The position numbers were made by a program, and so were the translations under genes. Below the pieces are notes generated by a model that had not been told where the DNA came from, did no database searches, and saw only the letters and a program-made list of their open reading frames with translations. Positions 1 through 64,000 of a stretch of 64,000 bases of DNA are shown here, one piece after another (position 1 is the stretch's first letter; each line of letters starts with the position of its first letter). The stretch is taken from assembly GCA_934120675.1 (NCBI GenBank), contig CAKOUU010000001.1, positions 17,926-81,925 of the forward strand, written 5' to 3'. The stretch is from an uncultured Clostridia bacterium (GTDB taxonomy: Bacteria; Bacillota; Clostridia; TANB77; CAG-508).

Positions 1-72
1 CGACATAAATAATAAAAAGCCATACAATTTTTAATATCATATGACTCATTTTTTCATTTTATATTTTATTAT

Positions 73-318
73 TTATTCATTATAATTTTCACTAGTATCA
101 TATAAACTATCTGCACACATATCTATGTTTTCGCCCCAAGAAATAGTTCCATATTTAATTTCAACTGTATTAAAAAAATTTATATTATTTAATTTTTTAA
201 ATACACCTTTATCTAAATATGGTTTCATATCTTTTATCTTTTTTTCATTATTATTGAATGTCAATAATAATTTGTAATCTTTTAATGGTTCTACTTTAAT
301 AACTTCTTTCATAAACAA
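73..318 (-). CDS. DUF2442-family small protein
   Basis: 81-aa ORF. The pattern KVEPLKDYKLLLTFNNNEK...GTISWGENIDMCADSLY resembles DUF2442. It lies 12 nt downstream of a DUF4160 ORF, its usual partner. Confidence 0.65.
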   Translation of the reverse strand: MFMKEVIKVEPLKDYKLLLTFNNNEKKIKDMKPYLDKGVFKKLNNINFFNTVEIKYGTISWGENIDMCADSLYDTSENYNE

Positions 319-329
319 ATCTCCTTAAT

Positions 330-587
330 TTAGCTTAGAGGATTTATATTATATAGTATTTCACTATTCTTTGCTAGTTGCCAATTTGCTATTAATTCTT
401 CTTTATGGATAAGTGTCCATGCAATAATAAGTTTTTTCTTACTACTTGGCATTGTCCCTTCAATTATCTCGCCATCAAAGCTAAAAATTGCTTTATAATC
501 TCCATAAAAAGCATGAAAATGTGGTGGATTATGGTCATCATAATACATTCTGATTATAACACCATAAAACATACTTATTGTAGGCAT
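330..587 (-). CDS. DUF4160-family small protein
   Basis: 85-aa ORF starting MPTISMFYGVIIRMYYDDHNPPHFHA, the typical DUF4160 N-terminus. An SD (GAGGAGGAAA) precedes the ATG. Confidence 0.7.
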   Translation of the reverse strand: MPTISMFYGVIIRMYYDDHNPPHFHAFYGDYKAIFSFDGEIIEGTMPSSKKKLIIAWTLIHKEELIANWQLAKNSEILYNINPLS

Positions 588-860
588 AAATTTCCTCCTC
601 TCTTATTATAACATTTTATTTATATTTTTTCACCTCTTTTTTTATTTTTATTTTACAATTTTTTAACAATTAGCACTATAAAAAATGTACCTCCTTTCTT
701 GCCTCATTTTCCAATACTTTTGGGTATTTTCGATTTAAATTTTGAACTTAATTTTTAATCTTAAAATTTTGAAATAATAAATTAGATTAAATTAATTAAA
801 ATATTTTTGTCTTTCCAAAGTTACTAGATTTAATTTTTATTTTAAAATTCAATTTTATTT

Positions 861-901
861 TTAAAAAATTTGACTATGCAATTGTCAAATAAATTGCATA
901 G
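861..901 (-). terminator. Rho-independent terminator downstream of the RCC1-repeat gene
   Basis: 10-bp stem CTATGCAATT/AATTGCATAG (874-883 / 892-901), followed on the minus strand by a T-run. Confidence 0.55.
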
Positions 902-966
902 CCATATATTACCATGATTTTCTTGAAAAATCAAGAAAAATCGTTCGTCAAAATTCGACACTCTCT

Positions 967-3963
967 TTAATTTATCCTTTTTGGAATTAATGTCAATACA
1001 CTTAAATCGCCAAGACGGTAGCCATCTCCAACTCCATGTAACTGTCCATTATTATCAAGCATACAACTATCATATTGTCCCGCAGATATTTGCATAAATT
1101 GTGTTCCATTTTTTATCTGTACTGGATTTATTCTATTTGTTGTTGTTCCATCTCCTAATTGTCCCTTATCATTTTCTCCCCATGTCCATAAGTTTCCCTC
1201 AATGTCTATTGCTAAACTATGATAGCCTCCAGCTACAATTTGCGTAAATTCTGTTCCATTTTTTATTTTTATTGGACTTGGTCTATCTGTTGTTGTTCCA
1301 TTTCCTAATTGTCCATAACCATTATCTCCCCATGTCCACAGATTTCCTTCAATATCTATAGACATACTATGCCAAGAACCTGCTGATACCAACTTAAACT
1401 TTGTTCCTACTTTTATTTGTACTGGATTTGTCCTAAATGTTGTTGTCCCATCTCCTAATCTTCCATCTTGATTATTTCCCCATGTCCATAAGTTTCCGGT
1501 ACTATCTATTGCCATACTATGAAAAGCCCCCGCAGATATTTGAGTAAATTTTGTTCCTGGTTTTATTTGTACTGGACTTGTTCTATTTGCTGTTGTTCCA
1601 TCCCCTAATTGTCCATAACTATTATATCCCCATGTCCATAAATTTCCTTCACTATCTATTGCTAAACTATGATAATTTCCTGCCGATACTTGTTTGAATT
1701 TTGTTTCTGTTTTTATTTGTACTGGACTTGTTCTATTTGTTGTTGTTTCATCCCCTAATTGTCCATAACGATTATATCCCCATGTCCATAAGTTTCCGTC
1801 ACTGTCTATTGCTAAACTATGACTACCTCCTGCTGATATTTGCTTAAATTTAATCTCTGTTTTTATTTTTACCGGATTTATTCTATTTGTTGTTGTTCCA
1901 TCTCCTAATTGACCATAACTATTGTATCCCCATGTCCATAAGTTTCCTTCATTATCTATTGCTAAGTTATGATCAGATTTCAAAGAAATTCGTGTTAAAG
2001 AATTATCTGTTTTTATTTGTCCTAACCAAACTTTATTTGATGTCACTCCATTTCCTAAATGTCCATAATCATTTAATCCCCATGTCCATAAATTTCCTTC
2101 ACAATCTATCGCCATACTATGATAATCTCCGGCTGCAATTTGCATAAATTTTGTCTTATCTGTTATTTTTACAGGATTTGTCCTATCTGTTATTGTTCCA
2201 TCACCTAATTGTCCTGAATAATTTTTTCCCCATGTCCATAAATTTCCTTCACTATCTATTGCCATACTATGTTCACTGCCTGCGGACACTTGTTTAAATT
2301 TTATCTCATTCTTGATTTGTACTGGACTTTGTTTATCTATTGTCGTCCCATCTCCTAACTGACCATAATCGTTATGTCCCCATGTCCACAAATTTCCTTC
2401 GCTATCTATTGCCATACTATAATAAGCTCCAGCTACAATTTGTATAAATTTTGTCCCGTCTTTTATTTTTTCAAGATTTGCTTTATCTATTGTTGTTCCA
2501 TCTCCCAATTGTCCATAACTATTGTATCCACATGCCCATAAGTTTCCCTCACTGTCTATTGCTAAACTATGTGCACTTCCTGCGGATACTTGTATAAATT
2601 TTTTTTCATTTTTTATCTGTACTGGATTTGTTCTATCTGTTGTTGTTCCATCTCCTAATCCACCATGACCATTCAATCCCCAAGCCCATAAATTTCCATC
2701 ACTATCTATTGCCATACTATATTCATGACCTGCTGACACTTGTTTGAATTTTGTTCCTTTTTGTATTTGCACCGGGTTTGTTCTATTTATCTTACTTCCA
2801 TCTCCTAATTGTCCATCACCATTATATCCCCATGTCCATAGATTTCCTTCTCTATCTAATGCCAAACCATGTCTATACCCTGCTGATACTTGAGTAAACT
2901 TTGTTCCTTTTTTTATTTGTACTGGATTTGTTCTATTTGTTGTTGTTCCATCTCCTAGTTGTCCACTTGCATTACTACCACATCCCCACAAATTCCCATC
3001 ACCATCTATAAACAAAGTATGTCGATTTCCGCCTGATACAGCATTTATACTTCCCATAATATATATTTGAACTGTATTTGATTTCTTAGAATTCCCTGCC
3101 CTGTCATATGCTATAGCATATATATTATATGTTCCCACAAGTCCTTCTGTTGATATCTCTTTTTCTATATATGTTTTTATATTATTTGACTCGTCTACAA
3201 AACAGTATTCATAATGATCCATTCCACTTTTTGTACTTTCTTCTGTTGCTTCACCATCTTGAGCCTCTCCTGATATTATTACTTTATCATCACTTTTACT
3301 TGCACTTATTGTAAAATCAAGTGGTTCTATTCTATCTATCAAATCAATATAAATATCTTTAGAAACCTCATTTCCATCAACATCTTCAACTTTCAAAATA
3401 TAATGACCATTTTTTGTAACAGTAAATTCAATTCCTGCGGTTGTTCTATCTTGTGGCAATATTTTATCAGTTTCACCCGGTTTTAATATAGATTTTATCC
3501 CTTTAGGATTTGTTATTTTGACTAAAATCTTAATATTATTTTGATTTGTATATCCTTCTGGTTCTGTTGTATATGTTATAATTGTTTCATTTGCCTCACC
3601 CACATATGTAACCTTAAAATTACTATCCACTTCAAATTTGTAGTTTTTGTATATTACTTCTACTGGAAAATTTGTTGTATCTCGTACATCTATCTCGTCA
3701 CTATTCATTTTAGGTAAATCTTCCTTAGTTAACTCCTCACCTTTTCCATTCTGTTCTATTTGCAAATTAGTTATTTCCAGTTCCAACTTCTCCTTCGCTT
3801 CTGAAATTGCATATCTTTCTTTTCCTAATTTTACCTTTTTAAATAATCCATTTTCTCCACCTAATGTAGCTATTGCTATTCCAGCTAAAATCAACAATAT
3901 CACAATAGTCACAATAAGTGCAACCAAAGTTATTCCATTAAAATTCCTTAATCTTTTGTTCAT
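967..3963 (-). CDS. Pilin-like N-terminal anchor protein with Ig-like middle region and about 14 RCC1 (beta-propeller) repeats
   Basis: Long ORF. The preferred start is the internal ATG at 3963 (MNKRLRNFNGITLVALIVTIVILLILAGIAI), preceded by AAGGGGA. The C-terminal two thirds is a 52-aa repeat of form GNLWTWGYNSYGQLGDGTTTNRxxPVQIK, the RCC1 signature. Confidence 0.85.
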   Translation of the reverse strand: MNKRLRNFNGITLVALIVTIVILLILAGIAIATLGGENGLFKKVKLGKERYAISEAKEKLELEITNLQIEQNGKGEELTKEDLPKMNSDEIDVRDTTNFPVEVIYKNYKFEVDSNFKVTYVGEANETIITYTTEPEGYTNQNNIKILVKITNPKGIKSILKPGETDKILPQDRTTAGIEFTVTKNGHYILKVEDVDGNEVSKDIYIDLIDRIEPLDFTISASKSDDKVIISGEAQDGEATEESTKSGMDHYEYCFVDESNNIKTYIEKEISTEGLVGTYNIYAIAYDRAGNSKKSNTVQIYIMGSINAVSGGNRHTLFIDGDGNLWGCGSNASGQLGDGTTTNRTNPVQIKKGTKFTQVSAGYRHGLALDREGNLWTWGYNGDGQLGDGSKINRTNPVQIQKGTKFKQVSAGHEYSMAIDSDGNLWAWGLNGHGGLGDGTTTDRTNPVQIKNEKKFIQVSAGSAHSLAIDSEGNLWACGYNSYGQLGDGTTIDKANLEKIKDGTKFIQIVAGAYYSMAIDSEGNLWTWGHNDYGQLGDGTTIDKQSPVQIKNEIKFKQVSAGSEHSMAIDSEGNLWTWGKNYSGQLGDGTITDRTNPVKITDKTKFMQIAAGDYHSMAIDCEGNLWTWGLNDYGHLGNGVTSNKVWLGQIKTDNSLTRISLKSDHNLAIDNEGNLWTWGYNSYGQLGDGTTTNRINPVKIKTEIKFKQISAGGSHSLAIDSDGNLWTWGYNRYGQLGDETTTNRTSPVQIKTETKFKQVSAGNYHSLAIDSEGNLWTWGYNSYGQLGDGTTANRTSPVQIKPGTKFTQISAGAFHSMAIDSTGNLWTWGNNQDGRLGDGTTTFRTNPVQIKVGTKFKLVSAGSWHSMSIDIEGNLWTWGDNGYGQLGNGTTTDRPSPIKIKNGTEFTQIVAGGYHSLAIDIEGNLWTWGENDKGQLGDGTTTNRINPVQIKNGTQFMQISAGQYDSCMLDNNGQLHGVGDGYRLGDLSVLTLIPKRIN
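985..3040 (-). repeat. Approx. 156-nt periodic coding repeat (RCC1 blades, about 14 copies)
   Basis: Strings such as ccccatgtccataagtttcc and tgttgttccatctcctaattg recur every ~156 nt on the plus strand. Confidence 0.85.
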
Positions 3964-4187
3964 AATATTTCCCCTTTGCAAATTTATATTTATAAAATTC
4001 TCAATATGTGAATTTAAATTAATTATATTTTTGATTTGTGAATTTGTCAATATAAAATCCATTTTTTGTGAAAAAATTGAAATAACCCCTAGGTTAATCG
4101 AAAAAAAATAATAAATTTCATATATATTTGCATTTTTTTAATAATATGTTTAACCTATAAATTATAAAAAATTATCGAGGTGAAATT

Positions 4188-4502
4188 ATGGAATTATACG
4201 AAAAAATAAGAAATATAAGAGAGGATAAAGATATAAAACAAAAAGATATGGCAAAATATCTTCATATGCAACCAACAACTTATAATGCATATGAAAAAGG
4301 AAAGCGAACAATATCAGCAGACTTACTTAAAAGTATATGTATTTACCTAAATTTAAGTTCAGATGAATTACTTGGATTAAAAATAATTAACCCATACAAC
4401 ACTTTAAATAGAGAAAATACAAAAATTATAGAAAAAATCAAAAAAGGATTATTAACTTTACAAAAAGAACAAGACAAAAATAATAATAATCAAACACATT
4501 AA
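4188..4502 (+). CDS. XRE-family helix-turn-helix transcriptional regulator
   Basis: 104-aa ORF with an HTH_3-like N-terminus (IRNIREDKDIKQKDMAKYLHMQPTTYNAYEKGKRTISADLLKSI). SD GAGGTG is present. It is divergent from the RCC1 gene. Confidence 0.8.
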   Translation: MELYEKIRNIREDKDIKQKDMAKYLHMQPTTYNAYEKGKRTISADLLKSICIYLNLSSDELLGLKIINPYNTLNRENTKIIEKIKKGLLTLQKEQDKNNNNQTH

Positions 4503-4530
4503 AATATATTATAATTTAAATTTCATCATA

Positions 4531-4556
4531 AAAAGGCCAGTATTCGCTGACCTTTT
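4531..4556. terminator. Bidirectional terminator between XRE gene and SASP gene
   Basis: AAAAGGCCAG tattcg CTGACCTTTT hairpin with one mismatch, A-run and T-run flanks, between convergent genes. Confidence 0.6.
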
Positions 4557-4598
4557 AACATACCATGTGTTACATCACTAAAATTCAATTAAAATTAG

Positions 4599-4778
4599 CT
4601 ACTTATTCTCTACTGAACGATTGGCTATCTCAATAGCCTTAGTAACTATATTTCCACAATCTCTAGAAGAAACGCTTGCCCAACTTCCACCATCTTGTTT
4701 TACCTGGTCATAAACTCCAAGCTCTTTTGCAATTTCTTCTCTTAAATTTTCAGATATTAATTTACTATTTCTAGACAT
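4599..4778 (-). CDS. Alpha/beta-type small acid-soluble spore protein (SASP)
   Basis: Hand-translated 59-aa ORF absent from the track: MSRNSKLISENLREEIAKELGVYDQVKQDGGSWASVSSRDCGNIVTKAIEIANRSVENK. It carries the EIAxELGV and SRxxGxxV SASP motifs. SD AAGGAGGATG precedes the ATG. Confidence 0.85.
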   Translation of the reverse strand: MSRNSKLISENLREEIAKELGVYDQVKQDGGSWASVSSRDCGNIVTKAIEIANRSVENK

Positions 4779-4943
4779 AACATCCTCCTTACTAATAAAA
4801 CCAAATTAAGTTTTATCAATATTATTATTTGCAAAAACACAAAAAATATATTAGAAAATTTTTGATTTTTTTTAATCTGAAACAGTAGTAAATTTATTTT
4901 TATCATGATATACTATATTATATGGCAAAAAAAGGAGATATAT

Positions 4944-6461
4944 ATGGAAACAAAGGAAACAAAAAACGAAACAACCTTTAAACCTCTTGATGAAACAAAA
5001 CAAATCACTACAAATAAATCAGATGTATGGATAATTTTTGGAATTTTATGTACAATTTTCATATTAATTTCAATAATTATATTTTGCACATTTTCATTAG
5101 CAATTATACAAAGTACAACAATTGCAAAAGGAGTATATATAAAAGGAATTGATGTATCTGGGCTCACAAAAGAAGATGCAAAACAAAAAATTACAAGCTA
5201 TATAAGTTCTTCAATTCCAGAAGAAATAACATTAAAACATAACGATTTTGAAGCTTCACTTTCAACAACACAATTATCAATATATTTTAATACCAACGAA
5301 GCTGTTGATATGGCTTATAATATCGGAAAAAGTGGAAATATCATTCAAAAAAATTTAACAATAATAGAAACTCTTTTTTCTAATGTCAATATAGACCCTG
5401 GATTTTCTATTGATACTGACCAATTAAAAGCAGACCTACAGGATATTTCTAATAAATTACCTGATAAAGTAATTGAAAGTAGCTATTATATAGATGGCAA
5501 CAATCTGATACTAACCAAAGGTCAAGCTGGCCAAGTAATAAAAGTTGATGAAACCGCAAATACAATAATAACACAGGTTAATAACCTTAATATCCAGAAT
5601 AATTATATAGAATTAATTACTGAAAACGCTTATCCTAATGAACTAAATCTTGACTCAATATATAACGAAATACATAAAGATTCAGTTGATGCATATTATA
5701 CTCAAAATCCATTTGTTATACATCCAAGTGAAAACGGTGTAGATTTTGCAATTTCTTTAGACGAAGCAAAAAATTCATTAAACGAGTCACAAGACGAATG
5801 CGTAATTCCATTAAAAGTATTATACCCACGTGTAACAACAAATATGATAGGAACAGAAGCTTTTCCAGATTTATTGTCTGAGTTCTCAACAAAATATGCA
5901 GCAAGTAACAAAAATCGTACAACAAATTTAATGTTAGCAGCAAACAAAATCAATGGAACTGTTTTAATGCCTGGCGAAACTTTCTCTTATAATAAAGTCG
6001 TTGGTGCAAGAACAATTCAAGCTGGTTACAAAGAAGCTCCTATTTATGTATCAGGAAGAGTTGAAGATGGAATCGGTGGTGGAATCTGCCAAATAACTAC
6101 AACATTATATAATGCTGTAGTATATGCAAATTTAGATATTGTAGAAAGAAGTAACCATCAATTTGTACCATCTTATGCTGGTGCAAGTAGAGATGCAACC
6201 ATTGTATATGGTGCAATTGATTTTAAATTTAAAAATAATAGAGATTATCCTATAAAAATCACTTGCTCTGTTGCAAATGGAGTTGCAAATTTTAAAATTT
6301 TTGGTTTAAGATCTGATAATGATTACGAAGTTCAAATAACTTCAAGAATAACTGGGAAAACAGCTACCGCAATTTATTCAGAAGCTTACAAAACTTTAAA
6401 GAAAAATGGAAATGTTGTAAGTACGTCATTATTATCAAAAGACACTTACAAAAGACATTAG
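4944..6461 (+). CDS. VanW-family protein, membrane anchored
   Basis: The C-terminal GETFSYNKVVG...GGGICQITTTLYNAV motif is typical of the VanW domain. One N-terminal TM segment. The start at the ATG at 4944 follows GGAG. Confidence 0.8.
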   Translation: METKETKNETTFKPLDETKQITTNKSDVWIIFGILCTIFILISIIIFCTFSLAIIQSTTIAKGVYIKGIDVSGLTKEDAKQKITSYISSSIPEEITLKHNDFEASLSTTQLSIYFNTNEAVDMAYNIGKSGNIIQKNLTIIETLFSNVNIDPGFSIDTDQLKADLQDISNKLPDKVIESSYYIDGNNLILTKGQAGQVIKVDETANTIITQVNNLNIQNNYIELITENAYPNELNLDSIYNEIHKDSVDAYYTQNPFVIHPSENGVDFAISLDEAKNSLNESQDECVIPLKVLYPRVTTNMIGTEAFPDLLSEFSTKYAASNKNRTTNLMLAANKINGTVLMPGETFSYNKVVGARTIQAGYKEAPIYVSGRVEDGIGGGICQITTTLYNAVVYANLDIVERSNHQFVPSYAGASRDATIVYGAIDFKFKNNRDYPIKITCSVANGVANFKIFGLRSDNDYEVQITSRITGKTATAIYSEAYKTLKKNGNVVSTSLLSKDTYKRH

Positions 6462-6462
6462 A

Positions 6463-6494
6463 AAAAGAGGGATTTTAAGGAACATCCCCCTTTT
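6463..6494. terminator. Bidirectional terminator between VanW gene and ypeB
   Basis: AAAAGAGGGAT / ATCCCCCTTTT stem (10 of 11 bp) between convergent genes. Confidence 0.5.
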
Positions 6495-6500
6495 CCATTT

Positions 6501-7874
6501 TTACATAGTCAAAGTTCCATTAGGAGTATTTGTAATAATCAAAATATCCTCTTCTCTACCACTCTCTGCATTTACATATACCAAAAATTCCCTATCATCA
6601 ACTTTCCCTTTAAATTCATAACACAAAATTTCTGTTTGAAATTCTGTAGGAATTATAGCCAACCCTTCAGATTCAATTTCCAAATCTTTATTTAAGGATT
6701 TCTTTGCATTTTCCTTACTAATCTTAACATTAGAAATATCCCTTTGAGTATGATTATTCAAGTAACCTGTAGTTTCAATTCCAAGAATTTCGCCATTATC
6801 CAAAGCAACCTTAACCTTTATTAAATCAGAATATACAACAACATCACCTTGGCAATAAGCGTAATTTATTGTAACAATTCCATCTTGTTTCAAATAATAA
6901 GTTTCTTTCATATTATAAATTCCATGATTATTTAAAAAATCTTTGCCCTTTTGGTTTGCCTCATCTTGAGATATTAACTCAGCATTAACATTTCTGTTTG
7001 AATTCATATATACAATATGTCCACCTTTTTTGGAAATTGATATATTAATACTATCTTCTGAATTTGTTTTTATTGAAAAATTATATTCTGGTATTGTTGC
7101 ATTTTCTGAAAATCCTAAACTTTCAATACTTTGAACATTATCTTTCCCTATAAAATCTATTGCTTTTTGTTTTGCTGTTTCTTCATCAATATCATCACCT
7201 GTTAAGCCTTTTTTCTCGCCATTTGTTAGGTGCTCAGAAAAAGCACCATCATATATTAAACCTGAATATTGATGAAAATTTTCTTCTAAGTTGCTAAATC
7301 CATCCATAGAACTTGTACTTACTTGTTGAGCAAATGCCACATTTCCTTTATTAGTAAGTTCTCCCCATTTTATTCTACCAGAATTTATATCTTCAGATAA
7401 CTGATTTAAAGTATTTTCTAATTCAACACTATAGTTATGCAAATCTTTTAAATTTTTTAAATCTTCATCTGATAATTTTTCATTATAAATATTCTTTCTA
7501 GATAAAGAATAGCTATAATCACTAACTTGATTTAAAAACTTTTCAGTGTTTTCTAATTCTTGACTTTCAACCGGCAATTGTGAAAGATATGCCTGTGCCA
7601 AATTTGCCTCTCTCCATACATTTGTTAAAGTCTCTGCTCCATGTTCTGGAGTACTTGAAATTAATGATTTTGCTAAATATGTTTCAACATTCTGAACATA
7701 ATCAACAACTTGATAAAAAGCCATATTGTAAGTATTTTCAGATGCAGTTTTTGCCTCTTTATTATTATTTACAATCACAGCAATTAAGCTTCCTATAACA
7801 ACCACAAATACAATAATTGAAGCTATTATATATGCCTTATTAACTTGAATTTTTTTTATTTCTACCTTTTTCAT
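6501..7874 (-). CDS. ypeB: Germination protein YpeB (PepSY domains)
   Basis: N-terminal TM segment and a PepSY-like C-terminal half, immediately downstream of sleB as in Bacillus and Clostridia. The track ORF extends to 7919. The ATG at 7874 (MKKVEIKK) avoids overlap with sleB. Confidence 0.75.
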   Translation of the reverse strand: MKKVEIKKIQVNKAYIIASIIVFVVVIGSLIAVIVNNNKEAKTASENTYNMAFYQVVDYVQNVETYLAKSLISSTPEHGAETLTNVWREANLAQAYLSQLPVESQELENTEKFLNQVSDYSYSLSRKNIYNEKLSDEDLKNLKDLHNYSVELENTLNQLSEDINSGRIKWGELTNKGNVAFAQQVSTSSMDGFSNLEENFHQYSGLIYDGAFSEHLTNGEKKGLTGDDIDEETAKQKAIDFIGKDNVQSIESLGFSENATIPEYNFSIKTNSEDSINISISKKGGHIVYMNSNRNVNAELISQDEANQKGKDFLNNHGIYNMKETYYLKQDGIVTINYAYCQGDVVVYSDLIKVKVALDNGEILGIETTGYLNNHTQRDISNVKISKENAKKSLNKDLEIESEGLAIIPTEFQTEILCYEFKGKVDDREFLVYVNAESGREEDILIITNTPNGTLTM

Positions 7875-7893
7875 AAACTCAACCTTTCTTTTT

Positions 7894-8367
7894 CTATTTA
7901 CAAAATCTGTGTTTTCCAATAGTTTTTACCAATGGTCTAGACCAAATCCACTTATTTGTTGCAGTTGATGGATTAAAATAGTATACACATCCACTCGTTG
8001 GGTCCCAACCATTTATTGCATCCTGAGCTGCTTTATATACTGTAGAACCTTCACTTATTGTTACATTAATTTGACCATCTGATACTGCAGTAAATGCACC
8101 TGGTTGATATATTACCCCAGCAATACTATTAGGAAATCTCGAGTCCTTTACCCTATTTAAAATAACAGCACCAACAGCAACTTGCCCTTCGTACGGTTCT
8201 CCCCTTGCTTCTCCATTTATTGCTCTTGCCATCAATTGAACGTCTGATGTATTTGTTGTTTTTGCTAATGAAACATTATTTGTTTTACCTTTATCCACAA
8301 TAAATATACAAATTGTGGATAACACTAACAAAAATATTATTAAAATTAGTTTTAAAAATTTTTTCAC
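7894..8367 (-). CDS. sleB: Spore cortex-lytic enzyme SleB-type cell wall hydrolase (Hydrolase_2)
   Basis: ARAINGEARGEPYEGQVAVGAVILNRVKDSRFPNSIAGVIYQPGAFTAV motif, a signal peptide, and ypeB downstream. Confidence 0.8.
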   Translation of the reverse strand: MKKFLKLILIIFLLVLSTICIFIVDKGKTNNVSLAKTTNTSDVQLMARAINGEARGEPYEGQVAVGAVILNRVKDSRFPNSIAGVIYQPGAFTAVSDGQINVTISEGSTVYKAAQDAINGWDPTSGCVYYFNPSTATNKWIWSRPLVKTIGKHRFCK

Positions 8368-8625
8368 ACTATCACCTTTTTTATAAAATTTTCATTTATA
8401 TTTTTTACAAAATTTCTAATATTATACATTACAATTTACAGCAGTTTATGAAAAATATAAATTTTTATATTTTTCATAAACCATTGTAAACTATATTATA
8501 AAATTTTAAAAAAGAATATTTTGCAAAAAACATTGCTAATTGAATGAAATTTATGCTAAAATTAATACATAAAAACAAGCAATAACTACATAAAAATATT
8601 TAAAACAAAAATCAAGGAGTAATAA

Positions 8626-9753
8626 ATGAAAAAAATTTTAATATTTTACGCATCATACGGAGGCGGTCACTTAAATGCCGCAAAATCTATAAAAGAATGC
8701 ATTGACAACAATTATAAAAACTGTGAAACAGAACTAATAGACTGTATGAAATATGTAAATAAGCCAATTGAAATAGTCACAACAGCCGCATACAGAGAAA
8801 TGGCAAAAAAAATGCCATGGGCTTGGGGTAAAATATATGCCGACTCGCAAAAAGGTCCATTAGCACACATATCATCAAAATCAAATCAATTATTAGCAAT
8901 AAAACTTTTAAAATTATTACGAGAAAAACAACCAGATTTAATAATTTCAACACATCCATTTGGCAGTCAAATGTGTGCATACTTAAAAAGAAAAGGTAAA
9001 ATAACTGCCCAGATTGCAACAATAATGACAGACTTTTCACCACATGACCAATGGCTTGTTGGAAACGAAACAACAGATTATTTTTTCGTTGCAAATGATA
9101 AAATGAAAAATTATCTTGTCGCAAAAAACATTCCTGATAACAAAGTATTCGTAACTGGAATACCTATATCTTCTAGATTTTTACAAAACTATAATAGAGA
9201 AGAAATTTTAAAAGAATTTGATTTAAAAGATAATAAAAAAAATATTTTATTTTTTGGTGGTGGCGAATTTGGTCTTGGAAAAGCCAGAACCGTTGAAATC
9301 TTTAATAATTTAGTTAAAAATTTCGATAATATTCAAGTCATTGCAATTGCTGGAAAAAATGAAAAAATGAAATCCGAATTTGAAAAAATTGTTGAAGAAA
9401 ACAATAAACAAGAATCTGTAAAAGTTTTAGCATTTACAAATAAAGTACCTGAATTAATGTCAATTTCTGACCTAGTAATTTCAAAACCTGGTGGATTAAC
9501 TACTTCTGAAAGTTTGGCATCAAATTTGCCTATGATAATTATTAATCCTATCCCTGGCCAAGAAGAAGAAAATGCTGAATTTTTAGAAAGTAAAGGTACT
9601 GGTATTTGGCTAAGAAAAGATAATTCTTCTCGTGAAGTTCTAAAAAGTGTAATTGATAATCCTGAAAAATTAAATACAATGAAGAAAAATACTGAGATTT
9701 TGGCAAAAAAACATTCTACTAAAAATATTTGCAAAATTCTCTTAGAAAATTAA
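8626..9753 (+). CDS. Diacylglycerol glycosyltransferase (MGDG-synthase / UgtP-like, GT28)
   Basis: N-terminal ILIFYASYGGGHLNAAKSI and the C-terminal PGGLTTSE ... PGQEEENA motif are typical of the family. Confidence 0.75.
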   Translation: MKKILIFYASYGGGHLNAAKSIKECIDNNYKNCETELIDCMKYVNKPIEIVTTAAYREMAKKMPWAWGKIYADSQKGPLAHISSKSNQLLAIKLLKLLREKQPDLIISTHPFGSQMCAYLKRKGKITAQIATIMTDFSPHDQWLVGNETTDYFFVANDKMKNYLVAKNIPDNKVFVTGIPISSRFLQNYNREEILKEFDLKDNKKNILFFGGGEFGLGKARTVEIFNNLVKNFDNIQVIAIAGKNEKMKSEFEKIVEENNKQESVKVLAFTNKVPELMSISDLVISKPGGLTTSESLASNLPMIIINPIPGQEEENAEFLESKGTGIWLRKDNSSREVLKSVIDNPEKLNTMKKNTEILAKKHSTKNICKILLEN

Positions 9754-9757
9754 AAAA

Positions 9758-9787
9758 GAGCTTTGTTGAGAATTTACAACAAAGCTC
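9758..9787. terminator. Bidirectional terminator
   Basis: 11-bp stem GAGCTTTGTTG / CAACAAAGCTC with A-run and T-run flanks, between convergent genes. Confidence 0.7.
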
Positions 9788-9794
9788 CCTTTTT

Positions 9795-10013
9795 TTAATA
9801 TGGTACTATTCGTACGAAGCCCTTTCCTCTACAGGTTGTACACCATCTAAGATCAGTTCCATCAGTTCCATAATACTCACCCTTTCCATTACAGTCAGGA
9901 CAAATATAAGCTCCTGCAGATGCTTCTTCGAACTTATGCTCAAGCATATGTTTTTCATATACATCTTTGGAAAAAAACTCCTTTTTACATTTTTCGCATA
10001 CGTATTTTACCAT
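9795..10013 (-). CDS. Small zinc-finger protein (C2H2-like finger plus two CxxCxGxG motifs)
   Basis: 72 aa from the ATG at 10013, with SD GGAGGAAAAGGT. YVCEKCKKEFFSKDVYEKHMLEH fits C-x2-C-x12-H-x3-H. CPDCNGKG and CTTCRGKG are DnaJ-type zinc motifs. Confidence 0.6.
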   Translation of the reverse strand: MVKYVCEKCKKEFFSKDVYEKHMLEHKFEEASAGAYICPDCNGKGEYYGTDGTDLRWCTTCRGKGFVRIVPY

Positions 10014-10103
10014 ACCTTTTCCTCCTGGCAATGCCAAAAAAATATTATTAAAAAGCGACATTGCAATTATATCACCCCTTCTAATTTATGTCAACACAAA
10101 TTT

Positions 10104-10268
10104 TCACAGTGATTTTTTAGCCGCAATAATAGCAAGATTATCAGCAAATGCAGTAAAAAAAGCAGCCAATATAGCTAGTTCATCAGCATCCATTTCTTCT
10201 CCAACGCTAATTGCCAAAGAACTTGCTAAACCAATTAAGTTACAACTAGAAAAATCAGAAAAACACAT
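10104..10268 (-). CDS. Small hypothetical protein (54 aa)
   Basis: Hand-translated: MCFSDFSSCNLIGLASSLAISVGEEMDADELAILAAFFTAFADNLAIIAAKKSL. SD AGAGGTG lies 8 nt upstream. Absent from the track. Confidence 0.35.
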   Translation of the reverse strand: MCFSDFSSCNLIGLASSLAISVGEEMDADELAILAAFFTAFADNLAIIAAKKSL

Positions 10269-10311
10269 ATAATACACCTCTAAAGTATTATATGTGCTTT
10301 ATTTTGATATG

Positions 10312-10911
10312 TTAAATTTCTCTTCTACCCTCTAACGCTTTAGTTAAAGTAATTTCATCTGTATACTCTAAGTCTCCACCAACAGGAATACCATGTGCAA
10401 TTCTAGTAACTTTAACGCCTAAAGGTTTAATAAGTTTAGACAAATACATCGCAGTTGCTTCACCTTCAACTCTAGGATTTGTAGCAAGTATAACTTCTTT
10501 TACACTTCCATCCATAAGTCTTGCAAGTAATTCTTTAATTTTTATATCATCAGGTCCAACTCCATTCATAGGCGAAATAGAACCATGTAAAACATGATAC
10601 ACACCTTTAAATTCATGCGTTTTTTCCATAGCAACAATGTCCCTAACATCTTCTACAACACATATAGAAGATTGGTCTCTTTTAGGACTTGCACATATTG
10701 GGCATGGGTCTGTATCTGAAATATTAAAACACTTGCTACAATATTTTAAATTATGTTTTGCATCTTGTATCGATTTTATAAATTCATTTGATTCTTCTTC
10801 TGAACAATTTAATATATAAAACGCAAGTCTTGCAGCTGTTTTGTGTCCTATACTAGGTAGCTTTTCAAAACTTTCTATTAATTTCTCGATTGATGGTGAA
10901 TATAATGACAT
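10312..10911 (-). CDS. recR: Recombination protein RecR
   Basis: 199 aa with a C4 zinc finger ([16 protein letters not shown]) and a Toprim region. The dnaX-ybaB-recR order is conserved. Confidence 0.95.
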
Positions 10912-10930
10912 CCTTTTACTCCTTATTTTA

Positions 10931-11275
10931 CTACATTAATCCTGGAATATTAAATTTTCCAAACTCTTGACTTTGAGCACTATCAACTTTTCTTAATGCT
11001 TCATTAACACATGTTAAAATTAAATCTTCTAACATTTCAACATCTTCTGGATCAACAACATCAGGCTTGATTTTTATTTCTTTTATAACTTTCTCACCCG
11101 TAACTTTTACACTAATTGCTCCTCCACCTGCTGTTGCATCAAACTCCTTACTTGATAACTCCTCTTGTGATTTTTGCATTTCTTCTTGCATTTTTTTGGC
11201 TTGTTTCATTAAATTATTCATATTCATTCCGCCAAATCCTCCCATACCTCCTGGGAATCCACCTCTTTTTGCCAT
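10931..11275 (-). CDS. ybaB: Nucleoid-associated protein YbaB/EbfC
   Basis: 114 aa with [18 protein letters not shown] and a Gly-rich N-terminus, located between dnaX and recR. Confidence 0.9.
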
Positions 11276-11300
11276 TTTAAACTCCTCCTTTTTATCATTT

Positions 11301-12968
11301 CTACATCATATTAAATGGAATATTAGACTCACTCGCTAACCTCTGAATATCATCTTCAGGATTATGCACAACAACTGAATTTTGAGCATCATTTATATAT
11401 TTAATCTGCATATCCTTACCACAAGCTAACGAAACCAAACTAGAAATTTCCTTAATATTTTCCTGTTTATCTAGAACAGCTTTACCAAAAGCCGTCATTC
11501 CTTTTTTAAACTTAATACCAACAGTATTATCATTTATCTGTTCAGCACTAGTATTCATTAAGTTTGTGTATAGTACTATTTTACCATTTTGTTTTAAATC
11601 ATTTACAATTTTAGGCCAACTCTTACTCAAATCACTTGAATATGTCCTGCTCATTGGCTGTCTACTTACATTATTAGAAGTACCTTGAGTATTATCCATT
11701 TTAGGTGACATACTATTTCTAACAGCATTATTACCAACTACTGGATTTGAATTACTATATGTTGCCATATTATTAGAAGCAACGCCTGATGTCACATTTG
11801 ATGCCACAGTATTTGTAACTGCAACCTTTCCAGACTTCAAATAATTTTCTATTTTTTCAAGTCTTTCTTCAACATCTCCGCCAGTACCAACTTCTTTACT
11901 ACATAGCTTAATAATACCAGCTTGAAACATAATTGTTTTTTGTGTAGACCATTTCATATCATTTTCTAAATTTGATAATTCATAAATCAAATTAACTAGC
12001 TTTTCTTTTGTAACTTTATCTGATAAAGCTTTGATATTTGTGACTTCTTCTTCACTATATAATTCTGCTTTTCCAGAAGACTTATAAATTAAGACATCTT
12101 TTACATATTTAATAATTTCCCATAAAAAATTATTTAAATCCTTGCCTTGATTTAAAATTTCATCCATACTAGCTAAAGCCTTATCAATATCATATTCAAC
12201 AATTGCATCAACTATACTATGTACAAATGTAATTTTAGGAATTCCAACTAAATCTTTAATTTTATCTTCATCAATTTTATTTTCTCCATCTTGAACACAT
12301 CTTTCCAAAATTGACAAAGCATCTCTCATTGCGCCTTCAGCTAAAACTGAAATAATTTTTAAAGCTCCATCTGTAACTTCTATATTACTTTCTTTACAAA
12401 CAATTTCAAGTCTTTTTATAATATCTTCATTTGAAATTCTTTTAAAATCAAATCTTTGACATCTTGAAAGTATTGTTGCAGGTAGCTTTTGAGGTTCTGT
12501 CGTTGCCAAAATAAATTTAACATGTTCTGGTGGCTCTTCCAAAGTCTTTAATAATGCATTAAAAGCCCCTGGTGATAACATATGAACCTCATCTATAATA
12601 TATACTCTATATTTTGCCTTTGTTGGCAAAAAATTAACTTCTTCACGAATACTTCTAATATCTTCAACACTATTATTTGAAGCAGCATCCATTTCAACAA
12701 TATCTGTAAGAGAACCATTTAATGCCCCTTTACAAATTTCACACTCATTACAAGGTTCCCCATCTTTTGGATTTAAGCAATTTATTGCTCTTGCCAAAAT
12801 TTTTGCAGATGATGTCTTACCTGTTCCACGTCCACCGTTAAACAAATAAGCATGTCCCACTCTATCTGCCATAATCTGATTTCTTAATGTACGTGTAATG
12901 TGTTCTTGACCAACAAGTTCTGAAAAAGTTATTGGTCTAAACTTTCTATAAAGAGCTGTGTACCCCAT
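11301..12968 (-). CDS. dnaX: DNA polymerase III subunits gamma/tau
   Basis: [12 protein letters not shown], Walker [10 protein letters not shown], a zinc module CNECEIC, and the SRC motif. Confidence 0.95.
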
Positions 12969-13037
12969 AATTTCACATCCTTTATAATTTTAGAATTTAC
13001 TATAATAGGAAAATCAAAAATTATCTTATTATAGTAT

Positions 13038-13160
13038 AAAATTTAATCCCTCTATAGAGAGTACTCCACATAAAGATTTTCTACTTATTGCTGCTTCCTT
13101 CCGGACCTGACAAGGTTCATAGGTCTCTATTGGATTACCCTCTATACAAAGATTAAATTT
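13038..13160 (-). ncRNA. ffs: Signal recognition particle RNA (small, 4.5S-like)
   Basis: The minus strand contains GTCAGGTCCGGAAGGAAGCAGC, the invariant SRP domain IV motif. It is enclosed by a long closing stem (AAATTTAATC...GATTAAATTT). The position upstream of dnaX is typical of Firmicutes. Confidence 0.85.
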
Positions 13161-13217
13161 CATACCTTTGTATTATATACTGACTTTAAAAAATTATCAA
13201 GTACTTTTTTAATTCTT

Positions 13218-13970
13218 TTATGTTCTTTTAAAAATAATATCTTTTAAGTCAGTATTTTCAGTACTTTGCATTCCATTATCTACAACATTTCCTGTTGGCA
13301 AATCTAAATTCATGCTAGCTTTATAACTTTTTTTAGAATCTAAATTCACAATAATATCAAATGAAACACTAAATTTAATATCATCATTATTTATTGCCAA
13401 TTTTTTTAACAAATCATTATGATTTATCTGCTCATCATCATTTGAAGTATAATTTCCTATATCCTCAATAGCATATCTAAAGACCACTAATCCACCCTGA
13501 TTTGAAATTTTCATTTCTTTTATGCTTGAATCAATATCCCCCTTATACTCTATTCTATCAACTTCATTTTCTGAACTATTTTTAAAAATGACACTATCAA
13601 TATTTGCATCTGGTTTTAATAATTTTATTTTTCCAACTTTAAGTTCTTGATTAATTTTAAAATTATCTAAAACAACACTTGAAATTGTCTCTGTATATTT
13701 GTAATCTGAATTTTTCTTTATATACAAATAAATATCATTATTTTGGTTTACTGCCAAATTCCATTTATTTTGTTCGTCATTTGCATCTGTTCCTTCAACA
13801 TTACTTATTATTGATATTTTTGATAAAGTAAATGGTGGATTGCCTTCACCTTCTACATTATATTTCAAAGAGATTAATGCTACAACAAATATTATCAATA
13901 ATATTATGCTCATTACCATACACATATGAAATTGTCTCGTTTCCGTTATTTGTTTTATTTTTTCTTTCAA
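13218..13970 (-). CDS. Hypothetical membrane-anchored protein
   Basis: 250-aa ORF with one N-terminal TM segment (MCMVMSIILLIIFVVALISL). No motif recognised. Confidence 0.5.
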   Translation of the reverse strand: MKEKIKQITETRQFHMCMVMSIILLIIFVVALISLKYNVEGEGNPPFTLSKISIISNVEGTDANDEQNKWNLAVNQNNDIYLYIKKNSDYKYTETISSVVLDNFKINQELKVGKIKLLKPDANIDSVIFKNSSENEVDRIEYKGDIDSSIKEMKISNQGGLVVFRYAIEDIGNYTSNDDEQINHNDLLKKLAINNDDIKFSVSFDIIVNLDSKKSYKASMNLDLPTGNVVDNGMQSTENTDLKDIIFKRT

Positions 13971-14048
13971 ATTCTTTCCTCACTCTTATAAAAAATTAAA
14001 ACCATATAATTCATAGTGTTTTCAATGATTACATGGTTTTTTTATTAC

Positions 14049-14124
<76 letters not shown>

Positions 14125-14220
14125 ATTAAAAACCATATATACTATACCAAATTTTCTAAAAAATTTCAAGTAGTTTTATATATTAGAAAAGTTGTATAAC
14201 TTTCCTAATGTTACAGTTCA

Positions 14221-14256
14221 AAGAAAAAGAATTGCAGTTTAAAACCACAATTCTTT
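14221..14256 (-). terminator. Terminator downstream of the giant surface-protein gene
   Basis: AAGAATTG / CAATTCTT stem followed by a T-run on the minus strand. A second AT-rich hairpin lies just upstream. Confidence 0.5.
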
Positions 14257-14354
14257 GTCCACATAAGAAAATTTATATAATAAATTTTCTGTACCATATT
14301 AATCTACATATTATGAAAGTTATTTAATCTTTCTAATCTAAATAAAATTTTAAG

Positions 14355-17300
14355 TTACAAAACAAATTTCTTTATTATTACAACTCCTCCTGCAATAACA
14401 ATTAAACATGAAATTCCAATAATATAGTAAATAACATGGTTATCACTACCCGTTGGTGGAACTATAGTAAGTGTCGCACGACTTATATGATCATATCCAT
14501 TATCATCGCTTTCATGTGTATCATTTGTCAAATCATAGTTACCAGGTGTATAATTCTTCCAACTTCCATTAATCTCTTCACCATAGAATCTACCAACATC
14601 ACTTGTACTACTCAAAATTTCAGTATAATTTTCATACAAGTTATCGTCTGAAGCAGATACAATTTTACTTGCTTCTACCTTCAAATATTGAGTTTCATTC
14701 TGTCGTATTTCTTTATTCCACTCATTCAATAATATGTTTTTTCTATTCTTTATTACATCATATGCTTTTTGAGAAAGTGAATTCTTAATATTAACCCCCT
14801 CTTTTAATTTCCAATCTGGACTACTTTCATTATATGGACTTATTAAGCCCTCATCCATATAGTCAACTATTGAATTTACCGTCAATGAGACAGGTGTATT
14901 TCCTGGTGTTCCATATTTGTAATAACTTTCTGTATTATAATCTGTTTCTGATTTGTTTTTTACGCTTATCGTATATTCAACCTGTAATGTTGAACCTTGA
15001 ATCAAATTATTATCCGCCTCTACTTTTAGTATACCATTTTGTGGATATGTAACATAATTCATAGTAGTTGTTCGAGGATCCCCCTCTACTAGAACCGTTC
15101 CATTTTGTAATGTCAATTTAATATAACTGATTTCTTTATTTACTTCTAAGCTTTGTCTTGGTCTTTCAACTATACCAAATTTAATGTTATAAATACGAGA
15201 TGGTTCTACATAATCATAATTTGTTGTTTGATCTTTTTTGTCTTCTATTGGGAATGTCATTTTTCCTGTAGTAGCTATCATATAATGATTACTTTCGGCA
15301 TCTGAATTATTATCATAGTTATCTTTAACAGTATAAGAATTATATTTCAAATTCTGATTTATTGCACTTCTTCTATTCCAATCGTCAAGCGCAGAAGAGC
15401 AATTTTCCAACTCGGTATCTTGGTACCAGTATTCTGACCTATTTTGTACTGCTTGTTTAAATTTATCATTTGTTATTATTGTAGACTTATAATCTTGTGT
15501 TGTTACATTTTTAGTTATAATCTTACTTTGCATATCACCTTTTTTACCATATGTATATTTTGTAACATATTCCCCAGGAATTATTCCAACAAACTCAAAT
15601 CTTCCATCACTTGTTGTCTTAGTGTCTGCCGGAGTTTTTATAACATTTCCGCCGTCACCTAGTGTATATAGTGTAATTACATTAGCATCACTATAATCAC
15701 TACCATTATCAAAATTAACAAGTTCTACCTTAACATCATTAACGCCATTGTTTCCTTGCTCATATTTTCCATCACCTATACGTTCTTTTGTAAGTGTCAA
15801 GTTTGCTTCATCTTCAAATACTAAACCAGAAATTGACTTTGGAGTTTTTCTTTTAATATGTAAATCAGGTGTACTATCTGTATCGTCCTCATATGTAGAA
15901 ATATCTCCATATGATATATTTTCTGGGGCTGAATCAGTATCTATTCCTGCATATGCATTTTTGTTTGAATCATATGAAGAATAGGCTGTTATTTCTGTTG
16001 TATTGCCAACTACATATACCTCTCCACCATTTGCTTGTAAATCTGCCAAACTAATAATTGCATTTGTATTTAGTTCATATGTTAAATATACAGTTGCCAT
16101 TTTTCCCGGTTCAATAAATGTATCTACTTCCCCTGACTGCCATATATTACGTACCGAATCATTTGTAGTTCCAACTTTACTCCATGTAACCTTTTTGTCA
16201 GTATTTGTTCCATCTTCTATATAAGAATCTATAAATTCAAGTTGTGAATCTGAATAGTTTCTTAATCCTTTAACTTTTACAAATGGTATAGAACTTTCAT
16301 TTTTTAATGAAATTTGGTATGTTAAGTAAATTTTTAATCTAGCTTCATCATCTGGGTTGTCCTTTGTAAATGCAATATATGAGTCATATATTCCTCTTGA
16401 ATATGTAACATCTCTGTAGTTTCCTTGATTATTTTTTACAGATACATTAAATCCATCTAGCAAAGAATCATATGCACTATTTAGTTCATTATTTGGTAAA
16501 CCTGCATTTATATACTTAGCTCTTTGTCCAAAATTATATGTATGCTCATAACCATTTATTGTCATATGCATATTGTTTAAATCAGTTGCAATTGCTATAT
16601 CAGGTTGATTTCTTAATGCGATTCCTAAGTTAACATCTTTTATTTCTGTAACTCCAGCTTTCCACTTATCTAATGAATATTCTGCATCTTTAGTATTTGC
16701 TTTTATTGAGGCCCCTGTTGAACCATCTTGTGGAATAACAGAATTTTTTGTGCTTCCAGCTGTGTATGCTGTATTAGGCACTAAAGATGAACTGTATGTT
16801 CCATTTGTATATACTAATGAATTTGTAATATTTCCATTTTGGTCCAATGAATATCCCTTTGTTCCACTACTATTTTTTTCGTTTCCTCCTGATATAGTAG
16901 AATATGAATTATTAAAATCTGTTCTTAAAGTTGTATTTTCAACTGCCTTTGAACCATTATCTTTATCAAGTTTTTTTGTTACATTTTGGTATTTTAAACC
17001 ATTATATTCAAATTCGATATAATAATCAGATAATTCATCTATTTTTACTTTTCTAAACATGTATTCACCTTGTGAACCTGTCGTTGTTGTTTGAAGTGTT
17101 TCTGATTTTGTATTTTTTAGTCTAACCGTAATACCATTAATTAAAGTTTCATTTCTATCTGCATCATATAAATCGTTTCTTGTTGATTGCTTATTTTTAT
17201 CAATGGTATCTTCCCATACATAACCTGAAACATCTAAATAAATTTGCTTGTTTTTAATGTCTTTTGTTTGTGTCGTTCCATTTACAAGTTGAATTGTATC

Positions 17301-20300
17301 TGGATCTGTTTTTATTTTATAGTATTCCGATAAATTGTCTGGTAAAGCATATTCTTCAATATAATATGTAATTTTATTTTTTCCTTCATATACAGGTAAA
17401 TTATCAACTTCAAATTGTGCATTACTATCTGTTGTTAATGTCTTTGCTTTATTTTTATCTGTTTCACTAAAGTCACTATAACTGTATTTATTAGGTGATG
17501 TTTCTTTTAAATAATATTTTGTGTTATTTTTTAATACATATAGCTTAAACTGTACTCCACTCAGTTTTATTTCTCCTAATGAAGTATTCCCTGTATCTTC
17601 GTCTTTCTTTATTACCTTTAGGTTTCCATATTGTTTGTTTTTTAATTCTGTTTTTTCTGTTTTTCCAGCAGTAACAGTTATATCTTTTTTCTTATCTGAA
17701 TCATCTTGCAATCCTAAATTATAACCACTTGGAGTACTTATTTCTTCCACCTTGTATTTTCCAGCTAACAGATTTGAAAAAGTTACCTTTCCACTACCAT
17801 CTGTTAATTTTTCTTCTGTTCCCCCTCCTGGTTTCGTTAATCTAATTTTAGCATTATTGAGAACAGCCCCTGTATCTTTATCTTTTTTTATTACTTCTAT
17901 TTGTCCAACCAAATCTTTCGAACCAAAATTTGTAGAGGTTGATCCCGCTGAAGTCCAACTATTACTATATGTTCCATTAATTCTCATCCTTTGGCAAGCA
18001 AAACTAGTTCCTTTTAAAGTATAATCTGCTCCTCCATCTGTTTCTTTACAACTTCTTCCATTATGTGTCTTTTTCCCTCCAGCAGCAACTGAACTACAAT
18101 AATATGTTGTCGCTGTTGTACCCCATTCAGAATATCCATATACACCATCTACATCCACAGTAACCTTAACATCATTAATCTTTGTTGTTGAATTATCTAC
18201 ATATACATAAAATGAATATGTACCATTATCAGCAACATTAAAATAATTAATCTTTTCAATTCCACTTGTAACAATATTACCACTTTGAGTATTATCGCTT
18301 CCACCTGCAAAGAAATCATATTTTGTTCCATCTGTCTTTGTTGCCGAACCACTTATAGATATTTTACCACCATAATTCACACTAACTTTATATGGTCCAA
18401 CTCTACAATATCCGTTACTTTGCTGTGATATAGATATGTTATTTGAATCTTGAGTCGAAATTGATATCGACTTTTGTAATGTAGGTCCGCTAGATCCTGT
18501 TTTATTTGAACTTGATCTAAGATATGTATAATAATGAGCCGCTTTACCACACTGTGGATGTCCCGAATCTATACAATAATATCTGTGTGCATGGTTCTCT
18601 TCTCCATCATCAGCATGAAAATTTCTAGTTTTATCAGTAATACAACACACCCTAATATCCAAAGCCAAAACCTGATTAAATATACATCCAGATCCCATTA
18701 TAAGTACGAATAAAAACATTATTGTACCTTTAAATTTATATTTTTTTACCATATATACAGAAAATAATATAACTAATAAAATAATTATAAATATTAAAAT
18801 ATTTCTTACAATACCTGTTTTAACAGAAATTATAACTTGAGCTTGAGAAAAATCATCCTCACTCTCATTTTTATTTCCTTCAGTTGAATCTATATCCTTA
18901 GTTCCGTTAACACTAATGCACTTATTTATTTCTGTTTTATTTGTTAATGTCCCTATAGTATTAGACGTTAAACTTCTTGTTAAATATAATATAATTTTCT
19001 TGCTTTCTCCTGTTTTTATAACAATTCCAGAAATTCCATTATATATAACCATATTAGTTCCTTTTTTAGTCCACCCACTATTTTTGCTACTATCAAAAGT
19101 AAATCCTTCAGGAATATAGTCTACAATTTCATTAACATATCCATCTGCATTACCTTCATTTTTAATTTCCAATTGATACTCTACTTCAATACTTGCTCCA
19201 TCTATCTTTTTAGCCGGTATTTCTACTTTTACTAATTTACTTTCATTGTAATTATATTCTTTTTCTGTTCCATCATAAGTAAGTTTTAAATTCAATATAC
19301 TTTTATTTAGTGACATATCAAATTCTTCTTTTTCTACAAGTCCCAAATCAATATTTTCAATATTAGAATTTTTTACACTTAGTTTATCTGTTAAACCAAC
19401 ACTTTTTTCTTCACCATCAATAGCAACACTTTTTAAAATTGCGTCTGAATTTATTTCTTCTCTAACTCCATTTTTCTTATAATCAGTTATTGCGTATTTT
19501 CCAGTATCAAATTCAAATAAAACCAAATAATTTCCTTTTTTAACATTAGTAAAGTCATATTTACCATTTGAATTTGTTTTTATAATTGTATTAGTTCCAT
19601 CTTTCTTTTTTACAATAGCATTTGAATCTGCATCATATAATTTTATGATTACATCCGATAGCAACTGTTCTCCACTATCTCTTTGACCATTTTTATTTGA
19701 ATCAACCCAAACCGTTCCACTAATATCATATGTTTTATCATCTCCTGGTGTTGGGTTCGGATTATCAGGATTGTCTGGGCTATCTGGATTATCCGGATTA
19801 TCTGGATTATTCGGATTATCCGGGTCTGGTGTTGAATCTTCATCATTTGCAAGCACATATACTTTTATTATATTAGATGTTTTTGATGTAATATAATCTC
19901 CATAAACAGTTGCAAAGTTTGAAACTTCTTTTGTTTCGGTCACAAATCCTGCTTTTGCCTTAATAACAAAATTTAATGTCTTTCCTGCAGGAATTAATAC
20001 CGTTGAATCAAATCCAGTTTTGCCATTAACTTGATATTGTAAATTTATCGTCTCCTTTACTCTATCACATTGTAAATTTTCTTCTTCATTTATATCATAT
20101 TCTGTATATACATGATTACTCTCTTTTAAGACATATTTATCATATTCAGCTGATATTCCTTCCAAACCATCTGGTAAATAATCTTGAACATTAACATATA
20201 CTCTAGTTTTACTCTCATTCTTTACATTAACTTTATATTCAATTTCTTCACCATATTTAAGTTTTTCTCCTTCTTTTTCACAGCTTTGAGTAATTGTCAC

Positions 20301-22883
20301 ATATTGTGGATATGCTGTTCTTATATTCTCATTTGACCAATATTTTTTTGTATTTTCTGCTTGTGCAATCATAGACATTTTAACAATTTGTTCATTTATA
20401 TTTTCATCAAAATTACCTAATGTTAAATTAAATTTAATATTAGCTGTAGCTCCGACAGATAAAGAATCTAACTTGAATTTTAAAATACGATCATTGTAAG
20501 ATTTTTCTATTAGTTTTGAATTATCATCGGTTCCCAAATACTCAATATTATAATTCATTTCTTTTTGAAATTCTATGCTATTTACCTCAATATTTTTTAA
20601 TTCATGATCACTCATATTCTTTATAAAAACATCATAATAAAATGAATCTGGTTGATCTCTACCTATATAAGATTTTACTTCAATATTTAATTCTGCCTTT
20701 TTTACAACATTGTTCAAAGTATCTTCTTGAATTTTATTATTATTTACAACAGTCTTAATTTTATTGCTAATATTATTTTCTATTGTTCCTCCTTCAAGAT
20801 TTTTTACAACAACTTCATAACTTTCTTCTTTTGTTTCCCCAGCTTTCAAATCTGTAATACTATTAAATACATATTCTTTAACATTTTCGTTTTTTACATA
20901 TTCATAGTTTTCCCCCCAATAAGTTCCTCTATCTATTGTGGCGTATGCTGTTCCATCAGGTACCTCACCTGAAATTTTTATTCCTGTAACATCTTTTTGA
21001 GTATTGTTTGTTACTTTAACAGTGTATTTTATTACCTGTTCCTCATATACAGTATCACCATCATTCAATATTTGACTTCCAACTTGTGCCTTTGAATTAA
21101 TTGATATATCAACATTTTCTTCTTCAGCACTTTGTGATAAAACATTTCTTGTATTATCGTTTGTAATTGAATTAATTTTTACTTGTCCTTCTCTTGTTTC
21201 TATTTCTTTTCCATTATTATAATATGTTAAACCAACTGGTACATCATTTGTTTCAGCATCTTTGCTTATAATTACTGTTGCCGGTATAACAACATTAGCC
21301 CCAGCTACAATAGAATTCAAGCAATATTTGTTTTGTGTTCCATTTAATTCAATATTTAAAATTTTATAGCCTTTTTGCTCAATAACTTTTGCATTTTTTA
21401 TATTTAAGCTATTGCCATATAATAATGCTACATCTCCTAAAATTACTTTTTCAACTTCCTGTGGTAATTTTATTTGAATTACAGGGTTACTAAACAATTC
21501 ATATTCTGGACCATTTGTAACTAATGTTGCTGTAAAAGTAACATCATTTTGAACATTATTAGTCCAATTAGCATTATCAACAGATAATTCTACATCTGAC
21601 TTAGCATCTTTAACATCTGCTAAATTGCTATTTTCAAAATTATAAAATTCTACCTGTTTTACTGTTTCAACATCTTTTGATTCTCCAGTACTTTCATCAA
21701 TAACCTTTTCAGTCTTTTTAACATTATTTATGCAAGAAATCTGATTTTTTGTTTCAACTTTTGTAACATCAGCATCTTTCATCGTTTCTTTGATTTGTTT
21801 AACATTTTGAACATTAATTTCACCAATTTTTTCAGGTTTGCTCAATTTAAATGTTAACTCTGTTAATTCATTTTCATAATTAACTGTAACATATCCATTT
21901 TCATCAGTTTCAGAATCCTTATTAATTTCTGTTAAACAATTGCCATCTTTATCGAAAATTTGTAAAGTTCCATTTTCACCAAGTTCATTTAAAACCTCGT
22001 CTTTACTAATTTTTGTACTTTTGTACACTATCTCTTCTGTTTCTATTTCTTTATCTTTATTATTTACAAATAAATTTTTTGTATTTATTTTAACTTCATC
22101 AGCAATTTCTTTGTAACTAACTTGAATGTTTAAATTTTCTGTATATTCAGTTCTATATGTTGTATTATTTTTGACATTTGAACGAATATATCCATTATAA
22201 ATATCACTTGTTGTAACATTTGTAGAAATTAACCCTGATACATTTTCTGTAACTTCAAATTTTTGAGAAATATCTTGAGTTTTAATCGTTTTATTATCAT
22301 CTTTCTTTAAACCAATATATAGTTTTCCAGAAAAATCTAATTCACGTTTTTCATTTTTATCATTATAGCAATTTGAACTATAATATAAATTTATTTGATA
22401 TTCATCTCTTGCATCTGCAACGTTTTCAGAATATACATTTCCATTTTCATCTGCTTTATTTTCAGTAATTAATTTAATTTCTCCATTGTCTTTGTTATAA
22501 GAACAATTAAAATCTTTTCCCTTTTCATCTCCATTTGTTAATTTTGTTGATTTTACAACAACTTCAACTTTTTCTGGATATTCTTCATTGACCTTAGGAG
22601 TTTTTAAAATAACATTTGTTGCTTCTATTGGTACATGTTCTTGTCCATCTTGATATTCAATTCCAGTTTTCAAATTAGCTTGAACCATTAATCCAGGAGT
22701 ATCTCCAACTTTGTAATTAACATACTTCTCTAGATTTAATTCATATATTGCATTAATTTTTGACTCATCTATAATACTTTGCACTGCATCTATTGCTGTA
22801 GATATTACAAGCATTAATGAACTATTAATTAGCATCATCATTATAACTAAAATTGAAATTATTTTTGCAATTAGATTTTTCAT
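14355..22883 (-). CDS. Giant cell-surface protein (2842 aa): DUF11-like and SdrD-B/Cna-B/SpaA-like repeats, two sorting-signal-like segments
   Basis: Signal peptide, TIGR01451-like repeats (VKYTVKVTNNTQKDVTGIKISGEVPDGT), SdrD-B-like GTVWVDSNKNGQRDSGE, and SpaA/Cna-B-like GQIEVIKKDKDTGAVLNNAKIRLT...GKYKVEEISTPSGY. The C-terminus is PPTG plus a TM segment plus KK. An internal SVKTG plus TM plus KKYK is followed by a signal-peptide-like segment. Confidence 0.85.
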   Translation of the reverse strand: MKNLIAKIISILVIMMMLINSSLMLVISTAIDAVQSIIDESKINAIYELNLEKYVNYKVGDTPGLMVQANLKTGIEYQDGQEHVPIEATNVILKTPKVNEEYPEKVEVVVKSTKLTNGDEKGKDFNCSYNKDNGEIKLITENKADENGNVYSENVADARDEYQINLYYSSNCYNDKNEKRELDFSGKLYIGLKKDDNKTIKTQDISQKFEVTENVSGLISTNVTTSDIYNGYIRSNVKNNTTYRTEYTENLNIQVSYKEIADEVKINTKNLFVNNKDKEIETEEIVYKSTKISKDEVLNELGENGTLQIFDKDGNCLTEINKDSETDENGYVTVNYENELTELTFKLSKPEKIGEINVQNVKQIKETMKDADVTKVETKNQISCINNVKKTEKVIDESTGESKDVETVKQVEFYNFENSNLADVKDAKSDVELSVDNANWTNNVQNDVTFTATLVTNGPEYELFSNPVIQIKLPQEVEKVILGDVALLYGNSLNIKNAKVIEQKGYKILNIELNGTQNKYCLNSIVAGANVVIPATVIISKDAETNDVPVGLTYYNNGKEIETREGQVKINSITNDNTRNVLSQSAEEENVDISINSKAQVGSQILNDGDTVYEEQVIKYTVKVTNNTQKDVTGIKISGEVPDGTAYATIDRGTYWGENYEYVKNENVKEYVFNSITDLKAGETKEESYEVVVKNLEGGTIENNISNKIKTVVNNNKIQEDTLNNVVKKAELNIEVKSYIGRDQPDSFYYDVFIKNMSDHELKNIEVNSIEFQKEMNYNIEYLGTDDNSKLIEKSYNDRILKFKLDSLSVGATANIKFNLTLGNFDENINEQIVKMSMIAQAENTKKYWSNENIRTAYPQYVTITQSCEKEGEKLKYGEEIEYKVNVKNESKTRVYVNVQDYLPDGLEGISAEYDKYVLKESNHVYTEYDINEEENLQCDRVKETINLQYQVNGKTGFDSTVLIPAGKTLNFVIKAKAGFVTETKEVSNFATVYGDYITSKTSNIIKVYVLANDEDSTPDPDNPNNPDNPDNPDSPDNPDNPNPTPGDDKTYDISGTVWVDSNKNGQRDSGEQLLSDVIIKLYDADSNAIVKKKDGTNTIIKTNSNGKYDFTNVKKGNYLVLFEFDTGKYAITDYKKNGVREEINSDAILKSVAIDGEEKSVGLTDKLSVKNSNIENIDLGLVEKEEFDMSLNKSILNLKLTYDGTEKEYNYNESKLVKVEIPAKKIDGASIEVEYQLEIKNEGNADGYVNEIVDYIPEGFTFDSSKNSGWTKKGTNMVIYNGISGIVIKTGESKKIILYLTRSLTSNTIGTLTNKTEINKCISVNGTKDIDSTEGNKNESEDDFSQAQVIISVKTGIVRNILIFIIILLVILFSVYMVKKYKFKGTIMFLFVLIMGSGCIFNQVLALDIRVCCITDKTRNFHADDGEENHAHRYYCIDSGHPQCGKAAHYYTYLRSSSNKTGSSGPTLQKSISISTQDSNNISISQQSNGYCRVGPYKVSVNYGGKISISGSATKTDGTKYDFFAGGSDNTQSGNIVTSGIEKINYFNVADNGTYSFYVYVDNSTTKINDVKVTVDVDGVYGYSEWGTTATTYYCSSVAAGGKKTHNGRSCKETDGGADYTLKGTSFACQRMRINGTYSNSWTSAGSTSTNFGSKDLVGQIEVIKKDKDTGAVLNNAKIRLTKPGGGTEEKLTDGSGKVTFSNLLAGKYKVEEISTPSGYNLGLQDDSDKKKDITVTAGKTEKTELKNKQYGNLKVIKKDEDTGNTSLGEIKLSGVQFKLYVLKNNTKYYLKETSPNKYSYSDFSETDKNKAKTLTTDSNAQFEVDNLPVYEGKNKITYYIEEYALPDNLSEYYKIKTDPDTIQLVNGTTQTKDIKNKQIYLDVSGYVWEDTIDKNKQSTRNDLYDADRNETLINGITVRLKNTKSETLQTTTTGSQGEYMFRKVKIDELSDYYIEFEYNGLKYQNVTKKLDKDNGSKAVENTTLRTDFNNSYSTISGGNEKNSSGTKGYSLDQNGNITNSLVYTNGTYSSSLVPNTAYTAGSTKNSVIPQDGSTGASIKANTKDAEYSLDKWKAGVTEIKDVNLGIALRNQPDIAIATDLNNMHMTINGYEHTYNFGQRAKYINAGLPNNELNSAYDSLLDGFNVSVKNNQGNYRDVTYSRGIYDSYIAFTKDNPDDEARLKIYLTYQISLKNESSIPFVKVKGLRNYSDSQLEFIDSYIEDGTNTDKKVTWSKVGTTNDSVRNIWQSGEVDTFIEPGKMATVYLTYELNTNAIISLADLQANGGEVYVVGNTTEITAYSSYDSNKNAYAGIDTDSAPENISYGDISTYEDDTDSTPDLHIKRKTPKSISGLVFEDEANLTLTKERIGDGKYEQGNNGVNDVKVELVNFDNGSDYSDANVITLYTLGDGGNVIKTPADTKTTSDGRFEFVGIIPGEYVTKYTYGKKGDMQSKIITKNVTTQDYKSTIITNDKFKQAVQNRSEYWYQDTELENCSSALDDWNRRSAINQNLKYNSYTVKDNYDNNSDAESNHYMIATTGKMTFPIEDKKDQTTNYDYVEPSRIYNIKFGIVERPRQSLEVNKEISYIKLTLQNGTVLVEGDPRTTTMNYVTYPQNGILKVEADNNLIQGSTLQVEYTISVKNKSETDYNTESYYKYGTPGNTPVSLTVNSIVDYMDEGLISPYNESSPDWKLKEGVNIKNSLSQKAYDVIKNRKNILLNEWNKEIRQNETQYLKVEASKIVSASDDNLYENYTEILSSTSDVGRFYGEEINGSWKNYTPGNYDLTNDTHESDDNGYDHISRATLTIVPPTGSDNHVIYYIIGISCLIVIAGGVVIIKKFVL
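19751..19832 (-). repeat. 9-nt tandem coding repeat (PDN/PDS linker)
   Basis: Plus-strand units cggattatc / tggattatc encode PDPDNPNNPDNPDNPDSPDNPDNPNPTP. Confidence 0.8.
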
Positions 22884-23004
22884 ATAAATCTCATTCCCTC
22901 CTAAGGCTTTTATTTACACTTTTCGACATTTTGCCTTATTATAATTGTAAATAAATTTTTTTCTTTATTCAATAGGCTTTTTAGAGGCTTAAATTTATAT
23001 TACA

Positions 23005-23040
23005 AAAAGGTACTTCCACCTTACTAGGGAAGCACCTTTT
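23005..23040 (-). terminator. Terminator downstream of ttcA-like gene
   Basis: AAAAGGTACTTCC ... GGAAGCACCTTTT stem (one mismatch) with a T-run on the minus strand. Confidence 0.6.
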
Positions 23041-23131
23041 CGCAGTTTTTTTCTTACTATTTTAAGTTTTTATTACATTTTTGTTACAATACAATTTTAA
23101 GGCCTAAATTATATATTTTCAAACCTAAATC

Positions 23132-23836
23132 TTATTTCCAGTCTGGCAAATTTCTCTTTATTGCTCCAAATAAATTTGCTCTAATCATAGGAATTTCTTT
23201 TTGAAGAGAAAAAATCATCTGTTTCATATCTTCTCTTTTAGAAGTTCCATCCATTGGACAAACCTTAGGCATAACTTTCAAATTATTTTTTTTCACAAAT
23301 CTTCTTGTTTCTTTTTCTGGTGTATATATTAATGGCCTTATTAATGTTATTCCTGTCCTATCCATATAACTAACTGGAGAAAATGTTCCAATACTTCCTG
23401 TATAAAACAAATTAAGCAAAAAAGTTTCTAAAACATCATCTTCGTTATGCCCTAATGCAATCTTATTACATCCCTCGCGCACAGCAATTGAATTTATTAC
23501 TCCTCTACGCAAATTAGCGCATAAAGAACATGGATTTTTTTCTTTTCTTATTTCAAATACAATTTCCTGTGCATGACTATTTTCTATAAATAATGGTATT
23601 TCCAATTTGTCACACATTTCTTGTAATAAGCTTGTATCAAAAAATTCAAATCCAGGATTTATACTTATTGCTATTATATCAAATTTTTTTGGATAAAATC
23701 TTTGTAAGGCTTTAAATGCATGTAACATTGTTATTGAATCTTTTCCACCTGAAAGACAAATTGCTATTTTGTCATTTTCTTCTATCATATTATAATCTTC
23801 TATTGCTTTTCTCATATGACTTAATATTCTTTGCAT
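23132..23836 (-). CDS. ttcA: PP-loop ATPase, TtcA-family tRNA 2-thiocytidine synthetase-like
   Basis: SGGKDS PP-loop and a CSLCANLRRG motif. Confidence 0.75.
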   Translation of the reverse strand: MQRILSHMRKAIEDYNMIEENDKIAICLSGGKDSITMLHAFKALQRFYPKKFDIIAISINPGFEFFDTSLLQEMCDKLEIPLFIENSHAQEIVFEIRKEKNPCSLCANLRRGVINSIAVREGCNKIALGHNEDDVLETFLLNLFYTGSIGTFSPVSYMDRTGITLIRPLIYTPEKETRRFVKKNNLKVMPKVCPMDGTSKREDMKQMIFSLQKEIPMIRANLFGAIKRNLPDWK

Positions 23837-23841
23837 AATCT

Positions 23842-25578
23842 TTAATTTCCTTTAACTAATTTTACCATTGCATCTTTTAAATTCTCTAAACTATTTGTTG
23901 CATCTTCTTCACCTTTACCTTTAACACCAAAATACAATTTGATTTTTGGCTCTGTTCCAGATGGACGAACACAACACCATGCATTATTTTCCAATTGATA
24001 ATATAAAACATTTGATTTAGGTAATCCTGTTTTACTTTCTGCACCTGTAATCATATCTTTTATGTAATCTTTTTCAACATCTTTAAATGTTAAAACTCTG
24101 TAGTCTCCAATATTTTCAACATCTCTATTTCTCATTTCTGTCATCATTTCTTTTATTTTTTCAGCACCCTCAGCACCTTCCAAAACAATTGAAACTTGAT
24201 CTTCTTTGTAGAATCCATATTTTTTATAAATGTTGTTCATTTGATCCCATAATGTTTCATTGTTTGCTCTGTAGTAACATGCAGCTTCACATAGTGCCAT
24301 TACAGCAGCAATACCATCTTTATCTCTTGCATAGTCACCTATTAAGCAACCATAACTTTCTTCAAATCCAAATACATATTTATCTCCATCTGTTTTTTCT
24401 TCTTCTCTTTTCATGATAGCACCAATATTTTTAAATCCTGTTAAAACTTCAAAACATTCTAATTCGTAGTTTGAAGCAATTGCTTTAGCTAAATCTGAAG
24501 AAACTATTGTTGTAATAAACATTCCTTTTTTAGGTAAAATTTCTTTTTCTTTCATTTGAGAAATTCTATATTCAGCAATTAATAACGCAGACATATTTCC
24601 TGTATATGTCATATATTCACCAGTTTTTGTATCTTTAGCATAAATTCCTAATCTATCTGCATCAGGATCTGTTGCTAAAACTACATCTGCATCTACTTTT
24701 TTAGCCAATTCAAGTGCTAATTTAAATGCTTTTTTATCTTCTGGGTTTGGATAATCAACAGTTGGGAAATTACCATCTGGTTCTTTTTGTTCTGGAACAA
24801 CATATAAATTTTGTATTCCTATTTCTTTTAAAAGTCTTTCTGCAACTGTATTTCCTGTTCCATGTAATGGTGTATAAACAACTTTTAAGTCCTTACCTTG
24901 TTCTTTTACAATTTCAGGATTTAATATTAAAGATTTTAAAGTATTAATATATTTGTCATCCATTTCTGTTCCAACAACATTAAATAAACCTTTTTCAATT
25001 GCTTCTTCTTTTGAAATTTCTTTAATTTCACTATATTCTGTAACGGCTCTTACTTTTGCAATTATATCTTTATCTCTTGGAGCAACTATTTGCGCACCAT
25101 CATCCCAGTAAACTTTGTATCCATTGTATTTTGGAGGATTATGACTTGCTGTAATCATAACACCTGCTGTACATTTTAATTCTCTAACTGCAAATGATAA
25201 TTCTGGTACAGGTCTTAAATTTTCAAATAGATATGTTTTTATTCCATTTGCATTTAAAATTAATGCTGTTTGTAAACTAAATTCTTTTGACATTCTTCTT
25301 GAATCATAGCTTATAGCAACTCCTTTATCTTGTGTTCCTTGTTCTATTATGTAATTTGCAAGTCCTTGTGTTGCCTTTCCAACTGTATATTTATTCATTC
25401 TATTTGTTCCAGCTCCAATTACACCTCTTAATCCTGCTGTTCCAAATTCTAGTTCTTTGTAAAATCTGTCTTCTATTTCTTTTTCGTCATCTTTTATTCC
25501 TAATAATTCTTTTTTTGTTTCTTCGTCAAAATCTGGACTTTCGCACCATTTTTTGTATTCTTCTAAATAATTTTTCAT
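23842..25578 (-). CDS. Phosphoglucomutase / phosphomannomutase (alpha-D-phosphohexomutase)
   Basis: Active-site TASHNPPKYNGYK and metal loop DPDADR. The start at 25578 (MKNYLEEYKKW) follows an AGGA SD. Confidence 0.9.
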   Translation of the reverse strand: MKNYLEEYKKWCESPDFDEETKKELLGIKDDEKEIEDRFYKELEFGTAGLRGVIGAGTNRMNKYTVGKATQGLANYIIEQGTQDKGVAISYDSRRMSKEFSLQTALILNANGIKTYLFENLRPVPELSFAVRELKCTAGVMITASHNPPKYNGYKVYWDDGAQIVAPRDKDIIAKVRAVTEYSEIKEISKEEAIEKGLFNVVGTEMDDKYINTLKSLILNPEIVKEQGKDLKVVYTPLHGTGNTVAERLLKEIGIQNLYVVPEQKEPDGNFPTVDYPNPEDKKAFKLALELAKKVDADVVLATDPDADRLGIYAKDTKTGEYMTYTGNMSALLIAEYRISQMKEKEILPKKGMFITTIVSSDLAKAIASNYELECFEVLTGFKNIGAIMKREEEKTDGDKYVFGFEESYGCLIGDYARDKDGIAAVMALCEAACYYRANNETLWDQMNNIYKKYGFYKEDQVSIVLEGAEGAEKIKEMMTEMRNRDVENIGDYRVLTFKDVEKDYIKDMITGAESKTGLPKSNVLYYQLENNAWCCVRPSGTEPKIKLYFGVKGKGEEDATNSLENLKDAMVKLVKGN

Positions 25579-25741
25579 TTTATCAATCCTTTCTTTTCTG
25601 TCATTAGGGACGCCCCTTTTTGACAAATTTTTTTGATATGCTTATAATAACACTATTTATAAAATAAATAAAGAGTTTTTAGAAAAATATTTGACAAGTA
25701 AAAAAAATAGAGCAAGTCATTTACTAACCTACTCTTCTATT

Positions 25742-26992
25742 TTATCTCAAATGATGAAAATCTTCATATAATTTTCTAGCAGTGCTTGGGCAATCAACTC
25801 CAGCACTATCAGCATTTTTAACAGGCGCAAATTCTTCTTCTCTCTTAACTCTAAGAATTGCCATATCATCAACCTCACCAAAAGCATCAAATAAGAAAGC
25901 CTCAAATTTATATGCATTTGGAGAATCAGGAACTACCAAATTTCCATCTTTACCAATATATTTAGCCTTTTTAAAAGCACTATGGTATGGTAATGGTGTT
26001 TGACCCATTCTTTCCACTGCATCAATACTAAACAAATTACAAAGAATATGTGATTCACCATATAAAAGTTCACCATTTTCATCTGTTGCTTCTGCCATAT
26101 CATCAGTAATTTCTGAATATTCTATAACACCTGGTTTTCCATTTCTTTTGCAGAAAACACCAACTTTTTCATGCGGATTTGCTTTAACAATTGATTTACA
26201 AGCAACTGTAACACCTTTATCAATAGCAATACCCATAAGTACTGGGTCTACCATTTTTACAAGGCAGTTATCAACTCCACCTATAAATACCCATTCTACG
26301 CCAAGTTGTCTCATTTTTTCTGTCATACCACTTTTTACTAATGATTCATAAATTCCACCATGTCCATCAGCGGCTTGTTTTATTAAACCATCTTCACCAA
26401 TTAATATTTTTCCTTCTGTATCTACCATTGGTAGTTCACCTTGAATAAAGAAAAATATATTTTTATCTTTTTGATATCCAAAGAATTTATTTTTTTCAAA
26501 GAAGTCAACTGTCTCTTCATTATTTTCTCTACTTGTCATTATAAACCATGGTATAGTAACATCATATTTTTTTCCTGCTTCTTTTAAGCCATCACTTAAT
26601 AATTCAAACAATGACTTATGTGAGTCTAAACCAATATCATAAGTACCTTTTGGTCCATTATGTCCAAGTCTTGTACCTTGTCCACCAGCCATAGTAACTG
26701 CTGCAAGTTTTCCTTCTTGAATAGCATGTTTTCCTATATTCTCATAATATTTATAATTATCATATAATTTATTTTTATCCAAATATTCCATTGGTTCAAT
26801 TACATCATTATTTTCTGAATCACCTTTTGTTGTATTATCATAAAGGCTTTTTATTAATTCAAAATCAATATTCAAAATTTGTTCTAATAATTGTTCTTTC
26901 TTTTTTTCTTCTAAATTATCATAACCATTTAATAAATGTTCTTGATTATATTTTTTTAATATAGCTTTTGCTTCTTCTAATGCATTTTCCAT
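25742..26992 (-). CDS. UDP-sugar / UDP-N-acetylglucosamine pyrophosphorylase (UDPGP family, eukaryote-type)
   Basis: MAGGQGTRLGHNGPKGT motif. The start at 26992 (MENALEEAK) follows GAAAGGAAG. Confidence 0.8.
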   Translation of the reverse strand: MENALEEAKAILKKYNQEHLLNGYDNLEEKKKEQLLEQILNIDFELIKSLYDNTTKGDSENNDVIEPMEYLDKNKLYDNYKYYENIGKHAIQEGKLAAVTMAGGQGTRLGHNGPKGTYDIGLDSHKSLFELLSDGLKEAGKKYDVTIPWFIMTSRENNEETVDFFEKNKFFGYQKDKNIFFFIQGELPMVDTEGKILIGEDGLIKQAADGHGGIYESLVKSGMTEKMRQLGVEWVFIGGVDNCLVKMVDPVLMGIAIDKGVTVACKSIVKANPHEKVGVFCKRNGKPGVIEYSEITDDMAEATDENGELLYGESHILCNLFSIDAVERMGQTPLPYHSAFKKAKYIGKDGNLVVPDSPNAYKFEAFLFDAFGEVDDMAILRVKREEEFAPVKNADSAGVDCPSTARKLYEDFHHLR

Positions 26993-27091
26993 AACTTTTC
27001 TTCCTTTCAATAGCACTATTAATATTACAATTTATTCTGTAATCTATACTTTATACTATTTAAATAAATTAATCAAGTATTTTTTAAAATT

Positions 27092-27562
27092 TTATATCAT
27101 TTTTTCCACTCCAGAAGAAAATAAAACATTATCATATTGTTTTGCTATTTCTCCAGCATTATTCTGTACTTCATTAATATCGTAGCAATCAACTATTTCT
27201 ACATTTTTTAAATTTGTCCAATTCTCAATATTTTTATTCATATTATTTATATAATTTTCTCTTCCTTTTACAAATATTAATAACTCTTTTCCATCTTTGT
27301 CAGCATTTTTTACTTCTTTAAATTTATTTAACTCGTCATTTTTCCAGTCTATTTTATTTAATCTGTTTTTTTCTTCTTCATTTAAATTTATACTTGATAT
27401 TACTTTATTCACACTATTTCCTAAATCATTTTCTGTCATTATTACTACATCTTTATTTTTCTTTAAGTTTTCATTAATATAAGGTAAACTTATCATTTCA
27501 AAATGATAATCACTTGCAAAAAACAAGCATAATTTTTCTTCTCTTTTGTTTTCTTTCATCAT
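27092..27562 (-). CDS. Hypothetical protein
   Basis: 156-aa ORF with no recognised motif. Confidence 0.45.
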   Translation of the reverse strand: MMKENKREEKLCLFFASDYHFEMISLPYINENLKKNKDVVIMTENDLGNSVNKVISSINLNEEEKNRLNKIDWKNDELNKFKEVKNADKDGKELLIFVKGRENYINNMNKNIENWTNLKNVEIVDCYDINEVQNNAGEIAKQYDNVLFSSGVEKMI

Positions 27563-27663
27563 AAGAATATCAACCCTTTCATTTCTATAAAGATTTTTTC
27601 TTTAGAGTAATCCCACTTCTGGGTACTGGTAAATTTTACCATTTATTTTTTTAGATGTCAACA

Positions 27664-27707
27664 ATATTTCAAAAATATTTCAAAAATATTTCAATTATAT
27701 TTCAAAA
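27664..27707. repeat. Four in-phase 11-bp direct repeats (ATATTTCAAAA)
   Basis: Units at 27664, 27675, 27686 (ATATTTCAATT) and 27697. A fifth, degenerate copy is at 27711. The repeats lie in the divergent intergenic region upstream of spoIIR. Confidence 0.8.
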
Positions 27708-27855
27708 TTTGCATTTCAAATATAATTAAATTTAGTAGTAAATTTTTTGATTAATACTAAAATATTTAAATTTTCAAAAAATGTATAAATTTATCTAAAA
27801 TGTAAACAATTAAATTAAAGAATATTTTACAAAAAAAGTTTATTGGAGGTAACAT

Positions 27856-28521
27856 ATGAAAAAATTTTTAAACAATATCAAAAATTCCAAAATTGGAATA
27901 TCAATTACATTAATATTACTTTTATTTATATATACAACAATAAATGCTATCTCATATGTAGAAGCAGTATCAACAGACATAAGCGATAGTGTTTTCAGAT
28001 TACATGTAATTGCAAATAGTGATAGTAACGAAGACCAAGCTTTAAAATATAAAGTAAGAGATAACCTATTAAAATATATGAATAATATATGTAGAAATTG
28101 TGCTTCAAAACAAGAAGCTATAAACCTAGTAACAGAACATCAAGAAGAATTCAAACAAGTTGCATTAGATACTATTAAAAAAGAAGGATATTCTTATAAC
28201 GTAAAAATAAATATAGGAAATTTCGAATTCCCTACAAAGCAATATGGTGATATTTCACTCCCTGCTGGTTATTATGATGCTTTACGAGTAGAAATTGGAG
28301 AAGCAAAAGGTAGAAATTGGTGGTGTGTAATGTTCCCTTCATTATGTTTCATAGATGTTTCTTCAGGAATTGTTCCAGAAGAGTCTAAAGAAGAATTGCA
28401 AAATATTTTATCAGATGAAGAATATTCTATAATATCAGATAATTCTGACAATGGAATTAAGTTTAAATTTAAATTAATTGAATTCTTTGCAAATAATGGC
28501 TTACTTACAGCTAAAAATTAA
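27856..28521 (+). CDS. spoIIR: Stage II sporulation protein R
   Basis: Signal anchor followed by VFRLHVIANSDSNEDQALKYKVRD and GRNWWCVMFPSLCF, both hallmark SpoIIR motifs. Confidence 0.9.
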   Translation: MKKFLNNIKNSKIGISITLILLLFIYTTINAISYVEAVSTDISDSVFRLHVIANSDSNEDQALKYKVRDNLLKYMNNICRNCASKQEAINLVTEHQEEFKQVALDTIKKEGYSYNVKINIGNFEFPTKQYGDISLPAGYYDALRVEIGEAKGRNWWCVMFPSLCFIDVSSGIVPEESKEELQNILSDEEYSIISDNSDNGIKFKFKLIEFFANNGLLTAKN

Positions 28522-28645
28522 ACTAATATTCTCATTATAAAATATTGATTTATCTGTACAAATATTATTCTAATACTTGCAATACTTTGCTCTTTATGTT
28601 ATATTTTAAGCATACAAAATATATTCATATTCAGGGGGAATTAAT

Positions 28646-29905
28646 TTGGAAAAATTAGTAATAACAGGACCAACACCTTTAAAAGGCGAAGTAGAAATAA
28701 GTGGAGCAAAGAATGCAGCAGTAGCAATATTACCAGCTACTTTATTAATAGATGGAATTTGTACTATAAACAATGTTCCAAATATAAGTGATGTCCAAAT
28801 TTTATGCAAAATTCTTGAACAAATGGGAGCAAAAATTAATTGGACAGATAAAAATGAATTAACAATTGATACAAGAAATATAACTACAACACAAGCACCT
28901 TTAGATTTAACTAGCAAATTTAGAGCTTCTTATTATTTAATAGGAGCAATGCTTGGTAGAACTGGAGATATCGAAGTAGGTATGCCAGGTGGTTGTAATT
29001 TAGGAGCAAGACCTATAGACCAACATATAAAAGGTTTCGAATTATTAGGAGCAAATGTTGAAGTCGGAAAAGGAACAATTACAGCAAAAGCAAAATGTCT
29101 AAATGGTGCACATATTTATATGGATGTTGTTTCAGTTGGAGCAACTATAAATATAATGTTAGCAAGTGTTCTAGCAAATGGAACTACAACTATAGATAAT
29201 GCTGCAAAAGAGCCTCATATAGTTGATGTTGCAAACTTCTTAAACACTATGGGTGCAGACATAAGAGGTGCAGGAACAGATGTAATAAAAATAAATGGTG
29301 TAGAAAAGTTACATGGAGACGCAACATACTCTGTTGTTCCAGACCAAATAGAAGCTGGTACATTTATGTTAGCAGCAATGGCTTCAAAAGGAGATTTACT
29401 TATAAAAAATTGTATAACAAAACATTTAGAGCCATTAACAGCAAAAATTCTAGAAATTGGTGGAAATGTTGAAGATAATGGAGATAGCATTAGAGTTTGG
29501 TACAGTAAAAGACCTAACAAAGCAACTATAAAAACATTACCTTACCCAGGATTTCCAACAGATTTACAACCTCAAATGGGCGTTGTTTTATCAACAGCAA
29601 ATGGTACAAGTATTATAAATGAAAGTATCTGGGAGTCAAGATTCCAATATACAGCTGAATTAAATAAAATGGGAGCAAAAATAACAGCTCAAGGCAAAAC
29701 AGCTATATTCGAAGGTGTTGATGAATTGTTTGGAGCTCCAGTATATTCAACAGATTTAAGAGCAGGAGCAGCATTAATAATTGCTGGCATATCTGCAAAT
29801 GGTATAACAGAAGTTTATAACTTAAAACATATCGATAGAGGATATGAAAACATAGAAGAAAAATTCAGAAAAATTGGTGCAAATATCCAAAGAGTAAATG
29901 AATAA
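28646..29905 (+). CDS. murA: UDP-N-acetylglucosamine 1-carboxyvinyltransferase
   Basis: TTG start after AGGGGGA. LVITGPTPLKGEVEISGAKNAA N-terminus, with the EPSP-synthase fold pattern throughout. Confidence 0.95.
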   Translation: MEKLVITGPTPLKGEVEISGAKNAAVAILPATLLIDGICTINNVPNISDVQILCKILEQMGAKINWTDKNELTIDTRNITTTQAPLDLTSKFRASYYLIGAMLGRTGDIEVGMPGGCNLGARPIDQHIKGFELLGANVEVGKGTITAKAKCLNGAHIYMDVVSVGATINIMLASVLANGTTTIDNAAKEPHIVDVANFLNTMGADIRGAGTDVIKINGVEKLHGDATYSVVPDQIEAGTFMLAAMASKGDLLIKNCITKHLEPLTAKILEIGGNVEDNGDSIRVWYSKRPNKATIKTLPYPGFPTDLQPQMGVVLSTANGTSIINESIWESRFQYTAELNKMGAKITAQGKTAIFEGVDELFGAPVYSTDLRAGAALIIAGISANGITEVYNLKHIDRGYENIEEKFRKIGANIQRVNE

Positions 29906-29926
29906 TTTTTAAAAAATATTGATTTG

Positions 29927-29964
29927 TTATAAATGTTGATATATTAATATATCAACATTTATAA
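29927..29964. terminator. 38-nt perfect palindrome downstream of murA (probable terminator)
   Basis: TTATAAATGTTGATATATT|AATATATCAACATTTATAA is a perfect inverted repeat centred at 29945/29946. Confidence 0.5.
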
Positions 29965-30006
29965 TATATTATTTAAAAGCAAAAGAAATAGAAAGAAGAA
30001 TACATT

Positions 30007-30798
30007 ATGTTTAATTTTTGTAGCCTATATAGTGGAAGCAGTGGAAATAGCTTATTTGTAGAAACAGAAAATACAAAATTATTAATAGACGCTGGTGTTA
30101 GTAGCAAAAAAATAGAAACAGCACTAACAAACCTTGAAGTTGACCCATCAACTATTAATGGAATATTAATTACACACGAACATTCTGACCATATTCAAGG
30201 TTTAGGAACATTTGCAAAAAAATTTGATTTGCCTGTATATGTAAATCAAAAAACATTAGATGCAATGCCTAAACAAAAAGAGAAAATCGCAGAAAAAAAT
30301 ATTAAAACTATAAAAATTGAAGAGAAATTTGAAATTGGAGATATACAAATAAAACCATTTGCTATACCACATGATGCAGCAAATCCTTGTGGTTTTAATC
30401 TATTCAAAGATAACCAAAAAATTAGTATTGCAACAGATATTGGACATATGACAAATGGAATATTAAAAAATTTAGAAGATAGTATTTTTGTACTTCTTGA
30501 ATCAAATTATGATCCAGAAGTTCTTAAATTTTCCAGATATCCATACATACTAAAATCAAGAATAGCAGGTCCAAATGGACATTTACCAAACGAAATGGCT
30601 GGAAAAACAATAGCACATCTATTACAGTCAGGCCTTAAACAGGCTATGCTTGGTCACTTAAGCAAAGAAAGTAATTTTCCAGAACTTGCTTATAAAACAG
30701 TAATTGACGAAATCATATCAAATAGCAATTATAATGAAAACTCTTTAAAATTAAGTGTTGCAAGCCGTGATATACCTGGATCCAAAATGTCATTTTAG
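30007..30798 (+). CDS. MBL-fold metallo-hydrolase (YycJ/WalJ-like)
   Basis: HEHSDH motif. The location upstream of rlmH matches other Firmicutes. Confidence 0.8.
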   Translation: MFNFCSLYSGSSGNSLFVETENTKLLIDAGVSSKKIETALTNLEVDPSTINGILITHEHSDHIQGLGTFAKKFDLPVYVNQKTLDAMPKQKEKIAEKNIKTIKIEEKFEIGDIQIKPFAIPHDAANPCGFNLFKDNQKISIATDIGHMTNGILKNLEDSIFVLLESNYDPEVLKFSRYPYILKSRIAGPNGHLPNEMAGKTIAHLLQSGLKQAMLGHLSKESNFPELAYKTVIDEIISNSNYNENSLKLSVASRDIPGSKMSF

Positions 30799-30913
30799 GA
30801 AGAAATTATCTGCTCGAGCAAAGTGATTTACAGATAACTTAAGTTATAGCTCTGTTCTGTTTGAGGCATCAATTCCAAATGAGACATTAATCATAAAAAT
30901 GAAAGAGGAAAAA

Positions 30914-31393
30914 ATGTTAACAATAAATATAATATGTGTAGGAAAACTAAAAGAAAAATTTTTTAAAGATGCAATAGATGAATATTCAAAAAGATTATCT
31001 AAATATTGCAAATTAAATATTATAGAACTTCCAGACAAAAAAATACCAGAAAAAACAAATCCAAATATAGAAAATGAAATCAAAACAAAAGAATGTAATA
31101 ATATTATAAATCATATAAAAAAAGATTCTTATGTTATTAGTCTTGATTTAACTGGAAAACAACTTTCATCTGAAGAGTTCTCAAAAAATATTGAAAATAT
31201 ATCTATGCAGTCTAGCCAAATTACATTTATAATTGGTGGTTCATTAGGTTTAACAGATAAAGTTTTAAGTATGTCTAATCAAAAAATCTGCTTTTCTAAA
31301 ATGACATTTCCACATCAATTAATTCGTGTATTTTTATTAGAGCAAATTTTTAGAGCATTTAAAATATCAAATGGTGAAACCTATCATAGATAA
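30914..31393 (+). CDS. rlmH: 23S rRNA (pseudouridine1915-N3)-methyltransferase RlmH
   Basis: MLTINIICVGKLKEKFFKDAIDEYSKRL and a SPOUT C-terminus (IIGGSLGL). The ATG at 30914 follows AGAGGAAAAA. Confidence 0.9.
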   Translation: MLTINIICVGKLKEKFFKDAIDEYSKRLSKYCKLNIIELPDKKIPEKTNPNIENEIKTKECNNIINHIKKDSYVISLDLTGKQLSSEEFSKNIENISMQSSQITFIIGGSLGLTDKVLSMSNQKICFSKMTFPHQLIRVFLLEQIFRAFKISNGETYHR

Positions 31394-31872
31394 TTAATTT
31401 TTATACATAACTGTAGGGAAAATATACGTAATAACTTTGGAAGGAAATTATGTGGGACAACAATAAAAAAACTTTCAAAATTATGCCAAAAATATATATG
31501 GGGGAATATGATTGAAGTGATATCTTCCCTACAAGATTAAAAACTATTTATAATTTACTGATTTATTTTTTTTAGAATTATGATTGCTAATATTTTAGTA
31601 ACCATTTTTTTGACTATAAAAAAAATCGATATAAATAAAATTAATTTAAAAATAATAAGACCTCCTAAAAAATATTTTGATTAAAATAAATTTAAATTAA
31701 TTAAAGTTTTTGGTAAAATTCAAAAAAACATTTTGATTAAAATCTTTTGCAAAATTATTCTACAACAGTTTTCATAAAAAGTCAACAAGAAAATTACGAC
31801 AAAAATCGACAAAAGTGGTTCAACACCGCTATTTAAAGCCTATTTTTATTATCTAAAATATCCATTTTAATA

Positions 31873-32400
31873 TTAAAAAATATATTTACACACAATTACA
31901 CTTGTTATTATCCCAACAAAATCAGCAATTAATGCTGCCCACAAAACAAATCTTGTTTTTTTTATTCCAACACTACTTGTATATACAGCAATAGTATATA
32001 CTGTTGTTTCAGTAGAACCCATTATAACAGAAGCAACAAGACCTATATTAGAATCAACACCAAAATTTTTCATTATATCTGTTGCAACAGCTATTGAACT
32101 ACTACCAGAAATTGGTCTTATTAGCGCTAAAGGCAATATTTCAGTTGGAAAATTTATAAAATTCAAAAATGGAGTTAAAAAATTAACTGTTAAATCTATA
32201 ATTCCAGAACTTCTTAAAGCCCCTATGGCAACAAATAAACCTACTAATGTAGGAAAAATATTAAAAACAACACCTATCCCCTCTTTTGCACCATCTAAAA
32301 AAATATCAAAAACTTTTTTTCTTTCTATAACACCATATAAAACAATAATAATTATCATTAACGGCATAGCAATATTAGAAAAAAACTCTATAAATTTCAT
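31873..32400 (-). CDS. spmB: Spore maturation protein B
   Basis: Polytopic membrane protein downstream of spmA. The ATG at 32400 (MKFIEFFSNIAMPLMIII) follows a GGAGG SD. Confidence 0.8.
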   Translation of the reverse strand: MKFIEFFSNIAMPLMIIIIVLYGVIERKKVFDIFLDGAKEGIGVVFNIFPTLVGLFVAIGALRSSGIIDLTVNFLTPFLNFINFPTEILPLALIRPISGSSSIAVATDIMKNFGVDSNIGLVASVIMGSTETTVYTIAVYTSSVGIKKTRFVLWAALIADFVGIITSVIVCKYIF

Positions 32401-32481
32401 TTTTATACCAGCCTCCATAAATCCAAAATCTTATTTTTAATAATTTATTTACAACAATTCTTTTATTTAGAGATTACAATA

Positions 32482-33061
32482 TTATTTTCCCATTTTTATA
32501 AAAATTTTTGTTGCAGTAATTCCAGCAATTGCAGCACAAATAGTTGCTATCCAAACAGGGACTATTATAGCTGTAGGATTTATTGATCCCATAGAATTTC
32601 TTATAGCAATAACAGTAGTTGGTATAATTTGTATTGAAGCAGTATTTAATACAATAAATGTAGCCATTTCATTTGTCAAAATTTTCTTATCGCTATTTTT
32701 CTCTTGCATGGATTTCATTGCTTTTATTCCGCAACGGTGTAGCAGCATTCCCCAATCCCAAAATATTTGCAACCATATTCATAGAAATTTCTTCGTAAAC
32801 ATTAGAATCATTTTTTATATTTGGAAATAATAATTTCATAATCGGCTTTAAAAAATTTGTAATTTTTTTCATTACAGATGTTTTGCTTGCAATTTGCATT
32901 ATTCCATTCCACAAACACATTGTCCCCAATAAAGTAATACACAAGCTGACTGCTAGTTCAGTACTTTCAAATATTGAACTATTTAATTCTTTAATATTTC
33001 CTGATAAAATAGCAAAAATAACAGATACTATAATAAACGCAGGCCATAATATATTCAACAT
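32482..33061 (-). pseudogene. spmA: Spore maturation protein A, interrupted by a 1-nt frameshift
   Basis: Two overlapping ORFs (32693..33070 and 32482..32772) join into GLGNAATPL|GIKAMKSMQEKN if one base near 32731 is removed. This matches the conserved SpmA motif GLGNAATPLGIKAME. Confidence 0.75.
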
Positions 33062-33347
33062 AAAAATCACCTAATCAATTTTATTATTAAATTAAAATAT
33101 TTATTACTTTTTACTTTTTTGTCGCTTTTTAATTGACCTCCTACACGATTTATGTTATATTAATGTAAAAGAACAAAAGCGACATTAATGACATTTAAAA
33201 TATTAAATTCATTTAAGAAATAAGCTTAGTTTATGTATAAAATTTACCTTTGCAAATTTTAAACAAAATGTTTTTATTATAAAAAGTTAAAACTTTACTA
33301 TAATATAACCATGGGAATTGTAAAAAGTAACATTAAGGAGGGTTAAC

Positions 33348-33602
33348 ATGAAAGCTACTGGAATTATAAGAAGAGTTGATGAATTAGGAAGAGTTGTTAT
33401 TCCTATTGAAATTAGAAATCAATTTAATATTGTCGAAAAAGATCCAATTGAAATCTATGTAAACGATTCTTCAATCATATTAAAAAAATATGAACCAAAT
33501 TGTATTTTTTGCGGAACTACAGAAGATTTAGTAGAATATAAAGATAAATTAGTTTGTAAAAATTGTTCTAAAGAACTAAATATTTTACATGAAAAAGAAT
33601 AA
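33348..33602 (+). CDS. abrB: AbrB/SpoVT-family transition-state regulator with C-terminal four-Cys segment
   Basis: MKATGIIRRVDELGRVVIPIEIRNQFNI swapped-hairpin domain. The C-terminus carries CIFCG...CKNC. Confidence 0.85.
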   Translation: MKATGIIRRVDELGRVVIPIEIRNQFNIVEKDPIEIYVNDSSIILKKYEPNCIFCGTTEDLVEYKDKLVCKNCSKELNILHEKE

Positions 33603-33679
33603 ATAGAAAAAGATGTGTCAAAAGTCTTATCAACTTTTAATACATCTTTTTTTATTTATAAACAAAAATAAAATATTAA

Positions 33680-34504
33680 TTAAATAAATTTTTGATATAC
33701 ATCATTTTTATTCATATTTCTATCTTTAGCAATCTTTTTTATAATATCTTTTTTACTAAAACCTTGATTTTCATAAATTTTATAATGTTCCTCCATAGTA
33801 AGATTATTTAAAGAATTTTCCTCTTCTATTTCATTATTTCCTTCTATTATTAAAACAATCTCCCCTTTTAAATTTGCAGATTTTTGCAATATTTCATCTA
33901 TATTTCCCCTAATAAATTCTTCATGTATTTTTGTTATTTCTCTAGCTAAAGTAATATTTCTATTTTTTGATAATATTTTTTGTAAATCTTTTAAAGTTGT
34001 ATCTAATTTATGTGGAGCTTCATAAATTATTATAGTTTTATTAGATTTTTCAATCTCTTCTAATTTCTTTTTTCTTAATTTTTTATTTAATGGCAAAAAA
34101 CCTAAAAAAGTAAATTCTTTTGTATCAATCCCTGAACAAATTAAAGAGTTTATCATTGCACAAGCTCCTGGAATTGGAACAATATTTATTCCCAATTCTA
34201 TGCATTTTTTTATAATTTCTTCCCCCGGATCACATATACCTGGTGTTCCAGCATCTGATACTAAAGCTATATTTTGCCCTTCTTGCAATTTTTCAATTAA
34301 TACATCTGATTTTGTTTCTTCATTGTGTCTATGATAACTTATCATTGGTTTTGATATCTCCAAATGATTTAATAATTTTAATGTATGTCTTGTGTCTTCT
34401 GCTGCTATCAAATCTGCATCTTTCAACGTTTTTATTGCTCTTAATGTTATATCTTCCAAATTTCCTATTGGTGTTGCTACTATATATAAAGTTCCTTTTT
34501 CCAT
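33680..34504 (-). CDS. rsmI: 16S rRNA (cytidine1402-2'-O)-methyltransferase
   Basis: GTLYIVATPIGNLEDITLRAIKTLKDADLIAAEDTR, the tetrapyrrole-methylase-like RsmI N-terminus. Confidence 0.9.
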   Translation of the reverse strand: MEKGTLYIVATPIGNLEDITLRAIKTLKDADLIAAEDTRHTLKLLNHLEISKPMISYHRHNEETKSDVLIEKLQEGQNIALVSDAGTPGICDPGEEIIKKCIELGINIVPIPGACAMINSLICSGIDTKEFTFLGFLPLNKKLRKKKLEEIEKSNKTIIIYEAPHKLDTTLKDLQKILSKNRNITLAREITKIHEEFIRGNIDEILQKSANLKGEIVLIIEGNNEIEEENSLNNLTMEEHYKIYENQGFSKKDIIKKIAKDRNMNKNDVYQKFI

Positions 34505-34565
34505 TATTTTTTCCTTTCTTTTATTATTTCTTTTATTTAAATTATTTATTTATTTATTTATTTTT

Positions 34566-35315
34566 TTATTTATTTTTTTTATTATATATTTTATAAATTT
34601 CCTCTGTATAATTTCCATCTTTTTTATAAATATATAAATCTTCCTTAACTTTCAAAAAAGGCTTTGCATTTTTTACACCTTTAATTAGCACCAATTTAGG
34701 TGATTCATTTATATGTGAACATACAAATCTTATTTCTTTTGGTTCAATTTTATATTGTCTCATATGTGAAATAATATCAACCAATCTTTCCGGCCTGTGA
34801 ACCATATAAAATTCTCCTTTATCTTTTAACAATTTATTAGATACTTTTATATAATCTTCTAACTTTGCTAATACCTCATGTCTTGAAATTAATTTTTTTT
34901 CTTCTTCGTTTACTATTCCTGTATTTTCTTTTTTATATGGTGGATTTGTAACTATAACATCAAAAGAATTTTTTTCATATATTTTATCCAAATTAATAAT
35001 ATTTTCATTTATTATTTCAAATTTATTTTCTAAATTATTTAATTTTGAACTTCTTTTTGCCATATCTGCGACTTCTTTTTGAACCTCTACCCCTATAATT
35101 TTTTCTAAATTTGTTTTTCCACATAATAAAATTGATATTATTCCTGTACCTGTTCCTAAATCTAATACTTTTGCATTTTTCTTTATATTTTTTGAAAAGT
35201 CTGATAACAATACTGCATCAATTCCAAAACAAAAGCCTTTTGTATTTTGTATTATTTTTAAACCTTTAAATTCCAAGTCATCTATTCTTTCATTCTCTTT
35301 TAATTCTATTTCCAT
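34566..35315 (-). CDS. SAM-dependent N6-adenine methyltransferase (tRNA1Val m6A37 TrmN6/YfiC-like)
   Basis: SAM motif VLDLGTGTGI and catalytic TNPPY. Confidence 0.75.
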   Translation of the reverse strand: MEIELKENERIDDLEFKGLKIIQNTKGFCFGIDAVLLSDFSKNIKKNAKVLDLGTGTGIISILLCGKTNLEKIIGVEVQKEVADMAKRSSKLNNLENKFEIINENIINLDKIYEKNSFDVIVTNPPYKKENTGIVNEEEKKLISRHEVLAKLEDYIKVSNKLLKDKGEFYMVHRPERLVDIISHMRQYKIEPKEIRFVCSHINESPKLVLIKGVKNAKPFLKVKEDLYIYKKDGNYTEEIYKIYNKKNK

Positions 35316-35425
35316 ATTTTTCTCTTTCTTTTTTATTTTATATTAAAATGTTACAACAATTTTAGATAAAAAACAAGTATTTATTATAATTTAATTTTTA
35401 CAAATTAGTATATATTTATTTACTA

Positions 35426-35454
35426 TTGACAATAAATAAATTTTATATTAATAT
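35426..35454 (+). promoter_or_regulatory. Sigma-A-type promoter for small ORF A
   Basis: TTGACA (35426-35431), a 17-nt spacer, then TAATAT (35449-35454). Confidence 0.55.
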
Positions 35455-35495
35455 TAAATCGCCGACTTGCTTAGTGACAGGAAGGAGGTTATCTT

Positions 35496-35564
35496 TTGAA
35501 ACCATTCACAAAATTGCTAGCATTATATATAGTTTACTTAATTGTAAAACATTTTGATGATTAG
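35496..35564 (+). CDS. 22-aa peptide A (candidate type I toxin-like peptide)
   Basis: TTG start 6 nt after GGAAGGAGGT. Peptide is MKPFTKLLALYIVYLIVKHFDD. A paralog of identical length is at 36876, and a terminator follows directly. Confidence 0.5.
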   Translation: MKPFTKLLALYIVYLIVKHFDD

Positions 35565-35569
35565 CATAA

Positions 35570-35641
35570 AAAAAGACTAGGATTTGTTTAGCGACACCTA
35601 GTCTTTTTTAATTATCTTTGAAACCATTTATTGCAATTGCT
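35570..35641 (-). ncRNA. Predicted convergent sRNA A (about 70 nt)
   Basis: It would run from the minus-strand promoter at 35648-35676 to terminator A. Its 5' part is antisense to a near-duplicate (35612-35642) of the peptide-A translation start region (35489-35519). Confidence 0.45.
35574..35604. terminator. Bidirectional terminator A
   Basis: AGACTAGG ... CCTAGTCT stem with an A-run upstream and a T-run downstream. Confidence 0.75.
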
Positions 35642-35647
35642 AAATAC

Positions 35648-35676
35648 ATATTAGCACATAATTTATTATATGTCAA
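35648..35676 (-). promoter_or_regulatory. Sigma-A-type promoter for sRNA A
   Basis: Minus strand: TTGACA (35676-35671), 17 nt, then TAATAT (35653-35648). Confidence 0.55.
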
Positions 35677-35771
35677 ATTTTTCAACTTATTCATCCAAAT
35701 ACATATTCACCATTTTTCCATTTATTTAATAATATAGTATAAATATTTTAATAAAAGAAAGAAGTGTTTCT

Positions 35772-36062
35772 ATGCCAACTTTATATAGATGTGAAAAAAA
35801 AAATAATAATACTTGCAAATGCCGTCTGCCTCCTCCTCCACACAAAATTTTAGCACCACCGCCATCACCTCCTCCAAAACCACCACCAAAAAAGCCATCT
35901 CCCCTTAAAAAGAAAAAACTTAATTTTAAAACTTGCAAAAAAAATACAATTAATTCTTTAAATGAAGTTGAACATTTTTTAAATGATTTTCAAGGTTTTT
36001 GGGATTATGTTAAATTATATAAAAATGTTTCAAATATTTTTAATAGAAAAAGAAAAGACTAG
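35772..36062 (+). CDS. Proline/lysine-rich small protein (96 aa)
   Basis: ORF MPTLYRCEKKNNNTCKCRLPPPPHKILAPPPSPPPKPPPKKPSPLKKKK... Its stop codon lies inside terminator B. The SD is weak. Confidence 0.45.
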   Translation: MPTLYRCEKKNNNTCKCRLPPPPHKILAPPPSPPPKPPPKKPSPLKKKKLNFKTCKKNTINSLNEVEHFLNDFQGFWDYVKLYKNVSNIFNRKRKD

Positions 36063-36125
36063 GATTGCTTTGGTAGGCTCCTAGTCTTTTTTGTTATTTT
36101 TTTGCACGATTATTTTTTAATTGCT
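36050..36125 (-). ncRNA. Predicted convergent sRNA B (about 75 nt)
   Basis: It would run from the promoter at 36132-36160 to terminator B. Its 5' end AGCAATT is shared with sRNA A. Confidence 0.4.
36056..36087. terminator. Bidirectional terminator B
   Basis: AGACTAGGA ... TCCTAGTCT stem with the same stem sequence as terminators A and C. Confidence 0.75.
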
Positions 36126-36131
36126 AAATAT

Positions 36132-36160
36132 ATATTAACACATACTTTACCATATGTCAA
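36132..36160 (-). promoter_or_regulatory. Sigma-A-type promoter for sRNA B
   Basis: Minus strand: TTGACA (36160-36155), 17 nt, then TAATAT (36137-36132). Confidence 0.5.
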
Positions 36161-36170
36161 ATTTTTAAAA

Positions 36171-36710
36171 CTATTTTCTCACATAAAACTCCTCAAAATC
36201 ACTAGATGCCTGACCATTAACCAAGAATTTAACCTTATTAACCTCATTTAACTCAGTAACAGTATTAACAATTGAATAAATTAAATTATTTTTAAGCATA
36301 CTATCATCTTTATTATAATTCAAAATCTCAGAAGAAAAATCCAAAGTTAAACATTCTTTATCTAATGAAACATTTAAAAGTTTAGTATTTTCAGGAATAA
36401 CAACTTTCAATTTATCATTTTTAGGACCAGAAATTAAAAGCTCAACCAAAGTATTATAAGGTGATTTTATTAAATCTTTTACATTTACAAGTCTTGCTTC
36501 TGGTTTTAAAAGCCCTGTTTCTTTATCTGCAAAATATAAGCTTACAATTGTTTCCCTTGACTGATCATCCGATATTTCTTCCTGTGGTATATATTCACGT
36601 TGAATTTCATTATTTTTCTTTTGTTTGACAATTTTAATTGCGAAATATCCTATAACTACAATTAAAATTACTGAAATTATAAATAAAATTAAAATCCTTT
36701 TATTTTTCAT
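36171..36710 (-). CDS. GerMN-domain (GerM-like) sporulation/germination lipoprotein-like protein
   Basis: TM anchor followed by VSLYFADKETGLLKPEARLV ... LLNVSLDKECLTLDFS ... VKFLVNGQ, typical of the GerMN domain. The ATG at 36710 follows GGGAGGA. Confidence 0.7.
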   Translation of the reverse strand: MKNKRILILFIISVILIVVIGYFAIKIVKQKKNNEIQREYIPQEEISDDQSRETIVSLYFADKETGLLKPEARLVNVKDLIKSPYNTLVELLISGPKNDKLKVVIPENTKLLNVSLDKECLTLDFSSEILNYNKDDSMLKNNLIYSIVNTVTELNEVNKVKFLVNGQASSDFEEFYVRK

Positions 36711-36804
36711 AGCGTCCTCCCTATTTTTAATATTTATACTTAATACTATTATTTGTTTGTCCAAAATATACTAAAAATTTTTAAGCTAAATATTTATTAT
36801 ATAG

Positions 36805-36833
36805 TTGACTTTTACAAATAAATATTATACTAT
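36805..36833 (+). promoter_or_regulatory. Sigma-A-type promoter for small ORF C
   Basis: TTGACT (36805-36810), 17 nt, then TACTAT (36828-36833). The predicted transcript starts at CCGACTT, as in copy A. Confidence 0.5.
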
Positions 36834-36875
36834 ATTCATACCGACTTACTCTAGTGGGTAGGAAGGAGGTACTAA

Positions 36876-36944
36876 GTGAAAGAACTACTAAAAGTGTTGA
36901 AACTTTATTTAATTTACTTAATTGTAAAGAACTTAAAGGATTAG
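36876..36944 (+). CDS. 22-aa peptide C (paralog of peptide A)
   Basis: GTG start 5 nt after GGAAGGAGGT. Peptide is MKELLKVLKLYLIYLIVKNLKD. It shares the YLIVK core and length with peptide A. Confidence 0.5.
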   Translation: MKELLKVLKLYLIYLIVKNLKD

Positions 36945-36949
36945 ACAAA

Positions 36950-37029
36950 AGAAAAAGACTAGGAAAAGTTTTCAGAGACTTCCTAGTCTTTTTTTGATAC
37001 TTCGTTTCAGAACTACTTTTTTGACGTCT
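36950..37029 (-). ncRNA. Predicted convergent sRNA C (about 80 nt)
   Basis: It would run from the promoter at 37036-37064 to terminator C. It contains AGUAGUUCU and AGUAUC, complementary to AGAACUACU and GGUACU around the GTG start of peptide C. Confidence 0.4.
36956..36989. terminator. Bidirectional terminator C
   Basis: AGACTAGGAA ... TTCCTAGTCT stem with A-run and T-run flanks. Confidence 0.75.
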
Positions 37030-37035
37030 GAATAT

Positions 37036-37064
37036 ATTATAACTCATATTTTATTATATGTCAA
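37036..37064 (-). promoter_or_regulatory. Sigma-A-type promoter for sRNA C
   Basis: Minus strand: TTGACA (37064-37059), 17 nt, then TATAAT (37041-37036). Confidence 0.55.
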
Positions 37065-37100
37065 ATAAAATTTTTTAGTCCTATTTCCATTTTTTTACAT

Positions 37101-37129
37101 TTGACAAATGGTCATTTTCCGTATAAAAT
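37101..37129 (+). promoter_or_regulatory. Promoter for the 1441-aa activase/dehydratase gene
   Basis: TTGACA (37101-37106), 17 nt, then TAAAAT (37124-37129). Confidence 0.45.
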
Positions 37130-37224
37130 TAGGGTGTATAAATTATTTAAAAAACCTCATAGCCCTAACAAAAAACAGTAATTTATACATGGGATGTTTA
37201 AACGAGCGAGAGGAGAAATGAATT

Positions 37225-40200
37225 ATGGAAAAAGTTTTACATGTAGGATTAGACGTAGGCTCAACAACCGTAAAAATAATAGTAATGGATGAAAATCAAA
37301 ACACAATATATAAAGACTATCAAAGACACTTTTCAGACACGAAAAACACAGTATGTAATGTACTAGAAAACTTAGCAAAAATGTATCCAGAAAATACATT
37401 TACAATAGCACTAACAGGGTCTGGAGCAATGTCTGCAAGCAAGTTCTTAGGCGTAGAATTCATACAAGAAGTTGTATCATGCAAAAGGTCTGTTGAAAAA
37501 TATATTCCACAAACTGATGTAGTAATCGAACTTGGTGGAGAAGATGCAAAAATCATATATTTTGGAAAATCAATTGAACAAAGAATGAACGGAACTTGTG
37601 CCGGCGGAACTGGAGCATTCCTAGATCAAATGGCATCACTTTTACACACAGATACTGCAGGTTTAAATGAATTAGCAAAAGACTACAAAACAATATACCC
37701 AATTGCATCTAGATGCGGTGTTTTCGCAAAAACAGATATACAACCTTTAATAAATGAAGGTGCAGCAAAAGAAGACATTGCAGCATCAATTTTCCAAGCA
37801 GTTGTTAATCAAACAATTAGCGGACTAGCCTGTGGAAGACCAATTAGAGGGAATGTAGCATTTTTAGGTGGCCCATTAAGTTACTTACCAGAACTAAGAA
37901 AAAGATTTATAGAAACACTTAATTTAACACCTGAAGAAGTAATTGTGCCTGAAGAAGCTCATTTATTAGTAGCTAAAGGGGCAGCCCTTGATTCCCTAAA
38001 TACAAAGGCAATAACTGTTGAAGAATTGAAACAAAAAATAGAAAATTTAAGAAATTCACAAGATAATACAACACATCCAATTGAACCTTTATTCAAAAAT
38101 AAAGAAGATTACGAAAAATTTAAAGAAAGACACGACAAAGCAAAAGTTGCAAGAACTGAACTTTCTACATATGAAGGTGACTGTTACATTGGAATTGACG
38201 CAGGTTCAACAACTACAAAATTGGTATTAATTGATAAAGATGGAAACTTGCTATATTCATTATATGGTAGCAATGAGGGTAACCCTCTAAAAAGTGTTAT
38301 GAATATGCTTAAAAATTTATATGAAGTCCTACCAGAGAAAGCGATCCTTAGGTATAGTGGAGTTACAGGATATGGTGAAAAACTAATTCAAACAGCTCTA
38401 AATGTTGATTTAAATGAAATAGAAACAATTGCACATTACACTGCTGCAAAACAATTTGAACCTGATGTAACTGCAATAATCGATATTGGTGGACAAGATA
38501 TGAAATACATCAAAATGAAAAATGGTGCAATAGACAATATTATGCTAAATGAAGCATGTTCATCTGGATGTGGTTCATTTATAGAAACATTTGCAAAGAG
38601 CCTAAACTTAGAAATTTCACAATTTGTTAAAGAGGCAATTGAAGCCAAAAGACCTGTTGATTTGGGTTCAAGATGTACAGTATTTATGAACTCTAAAATA
38701 AAACAAGCTCAAAAAGAAGGCTATACAGTAGGAGATATTTCAAGTGGACTTTCATATTCAGTTATCAAAAATGCTATTCAAAAAGTTATGAAAGTTAGGG
38801 ATACGGCCACTTTGGGAGACCACATTGTAGTTCAAGGCGGAACATTCTACAATGATGCAGTTTTAAGAGCATTTGAAAAAATAGTTGGAAAAGATGTTGT
38901 AAGACCAGACATTGCAGGTTTAATGGGTGCATATGGAATGGCTTTACTTTCTAAAGAACAATATGAATCAAACCTAGATATGGAATACACATCAACTATT
39001 TTAAAAGCAGATGAATTAGATAAATTAGAAATTAAAGTAACTCATGCAAGATGTAACAATTGTGAAAATCATTGTAAATTGACAATAAATAAATTTAGCA
39101 ATGGTTCAATACATGTTTCTGGTAACCGTTGCGAAAAAGGTGCCGGTATTACTACAAATAAAAAGAATTTACCAAACTTAGTACAATACAAATATCAAAG
39201 AATATTTGATTATAAACCACTTGAAGAACAATACGCAACTAGAGGAACTATAGGAATTCCAAGAGTTTTAAATATGTATGAAGATTATCCATTCTGGTTC
39301 ACATTCCTTACAAGCCTAGGCTTTAGGGTAATAATATCAGATAAAAGTACAAGAAAAACATATGAAAAAGGTATGGAATCAATGCCTTCTGAATCAGTAT
39401 GTTATCCAGCAAAAATCTCTCATGGACATATTGAAAATTTAATTGAAAAAGGAATAAAAACTATTTTCTACCCTTGTATGCCTTATTCAAGAAAAGAATA
39501 TGAAAAAGCAGACAACCACTACAATTGTCCAATAGTAATTTCATATTCAGAAGTACTAAAAAATAATGTTGAAGATTTAAAAACACATAATATAAAATTC
39601 ATGAATCCATTCTTACCATTTGAAACTAAAAATCTAGTTAAAAAGATAATGGAATTAGATGAATTCAAAGAATATAACTTTACTAAAAAAGAATTACTAG
39701 AAGCCGCAGAAAAGGCAGAAGCAGAATATCAAAAATGTAAAAAGGATATACGTGACAAAGGTTCTGAAACCGTAAGATATATTGAAGAAAACAACCTAAG
39801 AGGAATTGTTTTAGCAGGAAGACCATATCACATCGACCCAGAAATAAACCATGGTATAGATACTTTAATTACATCATTAGGACTATGTGTTCTAACAGAA
39901 GACAGCGTATCTGACAAAACAGAAGCAAAACGTCCAATAAGAGTTGTTGACCAATGGGTATTCCACGCAAGACTTTACGCAGCAGCAGACTTCGTTGGTA
40001 AACACGATAATCTAGAACTAGTACAATTAAATTCATTTGGATGTGGTGTTGACGCAGTAACAACAGACCAAGTTGAAGAAATTTTATCAAGTTATGATAA
40101 AATGTACACACTAATAAAAATAGATGAAGTTAATAACTTAGGAGCTGTAAGAATTCGTATTCGTTCACTTCTAGCAAGTATGAATAAACGTATGGCAAAA

Positions 40201-41550
40201 AAACAAGAAGAAAAAGCCGATGGTGACTACGGATTAAAGAAAAAAATCTTTACGAAAGAAATGAAAAAAGATTACACAATCTTAATTCCACAAATGGCAC
40301 CAGTACACTTTGACTTGTTAGAGTCTGCCGTACAAGCCGCAGGTTACAACGCAGTATTACTAAGAGAATGCACTCAACATACAGTAGAAACAGGATTAAA
40401 ATATGTAAATAACGATGCTTGTTACCCATCAATTTTAGTAACAGGACAAATGATTGAAGCTCTTGAATCTGGAAAATATGATTTAAATAAAACTGCATTA
40501 ATCATGTCACAAACAGGTGGTGGATGTAGAGCAACAAACTATATAGGTTTTATAAGAAAAGCTCTTAAAGACGCAGGATTTAGCAATGTACCAGTAATAT
40601 CATTCAATGTTGTTGGTATGGAAAAAATGCCAGGCTTTAAAATAACACCAAAATTAATTGAAGGATTAATAAAATCTGTTGTTTATGGTGATTTATTACA
40701 AAAAATGCTTACAAAAAACAGAGCATATGAAGTAAACAAAGGCGAAACTCAAAAACTATATGACGAGTGGATGGCTAAATGTAAACAAATGGTTAAAAAG
40801 TCAACAAATAAACAATTTAAACAAAGTATTTATGATATTGTAAATGATTTTGAAAAAATTGAATTAGATACATCTGTTAAAAAACCTAAAGTAGGAATCG
40901 TTGGAGAAGTATTAATTAAATACCATCCATTTGGAAATAACTACGCAGCAGAAATGCTTGAAAAAGAAGGAGCAGAAGTTATTTTACCAGACTTTATGGG
41001 ATTTGTTAAATTTATGGCAACACATAAAATTACATTTAATAGTTTATTAAATATAAATAAAACATCTGCAAAAATAAGTAAAATAGCAATAAAATTAATT
41101 GATATATTAGAAAAAGATGAAAAGATCGCATTAGCAAATTCTAAAAAAGGATATTTACAACCATGTGATATTTGGCACTTAGAAGATAAAGTAAAAGACG
41201 TTTTATCTATCGGAAATCAAACTGGTGAAGGTTGGTTCTTAACTGCAGAAATGATTGAATATATGGAACATGATATTCCAAATATCATATGTGTTCAACC
41301 TTTTGCTTGTCTACCAAATCACGTTGTTGGTAAAGGTGTTATCAAAACAATTAGAGAAAAATATCCAGAAGCTAATATTTCTCCTGTTGATTATGACCCA
41401 GGTGCTAGTGAGACTAACCAGGCGAATAGAATTAAATTATTGATGACTGTTGCTAAGGATAATTTACAACGTCAGGAAAATGAGAAAAAGGCTTTGGAGA
41501 TTGAAAATAAAGATGTAGAAAAAAATATTGAAACTACTGAAAAAGCCTAA
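37225..41550 (+). CDS. Fusion protein: two BadF/BcrA/HgdC-type ATPase (activase) domains plus 2-hydroxyacyl-CoA dehydratase-like domains
   Basis: Two actin-fold ATPase starts (LHVGLDVGSTTVKI and CYIGIDAGSTTTKL) are followed by a long Cys-containing dehydratase-like region. A protein of about 1400 aa with this architecture is common in Clostridia. Confidence 0.8.
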   Translation: MEKVLHVGLDVGSTTVKIIVMDENQNTIYKDYQRHFSDTKNTVCNVLENLAKMYPENTFTIALTGSGAMSASKFLGVEFIQEVVSCKRSVEKYIPQTDVVIELGGEDAKIIYFGKSIEQRMNGTCAGGTGAFLDQMASLLHTDTAGLNELAKDYKTIYPIASRCGVFAKTDIQPLINEGAAKEDIAASIFQAVVNQTISGLACGRPIRGNVAFLGGPLSYLPELRKRFIETLNLTPEEVIVPEEAHLLVAKGAALDSLNTKAITVEELKQKIENLRNSQDNTTHPIEPLFKNKEDYEKFKERHDKAKVARTELSTYEGDCYIGIDAGSTTTKLVLIDKDGNLLYSLYGSNEGNPLKSVMNMLKNLYEVLPEKAILRYSGVTGYGEKLIQTALNVDLNEIETIAHYTAAKQFEPDVTAIIDIGGQDMKYIKMKNGAIDNIMLNEACSSGCGSFIETFAKSLNLEISQFVKEAIEAKRPVDLGSRCTVFMNSKIKQAQKEGYTVGDISSGLSYSVIKNAIQKVMKVRDTATLGDHIVVQGGTFYNDAVLRAFEKIVGKDVVRPDIAGLMGAYGMALLSKEQYESNLDMEYTSTILKADELDKLEIKVTHARCNNCENHCKLTINKFSNGSIHVSGNRCEKGAGITTNKKNLPNLVQYKYQRIFDYKPLEEQYATRGTIGIPRVLNMYEDYPFWFTFLTSLGFRVIISDKSTRKTYEKGMESMPSESVCYPAKISHGHIENLIEKGIKTIFYPCMPYSRKEYEKADNHYNCPIVISYSEVLKNNVEDLKTHNIKFMNPFLPFETKNLVKKIMELDEFKEYNFTKKELLEAAEKAEAEYQKCKKDIRDKGSETVRYIEENNLRGIVLAGRPYHIDPEINHGIDTLITSLGLCVLTEDSVSDKTEAKRPIRVVDQWVFHARLYAAADFVGKHDNLELVQLNSFGCGVDAVTTDQVEEILSSYDKMYTLIKIDEVNNLGAVRIRIRSLLASMNKRMAKKQEEKADGDYGLKKKIFTKEMKKDYTILIPQMAPVHFDLLESAVQAAGYNAVLLRECTQHTVETGLKYVNNDACYPSILVTGQMIEALESGKYDLNKTALIMSQTGGGCRATNYIGFIRKALKDAGFSNVPVISFNVVGMEKMPGFKITPKLIEGLIKSVVYGDLLQKMLTKNRAYEVNKGETQKLYDEWMAKCKQMVKKSTNKQFKQSIYDIVNDFEKIELDTSVKKPKVGIVGEVLIKYHPFGNNYAAEMLEKEGAEVILPDFMGFVKFMATHKITFNSLLNINKTSAKISKIAIKLIDILEKDEKIALANSKKGYLQPCDIWHLEDKVKDVLSIGNQTGEGWFLTAEMIEYMEHDIPNIICVQPFACLPNHVVGKGVIKTIREKYPEANISPVDYDPGASETNQANRIKLLMTVAKDNLQRQENEKKALEIENKDVEKNIETTEKA

Positions 41551-41601
41551 ATTAAAACTTATTTATGAAATTTTTTGATATTATGAATTTTTTCGTAAAT
41601 A

Positions 41602-41630
41602 TTGACATATAATAAAATATGTAGTATACT
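41602..41630 (+). promoter_or_regulatory. Sigma-A-type promoter for sRNA D
   Basis: TTGACA (41602-41607), 17 nt, then TATACT (41625-41630). The flanking ATTGACATATAATAAAATATG closely matches the sRNA A and sRNA C promoters. Confidence 0.55.
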
Positions 41631-41636
41631 ACAAGT

Positions 41637-41712
41637 AGCTTAAGCAAAATATAAAAAATTCTTAATGTCTTTCATATAATAAAAAGAACAGGATGGCGGT
41701 CCTGTTCTTTTT
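41637..41712 (+). ncRNA. Predicted convergent sRNA D (about 75 nt)
   Basis: It would run from the promoter at 41602 to terminator D. CUUAAUGUCUUUCAU (41661-41675) can form a 15-bp duplex with one G-U pair against AUGAAGGACAUUAAG, the start codon region of peptide D. Confidence 0.5.
41685..41708. terminator. Bidirectional terminator D
   Basis: AGAACAGGA tggcgg TCCTGTTCT with A-run and T-run flanks. Confidence 0.75.
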
Positions 41713-41717
41713 AAACT

Positions 41718-41789
41718 TCAATCACTTTCCAAAAACTCTAGAAGTTTTAATATTAAAATGATTTTTAGTAGTTCCTTAATGTCCTTCAT
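41718..41789 (-). CDS. 23-aa peptide D (related to peptides A and C)
   Basis: ATG 6 nt after GAAAGGAGGTGA. Peptide is MKDIKELLKIILILKLLEFLESD. Its promoter is TTGTAA (41846-41841), 17 nt, TATAAT (41823-41818). A terminator follows directly. Confidence 0.5.
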   Translation of the reverse strand: MKDIKELLKIILILKLLEFLESD

Positions 41790-41849
41790 TCGTTCACCTC
41801 CTTTCGAAGGCAAACCAATTATATAATAAATATTTACTTATTACAACTA

Positions 41850-42698
41850 TTATTTAAAATTTTGAAGAATAAATTTCTTCGCTTCCCTATACCCCAACTT
41901 ATAAAAATAATCCATTTTACTCATATCCAAAAGAGAAATCTTTTTACTTTTTATTTTAATTAAATAATCAGCACCACTAAGCTCATGTTTTGAAAGTTCC
42001 TTACCCATTAATGCAAAAGAACGAACAGCAACATCAACTAAGTTTTTACAACAACTATCATCAACTTCATTTTCAAAAACAACACTTATAACCTTATCAA
42101 CACCCAAAAATCTAAGTTCTCTCCAAGGCACATTTTCCCTAATGCCACCATCAACTAATTTTCTATTATTAAAATCACATGGAGAAAAAACAGATGGAAA
42201 ACTGCAACTAGCCTGAACACAATTTCCAATATTAGCTTCATTTACAAAAATTGTATTATCAGAAAAAGCTCTAATTTTAGAAGACGTAAAACAAATAACA
42301 TCACCAGTATTCATATCAACACTCGGAATTGCAAGTGGTATTTTAATATCAGAAATATTACTAATATTTTTTTCACCACATATTTTATTAATTAATTTTT
42401 TTATTGATTTTCCAGAATTTAAACCATCAATTATTATTGTCCCTGTTAAAGTAATTCCAAAAAATAATTTAAAAATATTTTTTAATTCCACATATTTTAT
42501 TTTTTTACAGTATTTTTTAAAAATAAAATAAATATCATCAGCTGTATATCCAGCTGCATATAAAGTTGCTACTATACTTCCTGATGATGTTCCTCCTATA
42601 TAATCTATTTTTATTTTTTCTTCTTCAAAAGCCTTTAATACTCCAATATGTGCAGCTCCCTTTGCCCCACCACCTGCTAATGCTAAACCTAAACTCAT
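41850..42698 (-). CDS. Patatin-like phospholipase
   Basis: GGGAKGAAHIGVLKAFEE oxyanion motif, GTSSGS serine lipase motif, and DGG near the C-terminus. Confidence 0.85.
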   Translation of the reverse strand: MSLGLALAGGGAKGAAHIGVLKAFEEEKIKIDYIGGTSSGSIVATLYAAGYTADDIYFIFKKYCKKIKYVELKNIFKLFFGITLTGTIIIDGLNSGKSIKKLINKICGEKNISNISDIKIPLAIPSVDMNTGDVICFTSSKIRAFSDNTIFVNEANIGNCVQASCSFPSVFSPCDFNNRKLVDGGIRENVPWRELRFLGVDKVISVVFENEVDDSCCKNLVDVAVRSFALMGKELSKHELSGADYLIKIKSKKISLLDMSKMDYFYKLGYREAKKFILQNFK

Positions 42699-42860
42699 AA
42701 TAATCACCTTATATTATTTTATTATTTTTTAATTTTTTTGCTATTAATTTTTTAAAATTAATTTAATTAAAATATTGAAAATAAATTAAAATTAATTTAT
42801 TAAATATAATTTATTTTTTTTAATTTTTATGTTATATTAATAAAGAAGGGATTGATTTAA

Positions 42861-43523
42861 TTGGAAGAAAACTATTATGAAATATTAGAAGTAAATAAAA
42901 ATGCATCACCAGAAATAATTGAAAAAGCATATAAAACACTAGTAAAAAAATATCATCCAGATTTACAAAAAGAAAATGAAAAAAATAAATACGAAGAAAA
43001 AATAAAAAAAATAAATGAAGCTTATGATATTTTATCTAATTCAGAAAAAAGAAAAAATTATGATTTAAATTTAAAAAATACAGAAATTTCAATAAATGAT
43101 TATAATATATTATATCAAGAAAATATTAATTTAAAAAATAATTTAAATATATTAAAACAAAAATTAAATTATTTAAATAATATTCAAAATACTTATAAAA
43201 ATATTAATTATGATAAAAATAATTATACAGAAAATAATAATATTAATTTAAAAAATAATAAAAATAATTATTCGAAAAATATTAATAATAATTCAGAAAA
43301 AAATAATTATAATAATTTTAATTTAAATAATTTTTATTCTAATTTTTTTATAAATATTAAAAATAAATTTAAAAATTTATTAGCATTAATTATCACCATT
43401 TTAATTATTATTTTTATTTTTTTTATTTTATGGAATATTCCATTTACAAAAAATTATTTAATTAATTTATATAATGAAAATACCATTTTACAATTTTTTG
43501 TTAATTTAATTTTTAAAATTTAG
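42861..43523 (+). CDS. J-domain protein with Asn-rich low-complexity region and C-terminal TM segment
   Basis: TTG start. YYEILEVNKNASPEIIEKAYKTLVKKYHPD (HPD motif), then an N/K/Y-rich region, then LLALIITILIIIFIFFILW. Confidence 0.75.
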   Translation: MEENYYEILEVNKNASPEIIEKAYKTLVKKYHPDLQKENEKNKYEEKIKKINEAYDILSNSEKRKNYDLNLKNTEISINDYNILYQENINLKNNLNILKQKLNYLNNIQNTYKNINYDKNNYTENNNINLKNNKNNYSKNINNNSEKNNYNNFNLNNFYSNFFINIKNKFKNLLALIITILIIIFIFFILWNIPFTKNYLINLYNENTILQFFVNLIFKI

Positions 43524-43531
43524 ATTAATTT

Positions 43532-43562
43532 AAGCACAATAAAATTAATTTTTATTGTGCTT
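43532..43562. terminator. Bidirectional terminator
   Basis: 13-bp stem AAGCACAATAAAA / TTTTATTGTGCTT between convergent genes. Confidence 0.65.
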
Positions 43563-43653
43563 ATAATTTTTTAATATATTTCAAACGAGATTTTAATTAT
43601 ATTACAATTTTTTTATTTCTTCCTCTGTAAGTCCAGTTACTTCACTTATTAAA

Positions 43654-44421
43654 TTAATTTTTATTCCCTGTTGTAATAATTTTTTTGCAACATCTTTTTT
43701 CCCGATTTATTTCACCATCTTTTAATCCTTTTTTTATTCCTTCTTTTATTCCTTTATTATATCCGGCACTTTCAATTGATTTTTGGTCCAATATATATTT
43801 TTCCCTTAATTCTGCCAAATATCTTTCGTGTTTATCATTACTAATTTTCTCTAACTCTTTTTTAGCCTTTTTTAGCTCCTCATTTCCATCCATTTTTATC
43901 ACCTCTGGATTTTCTATAAATTTCAACCAAGAATTCATTTCATTTTTTCTATTTTCTTTATATTTTATGAACTTTGGTAACTCAATTATATATAATTCCA
44001 TAACATCTGTCAATATTATTTGGTGATATTCTTCTTCTCTTATTTGCCATTTTGTTTGATATTTAGGTACTTCTTTAAGAGATTCTAATTCATAATCTGA
44101 TATTAATATTACAATTGTTTTTTCTAATTCGGAATAGTCTTTTCCAGCATTTATACTTTTACTATACATTTTACTCCAATAAAACAATATCCTTTTTTCG
44201 ATATTACTATGATCTACGACTTGCATCTCTATATTACAATTTATATTATTATCTATTTTAGCCCTTATATCCAAAATGCCAACTTTGTCATCAAATAAAT
44301 CTTTTTCCAATATTGTATTATTGTCCAATTCTACATTTGTTATTTTCTTTTCTATTATCGAACCTATTAATGAAGCTGTGATGTCCTCATTCCCTATATG
44401 TCCAAATATTCTCTTAAACAC
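43654..44421 (-). CDS. Rpn-family recombination-promoting nuclease / PD-(D/E)XK putative transposase (apparently decayed at both ends)
   Basis: FKRIFG...DIRA...EMQ motifs. The canonical C-terminal tail VAKKLLQQGIKINLISEVTGLTEEEIKKL is in another frame after an A6 run. The conserved N-terminal LLNPKNDYVFK precedes the first usable start codon. Confidence 0.7.
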   Translation of the reverse strand: MFKRIFGHIGNEDITASLIGSIIEKKITNVELDNNTILEKDLFDDKVGILDIRAKIDNNINCNIEMQVVDHSNIEKRILFYWSKMYSKSINAGKDYSELEKTIVILISDYELESLKEVPKYQTKWQIREEEYHQIILTDVMELYIIELPKFIKYKENRKNEMNSWLKFIENPEVIKMDGNEELKKAKKELEKISNDKHERYLAELREKYILDQKSIESAGYNKGIKEGIKKGLKDGEINREKRCCKKIITTGNKN

Positions 44422-44572
44422 ATAATCATTTTTTGGATTTAATAATTTTTCTATAATACATTCCTTCTTTCTTTCTTTAATTTAATTTTTAATTTTCTGA
44501 ATTTTAGGCCGAACTGCCTTAATTTTGAATTAATAAAATATCGTCTGAAATATAACAGCAATATATTAACAT

Positions 44573-44609
44573 AAAAAGTTTAAATATGCAATACATATTT
44601 AAACTTTTT
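44573..44609 (-). terminator. Terminator downstream of ABC permease gene
   Basis: 16-bp stem AAAAAGTTTAAATATG / CATATTTAAACTTTTT. Confidence 0.6.
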
Positions 44610-44679
44610 ATTAATATAATTTATTTTATATTATTTTTGAATAATTTCTAATTAATTTCTTATTTATTTTTTATTTATT

Positions 44680-46377
44680 TTAATTATTTATTTTTTCAAA
44701 TAATTTATTAATATTTATTTTAATTATTTTATTTATAATAAATATTAATAAAACAAAAATTAAAATAATTAAAAAACAAGAAATATTCAAATTTAAATCC
44801 TTAAAAATTTTATTAAAATAAACTAAAATTAAAATAATAAAAATAGTTAAAACATATTGGAATAATTTATTATCATTTTTTACAGTTTCATATTCAGTCT
44901 TCCATTTTAAATTAGGTTTATAAAAATCAACCAAAACCATTAATTCACTATTTATTATATTTAATAAATTAGAAATAATAAAAATAAAAAATAAATAAAT
45001 AAAATTAAATTCAACAAAAATTAATTTAATTAAAATTAAAATAATAATACTAAAAAACATATTAATAATAATTTGCGGAATTGATTTATATATAAATTGC
45101 TTATAAAAATCAATAGGGATAAACTTCATATAATTAGCAGAATTTCCCTCCCTTGATAAAGCTGTTATTGAAATATTTGACATTGTAAAAACAAATTGAA
45201 TAATTCCCAACACCAAACAAATAACACCTAAATCTACGGAAAAAGCTATCGTATTACCAAATATATCTGATGTCAAAAGTAACCTTAAATTTGGCAAAGC
45301 AACTATAACTATAATCAATATTGAAACCATTAATATAAACATTGGAAAAATACATTGCATAAAAAACATAGGATTTTTAAACAATATTTTAAACTCTTTA
45401 TTTATATATGAATGGCATATATTTTTTTTCTTTAATTTTTTTTCAATTTTATTTTTCGATATTTTATTTAAATAATAATTATTATTATTTTTTAAAATAT
45501 TTTTTAAATAATATTTTTTTCCAATCAAAATAAATAAAATAAAAAATATTAAATCAATAAATATTATTTCAAATAAATAAAATAAAGAATTTATTTTATT
45601 TGAATTTTTTAAAATATTAATTGTTGGATTTATTTCTAAAAAATAATTATATGTTTTATTTAAATTATTATTAAATTCATTAATTGCCTCTACAATATTT
45701 TCTGTTTGTATATTTGAATTATTATCTATTTTCTTTATAAGCATATTTCCAATTTTAAATTCCAAAATAAATACTATTATAATACAAAATAATGTAAATA
45801 TTATTTGAAAAATATCTTTATTTTTTATAAATTTTGATAATTTTATAAAAAACATCATTATTAAACTAATAAATAATGTAGGTAAAATAGGAAAAATTAT
45901 TAAAATTAAAAATAAATAAAAATAATAAATAATTCCTGCATATGTACAAATGCCATAAACAATTAATGGAAAAAGTACAAATATTAATTCAGAAAAATAT
46001 AAATTAATTAATATAGTATTAAATTTAGAAATTAATAATTCATCCGTTTTTATTGGCAACGGCAGTAAAATTTCAAAATCTTTAGAAAAGAAATACACAT
46101 TTGTACTTGCCAAAATTATCTGAAATATCATAATCATCATTACTATCAAGAAAAATACATTTAAAAATATTCCAGGTTGCCCAACTCTTGCTAACTCACT
46201 TATAATTTCATAACTTAAATATGTAATAGCAATTGATAAAATAATCAATAACCATACAAAAACGGATTTTTTATTTATTTTATTTGTTTTGGGATCAATT
46301 ATATATTGATTTTGAAACGAATTCAAAAAAAGAATTTTTGTTAAATTAAACATATTTCTTACTTTACTCATTTTCAA
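44680..46377 (-). CDS. Polytopic membrane protein, putative ABC exporter permease
   Basis: 565 aa with many TM segments. It overlaps the stop of the upstream ABC ATPase gene by 14 nt. Confidence 0.6.
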   Translation of the reverse strand: MKMSKVRNMFNLTKILFLNSFQNQYIIDPKTNKINKKSVFVWLLIILSIAITYLSYEIISELARVGQPGIFLNVFFLIVMMIMIFQIILASTNVYFFSKDFEILLPLPIKTDELLISKFNTILINLYFSELIFVLFPLIVYGICTYAGIIYYFYLFLILIIFPILPTLFISLIMMFFIKLSKFIKNKDIFQIIFTLFCIIIVFILEFKIGNMLIKKIDNNSNIQTENIVEAINEFNNNLNKTYNYFLEINPTINILKNSNKINSLFYLFEIIFIDLIFFILFILIGKKYYLKNILKNNNNYYLNKISKNKIEKKLKKKNICHSYINKEFKILFKNPMFFMQCIFPMFILMVSILIIVIVALPNLRLLLTSDIFGNTIAFSVDLGVICLVLGIIQFVFTMSNISITALSREGNSANYMKFIPIDFYKQFIYKSIPQIIINMFFSIIILILIKLIFVEFNFIYLFFIFIISNLLNIINSELMVLVDFYKPNLKWKTEYETVKNDNKLFQYVLTIFIILILVYFNKIFKDLNLNISCFLIILIFVLLIFIINKIIKININKLFEKINN

Positions 46378-47098
46378 CTATCTCCATAAATAATTCTTCT
46401 AATGATTTATTTTCTTTTAATTCTTTTTTTAATTCATCGTATGTTCCAACAAATAACAATTTTCCCTTATCTATAATCCCAATTCTATCACATAATCTTT
46501 CTGCAACGTCTAAAATATGTGTTGAAAAAAATACCGTATTATGTTTGTCAGCATGTTCTCTCATCATGTTTTTTAACTCATATGACGATTTAGGGTCAAG
46601 CCCTGTCATTGGCTCATCTAAAATCCAATTTTTAGGATTATGTAACAATACTCCAATTATTATTAATTTTTGCCTCATTCCATGAGAATAACTTTCAATT
46701 TTATTATTTAATACATTAATTATTTCAAATTTTTCAGCTAGTTCTTTTATTCTTTTTATCCTATCTTCTGTTGACACGCCATATATATCTGCCATAAAAT
46801 TTAAATATTCAATTCCTTTTAATTTTAAAAATACATCTGGATTATCTGGTACTAAACCCATTTGTTTTTTTGCTTCTATTGGCTCTTTTTTTATGCTTTT
46901 TCCATCTATTAAAATGTCTCCTTCATCTATTTCTAATATTCCTGTTATCATTTTTATTGTGGTTGTTTTTCCGGCTCCATTTGGTCCTAGAAATCCAAAT
47001 ATTTCCCCGTCTTTTATTTCTAAATTAACATCGTTTATTACTTTTTTATTTTTTTTGTATTCTTTTGATATGTTTTTTATTTCTATCATTGGCATCAC
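46364..47098 (-). CDS. ABC transporter ATP-binding protein
   Basis: Walker A GPNGAGKTT, signature YSHGMRQK, and Walker B ILDEP. The likely start is the ATG at 47089 after AAGGAG. Confidence 0.9.
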   Translation of the reverse strand: MMPMIEIKNISKEYKKNKKVINDVNLEIKDGEIFGFLGPNGAGKTTTIKMITGILEIDEGDILIDGKSIKKEPIEAKKQMGLVPDNPDVFLKLKGIEYLNFMADIYGVSTEDRIKRIKELAEKFEIINVLNNKIESYSHGMRQKLIIIGVLLHNPKNWILDEPMTGLDPKSSYELKNMMREHADKHNTVFFSTHILDVAERLCDRIGIIDKGKLLFVGTYDELKKELKENKSLEELFMEIVENE

Positions 47099-47216
47099 TC
47101 CTTATCCATATTCTAACATAGCAAAAATAAAAATACAATAAATCATATAATTTATTGCATTTTTACTAAAAAAATTTTTATATATAACATTTTAACTATA
47201 ACTAAATTAATATTCA

Positions 47217-48383
47217 TTATTCCATTTCAAATGATATTTCAAAATCTGCATTATCATTCAATTTCATAATTAAATTAATATTTCTTAATTCTCCAGCAGA
47301 ACTAAGTCCCTCTTTATAATTAACATTAACTAAATAAAATGTTCCTTTATTTTCTGAAGTTATATTTCCTACATAATTATAATCAAAAAATCTTTCATTA
47401 ATAAATTTTTCAAAATCAGTATAATTACTAAAATAATTATTTTTAAATTCACTATTTAAATAATTATCATATATATCTTTATATTCTTTATTGTTTAACA
47501 TTTTAAACAATTTATCAACATTTGTTGTGATTTTTATCTTATCAGATGAACTATTATATTTTTCATTAAACTCTTCTGAATTAATAGTATAATTATCTAA
47601 TAACATTGAAAAATCCATAATTCCTTTTTCCTTAATTATATAATAATTATTATTGTTATCCTCAATTGTATATTGCTTATATTCAGATAAATTGTCAATA
47701 GAATACTTTGTCGCATTTAAATTAATAATATTATTTCTATTATTATTTATATATTCTTTAAAACTATTGATATCTGCAAATTTTTTATTCTTATAATCTT
47801 CATCTAAATAATTATTATAAAATAACTCAGGATTTGATAAAGCTATTTTTTTGTAATAGTCCATATATGTTCTAATTATATATTCATCATTTACACTTAA
47901 ATATGAAAATTTATTGTTTGGTTCTAATTTTTCTTTATCATCTACTATTTCTATATCATCTAAATCATCATATTTTCCATCCAATAATTTTACTGAATAT
48001 ATTTTATTAAATGAATCTAATTTAACTAAATAATAAACATATTGACAATTTTCATAATTTTTATCCATTACAATGCCATATACAGAATACAAATCTAAAT
48101 CTGTTCCTTCTTTCCAATTCATTTTTAATGGAACAAAATAATAATTATCTCCTATTGATTCAGAAATACATCCAGCAACAGTAAAAAATTTTTCATTATC
48201 AGTTACTTTTAAAATTTCATCTGTATTGTTTTCTTCAGAATCATTATTATTCGTAGACATATTTACATTCGCAGTTTTATTTTTTCCCCTACTAACCAAA
48301 AATAAAATAGAGATAATGATAATAATAATTATCATTATTAAAATTAATAATAACCTAACGCCTTTTATAAAATCATTATTCAT
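47217..48383 (-). CDS. Hypothetical membrane-anchored protein (last gene of T4SS-like cluster)
   Basis: 388 aa with an N-terminal TM segment (LLLILIMIIIIIIISILFLV) and an N/Y/K-rich ectodomain. Confidence 0.5.
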   Translation of the reverse strand: MNNDFIKGVRLLLILIMIIIIIIISILFLVSRGKNKTANVNMSTNNNDSEENNTDEILKVTDNEKFFTVAGCISESIGDNYYFVPLKMNWKEGTDLDLYSVYGIVMDKNYENCQYVYYLVKLDSFNKIYSVKLLDGKYDDLDDIEIVDDKEKLEPNNKFSYLSVNDEYIIRTYMDYYKKIALSNPELFYNNYLDEDYKNKKFADINSFKEYINNNRNNIINLNATKYSIDNLSEYKQYTIEDNNNNYYIIKEKGIMDFSMLLDNYTINSEEFNEKYNSSSDKIKITTNVDKLFKMLNNKEYKDIYDNYLNSEFKNNYFSNYTDFEKFINERFFDYNYVGNITSENKGTFYLVNVNYKEGLSSAGELRNINLIMKLNDNADFEISFEME

Positions 48384-48397
48384 GAATATTCTCCTTT

Positions 48398-48820
48398 TTA
48401 ATACACAATAAATTCACATACTTCAGTTTGTAAATTTACTTTAGCTATTAATCTAGATTCCTTTGAATCATTCAATTTAAATTTAATAGTAATTATATTA
48501 TCATCTAATTCATAACTTATATACTTAGCTTCACTACAATCTACATTTCCATTTTTATATAAGAATTCTTTCATACTATTCTTAAATTTAGAAATATCTT
48601 TAATATAATTAATAACTTCTTCATTCATATTTACAATACTAAAATTAAAATTACTCAAGTGATCAGAATTAAATTCTTCACCACCTTCTGATACACTTGA
48701 AATATCAGTTACTTCATTTTTTTGTTTTTCACTTTTAATACTAAATATTATTAATGCTACAATAACAATAATTAATATAATTGCTAATAATGTATATAAA
48801 ATTTTATTGTTCATAACCAT
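48398..48820 (-). CDS. Hypothetical membrane-anchored protein
   Basis: 140 aa with an N-terminal TM segment. Confidence 0.5.
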   Translation of the reverse strand: MVMNNKILYTLLAIILIIVIVALIIFSIKSEKQKNEVTDISSVSEGGEEFNSDHLSNFNFSIVNMNEEVINYIKDISKFKNSMKEFLYKNGNVDCSEAKYISYELDDNIITIKFKLNDSKESRLIAKVNLQTEVCEFIVY

Positions 48821-48879
48821 TTCTTATAATCAATTAATTAGAAATATCAAAATTTCTAATTAATTGACTTCCTTTCTAC

Positions 48880-51756
48880 TTAATTAAAAATCCAATAACC
48901 TTTTGCAGCTTGATTAATTTCTGATGATGTAAAAGTTCTATTATTATAGCCCTTAGTTACAGCATTATTTTTATTTGGATCCTTTACAGTAATGTTACCA
49001 CTCGAATCTATTCCAGATAACACAATAAAATGTCCTCCAGAAGTAAATAATCCTGGTGCTTGAGAAGAAATTACATATTTGCCTTGTTTTAACGCTGTAA
49101 TTACATCATTAATACTACTTGTTTGATTTACTGTAACACCTAGTCCAAAATGTGATGCAGCAGCTGCAAAATAACTCCAGCTAGTACCACTACCACTTAT
49201 ATAATAACTATTTCCACACCATGCAATAGCATCTGCAGGTGTTATAGTTTTTCCAGTTAATGTAGATGCTATCATCGCAAAAGATGTTGGTCCACATCCG
49301 CTTTTAGCCAAGTTACTTGAGCCATATGGAACACTTGCATAATCACCTTGGTAATATTGTACAAAAGAACCTGATGTTAATGAACTTACCGTAATTCCAG
49401 CAGCATTATAAAAATTATTTATATATGATAATGTATTCTTTACCCAATCATCACCTTGAGTAGGATACGCTGGACTATTAGGACAATAAACATGTCCAAT
49501 GTCTGAAACAGTATACTTTCCTTGAGTAAAATAATAACTACCATTAGCTATATTGCTACCAAAATTGTCAACAGATGCCCCTACTGAACTATAAATTTTA
49601 TAATGACTTGTACCTTCTCCATTATATACTAATCCATATACAGAGTCCTTTCCAGCCTTTATATTAAACCAGTTATTCCAACAAGTTCCAATAGTCGCTC
49701 CAACAGAGTTTGAAGAAGTTGCTGTTTTTATAGCATTTCCAGCTGTTCCTGCACCAGTTTCTGTTATTGAAACTGCTGCTGCAAAAAGAGCATTTACTTT
49801 ATATTTATTCTGCATATCTAAAAACTCTTGTGCATGTTCTACTAACTTAGAAGAGTTTGAATATCCACTAAAAGCTTTCTTTAATGTTTCAACATCCTTT
49901 ATAAAATTACTTTCATCGTTTACATTAATATCACCAGTTACAAAGCTGCTCCAAGAACCATTAGCTGCAGAACTTGCGCCATATAAACTATCTAAAAAAT
50001 TATCTTCAAATTTTCCAAATTTATCAGTTCCTGTAACTTTATTAAATAAAAACTTCGTTAATTCAACCATATTTATAGTATCAGGATTCGTTTCCAACAA
50101 TTCAAATAACCAACTTGTAATCTCCGATGTCAACATATATTTAGCATTTCCATGGTATCCATCACATAAAATGCTAACAAAATTAAGTTGCCCTTCACCT
50201 TTCTCAATCTTATAATTATTCGTTGGAGTTTGTGCAACATACTTTTGTTCAGAAATTGTATTAGTTGTTGTTTGCTTTCTGTTTATCCTATGCTTATATA
50301 CATTACATTCAACATATTGTGGCAAAACAACATCTTCAATTACAGCTTCAGTAGATGAATTTGAATCTACTACTAATTTATTATTTTGTATTTTAATACT
50401 AGGTCCATTACCTTTGGCATCAGATAAACTAACATTTTTACTAGATGTTTGTCCATCCTGTGGCTTATTTTTTTCAATATACTCCTTCGCTTTCTTTGCT
50501 AATTCTTGTGCATGACTATTGTTTAATAATGCCGAATTACCATTTGATGTCTCAGAGGCATTTTCATCTTTAACATATTCTGTTGGATCCAAATCTTTTG
50601 AATTGCTCTCATCAGAAGTGGTTTGCGCACTTTGATATGTATATTCTTTACTATAATTTGTTATCCAAACATCTGCCTTAGTCATATCAACCATTGGAGT
50701 ATCAGTTTCATATATTGTTTTATGTGTAATTGTATATTCTGTATCATCTGTTGAAAAATCAGCATCTCTTCTTATATCTTTAGTTGCAGCATTTAATTCT
50801 TGAATTTGTTTTAAAGGCATCCAATATCCTTTAGTAGGAATGTTCTTTAATCCATATGTATTTGATACTGATACCTCTGCATATGTATCTGTTCTTGTTT
50901 CCTTATTATAAGTATATTCATCAACATTTGTATTTTTTGTAATATTATCATAAATTGATATAACAATTTCACTATTTTCAACCAAATCAGCAAGTTCTAA
51001 AACAAAATCCTTATCTTCTCCGATTACCAATAAAGACCATAAATATTGAAATGGCATCGTATACTTCTTAACAAAATTCTTATAATTAATTTTTTGCTCA
51101 GATACAATTTTTGTTACTTTTTTATAATTTCCATCACTATCTTTATCATCTTCTGTTAATTCATCTGTTATTTCACTAACTTTAAATTCATCATCATTTG
51201 ATGTAACAATATCTGTAGTTGTATTTATTATTGCAACAACTGCATTACCATCGCCATCTAAAGAAAAATAATTTATTGCTTCTGTATTATTATTTTGTAC
51301 ATAACCAGAAAAAGTATTGTAATCCACGTATGTTAAGAATGTAGATGTTCCATCCTCTTTATGTCTTTCAAATTGAATAACTCCATCTAATTTAGCATCA
51401 TCTTTCCCTGTTTTAGGATACTGCGTAACAATTTCTGCATTCATTAATTTTTCTAATTCTTCAGGTTTATCCAAATAATTTTTTATATTATTATTTTTCT
51501 TTACCATTTCATCCCAAAGATCTTGGGCACTGGTATCTGATGTAATTCCATTTTCCCCAACCTTAACGCCAGATGTATAAGTTGATGCAACAAATGGAGT
51601 ACTTTCCCAGTCATCTTCCTTATATGTTCCATCATCTATAGTAATATAATAAACACTTGCTGGAAGAATTATCATTAATAAAATAACTATAATAAGAATT
51701 ATAACTAAAATCCTTTTGATTTTAAGTATTTCCATTATTTTCTTTATATTATCCAT
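48880..51756 (-). CDS. T4SS-associated bifunctional peptidoglycan hydrolase (glucosaminidase-like plus C39-like cysteine peptidase domains)
   Basis: N-terminal TM segment. NALFAAAVSITETGAG...WNNWFNIK resembles GH73 / FlgJ-type glucosaminidase. SGCGPTSFAMIASTLTG ... GGHFIVLSGID ... VKDPN resembles Peptidase_C39_2. The role is analogous to TcpG, CwlT and PrgK. Confidence 0.65.
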   Translation of the reverse strand: MDNIKKIMEILKIKRILVIILIIVILLMIILPASVYYITIDDGTYKEDDWESTPFVASTYTSGVKVGENGITSDTSAQDLWDEMVKKNNNIKNYLDKPEELEKLMNAEIVTQYPKTGKDDAKLDGVIQFERHKEDGTSTFLTYVDYNTFSGYVQNNNTEAINYFSLDGDGNAVVAIINTTTDIVTSNDDEFKVSEITDELTEDDKDSDGNYKKVTKIVSEQKINYKNFVKKYTMPFQYLWSLLVIGEDKDFVLELADLVENSEIVISIYDNITKNTNVDEYTYNKETRTDTYAEVSVSNTYGLKNIPTKGYWMPLKQIQELNAATKDIRRDADFSTDDTEYTITHKTIYETDTPMVDMTKADVWITNYSKEYTYQSAQTTSDESNSKDLDPTEYVKDENASETSNGNSALLNNSHAQELAKKAKEYIEKNKPQDGQTSSKNVSLSDAKGNGPSIKIQNNKLVVDSNSSTEAVIEDVVLPQYVECNVYKHRINRKQTTTNTISEQKYVAQTPTNNYKIEKGEGQLNFVSILCDGYHGNAKYMLTSEITSWLFELLETNPDTINMVELTKFLFNKVTGTDKFGKFEDNFLDSLYGASSAANGSWSSFVTGDINVNDESNFIKDVETLKKAFSGYSNSSKLVEHAQEFLDMQNKYKVNALFAAAVSITETGAGTAGNAIKTATSSNSVGATIGTCWNNWFNIKAGKDSVYGLVYNGEGTSHYKIYSSVGASVDNFGSNIANGSYYFTQGKYTVSDIGHVYCPNSPAYPTQGDDWVKNTLSYINNFYNAAGITVSSLTSGSFVQYYQGDYASVPYGSSNLAKSGCGPTSFAMIASTLTGKTITPADAIAWCGNSYYISGSGTSWSYFAAAASHFGLGVTVNQTSSINDVITALKQGKYVISSQAPGLFTSGGHFIVLSGIDSSGNITVKDPNKNNAVTKGYNNRTFTSSEINQAAKGYWIFN

Positions 51757-51773
51757 TATTATTTCCTTTTATA

Positions 51774-52730
51774 TTAAACATTAATTTCAAATTTTTCAAT
51801 ATCATTATATTGTGTTTTATCTTCAGTTTTACTATATTCTTCATAATTAAGTATTACATTTGAAAAAACTATTTTCTTTATTGTTCTACTTGATGAATAT
51901 GAATTATTAAATTTTATTTTTATTGTATTTTTGTATTTCCCTTGTATCTTAAATTTTTCTTTTATTATTTCATTATTATAAAAATAATATTTCATCTTTT
52001 TACTATCTAACAAATATACAGATTTAGTACTATCTCCTGTATCAAGTAATACAGTATTATCCGTATTATTTTCTACTTGTATATTATAAGTTTGATAATC
52101 CATATATGTATCTATACTTTGGATTGTAAATTTAATATTTTTAGTTTCTGTAACTTTATTTACAGACTTTCTTCCAATATAATTATTTATATTTATCTTA
52201 TATGTTTTATCTTTTTCTAATACTGTAATATAATCCTGTTTTGTTTCATTTTTATCTAATCTTCCAGTTGCCAAACTATCTTCCGTTATATTTACCTGAT
52301 ATGTATCTTCCATCCAATTTTCAATTGTATATGATTTCTTTTTTCCTCCAAATGTATTGTCATAATATATTTTTTTAAAATCATCTATTGTTGGATACAT
52401 TTCATCTTTACATTCATCTGTTAAAATATTATATGCCTCGTTTAAGTTCCCCTCATTGCAATAATTTAAAAATTTATTAATAATTTCCGAATCATTCTTT
52501 AATTGTTTTTCTGATACACCATCTCCTGTAACAGCCGATTTATCAGAAATAACTTCTTTTCCATAAATAACATTATTAATATTTTCATTATTAATAGATT
52601 TTTCACTTCTATTATCTCTTTTGGAAAAATAATTTAATAACTGTATAATTGCAATTATAAAGACTATAATCAATATAATCTTAATAATCTTCCTTCTATT
52701 TTGATTGTAAAATCTTATTAATTTATACAT
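51774..52730 (-). CDS. Hypothetical membrane-anchored protein (candidate VirB8/TcpC-like component)
   Basis: 318 aa with an N-terminal TM segment. Placed between the VirB6-like and hydrolase genes. The assignment rests on position only. Confidence 0.4.
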   Translation of the reverse strand: MYKLIRFYNQNRRKIIKIILIIVFIIAIIQLLNYFSKRDNRSEKSINNENINNVIYGKEVISDKSAVTGDGVSEKQLKNDSEIINKFLNYCNEGNLNEAYNILTDECKDEMYPTIDDFKKIYYDNTFGGKKKSYTIENWMEDTYQVNITEDSLATGRLDKNETKQDYITVLEKDKTYKININNYIGRKSVNKVTETKNIKFTIQSIDTYMDYQTYNIQVENNTDNTVLLDTGDSTKSVYLLDSKKMKYYFYNNEIIKEKFKIQGKYKNTIKIKFNNSYSSSRTIKKIVFSNVILNYEEYSKTEDKTQYNDIEKFEINV

Positions 52731-52750
52731 AATTATAGTCCTCCTAATTT

Positions 52751-55444
52751 TTATCCTTTTTTCAATTTATTAAATTTATCAATTCGTTGCATTGTTTTTT
52801 TAGCAATAGCATCCGCCTCTTTGCTATCTTTAACTCTACCATTTTTCTCAAATTCAGAAGCAAAAGTATTCTTCCATTTATCTTTCTCCGGATCATTCAT
52901 ACTTGTTGTATCAGATCCTATTCTTGCAGCATATTTTGCAGTTGCACCAGCCATTGATCTATTTTCTACTACATTTGTTTTTTCTAATTCATATGCTGCT
53001 ATAATATCATCCATATTACCTAGACCCATATCAAAATAATCTGGAACAACTTCTTTCATAATTCTTTTAGCATCTTTTCCATATCTATTCTCTAATTTTA
53101 AAATATTCTTGTCATCTCTTAAAAAGCGCTTTTTGTTTTGTTCATGTATTACTTCATCAAATTCATCACCATAAAGATCTCTATTAGCCTGTTCTTTCAA
53201 ATCTTCATTAATAGGCTTTATCTCAATAGATGAAAGATTTTCTCCAGCAGTCCATCCTCCAATTGCACCTGTAGCTGCATATTGTAAAGTTTTTCCAAGG
53301 CCTTCTCCATCAGCCTCTCCTAAAAAGAATCCTGTTCCTGTTCCCAATATTGTTGTAGCAGCTTTAATGGCTCCTCCCTCAAACTTTTTAGCACCAGCTA
53401 TCCAAGTTTCCGGTTTTTTCAACTTACTACCATAATATCTCATAGCAGTACCTAGACCAGATTTTGTTGCACGTAATACTCGTCTTACTTTACTTTGTTT
53501 TTTGTTTCTATTCTTTTGACTATCTTCTTGTAATCTTACAGTATTTTGATTATTCTGACCTTCTTGAGGTGTTTGGCTATTCTGGTCACCCATCAAAGCT
53601 TGTTGTGCTGCAGCCTCAGCTGCATTTTTGCCCATTTCTAATGTTGCTTCTCCTGCATTCGATATTGTTTCTCCACCTTTAACAATTGCTTTCTTTCCAA
53701 GTTCCTTTGCTAAATCTTTTCCTGTTAAGCCTTCGCCTGTTTCACTTTCATTAGTTTCTTCTCCAAATGCTTTACTTCCATTATCCTCTATACCAGACCC
53801 TATCATAGCATCTTCTTTGCCATCCCAATTCATTCTTGGTTTTTTACCGGCATCATTATCATCTTTATCTTCAGATGATCCACTTTTTCCACCAGGACCA
53901 ATTTTACCTGGTTTTGGACCTTTAAATAATTTATTCATACCAGTCATCATAAGAGCTGCACCTGCAGGACCACCAAGTAATCCAGGTGTTTGTGCTTTTT
54001 CAAATCCAAAGAATTTACGTAATAGTTTTTCTGCAGGAATCATAAAGTTCAATGCCACAATTACATATAATAAATTTTGGCTAGCAAAATTCATTGCAGA
54101 TGTAACCAATATTGTATACAAAATTAAATGCATTGGTTGTATTAAAAGATTAAATATATATTCTTTAAACCACATATTAAAAGCTTGTGCTTTTCCATCA
54201 TTCATTTTGTCTATAGGATATGTCATTGCAACTAATGGTGCAATGATTGTTAAAAAAGTCATATATATAAGTCTTTTTAGATATGTAACTATAAAAATAA
54301 GAGTATCAACTACTAATATAACATATATCATTTTCCAACCAATTGAAACAAAAGTTTCCTCATCGTCATCTAATAATTGTAACTTTATTCTAGCCTGCTG
54401 TACAAAATTTTCTGCTGGCCATAAAAGTCTTGTAGAATCTGACCCAGCCGTATTTCCACTATCATCCAAGAAAAATGAATAATATGGGCTATCTTCTTCT
54501 GAAGATATATCTCCATTTTCAGCAGGTTTTTCTACTAAAGTTTCATATGCCTTATCCACAAAATCAGAATCCGTTATTTCAAACATTTCGGGTTCTTTTA
54601 CATCTGTGTCTTTTTCTTTTACATTTATTTGAGTCGAATCAACTATATTTATAATTTTTTCAACTAACATATTCGAAAAAGACATAATATAATGCATTAT
54701 AAATAACAAACACACAGCAACTACCCAGTCCACCAACAATTGCTTGTACTTAGCTTTATCTGACGATGTCGTTGATATAATTATTCTTATCCCTACATAC
54801 ACCAAAATAGATAATAATGCAACTACAGCTATATCTCTTAATATTAAATACCAATTTGCTACAGTATCTCTTAATTGATAAGCAGTAGATTCCATAGTTG
54901 TCCCATCTTCCAAATCAATTGAATCTGTTGGATTAAAGAAATCCACATCTAATAACGGTATTTTATTAGAAAATATCTCTTGCGGTGTAATTGAATATAA
55001 TGGCAAATACATTGAATCCGGCAACATTCCCTCAACTAAAGAAGTCGTAATAGGAAATGTTATTGTAGTAATTGCCCCAGAAACTAAAACTATCTTTATT
55101 ACACCTAAAGCAACAGCTGCAGCTCCACCTCCGGTAATTACACAAGCTGCTATTGAAATCGCTACTAACACCACAGCCGCAACAATTACTATAACTTTAG
55201 ACCAAATACTAGCAGAAGTATCTATATGTATAAGTGCATTATCAGAATGAAAAATTATACTATGTAGTATAGCCATTATTCCATCTCCAAGTCCTACAAA
55301 AAAAGACATAATTGGATTTAACAATTTTCCACCAATACCATCTTCTGCCCTAACTCCTTTTGGCACACAAAAACTAAAAATCAAAATTATTAAAAATATA
55401 ATCATTAACTTTTTAAACAATTTTTTATTTTGAAAAATTTTCAT
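52751..55444 (-). CDS. VirB6/TrbL/TcpH-like polytopic T4SS membrane protein
   Basis: 897 aa with a signal peptide, at least 6 TM segments and a Gly/charged-rich C-terminal tail. It lies immediately downstream of VirB4. Confidence 0.6.
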   Translation of the reverse strand: MKIFQNKKLFKKLMIIFLIILIFSFCVPKGVRAEDGIGGKLLNPIMSFFVGLGDGIMAILHSIIFHSDNALIHIDTSASIWSKVIVIVAAVVLVAISIAACVITGGGAAAVALGVIKIVLVSGAITTITFPITTSLVEGMLPDSMYLPLYSITPQEIFSNKIPLLDVDFFNPTDSIDLEDGTTMESTAYQLRDTVANWYLILRDIAVVALLSILVYVGIRIIISTTSSDKAKYKQLLVDWVVAVCLLFIMHYIMSFSNMLVEKIINIVDSTQINVKEKDTDVKEPEMFEITDSDFVDKAYETLVEKPAENGDISSEEDSPYYSFFLDDSGNTAGSDSTRLLWPAENFVQQARIKLQLLDDDEETFVSIGWKMIYVILVVDTLIFIVTYLKRLIYMTFLTIIAPLVAMTYPIDKMNDGKAQAFNMWFKEYIFNLLIQPMHLILYTILVTSAMNFASQNLLYVIVALNFMIPAEKLLRKFFGFEKAQTPGLLGGPAGAALMMTGMNKLFKGPKPGKIGPGGKSGSSEDKDDNDAGKKPRMNWDGKEDAMIGSGIEDNGSKAFGEETNESETGEGLTGKDLAKELGKKAIVKGGETISNAGEATLEMGKNAAEAAAQQALMGDQNSQTPQEGQNNQNTVRLQEDSQKNRNKKQSKVRRVLRATKSGLGTAMRYYGSKLKKPETWIAGAKKFEGGAIKAATTILGTGTGFFLGEADGEGLGKTLQYAATGAIGGWTAGENLSSIEIKPINEDLKEQANRDLYGDEFDEVIHEQNKKRFLRDDKNILKLENRYGKDAKRIMKEVVPDYFDMGLGNMDDIIAAYELEKTNVVENRSMAGATAKYAARIGSDTTSMNDPEKDKWKNTFASEFEKNGRVKDSKEADAIAKKTMQRIDKFNKLKKG

Positions 55445-55468
55445 AAAGTTTAAACCTCCTGACTTACT

Positions 55469-57430
55469 CTATGCATTATTTCTTTTTGCAATTTGATTCA
55501 AGTTTGTCTCAACAAACTCAAACTCTTTTTTAGTCGGCATAATTTTCAAAATAGCCGAATCAGCGCCAACTTTAAGTAATCCCTCACCCTTTTGGCAAGT
55601 AACCAAAAAGTTAGCCTCACCTTCTGAAAGTTTAAACACCTCTTTCAAGTATTGTATTTCAGATTTATCTTGTGCTAAAAATAGTTTTGTATCAGAAGAA
55701 GTAAGAACTGCTTGAGCCTCAGGTTTCTCATAGAAATCTTGAAATCTTTGAGAAACAATAGCCAAAGAAACATTTCTTTTTCTTGCACGTCTAGCCATCT
55801 TATTCAAAAAGTCAACAGCCTCTGGATAAGGTAGTAACATCCAAGCCTCATCAACTAAAACTCTCTTTTGTGTAGCCTTCTTTCTATCTTCACTATTTTT
55901 CTTAACGAATTTTTCCCAAATCCAAGAAAGTAAAATTTGTTGTGCAAGAGGTCTTGCAAATCTTTCCTCTAATTGAGAAATATCCAAGTTTATAAATGGA
56001 GCACCCTCTAACAACTCAAAAGTTGACTGTCCATCGAAATAAGCCATTTGCCCATCATATTCTCTTATGTATTGTTTCATAACTTTTAATAAATAACTGT
56101 AATGATATTGATAATCTGAGTTAGTATTTTCTCTAGCCTTTCCTTGAATTCTTCTATACCATGAACCAATTGTAGGCATATCTTTCTTCTCTCTAGAAAG
56201 GATATTACCCCTCATAACTCCTGCAGATTGTTTATACAAACTTTCTGGATTACTATTAATACCAAGAGCTGCATATTCTTCTGCAACAGACTCTGCAATT
56301 ATTTGCTTTGTCAATTCATTTACTTCATCAGAACGAGTACTACCTCTGGCCATAGTAAGTAAAGCCTGTGTAACATCCTCTACCTTATTTTCTATATTTA
56401 AAGTTACTCTTTCTTTACCTGTTATTTCATCTTTTATAGTCTCAGTTTCAACATCAAATAAATTGATAATTGTTTTTGATGTTGGACTTATTACAACATT
56501 AATTCCACCCAAGCTCTCGGCCACAATTGTATATTCGCCTTCAGCATCAAGTGCTAAACTTTCTATTCCCATTAAAACAGATGATCTTGAAATTAATGTT
56601 TTCATTGTTACAGATTTACCAGCACCTGACTTAGCAAATATAACCATATTATAATTCGTAAGTGATGAATGGAAATTATCAAATAATATCGGTGTACCAG
56701 TTTGTTTATTAAATCCTAACGGAACACCTGTAGGATGTCCAACTTCTGAAGTTGTAAATGGAAATACAGTTCCCATGGAATTTCTATCAAAAGTATGTGT
56801 TTTATGTATTTTATCATTCATAAATGGTAAATTTGATTTAAACGCATCTTCTTGCATTCCCCATGCAGTTTTTATTCCAACTAAAGTTTTTGACATTTCA
56901 GAAGATAATAATTTTGTATATCTATCCAAATCATCTAAACTGTACGCAAAAAGGGTTGAGATTATTGAAGCTTCATATAGTTTATTAAAACCTGCAGCTA
57001 TTTCATCTCTTAATTGTTCTGCTTCCAATCTTTTTTGTGAAATTGTACTTTCCCTATTTATGTTTCCTTTATCTGCCGCAACGATTCTTTCTGTTTCTAG
57101 TTCATTTATAACCCTATTTAAATCATTTTGAGATTTATCTTCTTTTATAGGATTTATAAATATTGATGTATTTGTATCTCCAAACATATATAAATCTCTA
57201 AATAATTCTGGAAATGTACACATCCTAGGAAGAGATGATACAAAAAAGCTACGTGCATATCTTTTTGTATTAGATATTATTTCTAAATGGTCTATATTTG
57301 ATGCATCTATTCCTGATGGTGCTATTAATTCTTTTATTGATTTTTTCTTTAATATTGCAACATCTTCTTCTCTATATTCTCTAAATTGCTCTTGTAGATT
57401 TTCTTCTTGTTGTTTTTGTTTTTTTGCCAT
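55469..57430 (-). CDS. VirB4-family T4SS ATPase (TcpF/Orf16/ConE-like)
   Basis: Walker A KSGAGKSVT and Walker B VLVDEAWML. The N-terminal ELIAPSGID...YARSFFVSSLPR matches the Gram-positive VirB4 pattern. The ATG at 57430 follows GAAGGAGGAG. Confidence 0.8.
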   Translation of the reverse strand: MAKKQKQQEENLQEQFREYREEDVAILKKKSIKELIAPSGIDASNIDHLEIISNTKRYARSFFVSSLPRMCTFPELFRDLYMFGDTNTSIFINPIKEDKSQNDLNRVINELETERIVAADKGNINRESTISQKRLEAEQLRDEIAAGFNKLYEASIISTLFAYSLDDLDRYTKLLSSEMSKTLVGIKTAWGMQEDAFKSNLPFMNDKIHKTHTFDRNSMGTVFPFTTSEVGHPTGVPLGFNKQTGTPILFDNFHSSLTNYNMVIFAKSGAGKSVTMKTLISRSSVLMGIESLALDAEGEYTIVAESLGGINVVISPTSKTIINLFDVETETIKDEITGKERVTLNIENKVEDVTQALLTMARGSTRSDEVNELTKQIIAESVAEEYAALGINSNPESLYKQSAGVMRGNILSREKKDMPTIGSWYRRIQGKARENTNSDYQYHYSYLLKVMKQYIREYDGQMAYFDGQSTFELLEGAPFINLDISQLEERFARPLAQQILLSWIWEKFVKKNSEDRKKATQKRVLVDEAWMLLPYPEAVDFLNKMARRARKRNVSLAIVSQRFQDFYEKPEAQAVLTSSDTKLFLAQDKSEIQYLKEVFKLSEGEANFLVTCQKGEGLLKVGADSAILKIMPTKKEFEFVETNLNQIAKRNNA

Positions 57431-64000: not shown

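Follow-up and report, generated by a model that had tools for sequence, protein, structure and literature searches.

Does the 2842-codon reading frame on the reverse strand of the 64-kb stretch analysed here (the window), from an uncultured Clostridia bacterium, encode one giant adhesin, or two surface proteins that were joined in frame and are separated again after synthesis? The question is raised by the middle of the frame, where an apparent end of one sortase substrate runs directly into the apparent beginning of another.

Architecture of the reading frame

According to both the open reading frame listing and the translation, the frame is free of internal stops over its whole length (Table 1). 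The sequence-only reading had described in its centre an SVKTG motif followed by a transmembrane segment, a basic loop and a signal-peptide-like segment, all uninterrupted by a stop codon, and translation bore this out. A terminator-like hairpin is found downstream of the gene and none between its two halves. The neighbouring genes are housekeeping genes.

Table 1. Parts of the 2842-residue precursor and its flanking signals, with positions in the window
Feature	Residues	Position	Strand	Basis or remark
Whole precursor gene		14355..22883	-	2842 codons + stop
Strong Shine-Dalgarno sequence TAGGAGGG		5' of ATG at 22883	-	Read at gene start
N-terminal signal peptide MKNLIAK-IISILVIMMMLI-NSSLMLVISTAIDA	~1-33	22785..22883	-	Sequence reading; predicted
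First passenger	~34-1352	18828..22784	-	Pfam, ortholog alignment, SdrD match in PDB
Internal sortase-type pentapeptide SVKTG	1353-1357	18813..18827	-	Translation, ortholog alignment
TM1 IVRNILIFIIILLVILFSVYMV, hydrophobic segment of the internal sorting signal	1358-1379	18747..18812	-	Putative stop-transfer
Basic loop KKYKFK	1380-1385	18729..18746	-	Predicted cytoplasmic
Internal signal-peptide-like h-/c-region GTIMFLFVLIMGSGCIFNQVLA (GTIMFLFVLIMGSGCIF-NQVLA)	1386-1407	18663..18728	-	
Second passenger	1408-2807	14463..18662	-	Pfam, PDB sequence search, structure model, motif scan
C-terminal sorting signal VPPTG + TM + KKFVL tail	2808-2812 (VPPTG)	14358..14462	-	
Terminator-like hairpin 3' of the gene		14226..14256	-	

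The first passenger combines DUF11 repeats with a PDN linker and an SdrD B-like domain, and its last domain, which is conserved, ends in EDDFSQAQVII; Pfam recognized three DUF11 domains and one SdrD_B domain in this half. In the second half, Pfam found two SpaA domains, SdrD_B and CarboxypepD_reg. Together with the translation, this agrees with the earlier description of SpaA/Cna-B-like domains and a terminal VPPTG signal with its membrane segment and KK tail. The second passenger begins with a Cys-containing all-beta head and continues with SpaA/Cna-B-type domains, an E-box at residue 1710 and SdrD_B/CarboxypepD_reg-like domains. In NCBIfam neither half matched any family apart from one DUF11 repeat, and the PDB sequence search returned only one Cna-B-like and one SdrD match. 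AlphaFold2 modelled the head of the second half (265 aa) as all-beta with a mean pLDDT of 73.7; the best Foldseek match of this model in PDB, the TIE protein of B. anthracis, was not significant (E 0.02, TM 0.24), and the head may or may not be of the thioester type.

Each half carries the marks of a wall-anchored protein. In the first, the pentapeptide is a non-canonical one of the LPXTG type, its nearest published counterpart being NVQTG, and it is followed by a hydrophobic segment of 22 residues and the positive tail KKYKFK; this sorting signal does not lie at the C-terminus of the protein, as 1485 residues continue in frame. The second half has a predicted signal peptide (KKYKFK, GTIMFLFVLIMGSGCIF, then NQVLA/LD, with a predicted signal peptidase I site between VLA and LD after residue 1407) and the C-terminal signal VPPTG with its membrane segment and KKFVL tail. 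The loop KKYKFK would serve two purposes, closing the sorting signal as its charged tail and opening the second signal peptide as its n-region.

The earlier statement that the window lacks a sortase gene is correct. A search of the whole genome found two (PF04203), both on contig C3 and neither adjoining the reading frame, and sortases were found in all 41 genus genomes searched. Both own-genome sortases fell below every NCBIfam class cut-off; for class C, their 48-71 bits compare with a cut-off of 160.

Conservation and origin of the join

A trivial explanation would be that two ordinary genes lost the stop or frameshift between them, either through faulty sequencing or assembly or by a recent pseudogene-like accident, and the genome is indeed a metagenome-assembled draft of 38 contigs. 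This is extremely improbable, since the same 2842-aa frame is present in independent assemblies. P0003 and P0004, from Logan and ENA assemblies, have exactly this length, are 98% identical over the searched junction region (residues 1228-1527) and contain the same hairpin, and 48 sequences are members of the P0003 cluster alone. Moreover, the comparison with orthologs, proposed in the sequence-only reading as a way to tell one gene from two, showed that 13 or more species of the genus have one fused gene whose junction is open, at 26-53% identity, and the fused members all fall in one clade. The assembly error considered earlier is thus rejected.

Fused frames were identified in twelve same-genus genomes, one of which has two such genes. 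They range from 2341 to more than 5360 aa, possess the internal motif, membrane segment, basic loop, second hydrophobic segment and C-terminal PxTG signal, and align end to end through the junction; four of them are syntenic, between a PP-loop ATPase gene and tm250/dnaX. Among database clusters of at least 2300 aa, the junction was present in 72 of 77. A locus search with the 14-sequence junction alignment found no stretch conserved enough to use, and a single-protein scan of genome contigs yielded no more than two relatives, MAGs that are both labelled "uncultured Clostridia bacterium"; one of these derives from a Hadza sample.

How often the junction pattern occurs by itself was assessed by scanning the 569 own-genome reading frames of at least 300 aa for xxxTG, a membrane segment, a basic loop and a second hydrophobic segment. 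Six matched, four of which are ordinary polytopic membrane proteins; the remaining two are the 2842-aa frame and a second true fused pair. At 27% GC, the calculated probability that a random stretch of 55 codons stays open is ~0.008, and all 47 distinct junction sequences are open, even though the length of the loop varies by 6-18 residues. Across these 47 junctions, the uncharged run has a median length of 22 residues in the first membrane segment (21 in the C-terminal anchor) and of 16 residues in the second hydrophobic segment (range 11-19), behind which comes a polar c-region with A or G as its last residue; the loop has a median of 6 K/R and 0 D/E. The T and G of the pentapeptide do not vary among the 14 aligned orthologs, and all junctions found among the 72 fused database relatives contain TG.

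The history of the join was addressed with a maximum-likelihood tree of the 260-aa domain preceding the motif (100 sequences, quick search). All 51 fused members lie on one side of a single branch, whose support is moderate (SH-aLRT 85), and none of 500 label shuffles came out as low. Because all fused members constitute one clade, the fusion looks single and old. In parallel, a paralogous pair on contig C15 of the same genome is still split. Its N-type gene ends with ISIRTG, a membrane segment, RKLIINRNLI and a stop codon, and 17 nt with the strong Shine-Dalgarno sequence AAAGGAGGG separate this stop from the ATG of the C-type gene, in which the element matching the internal segment is a plain N-terminal signal peptide. 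Stand-alone paralogs end in the same [SG][IVL]xTG type of motif to which SVKTG belongs. The split pair probably represents the ancestral state of the fused genes, and the single clade and the split pair together favour the earlier proposal that adjacent adhesin genes had fused. The upstream ancestor would have encoded an N-type adhesin of the DUF11/SdrD-B kind with [SG][IVL]xTG as its terminal sorting signal, and the downstream one a C-type adhesin of the SpaA/Cna-B kind that had a signal peptide of its own and a PxTG sorting signal; these two adjacent surface-protein genes were presumably joined in frame once, long ago.

Translation, export and proposed processing

The locus could still function as two genes, with read-through being incidental and the second half produced from an internal start, perhaps with an internal promoter. 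Candidate starts do exist, M1378 at nt 18752 and M1389 at nt 18719, the latter behind a weak AAAGGT, and both had been put forward in the sequence-only reading. Against this, Shine-Dalgarno duplex energies of -9 to -12 kcal/mol at true starts, and of -14.9 kcal/mol at the split C-type gene of contig C15, contrast with only -4.0 to +0.6 kcal/mol at the best internal candidate of 14 fused genes, and four fused orthologs have no ATG, GTG or TTG at all ahead of the second hydrophobic segment. The fused genes have lost the ribosome-binding site of the split pair, so neither methionine is supported as a start. A promoter-like match lies at 18811-18784, but such matches are at or below chance in this AT-rich DNA (58 found against 65 expected), so that an internal transcript from this chance-level match is conceivable at most. 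In addition, a frame kept open over 47 junctions despite changes in loop length would be needless if the halves were translated separately. Two functional genes are therefore improbable, and since the ribosome-binding site has been lost and several relatives are devoid of a usable start codon, the second half appears to be made only as part of the long chain.

We consider it likely that the locus is a real single gene that arose by one old fusion, has one translation start, and gives a product that is exported and cut into two wall-anchored adhesins. After translation of the whole 2842-residue chain, the N-terminal signal peptide would initiate Sec export of the first half, which the hydrophobic segment after SVKTG would stop, leaving the K-rich loop in the cytoplasm; the next hydrophobic segment would restart export as an internal signal peptide until the last membrane segment imposed a second stop. 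This membrane topology is self-consistent. A sortase would then cut between T and G of SVKTG, attaching the first half to the wall; signal peptidase I would cut after VLA (residue 1407); and a sortase cut between T and G of VPPTG would attach the second half to the wall, while a hairpin of ~50 residues would stay behind in the membrane and be discarded. Of the three explanations offered earlier, the hairpin resolved into two wall-anchored products stands as the best-supported reading; the cleavages themselves we infer from the signals. The fusion may have been tolerated, and its join may be self-resolving, because the two parts that meet there, a sorting signal's charged tail and a signal peptide's n-region, are both destined for the cytoplasmic face of the membrane. 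It would furthermore impose an obligatory 1:1 co-production at one translocon. As the fusion was inherited across many species, a natural precursor cut by the sortase and signal peptidase of the cell itself is most likely.

A single ~310 kDa membrane-stitched adhesin is the main competitor of this two-product precursor. It would keep its hairpin, with the xxxTG motif uncut or partly cut, or an uncleaved signal anchor would tether its second half in addition to the C-terminal wall link. In its favour, every fused member retains the hairpin, and some second hydrophobic segments reach 17-19 uncharged residues, a length at which retention as a signal anchor could occur. Nevertheless, the average second segment falls short of the length of a membrane segment and leads into a polar c-region with A or G at its end, the matching element of the split pair on contig C15 is plainly an N-terminal signal peptide, and the internal motif, membrane segment length and basic tail are indistinguishable from those of stand-alone paralogs that end there, with an invariant TG. 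P0005 matches the window through the hairpin and diverges directly past the predicted cleavage site. Taken together, a single uncut giant seems unlikely, and separation into two products is preferred.

The fate of the two products is more speculative. Ligation of the first half by sortase to the new N-terminus of the second is unlikely, since the residue after the predicted VLA-type site is not conserved and can be L, G, K, S, F, Q, W, A, E or M among orthologs. A bolder idea is that the processed halves might form one two-part fibre, held non-covalently or by a sortase link between Thr1356 and a lysine of the second half. A more general proposal, which we regard as doubtful, is that Sec translocon, sortase and signal peptidase form a general polyprotein-resolving system in this lineage of small-genome gut Clostridia. 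Pairs of surface-protein genes could then merge into single reading frames, whose two products would be functional partners delivered to one site at 1:1. A second, unrelated fused pair is found elsewhere in the genome, in which a cohesin-LPKTG anchor is joined to a dockerin enzyme, and the same layout is also seen in another family of the order; this pair fits the general proposal.

If processing occurs as outlined, a sorting signal followed by a signal peptide would constitute a self-resolving joint between two full-size wall-anchored proteins, and two ubiquitous envelope enzymes would double as polyprotein processors. Giant "adhesins" with an internal pair of membrane segments may then be two products, which concerns genome annotation. 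It also bears on operon-to-fusion evolution in reduced genomes and offers a natural template for presenting two proteins together, in fixed stoichiometry, on the surface of Gram-positive bacteria.

Comparison with known systems

Nothing relevant came up in literature searches on an internal sorting signal, an internal LPXTG or a polyprotein combining sortase with an internal signal peptide, and the matches to a "second LPXTG" were unrelated. Taken separately, each half resembles MSCRAMM-like sortase substrates built from Cna-B/SpaA, SdrD-B or DUF11 domains in having a signal peptide, an Ig-like stalk and a sorting signal. In the same way, the motif types recall the substrates of C. difficile SrtB, which recognizes (S/P)PxTG and NVQTG (PMC4155245). 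What sets the locus apart from canonical substrates is that a single encoded polypeptide comprises two of them, with the first sorting signal inside the chain. With sortase-assembled pilus operons, the locus shares SpaA-fold domains, an E-box and two different sorting motifs, but it is devoid of the YPKN pilin motif (neither YPK nor PKN occurs) and of an adjacent sortase, and the sortases of the genome score below the class C cut-off. A pilus was rejected on account of the missing pilin motif and adjacent sortase.

The polyproteins of eukaryotic viruses offer a purely mechanistic analogy. In pestiviruses, for instance, internal signal peptides are cut by the host signal peptidase (PMC3113308), and the same alternation of stop-transfer and internal signals, with products separated by a membrane peptidase of the host, would apply here. 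However, the present gene is a bacterial chromosomal one, and one of its proposed cuts would be made by a wall-attaching sortase transpeptidase.

Among published systems, the N-terminal LPXTG anchor of streptococcal Zmp/IgA1 proteases comes closest. Pneumococcal Zmp proteases contain an internal LPXTG followed by two hydrophobic segments and are sortase-dependent (PMC3518915, PMC13604702), sortase A being required for their surface retention (PMC13604702). As in these proteins (IgA1 protease/ZmpA, ZmpB, ZmpC and ZmpD), a sorting signal runs straight into a second export signal, and all elements of the published description (PMC3518915) are present in the 2842-aa frame: a signal peptide, a non-C-terminal LPXTG-type motif, two hydrophobic segments and a second predicted signal-peptidase site. 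Yet the two differ in several respects. In Zmps, the segment before the motif is N-terminal, ahead of the bulk of the protein, whereas here it is a complete multi-domain adhesin of 1350 residues. The Zmp passenger is a HEXXH metalloprotease, while the 2842 residues contain no HEXXH and no Pfam peptidase domain. The motifs are SVKTG and PxTG instead of LPXTG, and the second part ends in a further sorting signal of another type (VPPTG). Origin by gene fusion is documented here by a split two-gene paralog, and there is no sequence homology to the Zmps. By analogy, the internal join would work like the Zmp anchor in a protein that is not a member of the Zmp family.

Architecture of the giant gene and its junction

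The giant gene is a single frame of 2842 codons on the minus strand (14355..22883). The ORF listing and translation returned, letter for letter, the junction that the sequence-only reading had described within it, namely a cell-wall sorting signal running into a signal-peptide-like segment (Table). A signal peptide opens the protein, and VPPTG, a transmembrane segment (TM) and KKFVL close it. Pfam assigned three DUF11 domains and an SdrD B-like domain to the first half, and two SpaA (Cna-B-type) domains with SdrD_B/CarboxypepD_reg-like domains to the second, and the only PDB sequence matches were SdrD and a collagen-adhesin Cna-B-like domain. For the head of the second half, the AlphaFold model (pLDDT 73.7) had no significant structural match. 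A PDNPDNPDN linker, encoded by a 9-nt repeat (window 19751-19832), joins the DUF11 region to the SdrD-B-like domain; the database protein cluster P0005 carries another Pro-rich linker at this position. Housekeeping genes flank it on both sides: UDPGP, phosphoglucomutase and a PP-loop ATPase lie upstream, and a tRNA, a 250-aa membrane protein, the SRP RNA, dnaX, ybaB and recR lie downstream.

Table. Features of the junction and neighbouring RNA genes
Feature	Residues	Window position (nt)	Strand	Basis or remark
Internal motif SVKTG	1353-1357	18827-18813	minus	translation
TM1 IVRNILIFIIILLVILFSVYMV	1358-1379		minus	translation
Basic loop KKYKFK	1380-1385		minus	translation
Second hydrophobic segment GTIMFLFVLIMGSGCIFNQVLA, then LD	1386-1407		minus	translation
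M1378 codon		18752	minus	
M1389 codon		18719	minus	AAAGGT 5' of it
Small SRP RNA (61 bits)		13050-13146	minus	between giant gene and dnaX
tRNA		14052-14124	minus	between giant gene and dnaX

Across 47 distinct junctions, the uncharged run of TM1 has a median of 22 residues (range 18-23; 21 for the C-terminal anchor TM) and the basic loop a median of 6 K/R and 0 D/E. At a median of 16 residues (range 11-19), the second segment is shorter than TM1 (the h-region of N-terminal signal peptides has a median of 12) and leads into a polar c-region with a final A or G, for example NQVLA/L, QTFA/G, NTNQA/K, SQVAA/S, NVYG/F and TTFA/Q, the slash marking its end. TG never varies in the internal motif, and motif, TM and tail together are indistinguishable from those of stand-alone paralogs terminating there. 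In addition, the match between P0005 and the window holds through the hairpin and breaks off right after the predicted signal-peptidase site. These statistics support the assignment of the three elements as a putative stop-transfer segment, loop and internal signal.

Conservation and origin of the fused layout

A stop codon or frameshift lost during assembly had been proposed as one explanation of the continuous frame, and it is contradicted by the recurrence of the 2842-aa protein in independent assemblies and by an open junction conserved across species. A database search with residues 1228-1527 retrieved the clusters P0003 and P0004, the pair coming from Logan and ENA assemblies and each of 2842 aa, with a hairpin identical to that of the window and 98% identity over the query region only; P0003 on its own counts 48 member sequences. 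When 36 genomes of the genus were searched in six frames, matches crossed the junction without a stop, the open frames measuring 2341-3391 aa or more, and 20 of the matching regions were retrieved for inspection. The same plan was found in 13 further genes from 12 species (G011, G035, G025, G005, G029, G032, G002, G016, G034, G020, G003 with two genes, and G007). Each starts with a signal peptide, carries an internal [SG][IVL]xTG followed by a TM, a K/R-rich loop and another hydrophobic segment with a small residue at its end, and finishes with a C-terminal PxTG, TM and KK tail. End-to-end alignments of these genes with the giant protein run across the junction and give 26-53% identity. The junction was also found in 72 of the 77 database clusters that are at least 2300 aa long, with SVKTG (57), SISTG (6), SIETG (3), GVSTG (2) and four singletons as internal motifs, and VPSTG (49), TPPTG (5), VPPTG, IPSTG and LPPTG (3 each) and others as terminal ones. 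The giant ORF is thus almost certainly a genuine gene whose fusion is ancient and stably inherited. The two fused genes of G003 extend to 4630 aa and >5360 aa, and their hairpins lie at residues 1494 and 1991.

An unfused pair persists on contig C15 of the same genome. Its upstream DUF11/SdrD-B gene ends in ISIRTG-TM-RKLIINRNLI-stop, and the SpaA/Cna-B gene begins 17 nt on in another frame, after AAAGGAGGG, encoding a protein that starts MKEKTKIFMLAF...IADA/S and terminates in IPSTG-TM-KKFAIDKK. A maximum-likelihood tree was built from the 260-residue domain preceding the internal motif (100 distinct sequences). Since all fused members (51/51) lie on one side of a single branch (SH-aLRT 85, moderate clade support; 0/500 label shuffles needed so few changes) and the C15-type split genes fall in the neighbouring clade, the sequences point to a single old fusion followed by deep divergence. 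The charged tail in a sorting signal and the n-region in a signal peptide would each face the cytoplasm, so that deletion of the stop and spacer would leave the hairpin already in the correct orientation; this probably explains why the fusion was tolerated, or favoured.

Four orthologs share synteny with the window (L020, L022, L023, L016). Against the closest, L020 of genome G032, identity is 94-99.6% for the proteins on either side (UDPGP, PGM, PP-loop, tm250, dnaX, recR) but drops to 53% for the giant protein, which argues for very fast evolution or recombination at this locus, with the fused joint nonetheless kept. By its sequence comparison, it is a hypervariable or recombining surface-protein site between conserved flanks. 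In P0005, an entirely different head follows the internal signal peptide. Moreover, the fused gene usually adjoins a further SpaA/Cna-B gene that stands alone, codes for 1200-1580 aa and has a separate signal peptide and PxTG anchor (L015, L018, L021, L025, L026, L027, L034).

Translation, export and processing

The proposal that the second half starts at M1378 or M1389 was not supported. The SD:anti-SD duplex energy is -9 to -12 kcal/mol at real starts of these genes and -14.9 kcal/mol for the split SpaA/Cna-B gene of C15, but only -4.0 to +0.6 kcal/mol at the strongest start candidate within the junction in the 14 fused genes, and four orthologs (L015, L021, L023, L034) have no ATG, GTG or TTG before the second hydrophobic segment. 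The loop varies from 6 to 18 residues, with the frame kept and open in all 47 junctions. No terminator was found between the two halves, and promoter-like matches in the window did not exceed chance level. Taken together, the weak internal SD energies, missing start codons, open junctions and lack of a terminator point to one translation product, the second half relying on translation from the first start.

The topology of the giant protein is self-consistent. The signal peptide would export the first half, the 22-residue segment after SVKTG would halt transfer, and the basic loop would remain cytoplasmic, in line with the positive-inside rule. The second hydrophobic segment would then restart export until the final TM halts it with KK inside. 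From the junction statistics, the invariant TG and the P0005 break point, we infer three cuts: by sortase at SVKT/G, by signal peptidase I after A1407, and by sortase at VPPT/G. The giant protein is therefore best read, with reasonable confidence, as a precursor that would be cleaved into two wall-anchored adhesins of ~150 kDa each, a ~50-residue hairpin staying in the membrane.

Sortases, a second joint and known systems

As had been noted, the gene content of the window includes no sortase. Two sortase genes occur in the genome itself (1.49 Mb, 38 contigs, 27% GC), both on contig C3 and neither reaching an NCBIfam class cut-off, and sortases were present in 41/41 genus genomes searched. Four or five classical LPxTG proteins are encoded in addition to a second substrate group with SVKTG, SISTG, SIRTG, VPPTG and IPSTG, several sharing KKF-type tails. 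The motifs of this non-LPxTG group are similar to the (S/P)PxTG and NVQTG types recognized by SrtB, the single sortase of C. difficile (PMC4155245). On C3:35303-37238, the gene after the 210-aa sortase encodes a 452-aa exported protein, and its frame closes with ...KKLPVTGM-stop; LPVTG has no TM or tail after it, and the protein is possibly a substrate that was truncated or frameshifted. A pilin reading of the giant protein was ruled out, as it has neither a YPKN motif nor an adjacent or class C sortase.

A pattern scan over all ORFs of at least 300 aa in the same genome uncovered a second true joint, outside the window and unrelated to the first, on contig C8 (9993-13058, minus strand; L037:1993-5058, minus strand). 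Its gene encodes a signal peptide, cohesin (PF00963), LPKTG, TM, KSKKCGKT, MMMLIICGILISQSTVFA/ASE (predicted site STVFA/ASE), dockerin (PF00404) and a Sortilin/BNR propeller, without a C-terminal anchor. The G016 ortholog (L040) is fused likewise, and the cohesin-motif-TM-basic-signal-dockerin layout recurs in G057 and G060, two genomes from another family of the order (L041 and L045; open frames 2911 and 2894 aa), while the gene seems to be split in other genomes, e.g. G017:C31. The two predicted products of the C8 gene are predicted binding partners, which supports the idea that such joints could couple partner proteins stoichiometrically. Dockerin (PF00404) or ricin-type lectin (PF14200, PF00652) domains were also detected, by Pfam per whole protein, in some fused relatives of the giant protein (P0013, P0029, P0033, P0048, P0053, P0056, P0063, P0066, P0067, P0069, P0121); with the cohesin-LPXTG proteins of the genus, they hint at a cohesin-dockerin assembly of surface adhesins.

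In full-text literature searches, no published sortase substrate was found in which the sorting signal continues into another signal peptide and another sortase substrate. The closest published case is the anchor of the streptococcal zinc metalloproteases (Zmps), an internal sorting signal; knockout of sortase A depletes the Zmps (PMC13604702). The giant gene would work likewise, yet it is not a Zmp: the HEXXH of these proteases is absent, a complete adhesin of 1350 residues precedes the motif, and the second part bears its own, different sorting signal.

Follow-up and report, generated by a model that had tools for sequence, protein, structure and literature searches.

Candidate type I toxin-antitoxin-like modules with par-like antisense RNA control in an uncultured Clostridia bacterium

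The 64,000-nt stretch of DNA from an uncultured Clostridia bacterium (GCA_934120675.1 CAKOUU010000001.1:17926-81925), referred to below as the window, contains a repeated element in which a very short ORF faces a possible small RNA (sRNA) gene. The question was whether these elements are toxin-antitoxin loci of type I and, if so, which of the known systems they resemble. A sequence-only reading had described three copies within 1.7 kb and a fourth at 41.6 kb. Three complete modules (A, C and D) and one partial module (B) were found. The earlier count therefore held for A, C and D, the last of these being inverted and having an ATG start, a peptide of 23 aa and another hairpin, and did not hold for B, which has no peptide. 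Direct reading and scans placed the promoters, the CCGACTT motif, the SD, the non-ATG ORFs of 22 codons, the hairpins and the minus-strand promoters of A and C exactly where they had been reported. The modules are unannotated because the ORFs are too short, as had been supposed. The features were as follows.

Module A, complete, 35426-35676, mRNA on the + strand
35426..35454, + strand: predicted mRNA promoter, TTGACA(35426)-17-TAATAT(35454), by direct reading and promoter scan
35461..35495, + strand: predicted 5' UTR, CCGACTT at 35462, SD GGAAGGAGGT at 35480-35489
35496..35564, + strand: peptide ORF, putative toxin, TTG start, 22 codons, MKPFTKLLALYIVYLIVKHFDD
35568..35609, unstranded: bidirectional intrinsic terminator hairpin common to mRNA and sRNA, A-tract, AGACTAGG(35574)...CCTAGTCT(35597), T-tract
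35566..35644, - strand: predicted antisense sRNA of ~79 nt, its 5' 35 nt being 35610-35644
35648..35676, - strand: predicted sRNA promoter, TTGACA(35676)-17-TAATAT(35648)
Module B and its neighbour
35772..36062, + strand: conserved Pro/Lys-rich ORF of 96 aa with its stop inside hairpin B, a neighbour gene and not a family peptide
36048..36160, - strand: module B, orphan sRNA gene, promoter 36132-36160, predicted sRNA from ~36128 to 36048, hairpin 36050-36092 (arms 36056/36080), no toxin part
Module C, complete, 36805-37064, mRNA on the + strand
36805..36833, + strand: predicted mRNA promoter, TTGACT(36805)-17-TACTAT(36833), by direct reading and promoter scan
36840..36875, + strand: predicted 5' UTR, CCGACTT at 36841, 5' hairpin, SD GGAAGGAGGT at 36861-36870
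36876..36944, + strand: peptide ORF, putative toxin, GTG start, 22 codons, MKELLKVLKLYLIYLIVKNLKD
36952..36995, unstranded: bidirectional terminator hairpin, stem arms at 36956/36982
36948..37031, - strand: predicted antisense sRNA of ~84 nt, its 5' part being 36996-37031
37036..37064, - strand: predicted sRNA promoter, TTGACA(37064)-17-TATAAT(37036), 12/12 match
Module D, complete, 41602-41846, opposite in orientation to A and C, mRNA on the - strand
41602..41630, + strand: predicted sRNA promoter, TTGACA(41602)-17-TATACT(41630)
41637..41712, + strand: predicted antisense sRNA of ~76 nt
41681..41712, unstranded: bidirectional terminator hairpin, AGAACAGGA...TCCTGTTCT, different from the hairpin of the other modules
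41718..41789, - strand: peptide ORF, putative toxin, ATG start, 23 codons, MKDIKELLKIILILKLLEFLESD
41790..41846, - strand: predicted mRNA promoter, TTGTAA-17-TATAAT (41846-41818), and 5' UTR with the hairpin GUUUGCCUUC-GAAA-GGAGGUGAAC

Near-consensus -35/-10 pairs were predicted from the sequence on opposite strands of A, C and D, forming convergent promoters, and in the promoter scan the predicted sRNA promoters matched the consensus better (10-12/12) than those of the mRNAs (9-10/12). Each complete module carried one hairpin 6-9 nt 3' of the stop codon, with an A-tract on one side and a T-tract on the other. The hairpins of the modules were recovered by RNA folding with z-scores of -2.6 to -5.0. 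A simple terminator scanner with a loop limit of 3-8 nt reported no sites, likely because the loops of A-C exceed this limit and the A/T tracts of D lengthen the stem. Further, an nhmmer profile was built from 21 modules, all of other genomes, and run on the window. Modules A, C and D were matched in full, with E-values of 3e-36, 6e-42 and 3e-38, while B (8e-16) matched profile positions 114-230 only, which comprise the terminator and sRNA part. At the inclusion threshold, nothing beyond A-D was found in the whole 64 kb save reverse-strand echoes of their palindromic hairpins. The best-conserved block of the profile was the sRNA promoter. The proposed layout, a repeated small-peptide gene facing a convergent sRNA gene in the manner of type I systems, was thus supported by the profile matches, as well as by the RNA pairing and the pN/pS values given below.

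The sequence just past each terminator was found to be a direct repeat of the SD/start-codon region, hence the convergent sRNA is antisense to the site at which translation of its own peptide begins. Complementarity of the two RNAs had been noticed before, and this was correct for the shared terminator, whose stem-loops form the second site of complementarity; the decisive part, the direct repeat over the SD and start codon, had been overlooked. When the predicted pairs were checked with RNAduplex, cognate energies of -20 to -28 kcal/mol were obtained and non-cognate pairs stayed at background. The 5' 35 nt of the A sRNA paired with positions -10..+24 of the peptide start region at -28.3 kcal/mol (z -6.5, 0/200 shuffles), the duplex consisting of a 19-bp and a 9-bp helix with an internal loop between them. 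The 5' part of the C sRNA paired with positions -9..+14 (-20.2 kcal/mol, z -3.1), and nucleotides 41659-41677 of the D sRNA with positions -1..+17 (-21.7 kcal/mol, z -4.4, 0/200 shuffles). All cross-pairs among A, C and D (9/9) were at background, with z-scores from -1.0 to +0.9.

The same specificity was observed outside the window, where 42 family loci were collected by a scan of GTDB genomes using the sRNA promoter. For 23 distinct modules the mean duplex energy was -25.1 kcal/mol for cognate and -12.3 kcal/mol (sd 5.0) for non-cognate pairs. The cognate pair was not the strongest one in some of these modules, the stronger partners being near-identical modules of the same subfamily. A metagenome scan anchored on the toxin added 12 distinct modules, whose cognate z-scores were -4.5 to -8.4. 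A compensatory change was seen in a C-type module (L018), in which CTA of the mRNA had become TTA and TAG of the sRNA had become TAA. Based on these data, it was concluded that cognate-specific complementarity co-varies over dozens of modules.

The 5' UTR folds were calculated with assumed TSS positions. In D, the UTR hairpin buried the SD with a pairing probability of 1.00 compared with 0.44 in shuffles, and D-type modules in general gave values of ~1.0 against 0.4. For A, the predicted structure has the 5'-terminal CC base-paired to GG within the SD; the probability of 0.73 against 0.59 in shuffles indicates that sequestration is weak, and a value of only 0.09 was obtained for C. Neither A nor C is hence predicted to have more than weak sequestration of the SD, if any. 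Across the family, 5' hairpins over the SD tract were present throughout, the mean probability being 0.73 against 0.50 in shuffles. At the 5' end of the sRNAs, a palindrome was also found to be conserved, the sequence of which varies while its symmetry is kept. It may reflect dimerisation of the sRNAs or a further level of regulation, which would lie outside the par model as reviewed in PMC7472228.

The peptides are under purifying selection at the protein level. The pN/pS ratios, each summed over pairs of very short ORFs that are not independent of one another, were 0.20, 0.20, 0.28 and 0.35 in four subfamilies, and 0.06-0.36 for codons outside the sRNA duplex. The ORF of module A, with orthologues in L028, L047 and L057-L132, gave 0.35, the ORF of C gave 0.20 (0.24 from codon 10 to the end), and that of D gave 0.20 (0.06 from codon 10 to the end). 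Intact family peptides were 21-26 aa long, and their length changes were all in frame. The reading frame, the SD spacing and the position of the stop codon 3-10 nt ahead of the hairpin were kept across divergent sequences, a strong, correctly spaced SD was always present among family modules, and the start codon switched among GTG, ATG and TTG, all three of which were used by orthologues of module C.

The peptides are Leu/Ile/Lys-rich, helix-forming and devoid of a signal peptide, and their ends are charged: the N-terminus is MK[DEP] or MN/MH-D, and the tails include KNLKD, HFDD, LESD and DDQD. GRAVY values were 0.6-0.7 for the window peptides and 0.1-1.4 over the family; hydrophobic moments were low, 0.09-0.27. 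The longest apolar run was 8-12 residues compared with 15-19 in Fst and PepA1. That these peptides had not been recognised as a named family was borne out, as 20 family peptides had no Pfam match at E<=10, Fst_toxin included, no match was obtained in NCBIfam, and the peptide profile matched nothing in PDB. The hhalign probability was 1% for Fst of pAD1 and 0.2% for PepA1. At the RNA level, Rfam reported nothing at gathering score in the window, and at E<=10 only chance-level weak matches to other families were found in 35300-37250, with no Fst/RNA II antitoxin family among them. No description of the family peptides was found in the literature searched.

Module B was considered as a further peptide module and rejected, since the ORF entering hairpin B is the 96-aa proline-rich gene and not a 22-mer. 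That gene has 70 members in its 90% cluster and belongs to no Pfam or NCBIfam family, and the B sRNA had no target in its mRNA (z 0). At the site of B, the relatives L047, L050 and L034 carry an intact toxin, MKDLLDLLKLILIYYIIKYLSK (MKDLLALL... in L034). Judged by sequence comparison, copy B appears to be a leftover antitoxin sRNA gene from which the toxin part was deleted. This orphan is kept across the whole lineage L002-L011, which lacks A and C, so B may have a role of its own.

The sRNA gene accompanied all family toxins (19/19) of the toxin-anchored set, which consists mostly of close relatives of A and C. The converse did not apply: at least eight apparently independent loci (L012, L014, L025, L030, L031, L046, L051 and window B) had kept the sRNA gene although the adjoining toxin was deleted, truncated or frameshifted or had lost its start. 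The decay is therefore asymmetric, toxins being lost and sRNA genes retained, and no case of a toxin kept after loss of the sRNA was seen in the sample examined. The fate of the frame in relatives had been proposed as a check on the coding interpretation. Broken frames, i.e. a frameshift in L030, a lost start in L031 and truncations in L025 and L051, were a minority of copies, and pN/pS of the intact copies was well below 1; the broken copies were accordingly read as toxin decay and not as a sign of a non-coding element. The family, which comprises at least five peptide subtypes, occurs in uncultured gut Clostridia, e.g. Clostridium sp. 28_17, Clostridium sp. CAG:389 and UMGS MAGs. Module presence varied among close relatives, and genomes held several paralogous copies, each with a private sRNA specificity. 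The modules were located at fixed chromosomal sites adjoining core genes (abrB-rsmI, GerM, activase, patatin); a plasmid or phage location was not found.

Taken together, the modules are probably chromosomal type I toxin-antitoxin-like loci that are regulated in the manner of par (Fst/RNA II) and SprA1/SprA1as. We infer that the predicted promoters are used, that translation is repressed, and that the peptides are toxic and act on the membrane. A sigma-A-type promoter would produce an mRNA of ~130-155 nt, in which a very strong SD precedes an ORF of 22-23 codons encoding a hydrophobic peptide that is charged at its ends. A convergent near-consensus promoter, ~40 nt past the common bidirectional terminator, would produce an sRNA of ~75-85 nt complementary to the mRNA in two places, the terminator stem-loops and the direct repeat. 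The unstructured 5' part of this sRNA would be the antisense of about positions -10..+25 of the start region, and its pairing there would be expected to block ribosome binding and would probably create a substrate of RNase III. As a second brake, the 5' hairpin of the mRNA would bury the SD, fully in D but only in part in A and C. If the level of the sRNA dropped, the peptide would be made and would harm the membrane. An apolar core of 8-12 residues is short for a classical membrane-spanning helix, which makes the mode of harm uncertain. The peptide may therefore act in a non-canonical way, for instance by damaging the membrane as an oligomer or at the interface, or through a protein target.

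The coding evidence bears directly on the idea that the repeat is purely non-coding, either a terminator and promoter cassette or a trans-acting sRNA family, with an accidental 22-codon ORF. The broken frames and the persistence of B and its orthologues without a peptide would fit such an element. It was nevertheless judged extremely improbable, since pN/pS is low even in codons beyond the RNA-RNA duplex, the lengths of intact copies change in frame only, the strong SD is always there at the correct spacing, and the start codon survives its switches. A product that is made and is harmless had to be taken more seriously. The peptide could be a small membrane or regulatory protein tuned by antisense RNA, maybe a micropeptide related to stress or sporulation, and loss of the sRNA would then do no damage. 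The RNA-level evidence speaks for antisense control of translation and not for a toxic product, and both the short apolar core and the fixed sites by core genes, away from plasmids and phages, are in line with this explanation. However, the peptide gene was destroyed repeatedly and apparently independently with the sRNA gene retained, each of the several paralogues has its own sRNA specificity, repression is predicted at two layers, and presence is patchy among close relatives. These traits are typical of toxin-antitoxin systems and unusual for housekeeping micropeptides, and a non-toxic role was considered unlikely.

A secreted cytolytic or antimicrobial peptide gated by antisense RNA, similar to phenol-soluble modulins (PSMs) or leaderless bacteriocins, would also be a short Leu/Ile/Lys-rich helix former without a signal peptide, and PSMs are of similar size to the family peptides. 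However, no export or immunity genes were seen beside A-D or at those related loci that were inspected, the low hydrophobic moments mean that the peptides are not strongly amphipathic, and frequent pseudogenisation with the sRNA kept is not expected of a bacteriocin. Secretion was thus regarded as quite improbable, and a type I toxin-antitoxin-like function was preferred.

Experiments on type I systems in Clostridia have been essentially confined to C. difficile, and few Fst-like sequences have been predicted elsewhere (PMC6563280, PMC2887945). The modules add a well-delimited family from uncultured gut Clostridia and leave the concept of type I systems unchanged. They represent dozens of natural "compensatory mutation experiments", and the private sRNA-mRNA pairing code of each paralogue makes them a clean comparative model for the evolution of par-like regulation and paralogue specificity. 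They also provide a clear case of antitoxin retention after toxin loss. The DNA profile is ready for annotating such loci in metagenomes, and the very short peptides are possible counter-selection or kill-switch parts for gut Firmicutes.

The sequence-only reading had compared the modules with txpA/RatA and bsrG/SR4 of Bacillus subtilis. These are likewise Gram-positive chromosomal type I systems with convergent genes and an sRNA encoded 3' of the toxin gene; however, their antisense RNA reaches into the 3' part of the ORF and interacts with the mRNA through this very overlap (T1TAdb paper, PMC8594479). In the modules, the overlap was restricted to the ~40-nt terminator, beginning 3-10 nt past the stop codon, and the main predicted contact was at the 5' end of the mRNA. 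A design of the txpA/RatA type was therefore rejected. CD2517.1-RCd8 and its relatives in Clostridioides difficile, like the family, come from the class Clostridia, have toxin and antitoxin genes that converge, and encode toxins that annotation had overlooked (PMC6563280). By their description, those toxins are set apart by a length of 34-59 aa, Lys-rich tails, a frequent location in prophages or beside CRISPR arrays and extensive RNA overlap, whereas the family has peptides of 21-26 aa, core chromosomal sites and a par-like RNA logic. The toxic Ibs peptides of Escherichia coli, at 18-19 aa, are comparably tiny. The Ibs/Sib loci likewise occur in several copies, with sRNAs that tell their own targets from the others. 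Sib, however, is antisense across the entire ibs ORF (PMC8594479). The host is Gram-negative, and the sequences are not related.

Since the main complementarity is that of the 5' part of the sRNA to the SD/start region, par/Fst-RNA II and SprA1/SprA1as are the closest designs. Both Fst/RNA II and SprA1 have an antisense RNA whose overlap is with the 3' end and spares the ORF, and the interaction takes place outside this overlap (PMC8594479). SprA1as of Staphylococcus aureus is encoded 3' and represses via a non-overlapping 5' domain acting on the initiation region (PMC8594479), as proposed for the family, while PepA1 has no sequence similarity to the family peptides and a 19-residue apolar run. 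The par system, known from pAD1 of Enterococcus faecalis and chromosomal relatives, is characterized by promoters that converge on a bidirectional terminator, by direct repeats spanning the initiation region and by a stem-loop at the 5' end (PMC7472228). Convergent promoters are predicted in A, C and D as well, a single bidirectional intrinsic terminator is common to both RNAs and is the only antisense overlap, and direct-repeat helices let the 5' part of the sRNA cover the SD and start codon, the two helices of A resembling DRa/DRb. A 5' stem-loop that buries the SD is clearly predicted in D, and at most partially in A and C. Small antisense RNAs are also a common feature, with ~40 nt for RNA II of pAD1 (PMC7472228) and 65-75 nt for the S. 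pneumoniae homologue (PMC2887945) next to the ~75-85 nt predicted here. The terminator loops contained the YUNR sequences UUAG in A and UUCA in C and none in D, a motif too short to be informative, and the YUNR U-turn in this loop is not universal among par homologues (PMC7472228). Chromosomal, multi-copy and lineage-specific copies occur in both groups.

The peptides themselves differ. Fst resembles them in its charged N-terminus (MK[DE] in the family) and acidic or charged C-terminal tail, but Fst of pAD1 has 33 aa and PepA1 30 aa. The Fst/Ldr superfamily has a PXXXG(C) motif and a Trp after the helix (PMC7472228, PMC2887945), both of which the family peptides lack: PXXXG was present in 0/20 aligned peptides, prolines occurring only at position 3 of two MKP peptides with no Gly four residues on, and the sole Trp was N-terminal, in the divergent L037 peptide. 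The hosts also differ, the family coming from uncultured gut Clostridia. It is possible, and is put forward tentatively, that the modules belong to an abundant family of type I toxins of only 21-26 aa, hitherto undescribed, from uncultured Clostridia of the human and animal gut, in which par-like RNA control was reinvented or retained around a peptide unrelated to Fst.

Direct reading and scans located every element that the sequence-only reading had listed for the window. Of its three copies of one design within 1.7 kb, A and C were confirmed as complete and were close paralogues, whereas B consisted of the terminator and the minus-strand sRNA gene only. The fourth copy, D at 41.6 kb, was also complete, with the opposite orientation and a different terminator stem. 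A DNA profile (nhmmer) prepared from 21 modules of other genomes, with the window sequence excluded, matched the window as follows.

35461-35680: module A, E 3e-36, full length
36042-36164: module B, E 8e-16, profile positions 114-230 only, which correspond to the terminator and the sRNA gene
36836-37066: module C, E 6e-42, full length
41823-41599: module D, E 3e-38, full length

No further module was found above the inclusion threshold in the 64-kb window by nhmmer, except for reverse-strand echoes of the four palindromic hairpins. The module pattern in the window is not a product of chance. A promoter/terminator scanner run over the modules reported no terminators, a likely effect of its rules on loops and tails, and folding was used instead.

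The neighbourhood of the modules was core chromosomal, in an AT-rich region (window G+C 27%). The gene order was abrB, rsmI, a yabB-like methyltransferase gene, A, a Pro-rich ORF of 96 aa, B, a GerM-like gene on the minus strand, C, an activase gene (1441 aa, BcrAD/DUF2229), D and a patatin-like gene. A contig from the Hadza gut metagenome carried the same sequence (99.97% identity), and two GTDB representatives, 'Clostridium sp. 28_17' (L034) and an uncultured Clostridium MAG (L018), shared ~96% identity with the window. Ahead of the activase gene, at 37101-37224 (+), an 11/12 consensus promoter (TTGACA-17-TAAAAT) was followed by a leader of ~95 nt with an inverted repeat (37120-37145 / 37179-37204). 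The region was conserved in relatives without module C and may be a regulatory leader.

A feature that the sequence-only reading had missed was found just past each terminator, where ~35 nt of the mRNA strand formed a degenerate direct repeat of the SD and start-codon region: TTATCTTTTGAAACCATT...AATTGCTA versus TTATCTTTGAAACCATT...AATTGCTA in A, a block around AGAACTACT in C, and ATGAAGGACATTAAGGAA versus ATGAAAGACATTAAGAA in D. As the sRNA is read from the other strand, its 5' part, which is unstructured, is predicted to be antisense to the region of the cognate mRNA where translation starts. In the predicted fold of each sRNA, the 5' tail was open and the terminator hairpin came after it.

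Pairing prediction had been suggested as a check of the sRNA-mRNA pairs, and it was performed with RNAduplex on the parts outside the terminators, z being derived from mononucleotide shuffles. The cognate duplexes were strong. That of A reached -28.3 kcal/mol (z -6.5, 0/200 shuffles) and contained helices of 19 and 9 bp over -10..+24, while those of C and D reached -20.2 kcal/mol (z -3.1) and -21.7 kcal/mol (z -4.4), respectively; the cross-pairs among A, C and D were all at background (z -1.0 to +0.9). Over 23 distinct modules, the cognate duplex averaged -25.1 kcal/mol versus -12.3 kcal/mol (sd 5.0) for non-cognate pairs, and the stretch of about -10..+25 was covered every time. The sRNAs that outranked a cognate one belonged in each case to nearly identical modules within its subfamily. 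Individual compensatory changes were also observed; for instance, where the window mRNA had GAA-CTA, that of L018 had GAA-TTA, and the sRNAs read AGTAGTTC (window) and AGTAATTC (L018). Because the complementarity was cognate-specific and co-varying, it is very likely that the convergent sRNA controls the translation start of the peptide by an antisense mechanism. Other candidate interactions were rejected. On mRNA A, sRNA B was predicted to act weakly in trans (-11.9 kcal/mol, z -1.2), its duplex with the mRNA of the 96-aa ORF was at background (z 0), and a complementarity between the terminator loop of sRNA A and the 5' UTR of mRNA A was not conserved in other modules.

In every subtype, a 5' hairpin was predicted at the start of the mRNA, formed by a CCUUU(U/C) tract and a purine tract containing or abutting the SD. 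With the TSS positions assumed from the -10 boxes, the SD core was fully paired in the D-type and in loci L016, L019, L028 and L043 of other genomes (P about 0.9-1.0 versus 0.4-0.6 in shuffles). The probability of a paired SD was 0.73 for A and 0.09 for C, the hairpin lying mainly over the upstream purines and only the 5'-terminal CC pairing with the GG of the SD. The family mean was 0.73 versus 0.50 in shuffles. Such a hairpin would provide a second brake on translation.

Nearly every predicted sRNA started with a perfect G/C-containing palindrome of 6-10 nt (GCTTAAGC, GCAATTGC, GCATATGC, (T)GACGTC(A), CAACGTTG or TGACGTCA). In the window, it was positioned as follows.

35636-35643: palindrome at the 5' end of sRNA A
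37022-37027: palindrome at the 5' end of sRNA C
41638-41645: palindrome at the 5' end of sRNA D

The same position was occupied in loci L012-L053 and L096. Of 26 distinct sRNA starts, 88% had a palindrome, versus 11% of control windows (random, 20 nt). Its sequence differed between the subtypes, the symmetry being conserved, and in the D-type it lay outside the predicted sRNA-mRNA duplex. It may serve in sRNA dimerisation, shield the 5' end or act as an operator at the DNA level.

The distribution of the family was investigated in a GTDB set in which each species was represented by one genome, and a scan for the sRNA promoter pattern gave 42 loci. Nearly all of them were in gut MAGs named 'uncultured Clostridium sp.' or 'Clostridia bacterium', and the hosts included Clostridium sp. 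CAG:389, sp. 28_17, UMGS1423, UMGS1516 and UMGS1673. A minority were promoter look-alikes ahead of other genes, and about 30 had the full design, composed of the promoter, a 5' tail of ~40-50 nt, the terminator and, on the opposite strand, a strong SD and an ORF of 21-26 codons that stopped 3-10 nt ahead of the hairpin. The peptides were of the C-type (MKELLKVLKLYLIYLIVKNLKD), the A-type (MKPFTKLLALYIVYLIVKHFDD), the D-type (MKDIKELLKIILILKLLEFLESD) and further subtypes (MHDYIELLKLYLIYLIIKHLK; MKDLLDLLKLILIYYIIKYLSK; MNLLRTLIKILVLVILYLIIIDDQD; MGNFIRLLVLLLIYLILDKFDNE). A divergent relative at L037 4918-5179 had separate terminators for the sRNA and for the gene of its 29-aa peptide (MSSFDLIWRLIVLLLLSNNKDDESQNTQD), so the predicted RNAs would not overlap at all. 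The 5' part of this sRNA was still complementary to the start region (GTGCATTTATGAGTTCATTCGAC versus GTGCATTTGAGTCATTCGAC). The 29-nt sRNA promoter string with its spacer (TTGACATATAATAAAATATGnnnTATAAT) was also present ahead of a tRNA gene or unrelated genes in other taxa (L048 about 6440-6547 (-), L015, L021, L022, L035 and L044), and may be no more than a generic type of strong promoter where genomes are AT-rich.

Preservation of the reading frame in relatives had been proposed as a way of telling a gene from a purely non-coding element. The intact copies differed in length only by whole codons (21-26 aa). Both the SD and its spacing were retained, and the start codon switched among GTG, ATG and TTG in orthologues. 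The pN/pS values were 0.20 in the C group, 0.20 in D, 0.28 in the MHD/MND group and 0.35 in A; from codon 10 to the end, mostly past the main sRNA-paired stretch, they were 0.24 (C), 0.06 (D), 0.12 (MHD/MND) and 0.36 (A). As these Nei-Gojobori counts were summed over phylogenetically non-independent pairs of tiny ORFs, they are to be read qualitatively, and in that sense they argue clearly against a purely non-coding element. We consider translation of the ORF of 22-23 codons to be highly probable.

The modules occupied fixed chromosomal sites, and their presence varied among close relatives. Site A was full in the window and L047 and lacked the module in L002 and L004. Site C was full in the window and L018, had lost the toxin in L014, and was empty in L002 and L047, where the module was missing from an otherwise collinear intergenic region. 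Site D was full in most genomes, the toxin being deleted in L012 and L051. The 'empty' sites A and C appear to keep a fragment of the -35 region of the sRNA promoter, which suggests that ancestral modules were lost by deletion and not gained by insertion. A mobile-element origin was rejected: no plasmid or phage matched by blastn in PLSDB or INPHARED, and the three IMG/VR promoter matches (L054-L056) were without the module. These negative results agree with the view in which lineage-specific duplication, not horizontal transfer, spreads type I loci (PMC2887945). In L003 (1960-2860) and L005-L011, a gene of 226 aa lay at site A, between the methyltransferase gene and the 96-aa ORF. It had no Pfam family and was followed just past its 3' end by a GC-rich terminator-like hairpin (GGTCTCAAAAGGACC...GCCATTCAAACGAATGGC), and it possibly represents an accessory or defence gene that was inserted.

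Site B was bordered by the conserved 96-aa ORF (35772-36062 (+)), which in the window entered hairpin B. The Lys/Pro-rich product (MPTLYRCEKK...PPPPHKILAPPPSPPPKPPPKK...FQGFWDYVKLYKNVSNIFNRKRKD) had no family in Pfam or NCBIfam, and its 90% cluster contained 70 members from gut metagenomes. In L047, L050 and L034 the ORF ended with ...NRKNH and was followed by an intact module with the peptide MKDLLDLLKLILIYYIIKYLSK (L047 and L050) or MKDLLALL... (L034). In the window, the toxin part was deleted, the sRNA gene was kept, and the ORF ended with ...NRKRKD inside the hairpin. The C-terminus varied by lineage (NRKNH, NRKKY or NRKRKD), at least partly because deletion of the adjacent module lets the ORF read into the terminator hairpin. 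The idea that the ORF ended in a fossil toxin ('DYVKLYKNVSNIFNRKRKD' versus 'DYIELLKLYLIYLIIKHLK') was rejected, as the family profile aligned to B only from the terminator onward, and in relatives the ORF was followed by a complete toxin module, which had simply been deleted in the lineage of the window.

A destroyed peptide gene beside an intact sRNA gene was found in many of the promoter-found loci. Module B of the window was one such case. Compared with the paralogue L043 of the same MAG, the toxin in L030 was frameshifted, and the SD and start codon were lost in L031. Only the codons for LIYLIVKNLGD were left in L025, and only KLLEFLEDN, beside the patatin gene, in L051. No toxin remnant was seen in L012, the UTR and ORF were cleanly deleted at site C in L014, and at L046 (3844-3902) the sRNA was the same as in L037, the toxin being absent. 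The converse, toxin-anchored scan (GGAGG-N40-70-RTTTAYYTAATHRTAAAR against metagenome contigs) gave at least 23 small ORFs, at least 19 of them encoding family peptides; among the matches listed, mostly close relatives of A and C, the terminator and the sRNA gene were complete in 19/19. Twelve distinct modules of this set had cognate duplexes with z of -4.5 to -8.4, and five more, found by the profile in flanks of other matches without the promoter pattern, were complete as well. Thus, no toxin without an sRNA gene occurred among the matches listed, whereas sRNA genes without a toxin were frequent.

Such asymmetry of decay is the pattern expected if the unrepressed peptide were harmful, and from this pattern and analogy we infer that the peptide is likely toxic. 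The main rival explanation, an antisense-regulated but non-toxic micropeptide, shares the cognate pairing, but the one-sided loss would be expected of a harmful peptide, and we regard this rival as rather improbable.

The peptides, in which the sequence-only reading had recognised no named family, gave no match in Pfam or NCBIfam, in a PDB profile search, or by exact look-up in a collection of 15 billion proteins. The peptide strings were absent from the papers searched and from the supplements of the small-protein preprint of Sberro et al., the T1TAdb entries lying outside that search. Rfam reported nothing for the modules when the whole window was searched with its gathering thresholds; a relaxed search of 35300-37250 (E<=10) returned snoR31, STnc390, ctRNA_p42d and RalA at chance level, all far below the gathering score. 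Elsewhere in the window, Rfam identified a small SRP RNA and three tRNAs, all ordinary RNA genes (13050-13146, 14052-14124 and 60514-60764 (-)).

The likeness to txpA/RatA and bsrG/SR4 put forward by the sequence-only reading was limited to the convergent 3' arrangement, and features of par were found instead. The par-like loci have convergent promoters, a bidirectional intrinsic terminator and DRa/DRb direct repeats sequestering the initiation region, together with intramolecular folding, which hides the SD and the 5' end, and in some cases a U-turn motif in a loop (Weaver review, PMC7472228). A 3'-encoded asRNA that does not overlap the ORF and interacts outside the overlap has been described only for Fst/RNA II and SprA1/SprA1as (T1TAdb paper, PMC8594479). 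In reviews of clostridial type I systems, the C. difficile toxins are of 34-59 aa, and a few Fst-like ones are predicted in C. bolteae and C. asparagiforme (PMC6563280). The window modules shared with par/Fst the predicted convergent promoters, the bidirectional terminator and the direct repeats over the initiation region. However, Fst-type toxins are recognised by PXXXG(C) within a hydrophobic domain, by a conserved Trp and by a charged tail (PMC7472228; PMC2887945), whereas the aligned family peptides had neither the PXXXG motif nor a conserved Trp. Their apolar run was 8-12 aa versus 15-19 aa in Fst and PepA1, and the hhalign probability was 1% to Fst and 0.2% to PepA1. Because the peptides differ while this RNA layout is shared, the loci would work like par, yet would not be filed as members of the Fst family. 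With reasonably good confidence, they are proposed to be type I toxin-antitoxin modules of par-like design whose toxins form a new family.

Follow-up and report, generated by a model that had tools for sequence, protein, structure and literature searches.

The question that this locus raises is why the translation-start region of a short peptide gene (peptide A) should recur just downstream of the terminator of that gene, inside the gene of a predicted antisense small RNA (sRNA). The window, by which we mean the whole stretch of 64,000 nucleotides from an uncultured Clostridia bacterium that was analyzed, has a G+C content of 27%, and all positions given without a locus label are window positions. 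An initial annotation made from the letters of the window had proposed that the duplicated segment would allow the sRNA, besides overlapping at the terminator, to base-pair by its 5' end with the peptide mRNA where the ribosome loads. The parts of this module, module A, are as follows.

35426-35454, plus strand: promoter of the peptide mRNA (TTGACA, 17 nt, TAATAT), found by consensus scan, with a predicted start at about 35461
35461-35609, plus strand: predicted toxin-like peptide mRNA of about 149 nt, with 5' hairpin, SD, ORF and terminator
35480-35488, plus strand: SD, GGAAGGAGG
35489-35519, plus strand: repeat copy 1, covering the SD-start spacer, the TTG start and codons 2-8; predicted sRNA target
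35496-35564, plus strand: ORF of the 22-aa peptide A, MKPFTKLLALYIVYLIVKHFDD, with a TTG start
35569-35609, both strands: bidirectional intrinsic terminator common to mRNA and sRNA, an A-run and a T-run flanking the stem on both strands
35612-35642, plus strand: repeat copy 2, the minus-strand transcript of which is the predicted single-stranded sRNA 5' tail
35568-35641, minus strand: predicted antisense sRNA A of about 74 nt (both ends predicted), a 32-nt unpaired 5' tail followed by the terminator hairpin
35648-35676, minus strand: sRNA promoter, TTGACA at 35676-35671, 17 nt, TG-extended TAATAT at 35653-35648

The two copies of the repeat read TTATCTTTTGAAACCATTCACAAAATTGCTA (35489-35519) and TTATCTTTGAAACCATTTATTGCAATTGCTA (35612-35642) on the plus strand, both exactly as first quoted. 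They had been described as matching at about 25 of 31 positions with one 1-nt gap; the repeat itself stood, while the count had to be corrected to 26 identical of 32 alignment columns with two 1-nt gaps, by global or local alignment. The second copy was correctly placed between terminator A (hairpin AGACTAGG...CCTAGTCT at 35574-35604, T-run to 35609) and the minus-strand promoter at 35648-35676, and it begins three bases past the T-run. Since the predicted sRNA start is A35641, sRNA A would bear the reverse complement of 35612-35641, that is, of the whole repeat minus its last base, at its 5' end, in agreement with the earlier proposal. The mRNA of module A has a fold energy of -40 kcal/mol (z = -4.6), and its promoter is kept in the orthologues of two related species (L003 and L004). 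The sRNA 5' tails are unpaired in the predicted folds, and the sRNA promoter sequence is almost invariant between modules.

Pairing of the 5' 32 nt of sRNA A with mRNA A was computed with RNAduplex and gave -26.4 kcal/mol over 35486-35519. The comparison with dinucleotide-shuffled controls had been set beforehand as the test that could refute the pairing, and 1000 such shuffles were used per test; the shuffles of module A gave -12.0 ± 2.4 kcal/mol (z = -5.9), with 0/1000 as good as the real sequence. The module A repeat is above chance.

Module A is accompanied in the window by two further modules and by the sRNA gene of another, as listed here.

36805-37064, plus strand: module C, same part order as A, with promoter at 36805-36833 and SD at 36861-36869
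36876-36944, plus strand: module C ORF, MKELLKVLKLYLIYLIVKNLKD, with a GTG start
about 36950-36995, both strands: module C terminator, a G+C-rich stem with A-run and T-run
36996-37017, plus strand: module C repeat copy 2, which matches the C start region and differs from A
37041-37036 (-10) and 37064-37059 (-35), minus strand: module C sRNA promoter, predicted start at about 37029
36044-36160, minus strand: module B, sRNA gene only, terminator core at 36056-36087 and 5' tail at 36093-36125
36137-36132 (-10) and 36160-36155 (-35), minus strand: module B sRNA promoter, from the promoter scan
about 41602-41846, minus strand: module D, a divergent paralogue and fourth module, just downstream of a 1441-aa activase gene
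41846-41841 (-35) and 41823-41818 (-10), minus strand: module D toxin promoter, predicted from sequence
41801-41797, minus strand: module D SD, with the 23-aa ORF at 41789-41718, MKDIKELLKIILILKLLEFLESD
41681-41712, both strands: module D terminator, a stem with A-run and T-run
41675-41659, minus strand: module D repeat copy 2, the repeat pair being ATGAAGGACATTAAGGAA vs ATGAAAGACATTAAGAA
41637-41712, plus strand: module D predicted sRNA, with promoter -35 at 41602-41607 and -10 at 41625-41630

Modules A, B and C have the terminator and the minus-strand promoter in common, and their terminator stems are nearly identical; the stems at 35569-35609, about 36950-36995 and 41681-41712 all fold as a terminator on both strands. 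A weaker form of the repeat had been noticed in copy C, and this was borne out: it consists of GGTACT/GATACT blocks and AGAACTACT, and its cognate duplex reached -21.5 kcal/mol (z = -4.0), with 1/1000 shuffles as good. The cognate duplex of module D had an energy of -21.7 kcal/mol over -1..+18. All cross-pairings among A, B and C were between -6.6 and -12.6 kcal/mol. A generic scan of the 64 kb for an SD, an ORF of 15-40 codons, a hairpin and a repeat recovered exactly A, C and D plus one false match, the candidate at 29055, which falls within a murA-like gene; a promoter-like motif found at 21412 was likewise rejected, being within coding sequence. Rfam searches of 35300-37200 at E <= 10 and of the whole window at the gathering threshold gave only sub-threshold chance matches for the modules; elsewhere in the window (13050-13146, 14052-14124 and 60514-60764) Rfam identified a small SRP RNA and three tRNA genes which are unrelated to the modules. 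The exact protein of the methyltransferase adjoining module A was found on human-gut metagenome contigs, and the gene callers applied to those public contigs had annotated no gene within the module; contigs of this species are in ERZ14773639 and ERZ27287283.

The history of modules B and C could be followed by comparison with L003 and L004, which are syntenic sibling species and the only ones in which tblastn with the window neighbour proteins gave matches. Both siblings carry, after a 96-residue ORF, a complete module B (L003:3060-3360 and L004:3060-3370) with the peptides MHDLIKLLKLILIYYIVKHLSD and MKDLLDLLKLILIYYIIKYLSK, respectively, each with its own matching repeat. In the window a deletion at this site has taken away the promoter and ORF of the toxin and joined the 96-residue ORF, at its end, to the terminator, leaving the sRNA gene intact. 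The tail of the window sRNA B showed no complementarity to the upstream 96-residue Pro-rich ORF (-7.2 kcal/mol, z = +0.8), and with the start region of the L003 module B it still gave -19.6 kcal/mol. Because the toxin parts are deleted and the tail still pairs with the L003 start region, copy B is, as judged from this comparison, an orphan antisense RNA whose toxin gene has been lost by deletion. The same deletion altered the C-terminus of the 96-aa ORF from ...NRKKY* in the siblings to ...NRKRKD* in the window. This Pro/Lys-rich ORF (35772-36062, …PPPPHKILAPPPSPPPKPPPKKPSP…) is called as a gene on public contigs; it had no Pfam or NCBIfam match, and its identity to the sibling species is only 81-86% vs 90-99% for its neighbours. 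Module C, with about 290 bp, is present in the window (36770-37080) and missing from the equivalent GerM-activase spacer of the sibling L004 (L004:3940-4010). In the window two short strings that resemble each other, AAAAATTTTTAAG and AAAATTTTTTAG, flank it; L004 has AAAAATTTAG there only once, which suggests either an insertion with target duplication or a deletion between short repeats.

Relatives of the modules were sought with both peptides (A and C), back-translated, with one genome taken per species. Eleven loci were found, all in metagenome-assembled genomes of uncultured Clostridium or Clostridia, and together with extra copies these gave 14 modules from about 12 lineages, all with one order of parts. 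The full set was present at 11/11 loci: a promoter, an SD-bearing 5' UTR of about 35 nt, an ORF of 22 codons, a terminator, a start-region copy and a minus-strand promoter; the start codon is TTG, GTG or ATG, the start-region copy follows directly after the T-run, and the spacer of the sRNA promoter is 17 nt. Promoters were predicted on both strands in A, C and D and are conserved in 14/14 modules, with a -35 of TTGACA in 13/14 and a 17-nt spacer, and the 22-aa ORF is kept in 13 modules. The loci other than those of the siblings are flanked by housekeeping-looking ORFs, which we take, from their N-termini, to be UvrA-, GuaA- and SecA-like. At L010:2780-3060 a second module of the same layout stands directly downstream of the first; its peptide, MTLLKILLKIMAIVVDLIVLVLELIEHLHK, is longer (30 aa) and more typically hydrophobic, and its repeat pair is TGACTTTGCTA / TGACTTTACTA. 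The family thus includes peptides that differ in length. The 5' end of the sRNA of window module D (AGCUUAAGCAAA) is similar to that of this second L010 module. The sRNA can occur without a peptide gene, as in copy B, and no module was a toxin without an sRNA promoter. Searches of plasmid and viral sequences gave no relatives: blastn of module A against plasmids returned one 47-nt chance-level match to a Bacillus plasmid, tblastn of peptide C against plasmids and against phages found none, and a scan of viral contigs with the peptide alignment found nothing.

Further evidence on the question comes from the way in which the two copies of the repeat change together. In all 14 modules, from about 12 lineages, the copy past the terminator agrees with the start region of the same module, although the sequence differs by lineage. 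In module A the start-region copy is TTATCTTTTGAAACCATT and the post-terminator copy TTATCTTTGAAACCATT; in L007 these are TTACTTTTTTGAAAAGTTT and TTACTTTTTGAAAAGTTT; L012 has GGAACTATTA in both copies and L010 has AGAACTACTA in both, and the difference between the latter two is synonymous at the peptide level and reappears in the sRNA gene. Co-variation was assessed from counts anchored on the start codon together with a cognate/non-cognate matrix; the anchoring was adopted because a MAFFT alignment of the chimeric mRNA and sRNA sequences was out of structural register between clades. Positions +6..+10 were paired in 13-14/14 modules by 3-4 different pair types, and changes on both sides were seen at most positions from -11 to +22; RNAduplex optimises pairing, which makes these paired counts somewhat favourable, and the non-cognate matrix serves as their control. 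Transitions between the repeat copies that were G·U-tolerated numbered 11 vs 15 that were not, and there were only 3 isolated mismatches. Constraint along the 31-nt repeat is apparently uneven, the third helix being less constrained: in that helix, formed by mRNA +17..+23 and the outermost 5' nucleotides of the sRNA, L005, L006 and L007 have A·C or C·A mismatches. In the C-clade modules (window 36876-36884; L009, L010, L012 and L013) two or three bases directly following the first two start-codon bases (G-A-A) are always unpaired in the predicted duplex, and the post-terminator copy has TTT or TTC at this place.

In a 14 x 15 matrix of duplex energies between start regions and sRNA tails the cognate tail, or that of a near-identical orthologue, was the best in 14/14 rows. 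Cognate energies were -18 to -29 kcal/mol, compared to -5 to -15 kcal/mol for most non-cognate combinations, and the cognate duplex spanned roughly -10 to +24 around the start codon. The terminator stems of A, B and C are nearly identical, so the terminators cannot give specificity, and copy specificity is, on the predicted pairing, supplied by the repeat and not by the terminator. The proposal that the predicted sRNA could pair with the ribosome-loading site thus gained the backing of the 14-module co-variation, of the cognate partner ranking best in every row and of the unstructured tails.

In our view the modules are probably cassettes in the style of a par-like type I toxin-antitoxin system, in which the sRNA would block translation of the peptide. 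A sigma-70-type promoter would give an mRNA of about 150 nt for a hydrophobic peptide of 22-23 residues, and a convergent promoter about 215 bp away would give an antisense sRNA of about 75-90 nt, both transcripts ending at one common bidirectional terminator. Just past this terminator each predicted cassette repeats its start region, namely the spacer, the start codon and the first 4-8 codons; being transcribed in the opposite direction, this copy would provide an unstructured sRNA tail complementary to about -10..+24 of the mRNA. First contact would probably be made between the complementary terminator loops, after which pairing could zip over the start region in two or three helices, and this duplex would exclude the 30S subunit and leave the peptide untranslated. 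Each sRNA would be specific for its own mRNA, so several copies could coexist in a genome. We infer the transcript ends, the binding order and the translational repression from sequence. A 5' hairpin over part of the SD may act as a second brake: a CCUUUC/GAAAGG hairpin is clear in the predicted folds of L005, L008, L009, L012, L013 and window D, and in window modules A and C the predicted hairpin covers only the first two G of the SD. The SD-pairing CCUUUC stands at the very 5' end of the mRNA in L005, L008, L009, L012 and L013, and window D has CCUUC (41810-41797). In L005 and L008 the CCUUUC could instead pair with a nearer AAAGG, a possible two-state switch. No long-range 5' helix was found in the MFE folds of the module A and C mRNAs.

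This arrangement has a close counterpart in the par locus of plasmid pAD1 of Enterococcus faecalis and its chromosomal homologues, with convergent promoters, a common bidirectional terminator, a 5' stem-loop over the SD and repeats DRa/DRb that are transcribed in opposite directions, such that RNA II sequesters the fst initiation region (PMC7472228; also PMC4147584). The start-region repeat is what defines the RNA I-RNA II family of par(pAD1)/Fst (PMC7472228), and the mechanism is therefore well precedented and not surprising. The modules described here have the convergent promoters, the common bidirectional terminator and the start-region repeats past the terminator in common with par; a predicted stem-loop over the SD is clear in some of them and only partial in window modules A and C. 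The par repeats are poorly conserved between paralogues, and cross-talk is thereby avoided (PMC7472228; also PMC4147584), a copy specificity that the present modules share. No counterpart of the 5' upstream helix that stabilises RNA I of par was seen in the MFE folds here, and the YUNR U-turn in the terminator loop is missing from some par homologues (PMC7472228). A plasmid locus annotated as encoding an Fst family toxin was put through the same steps as a positive control. Its repeat, GTGTTATTTGT and GATTTAATGTCGTT, also begins directly after the terminator, and its duplex (-10..+32, -38.9 kcal/mol) has three helices with a small loop just after the start codon (L014:401-410), comparable to that of the C-clade modules.

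The peptides themselves resemble those of par much less than the architecture does. Within clades pN/pS is about 0.2, codons 9-22 outside the pairing region included, and the ORF length of these modules is fixed at 22 codons; low pN/pS and fixed length together indicate that the ORF is a real gene, and the predicted peptides are by these measures under purifying selection. Fst/Ldr toxins combine a hydrophobic transmembrane domain and a charged tail at the C-terminus with a PXXXG(C) motif and a Trp that is conserved (PMC7472228). The Fst toxin is of about 30-33 aa, as compared to 22-23 aa here, and the present peptides have neither the PXXXG(C) motif nor a Trp nor a full-length transmembrane stretch. 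Their longest uncharged run is 5-11 residues, their helical hydrophobic moment (amphipathicity) is low, and they have in common a short, polar or charged C-terminus, K-H/N-x-x-D. The architecture is the same as that of par, but the putative toxin falls outside the Fst family: 12 peptides gave 0 matches in Pfam at E <= 10; none matched NCBIfam, in a run in which a genuine Fst matched NF033608 at 1e-8, or PDB sequences; and the hhalign probability of the peptide alignment against Fst was 3.8%. A full-text literature search for the peptide strings found no paper. On sequence features the peptides do not look like classic, obvious single-pass type I membrane toxins. That they would be toxic we infer from the architecture and from the asymmetric decay, in which an sRNA without its peptide is seen and the reverse never is.

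Other type I systems are less similar. The SprA1/SprA1AS (PepA1) locus of Staphylococcus aureus belongs to the par family (PMC4147584). Its peptide, PepA1, is a 30-aa transmembrane member of the Fst family and has no sequence relation to the peptides here. SprA1AS is reportedly (Sayed et al., 2012) an antisense RNA that overlaps the 3' end of the mRNA and represses translation via a separate 5' domain at the ribosome-binding site/start codon. The txpA/RatA and bsrG/SR4 systems of Bacillus subtilis likewise involve small hydrophobic peptides on a Firmicute chromosome; they act by 3' overlap and RNA decay, SR4 also inducing a structural change at the RBS, and, unlike the modules here, they are described without a second, separate copy of the start region (PMC3834814; PMC4147584). 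The type I systems of Clostridioides difficile (CD2517.1-RCd8 and others) likewise come from Clostridia, and their genes converge and overlap and are present in several copies in a genome (PMC6563280). Their toxins, however, measure 34-59 aa, are predicted to have a transmembrane domain, end in a Lys-rich tail and show no sequence similarity to the peptides here, the modules are often in prophages or beside CRISPR arrays, and no start-region repeat past a common terminator is described for them (PMC6563280). Among Clostridia, characterised type I systems are limited to these of C. difficile, and reports of Fst-like sequences to two species (PMC6563280). The hosts here are uncultured gut Clostridia.

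The repeat could in principle be accessory or irrelevant, with the sRNA working mainly via its 3' terminator overlap and leading to decay by RNase III or another route. The terminators are fully complementary by construction, and the Bacillus systems with convergent 3' overlaps act largely by mRNA decay (PMC4147584; PMC3834814). We nevertheless regard this as improbable, since an irrelevant repeat would not keep correlated changes in about 12 lineages nor cognate specificity, and the near-identical stems of A, B and C cannot give the specificity that the repeat has. Another reading gives the repeat no RNA-RNA role and takes it as a non-functional by-product, such as a duplication scar or recombination site, or as a pair of protein-binding sites. 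It draws on the behavior of the modules as discrete units of gain and loss, C being absent from the same site of L004, and on the short AAAATTTTT(A)AG-like repeats that flank module C in the window. The copies of a scar would decay independently, but the observed copies co-vary, synonymous codon positions included, and a protein operator would stay conserved across species and would not be free to change. Gene conversion is an unlikely homogeniser, as we would judge from the repeat being too short (about 18-30 nt, interrupted), and the repeat always extends from directly behind the terminator as far as the predicted sRNA start. We find this reading very hard to credit.

The identity of the product leaves more room for doubt. 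The 22-residue peptide could be a harmless regulatory or membrane-associated micro-protein gated by the sRNA, in which case the modules would be antisense-regulated small-protein genes and not toxin-antitoxin systems; the peptides, having neither a full-length transmembrane segment nor a toxin family match, are compatible with this. However, a multi-copy state with copy-specific antisense RNAs is typical of type I toxin-antitoxin systems, both strands have constitutive-looking consensus promoters, a predicted 5' hairpin would sequester the SD, the peptide gene is lost with the sRNA retained and never the reverse, and the related neighbouring module in L010 encodes a more typical hydrophobic peptide of 30 residues. 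A harmless product thus seems to us unlikely, and a par-like type I cassette in which the sRNA would block translation of a toxin remains the reading that we prefer.

What is new here is the peptide family and its host group; the par-type principle of type I control is already known. It is possible, and we propose it only tentatively, that a par-type scaffold of convergent promoters, common terminator and start-region repeat is here combined with a peptide that is unrelated to Fst and too short and charge-interrupted to span a membrane. If so, the scaffold would either have evolved independently or swap its cargo; alternatively, the 22-residue peptides would be type I effectors of a new class, acting otherwise than by forming a pore and expanded to several copy-specific paralogues per genome. 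The modules would add an unannotated, multi-copy family of antisense-controlled micro-peptides in uncultured Clostridia that are abundant in the human and animal gut, and would indicate that regulation of the par type does not depend on an Fst-type toxin. The co-variation found in nature across about 12 lineages may serve as a map of the base pairs that matter for recognition and copy specificity, and the orphan sRNA B and the presence or absence of module C offer snapshots of cassette gain and decay. For annotation, the modules exemplify 69-bp genes and sRNAs of about 75 nt that are missed by current pipelines.
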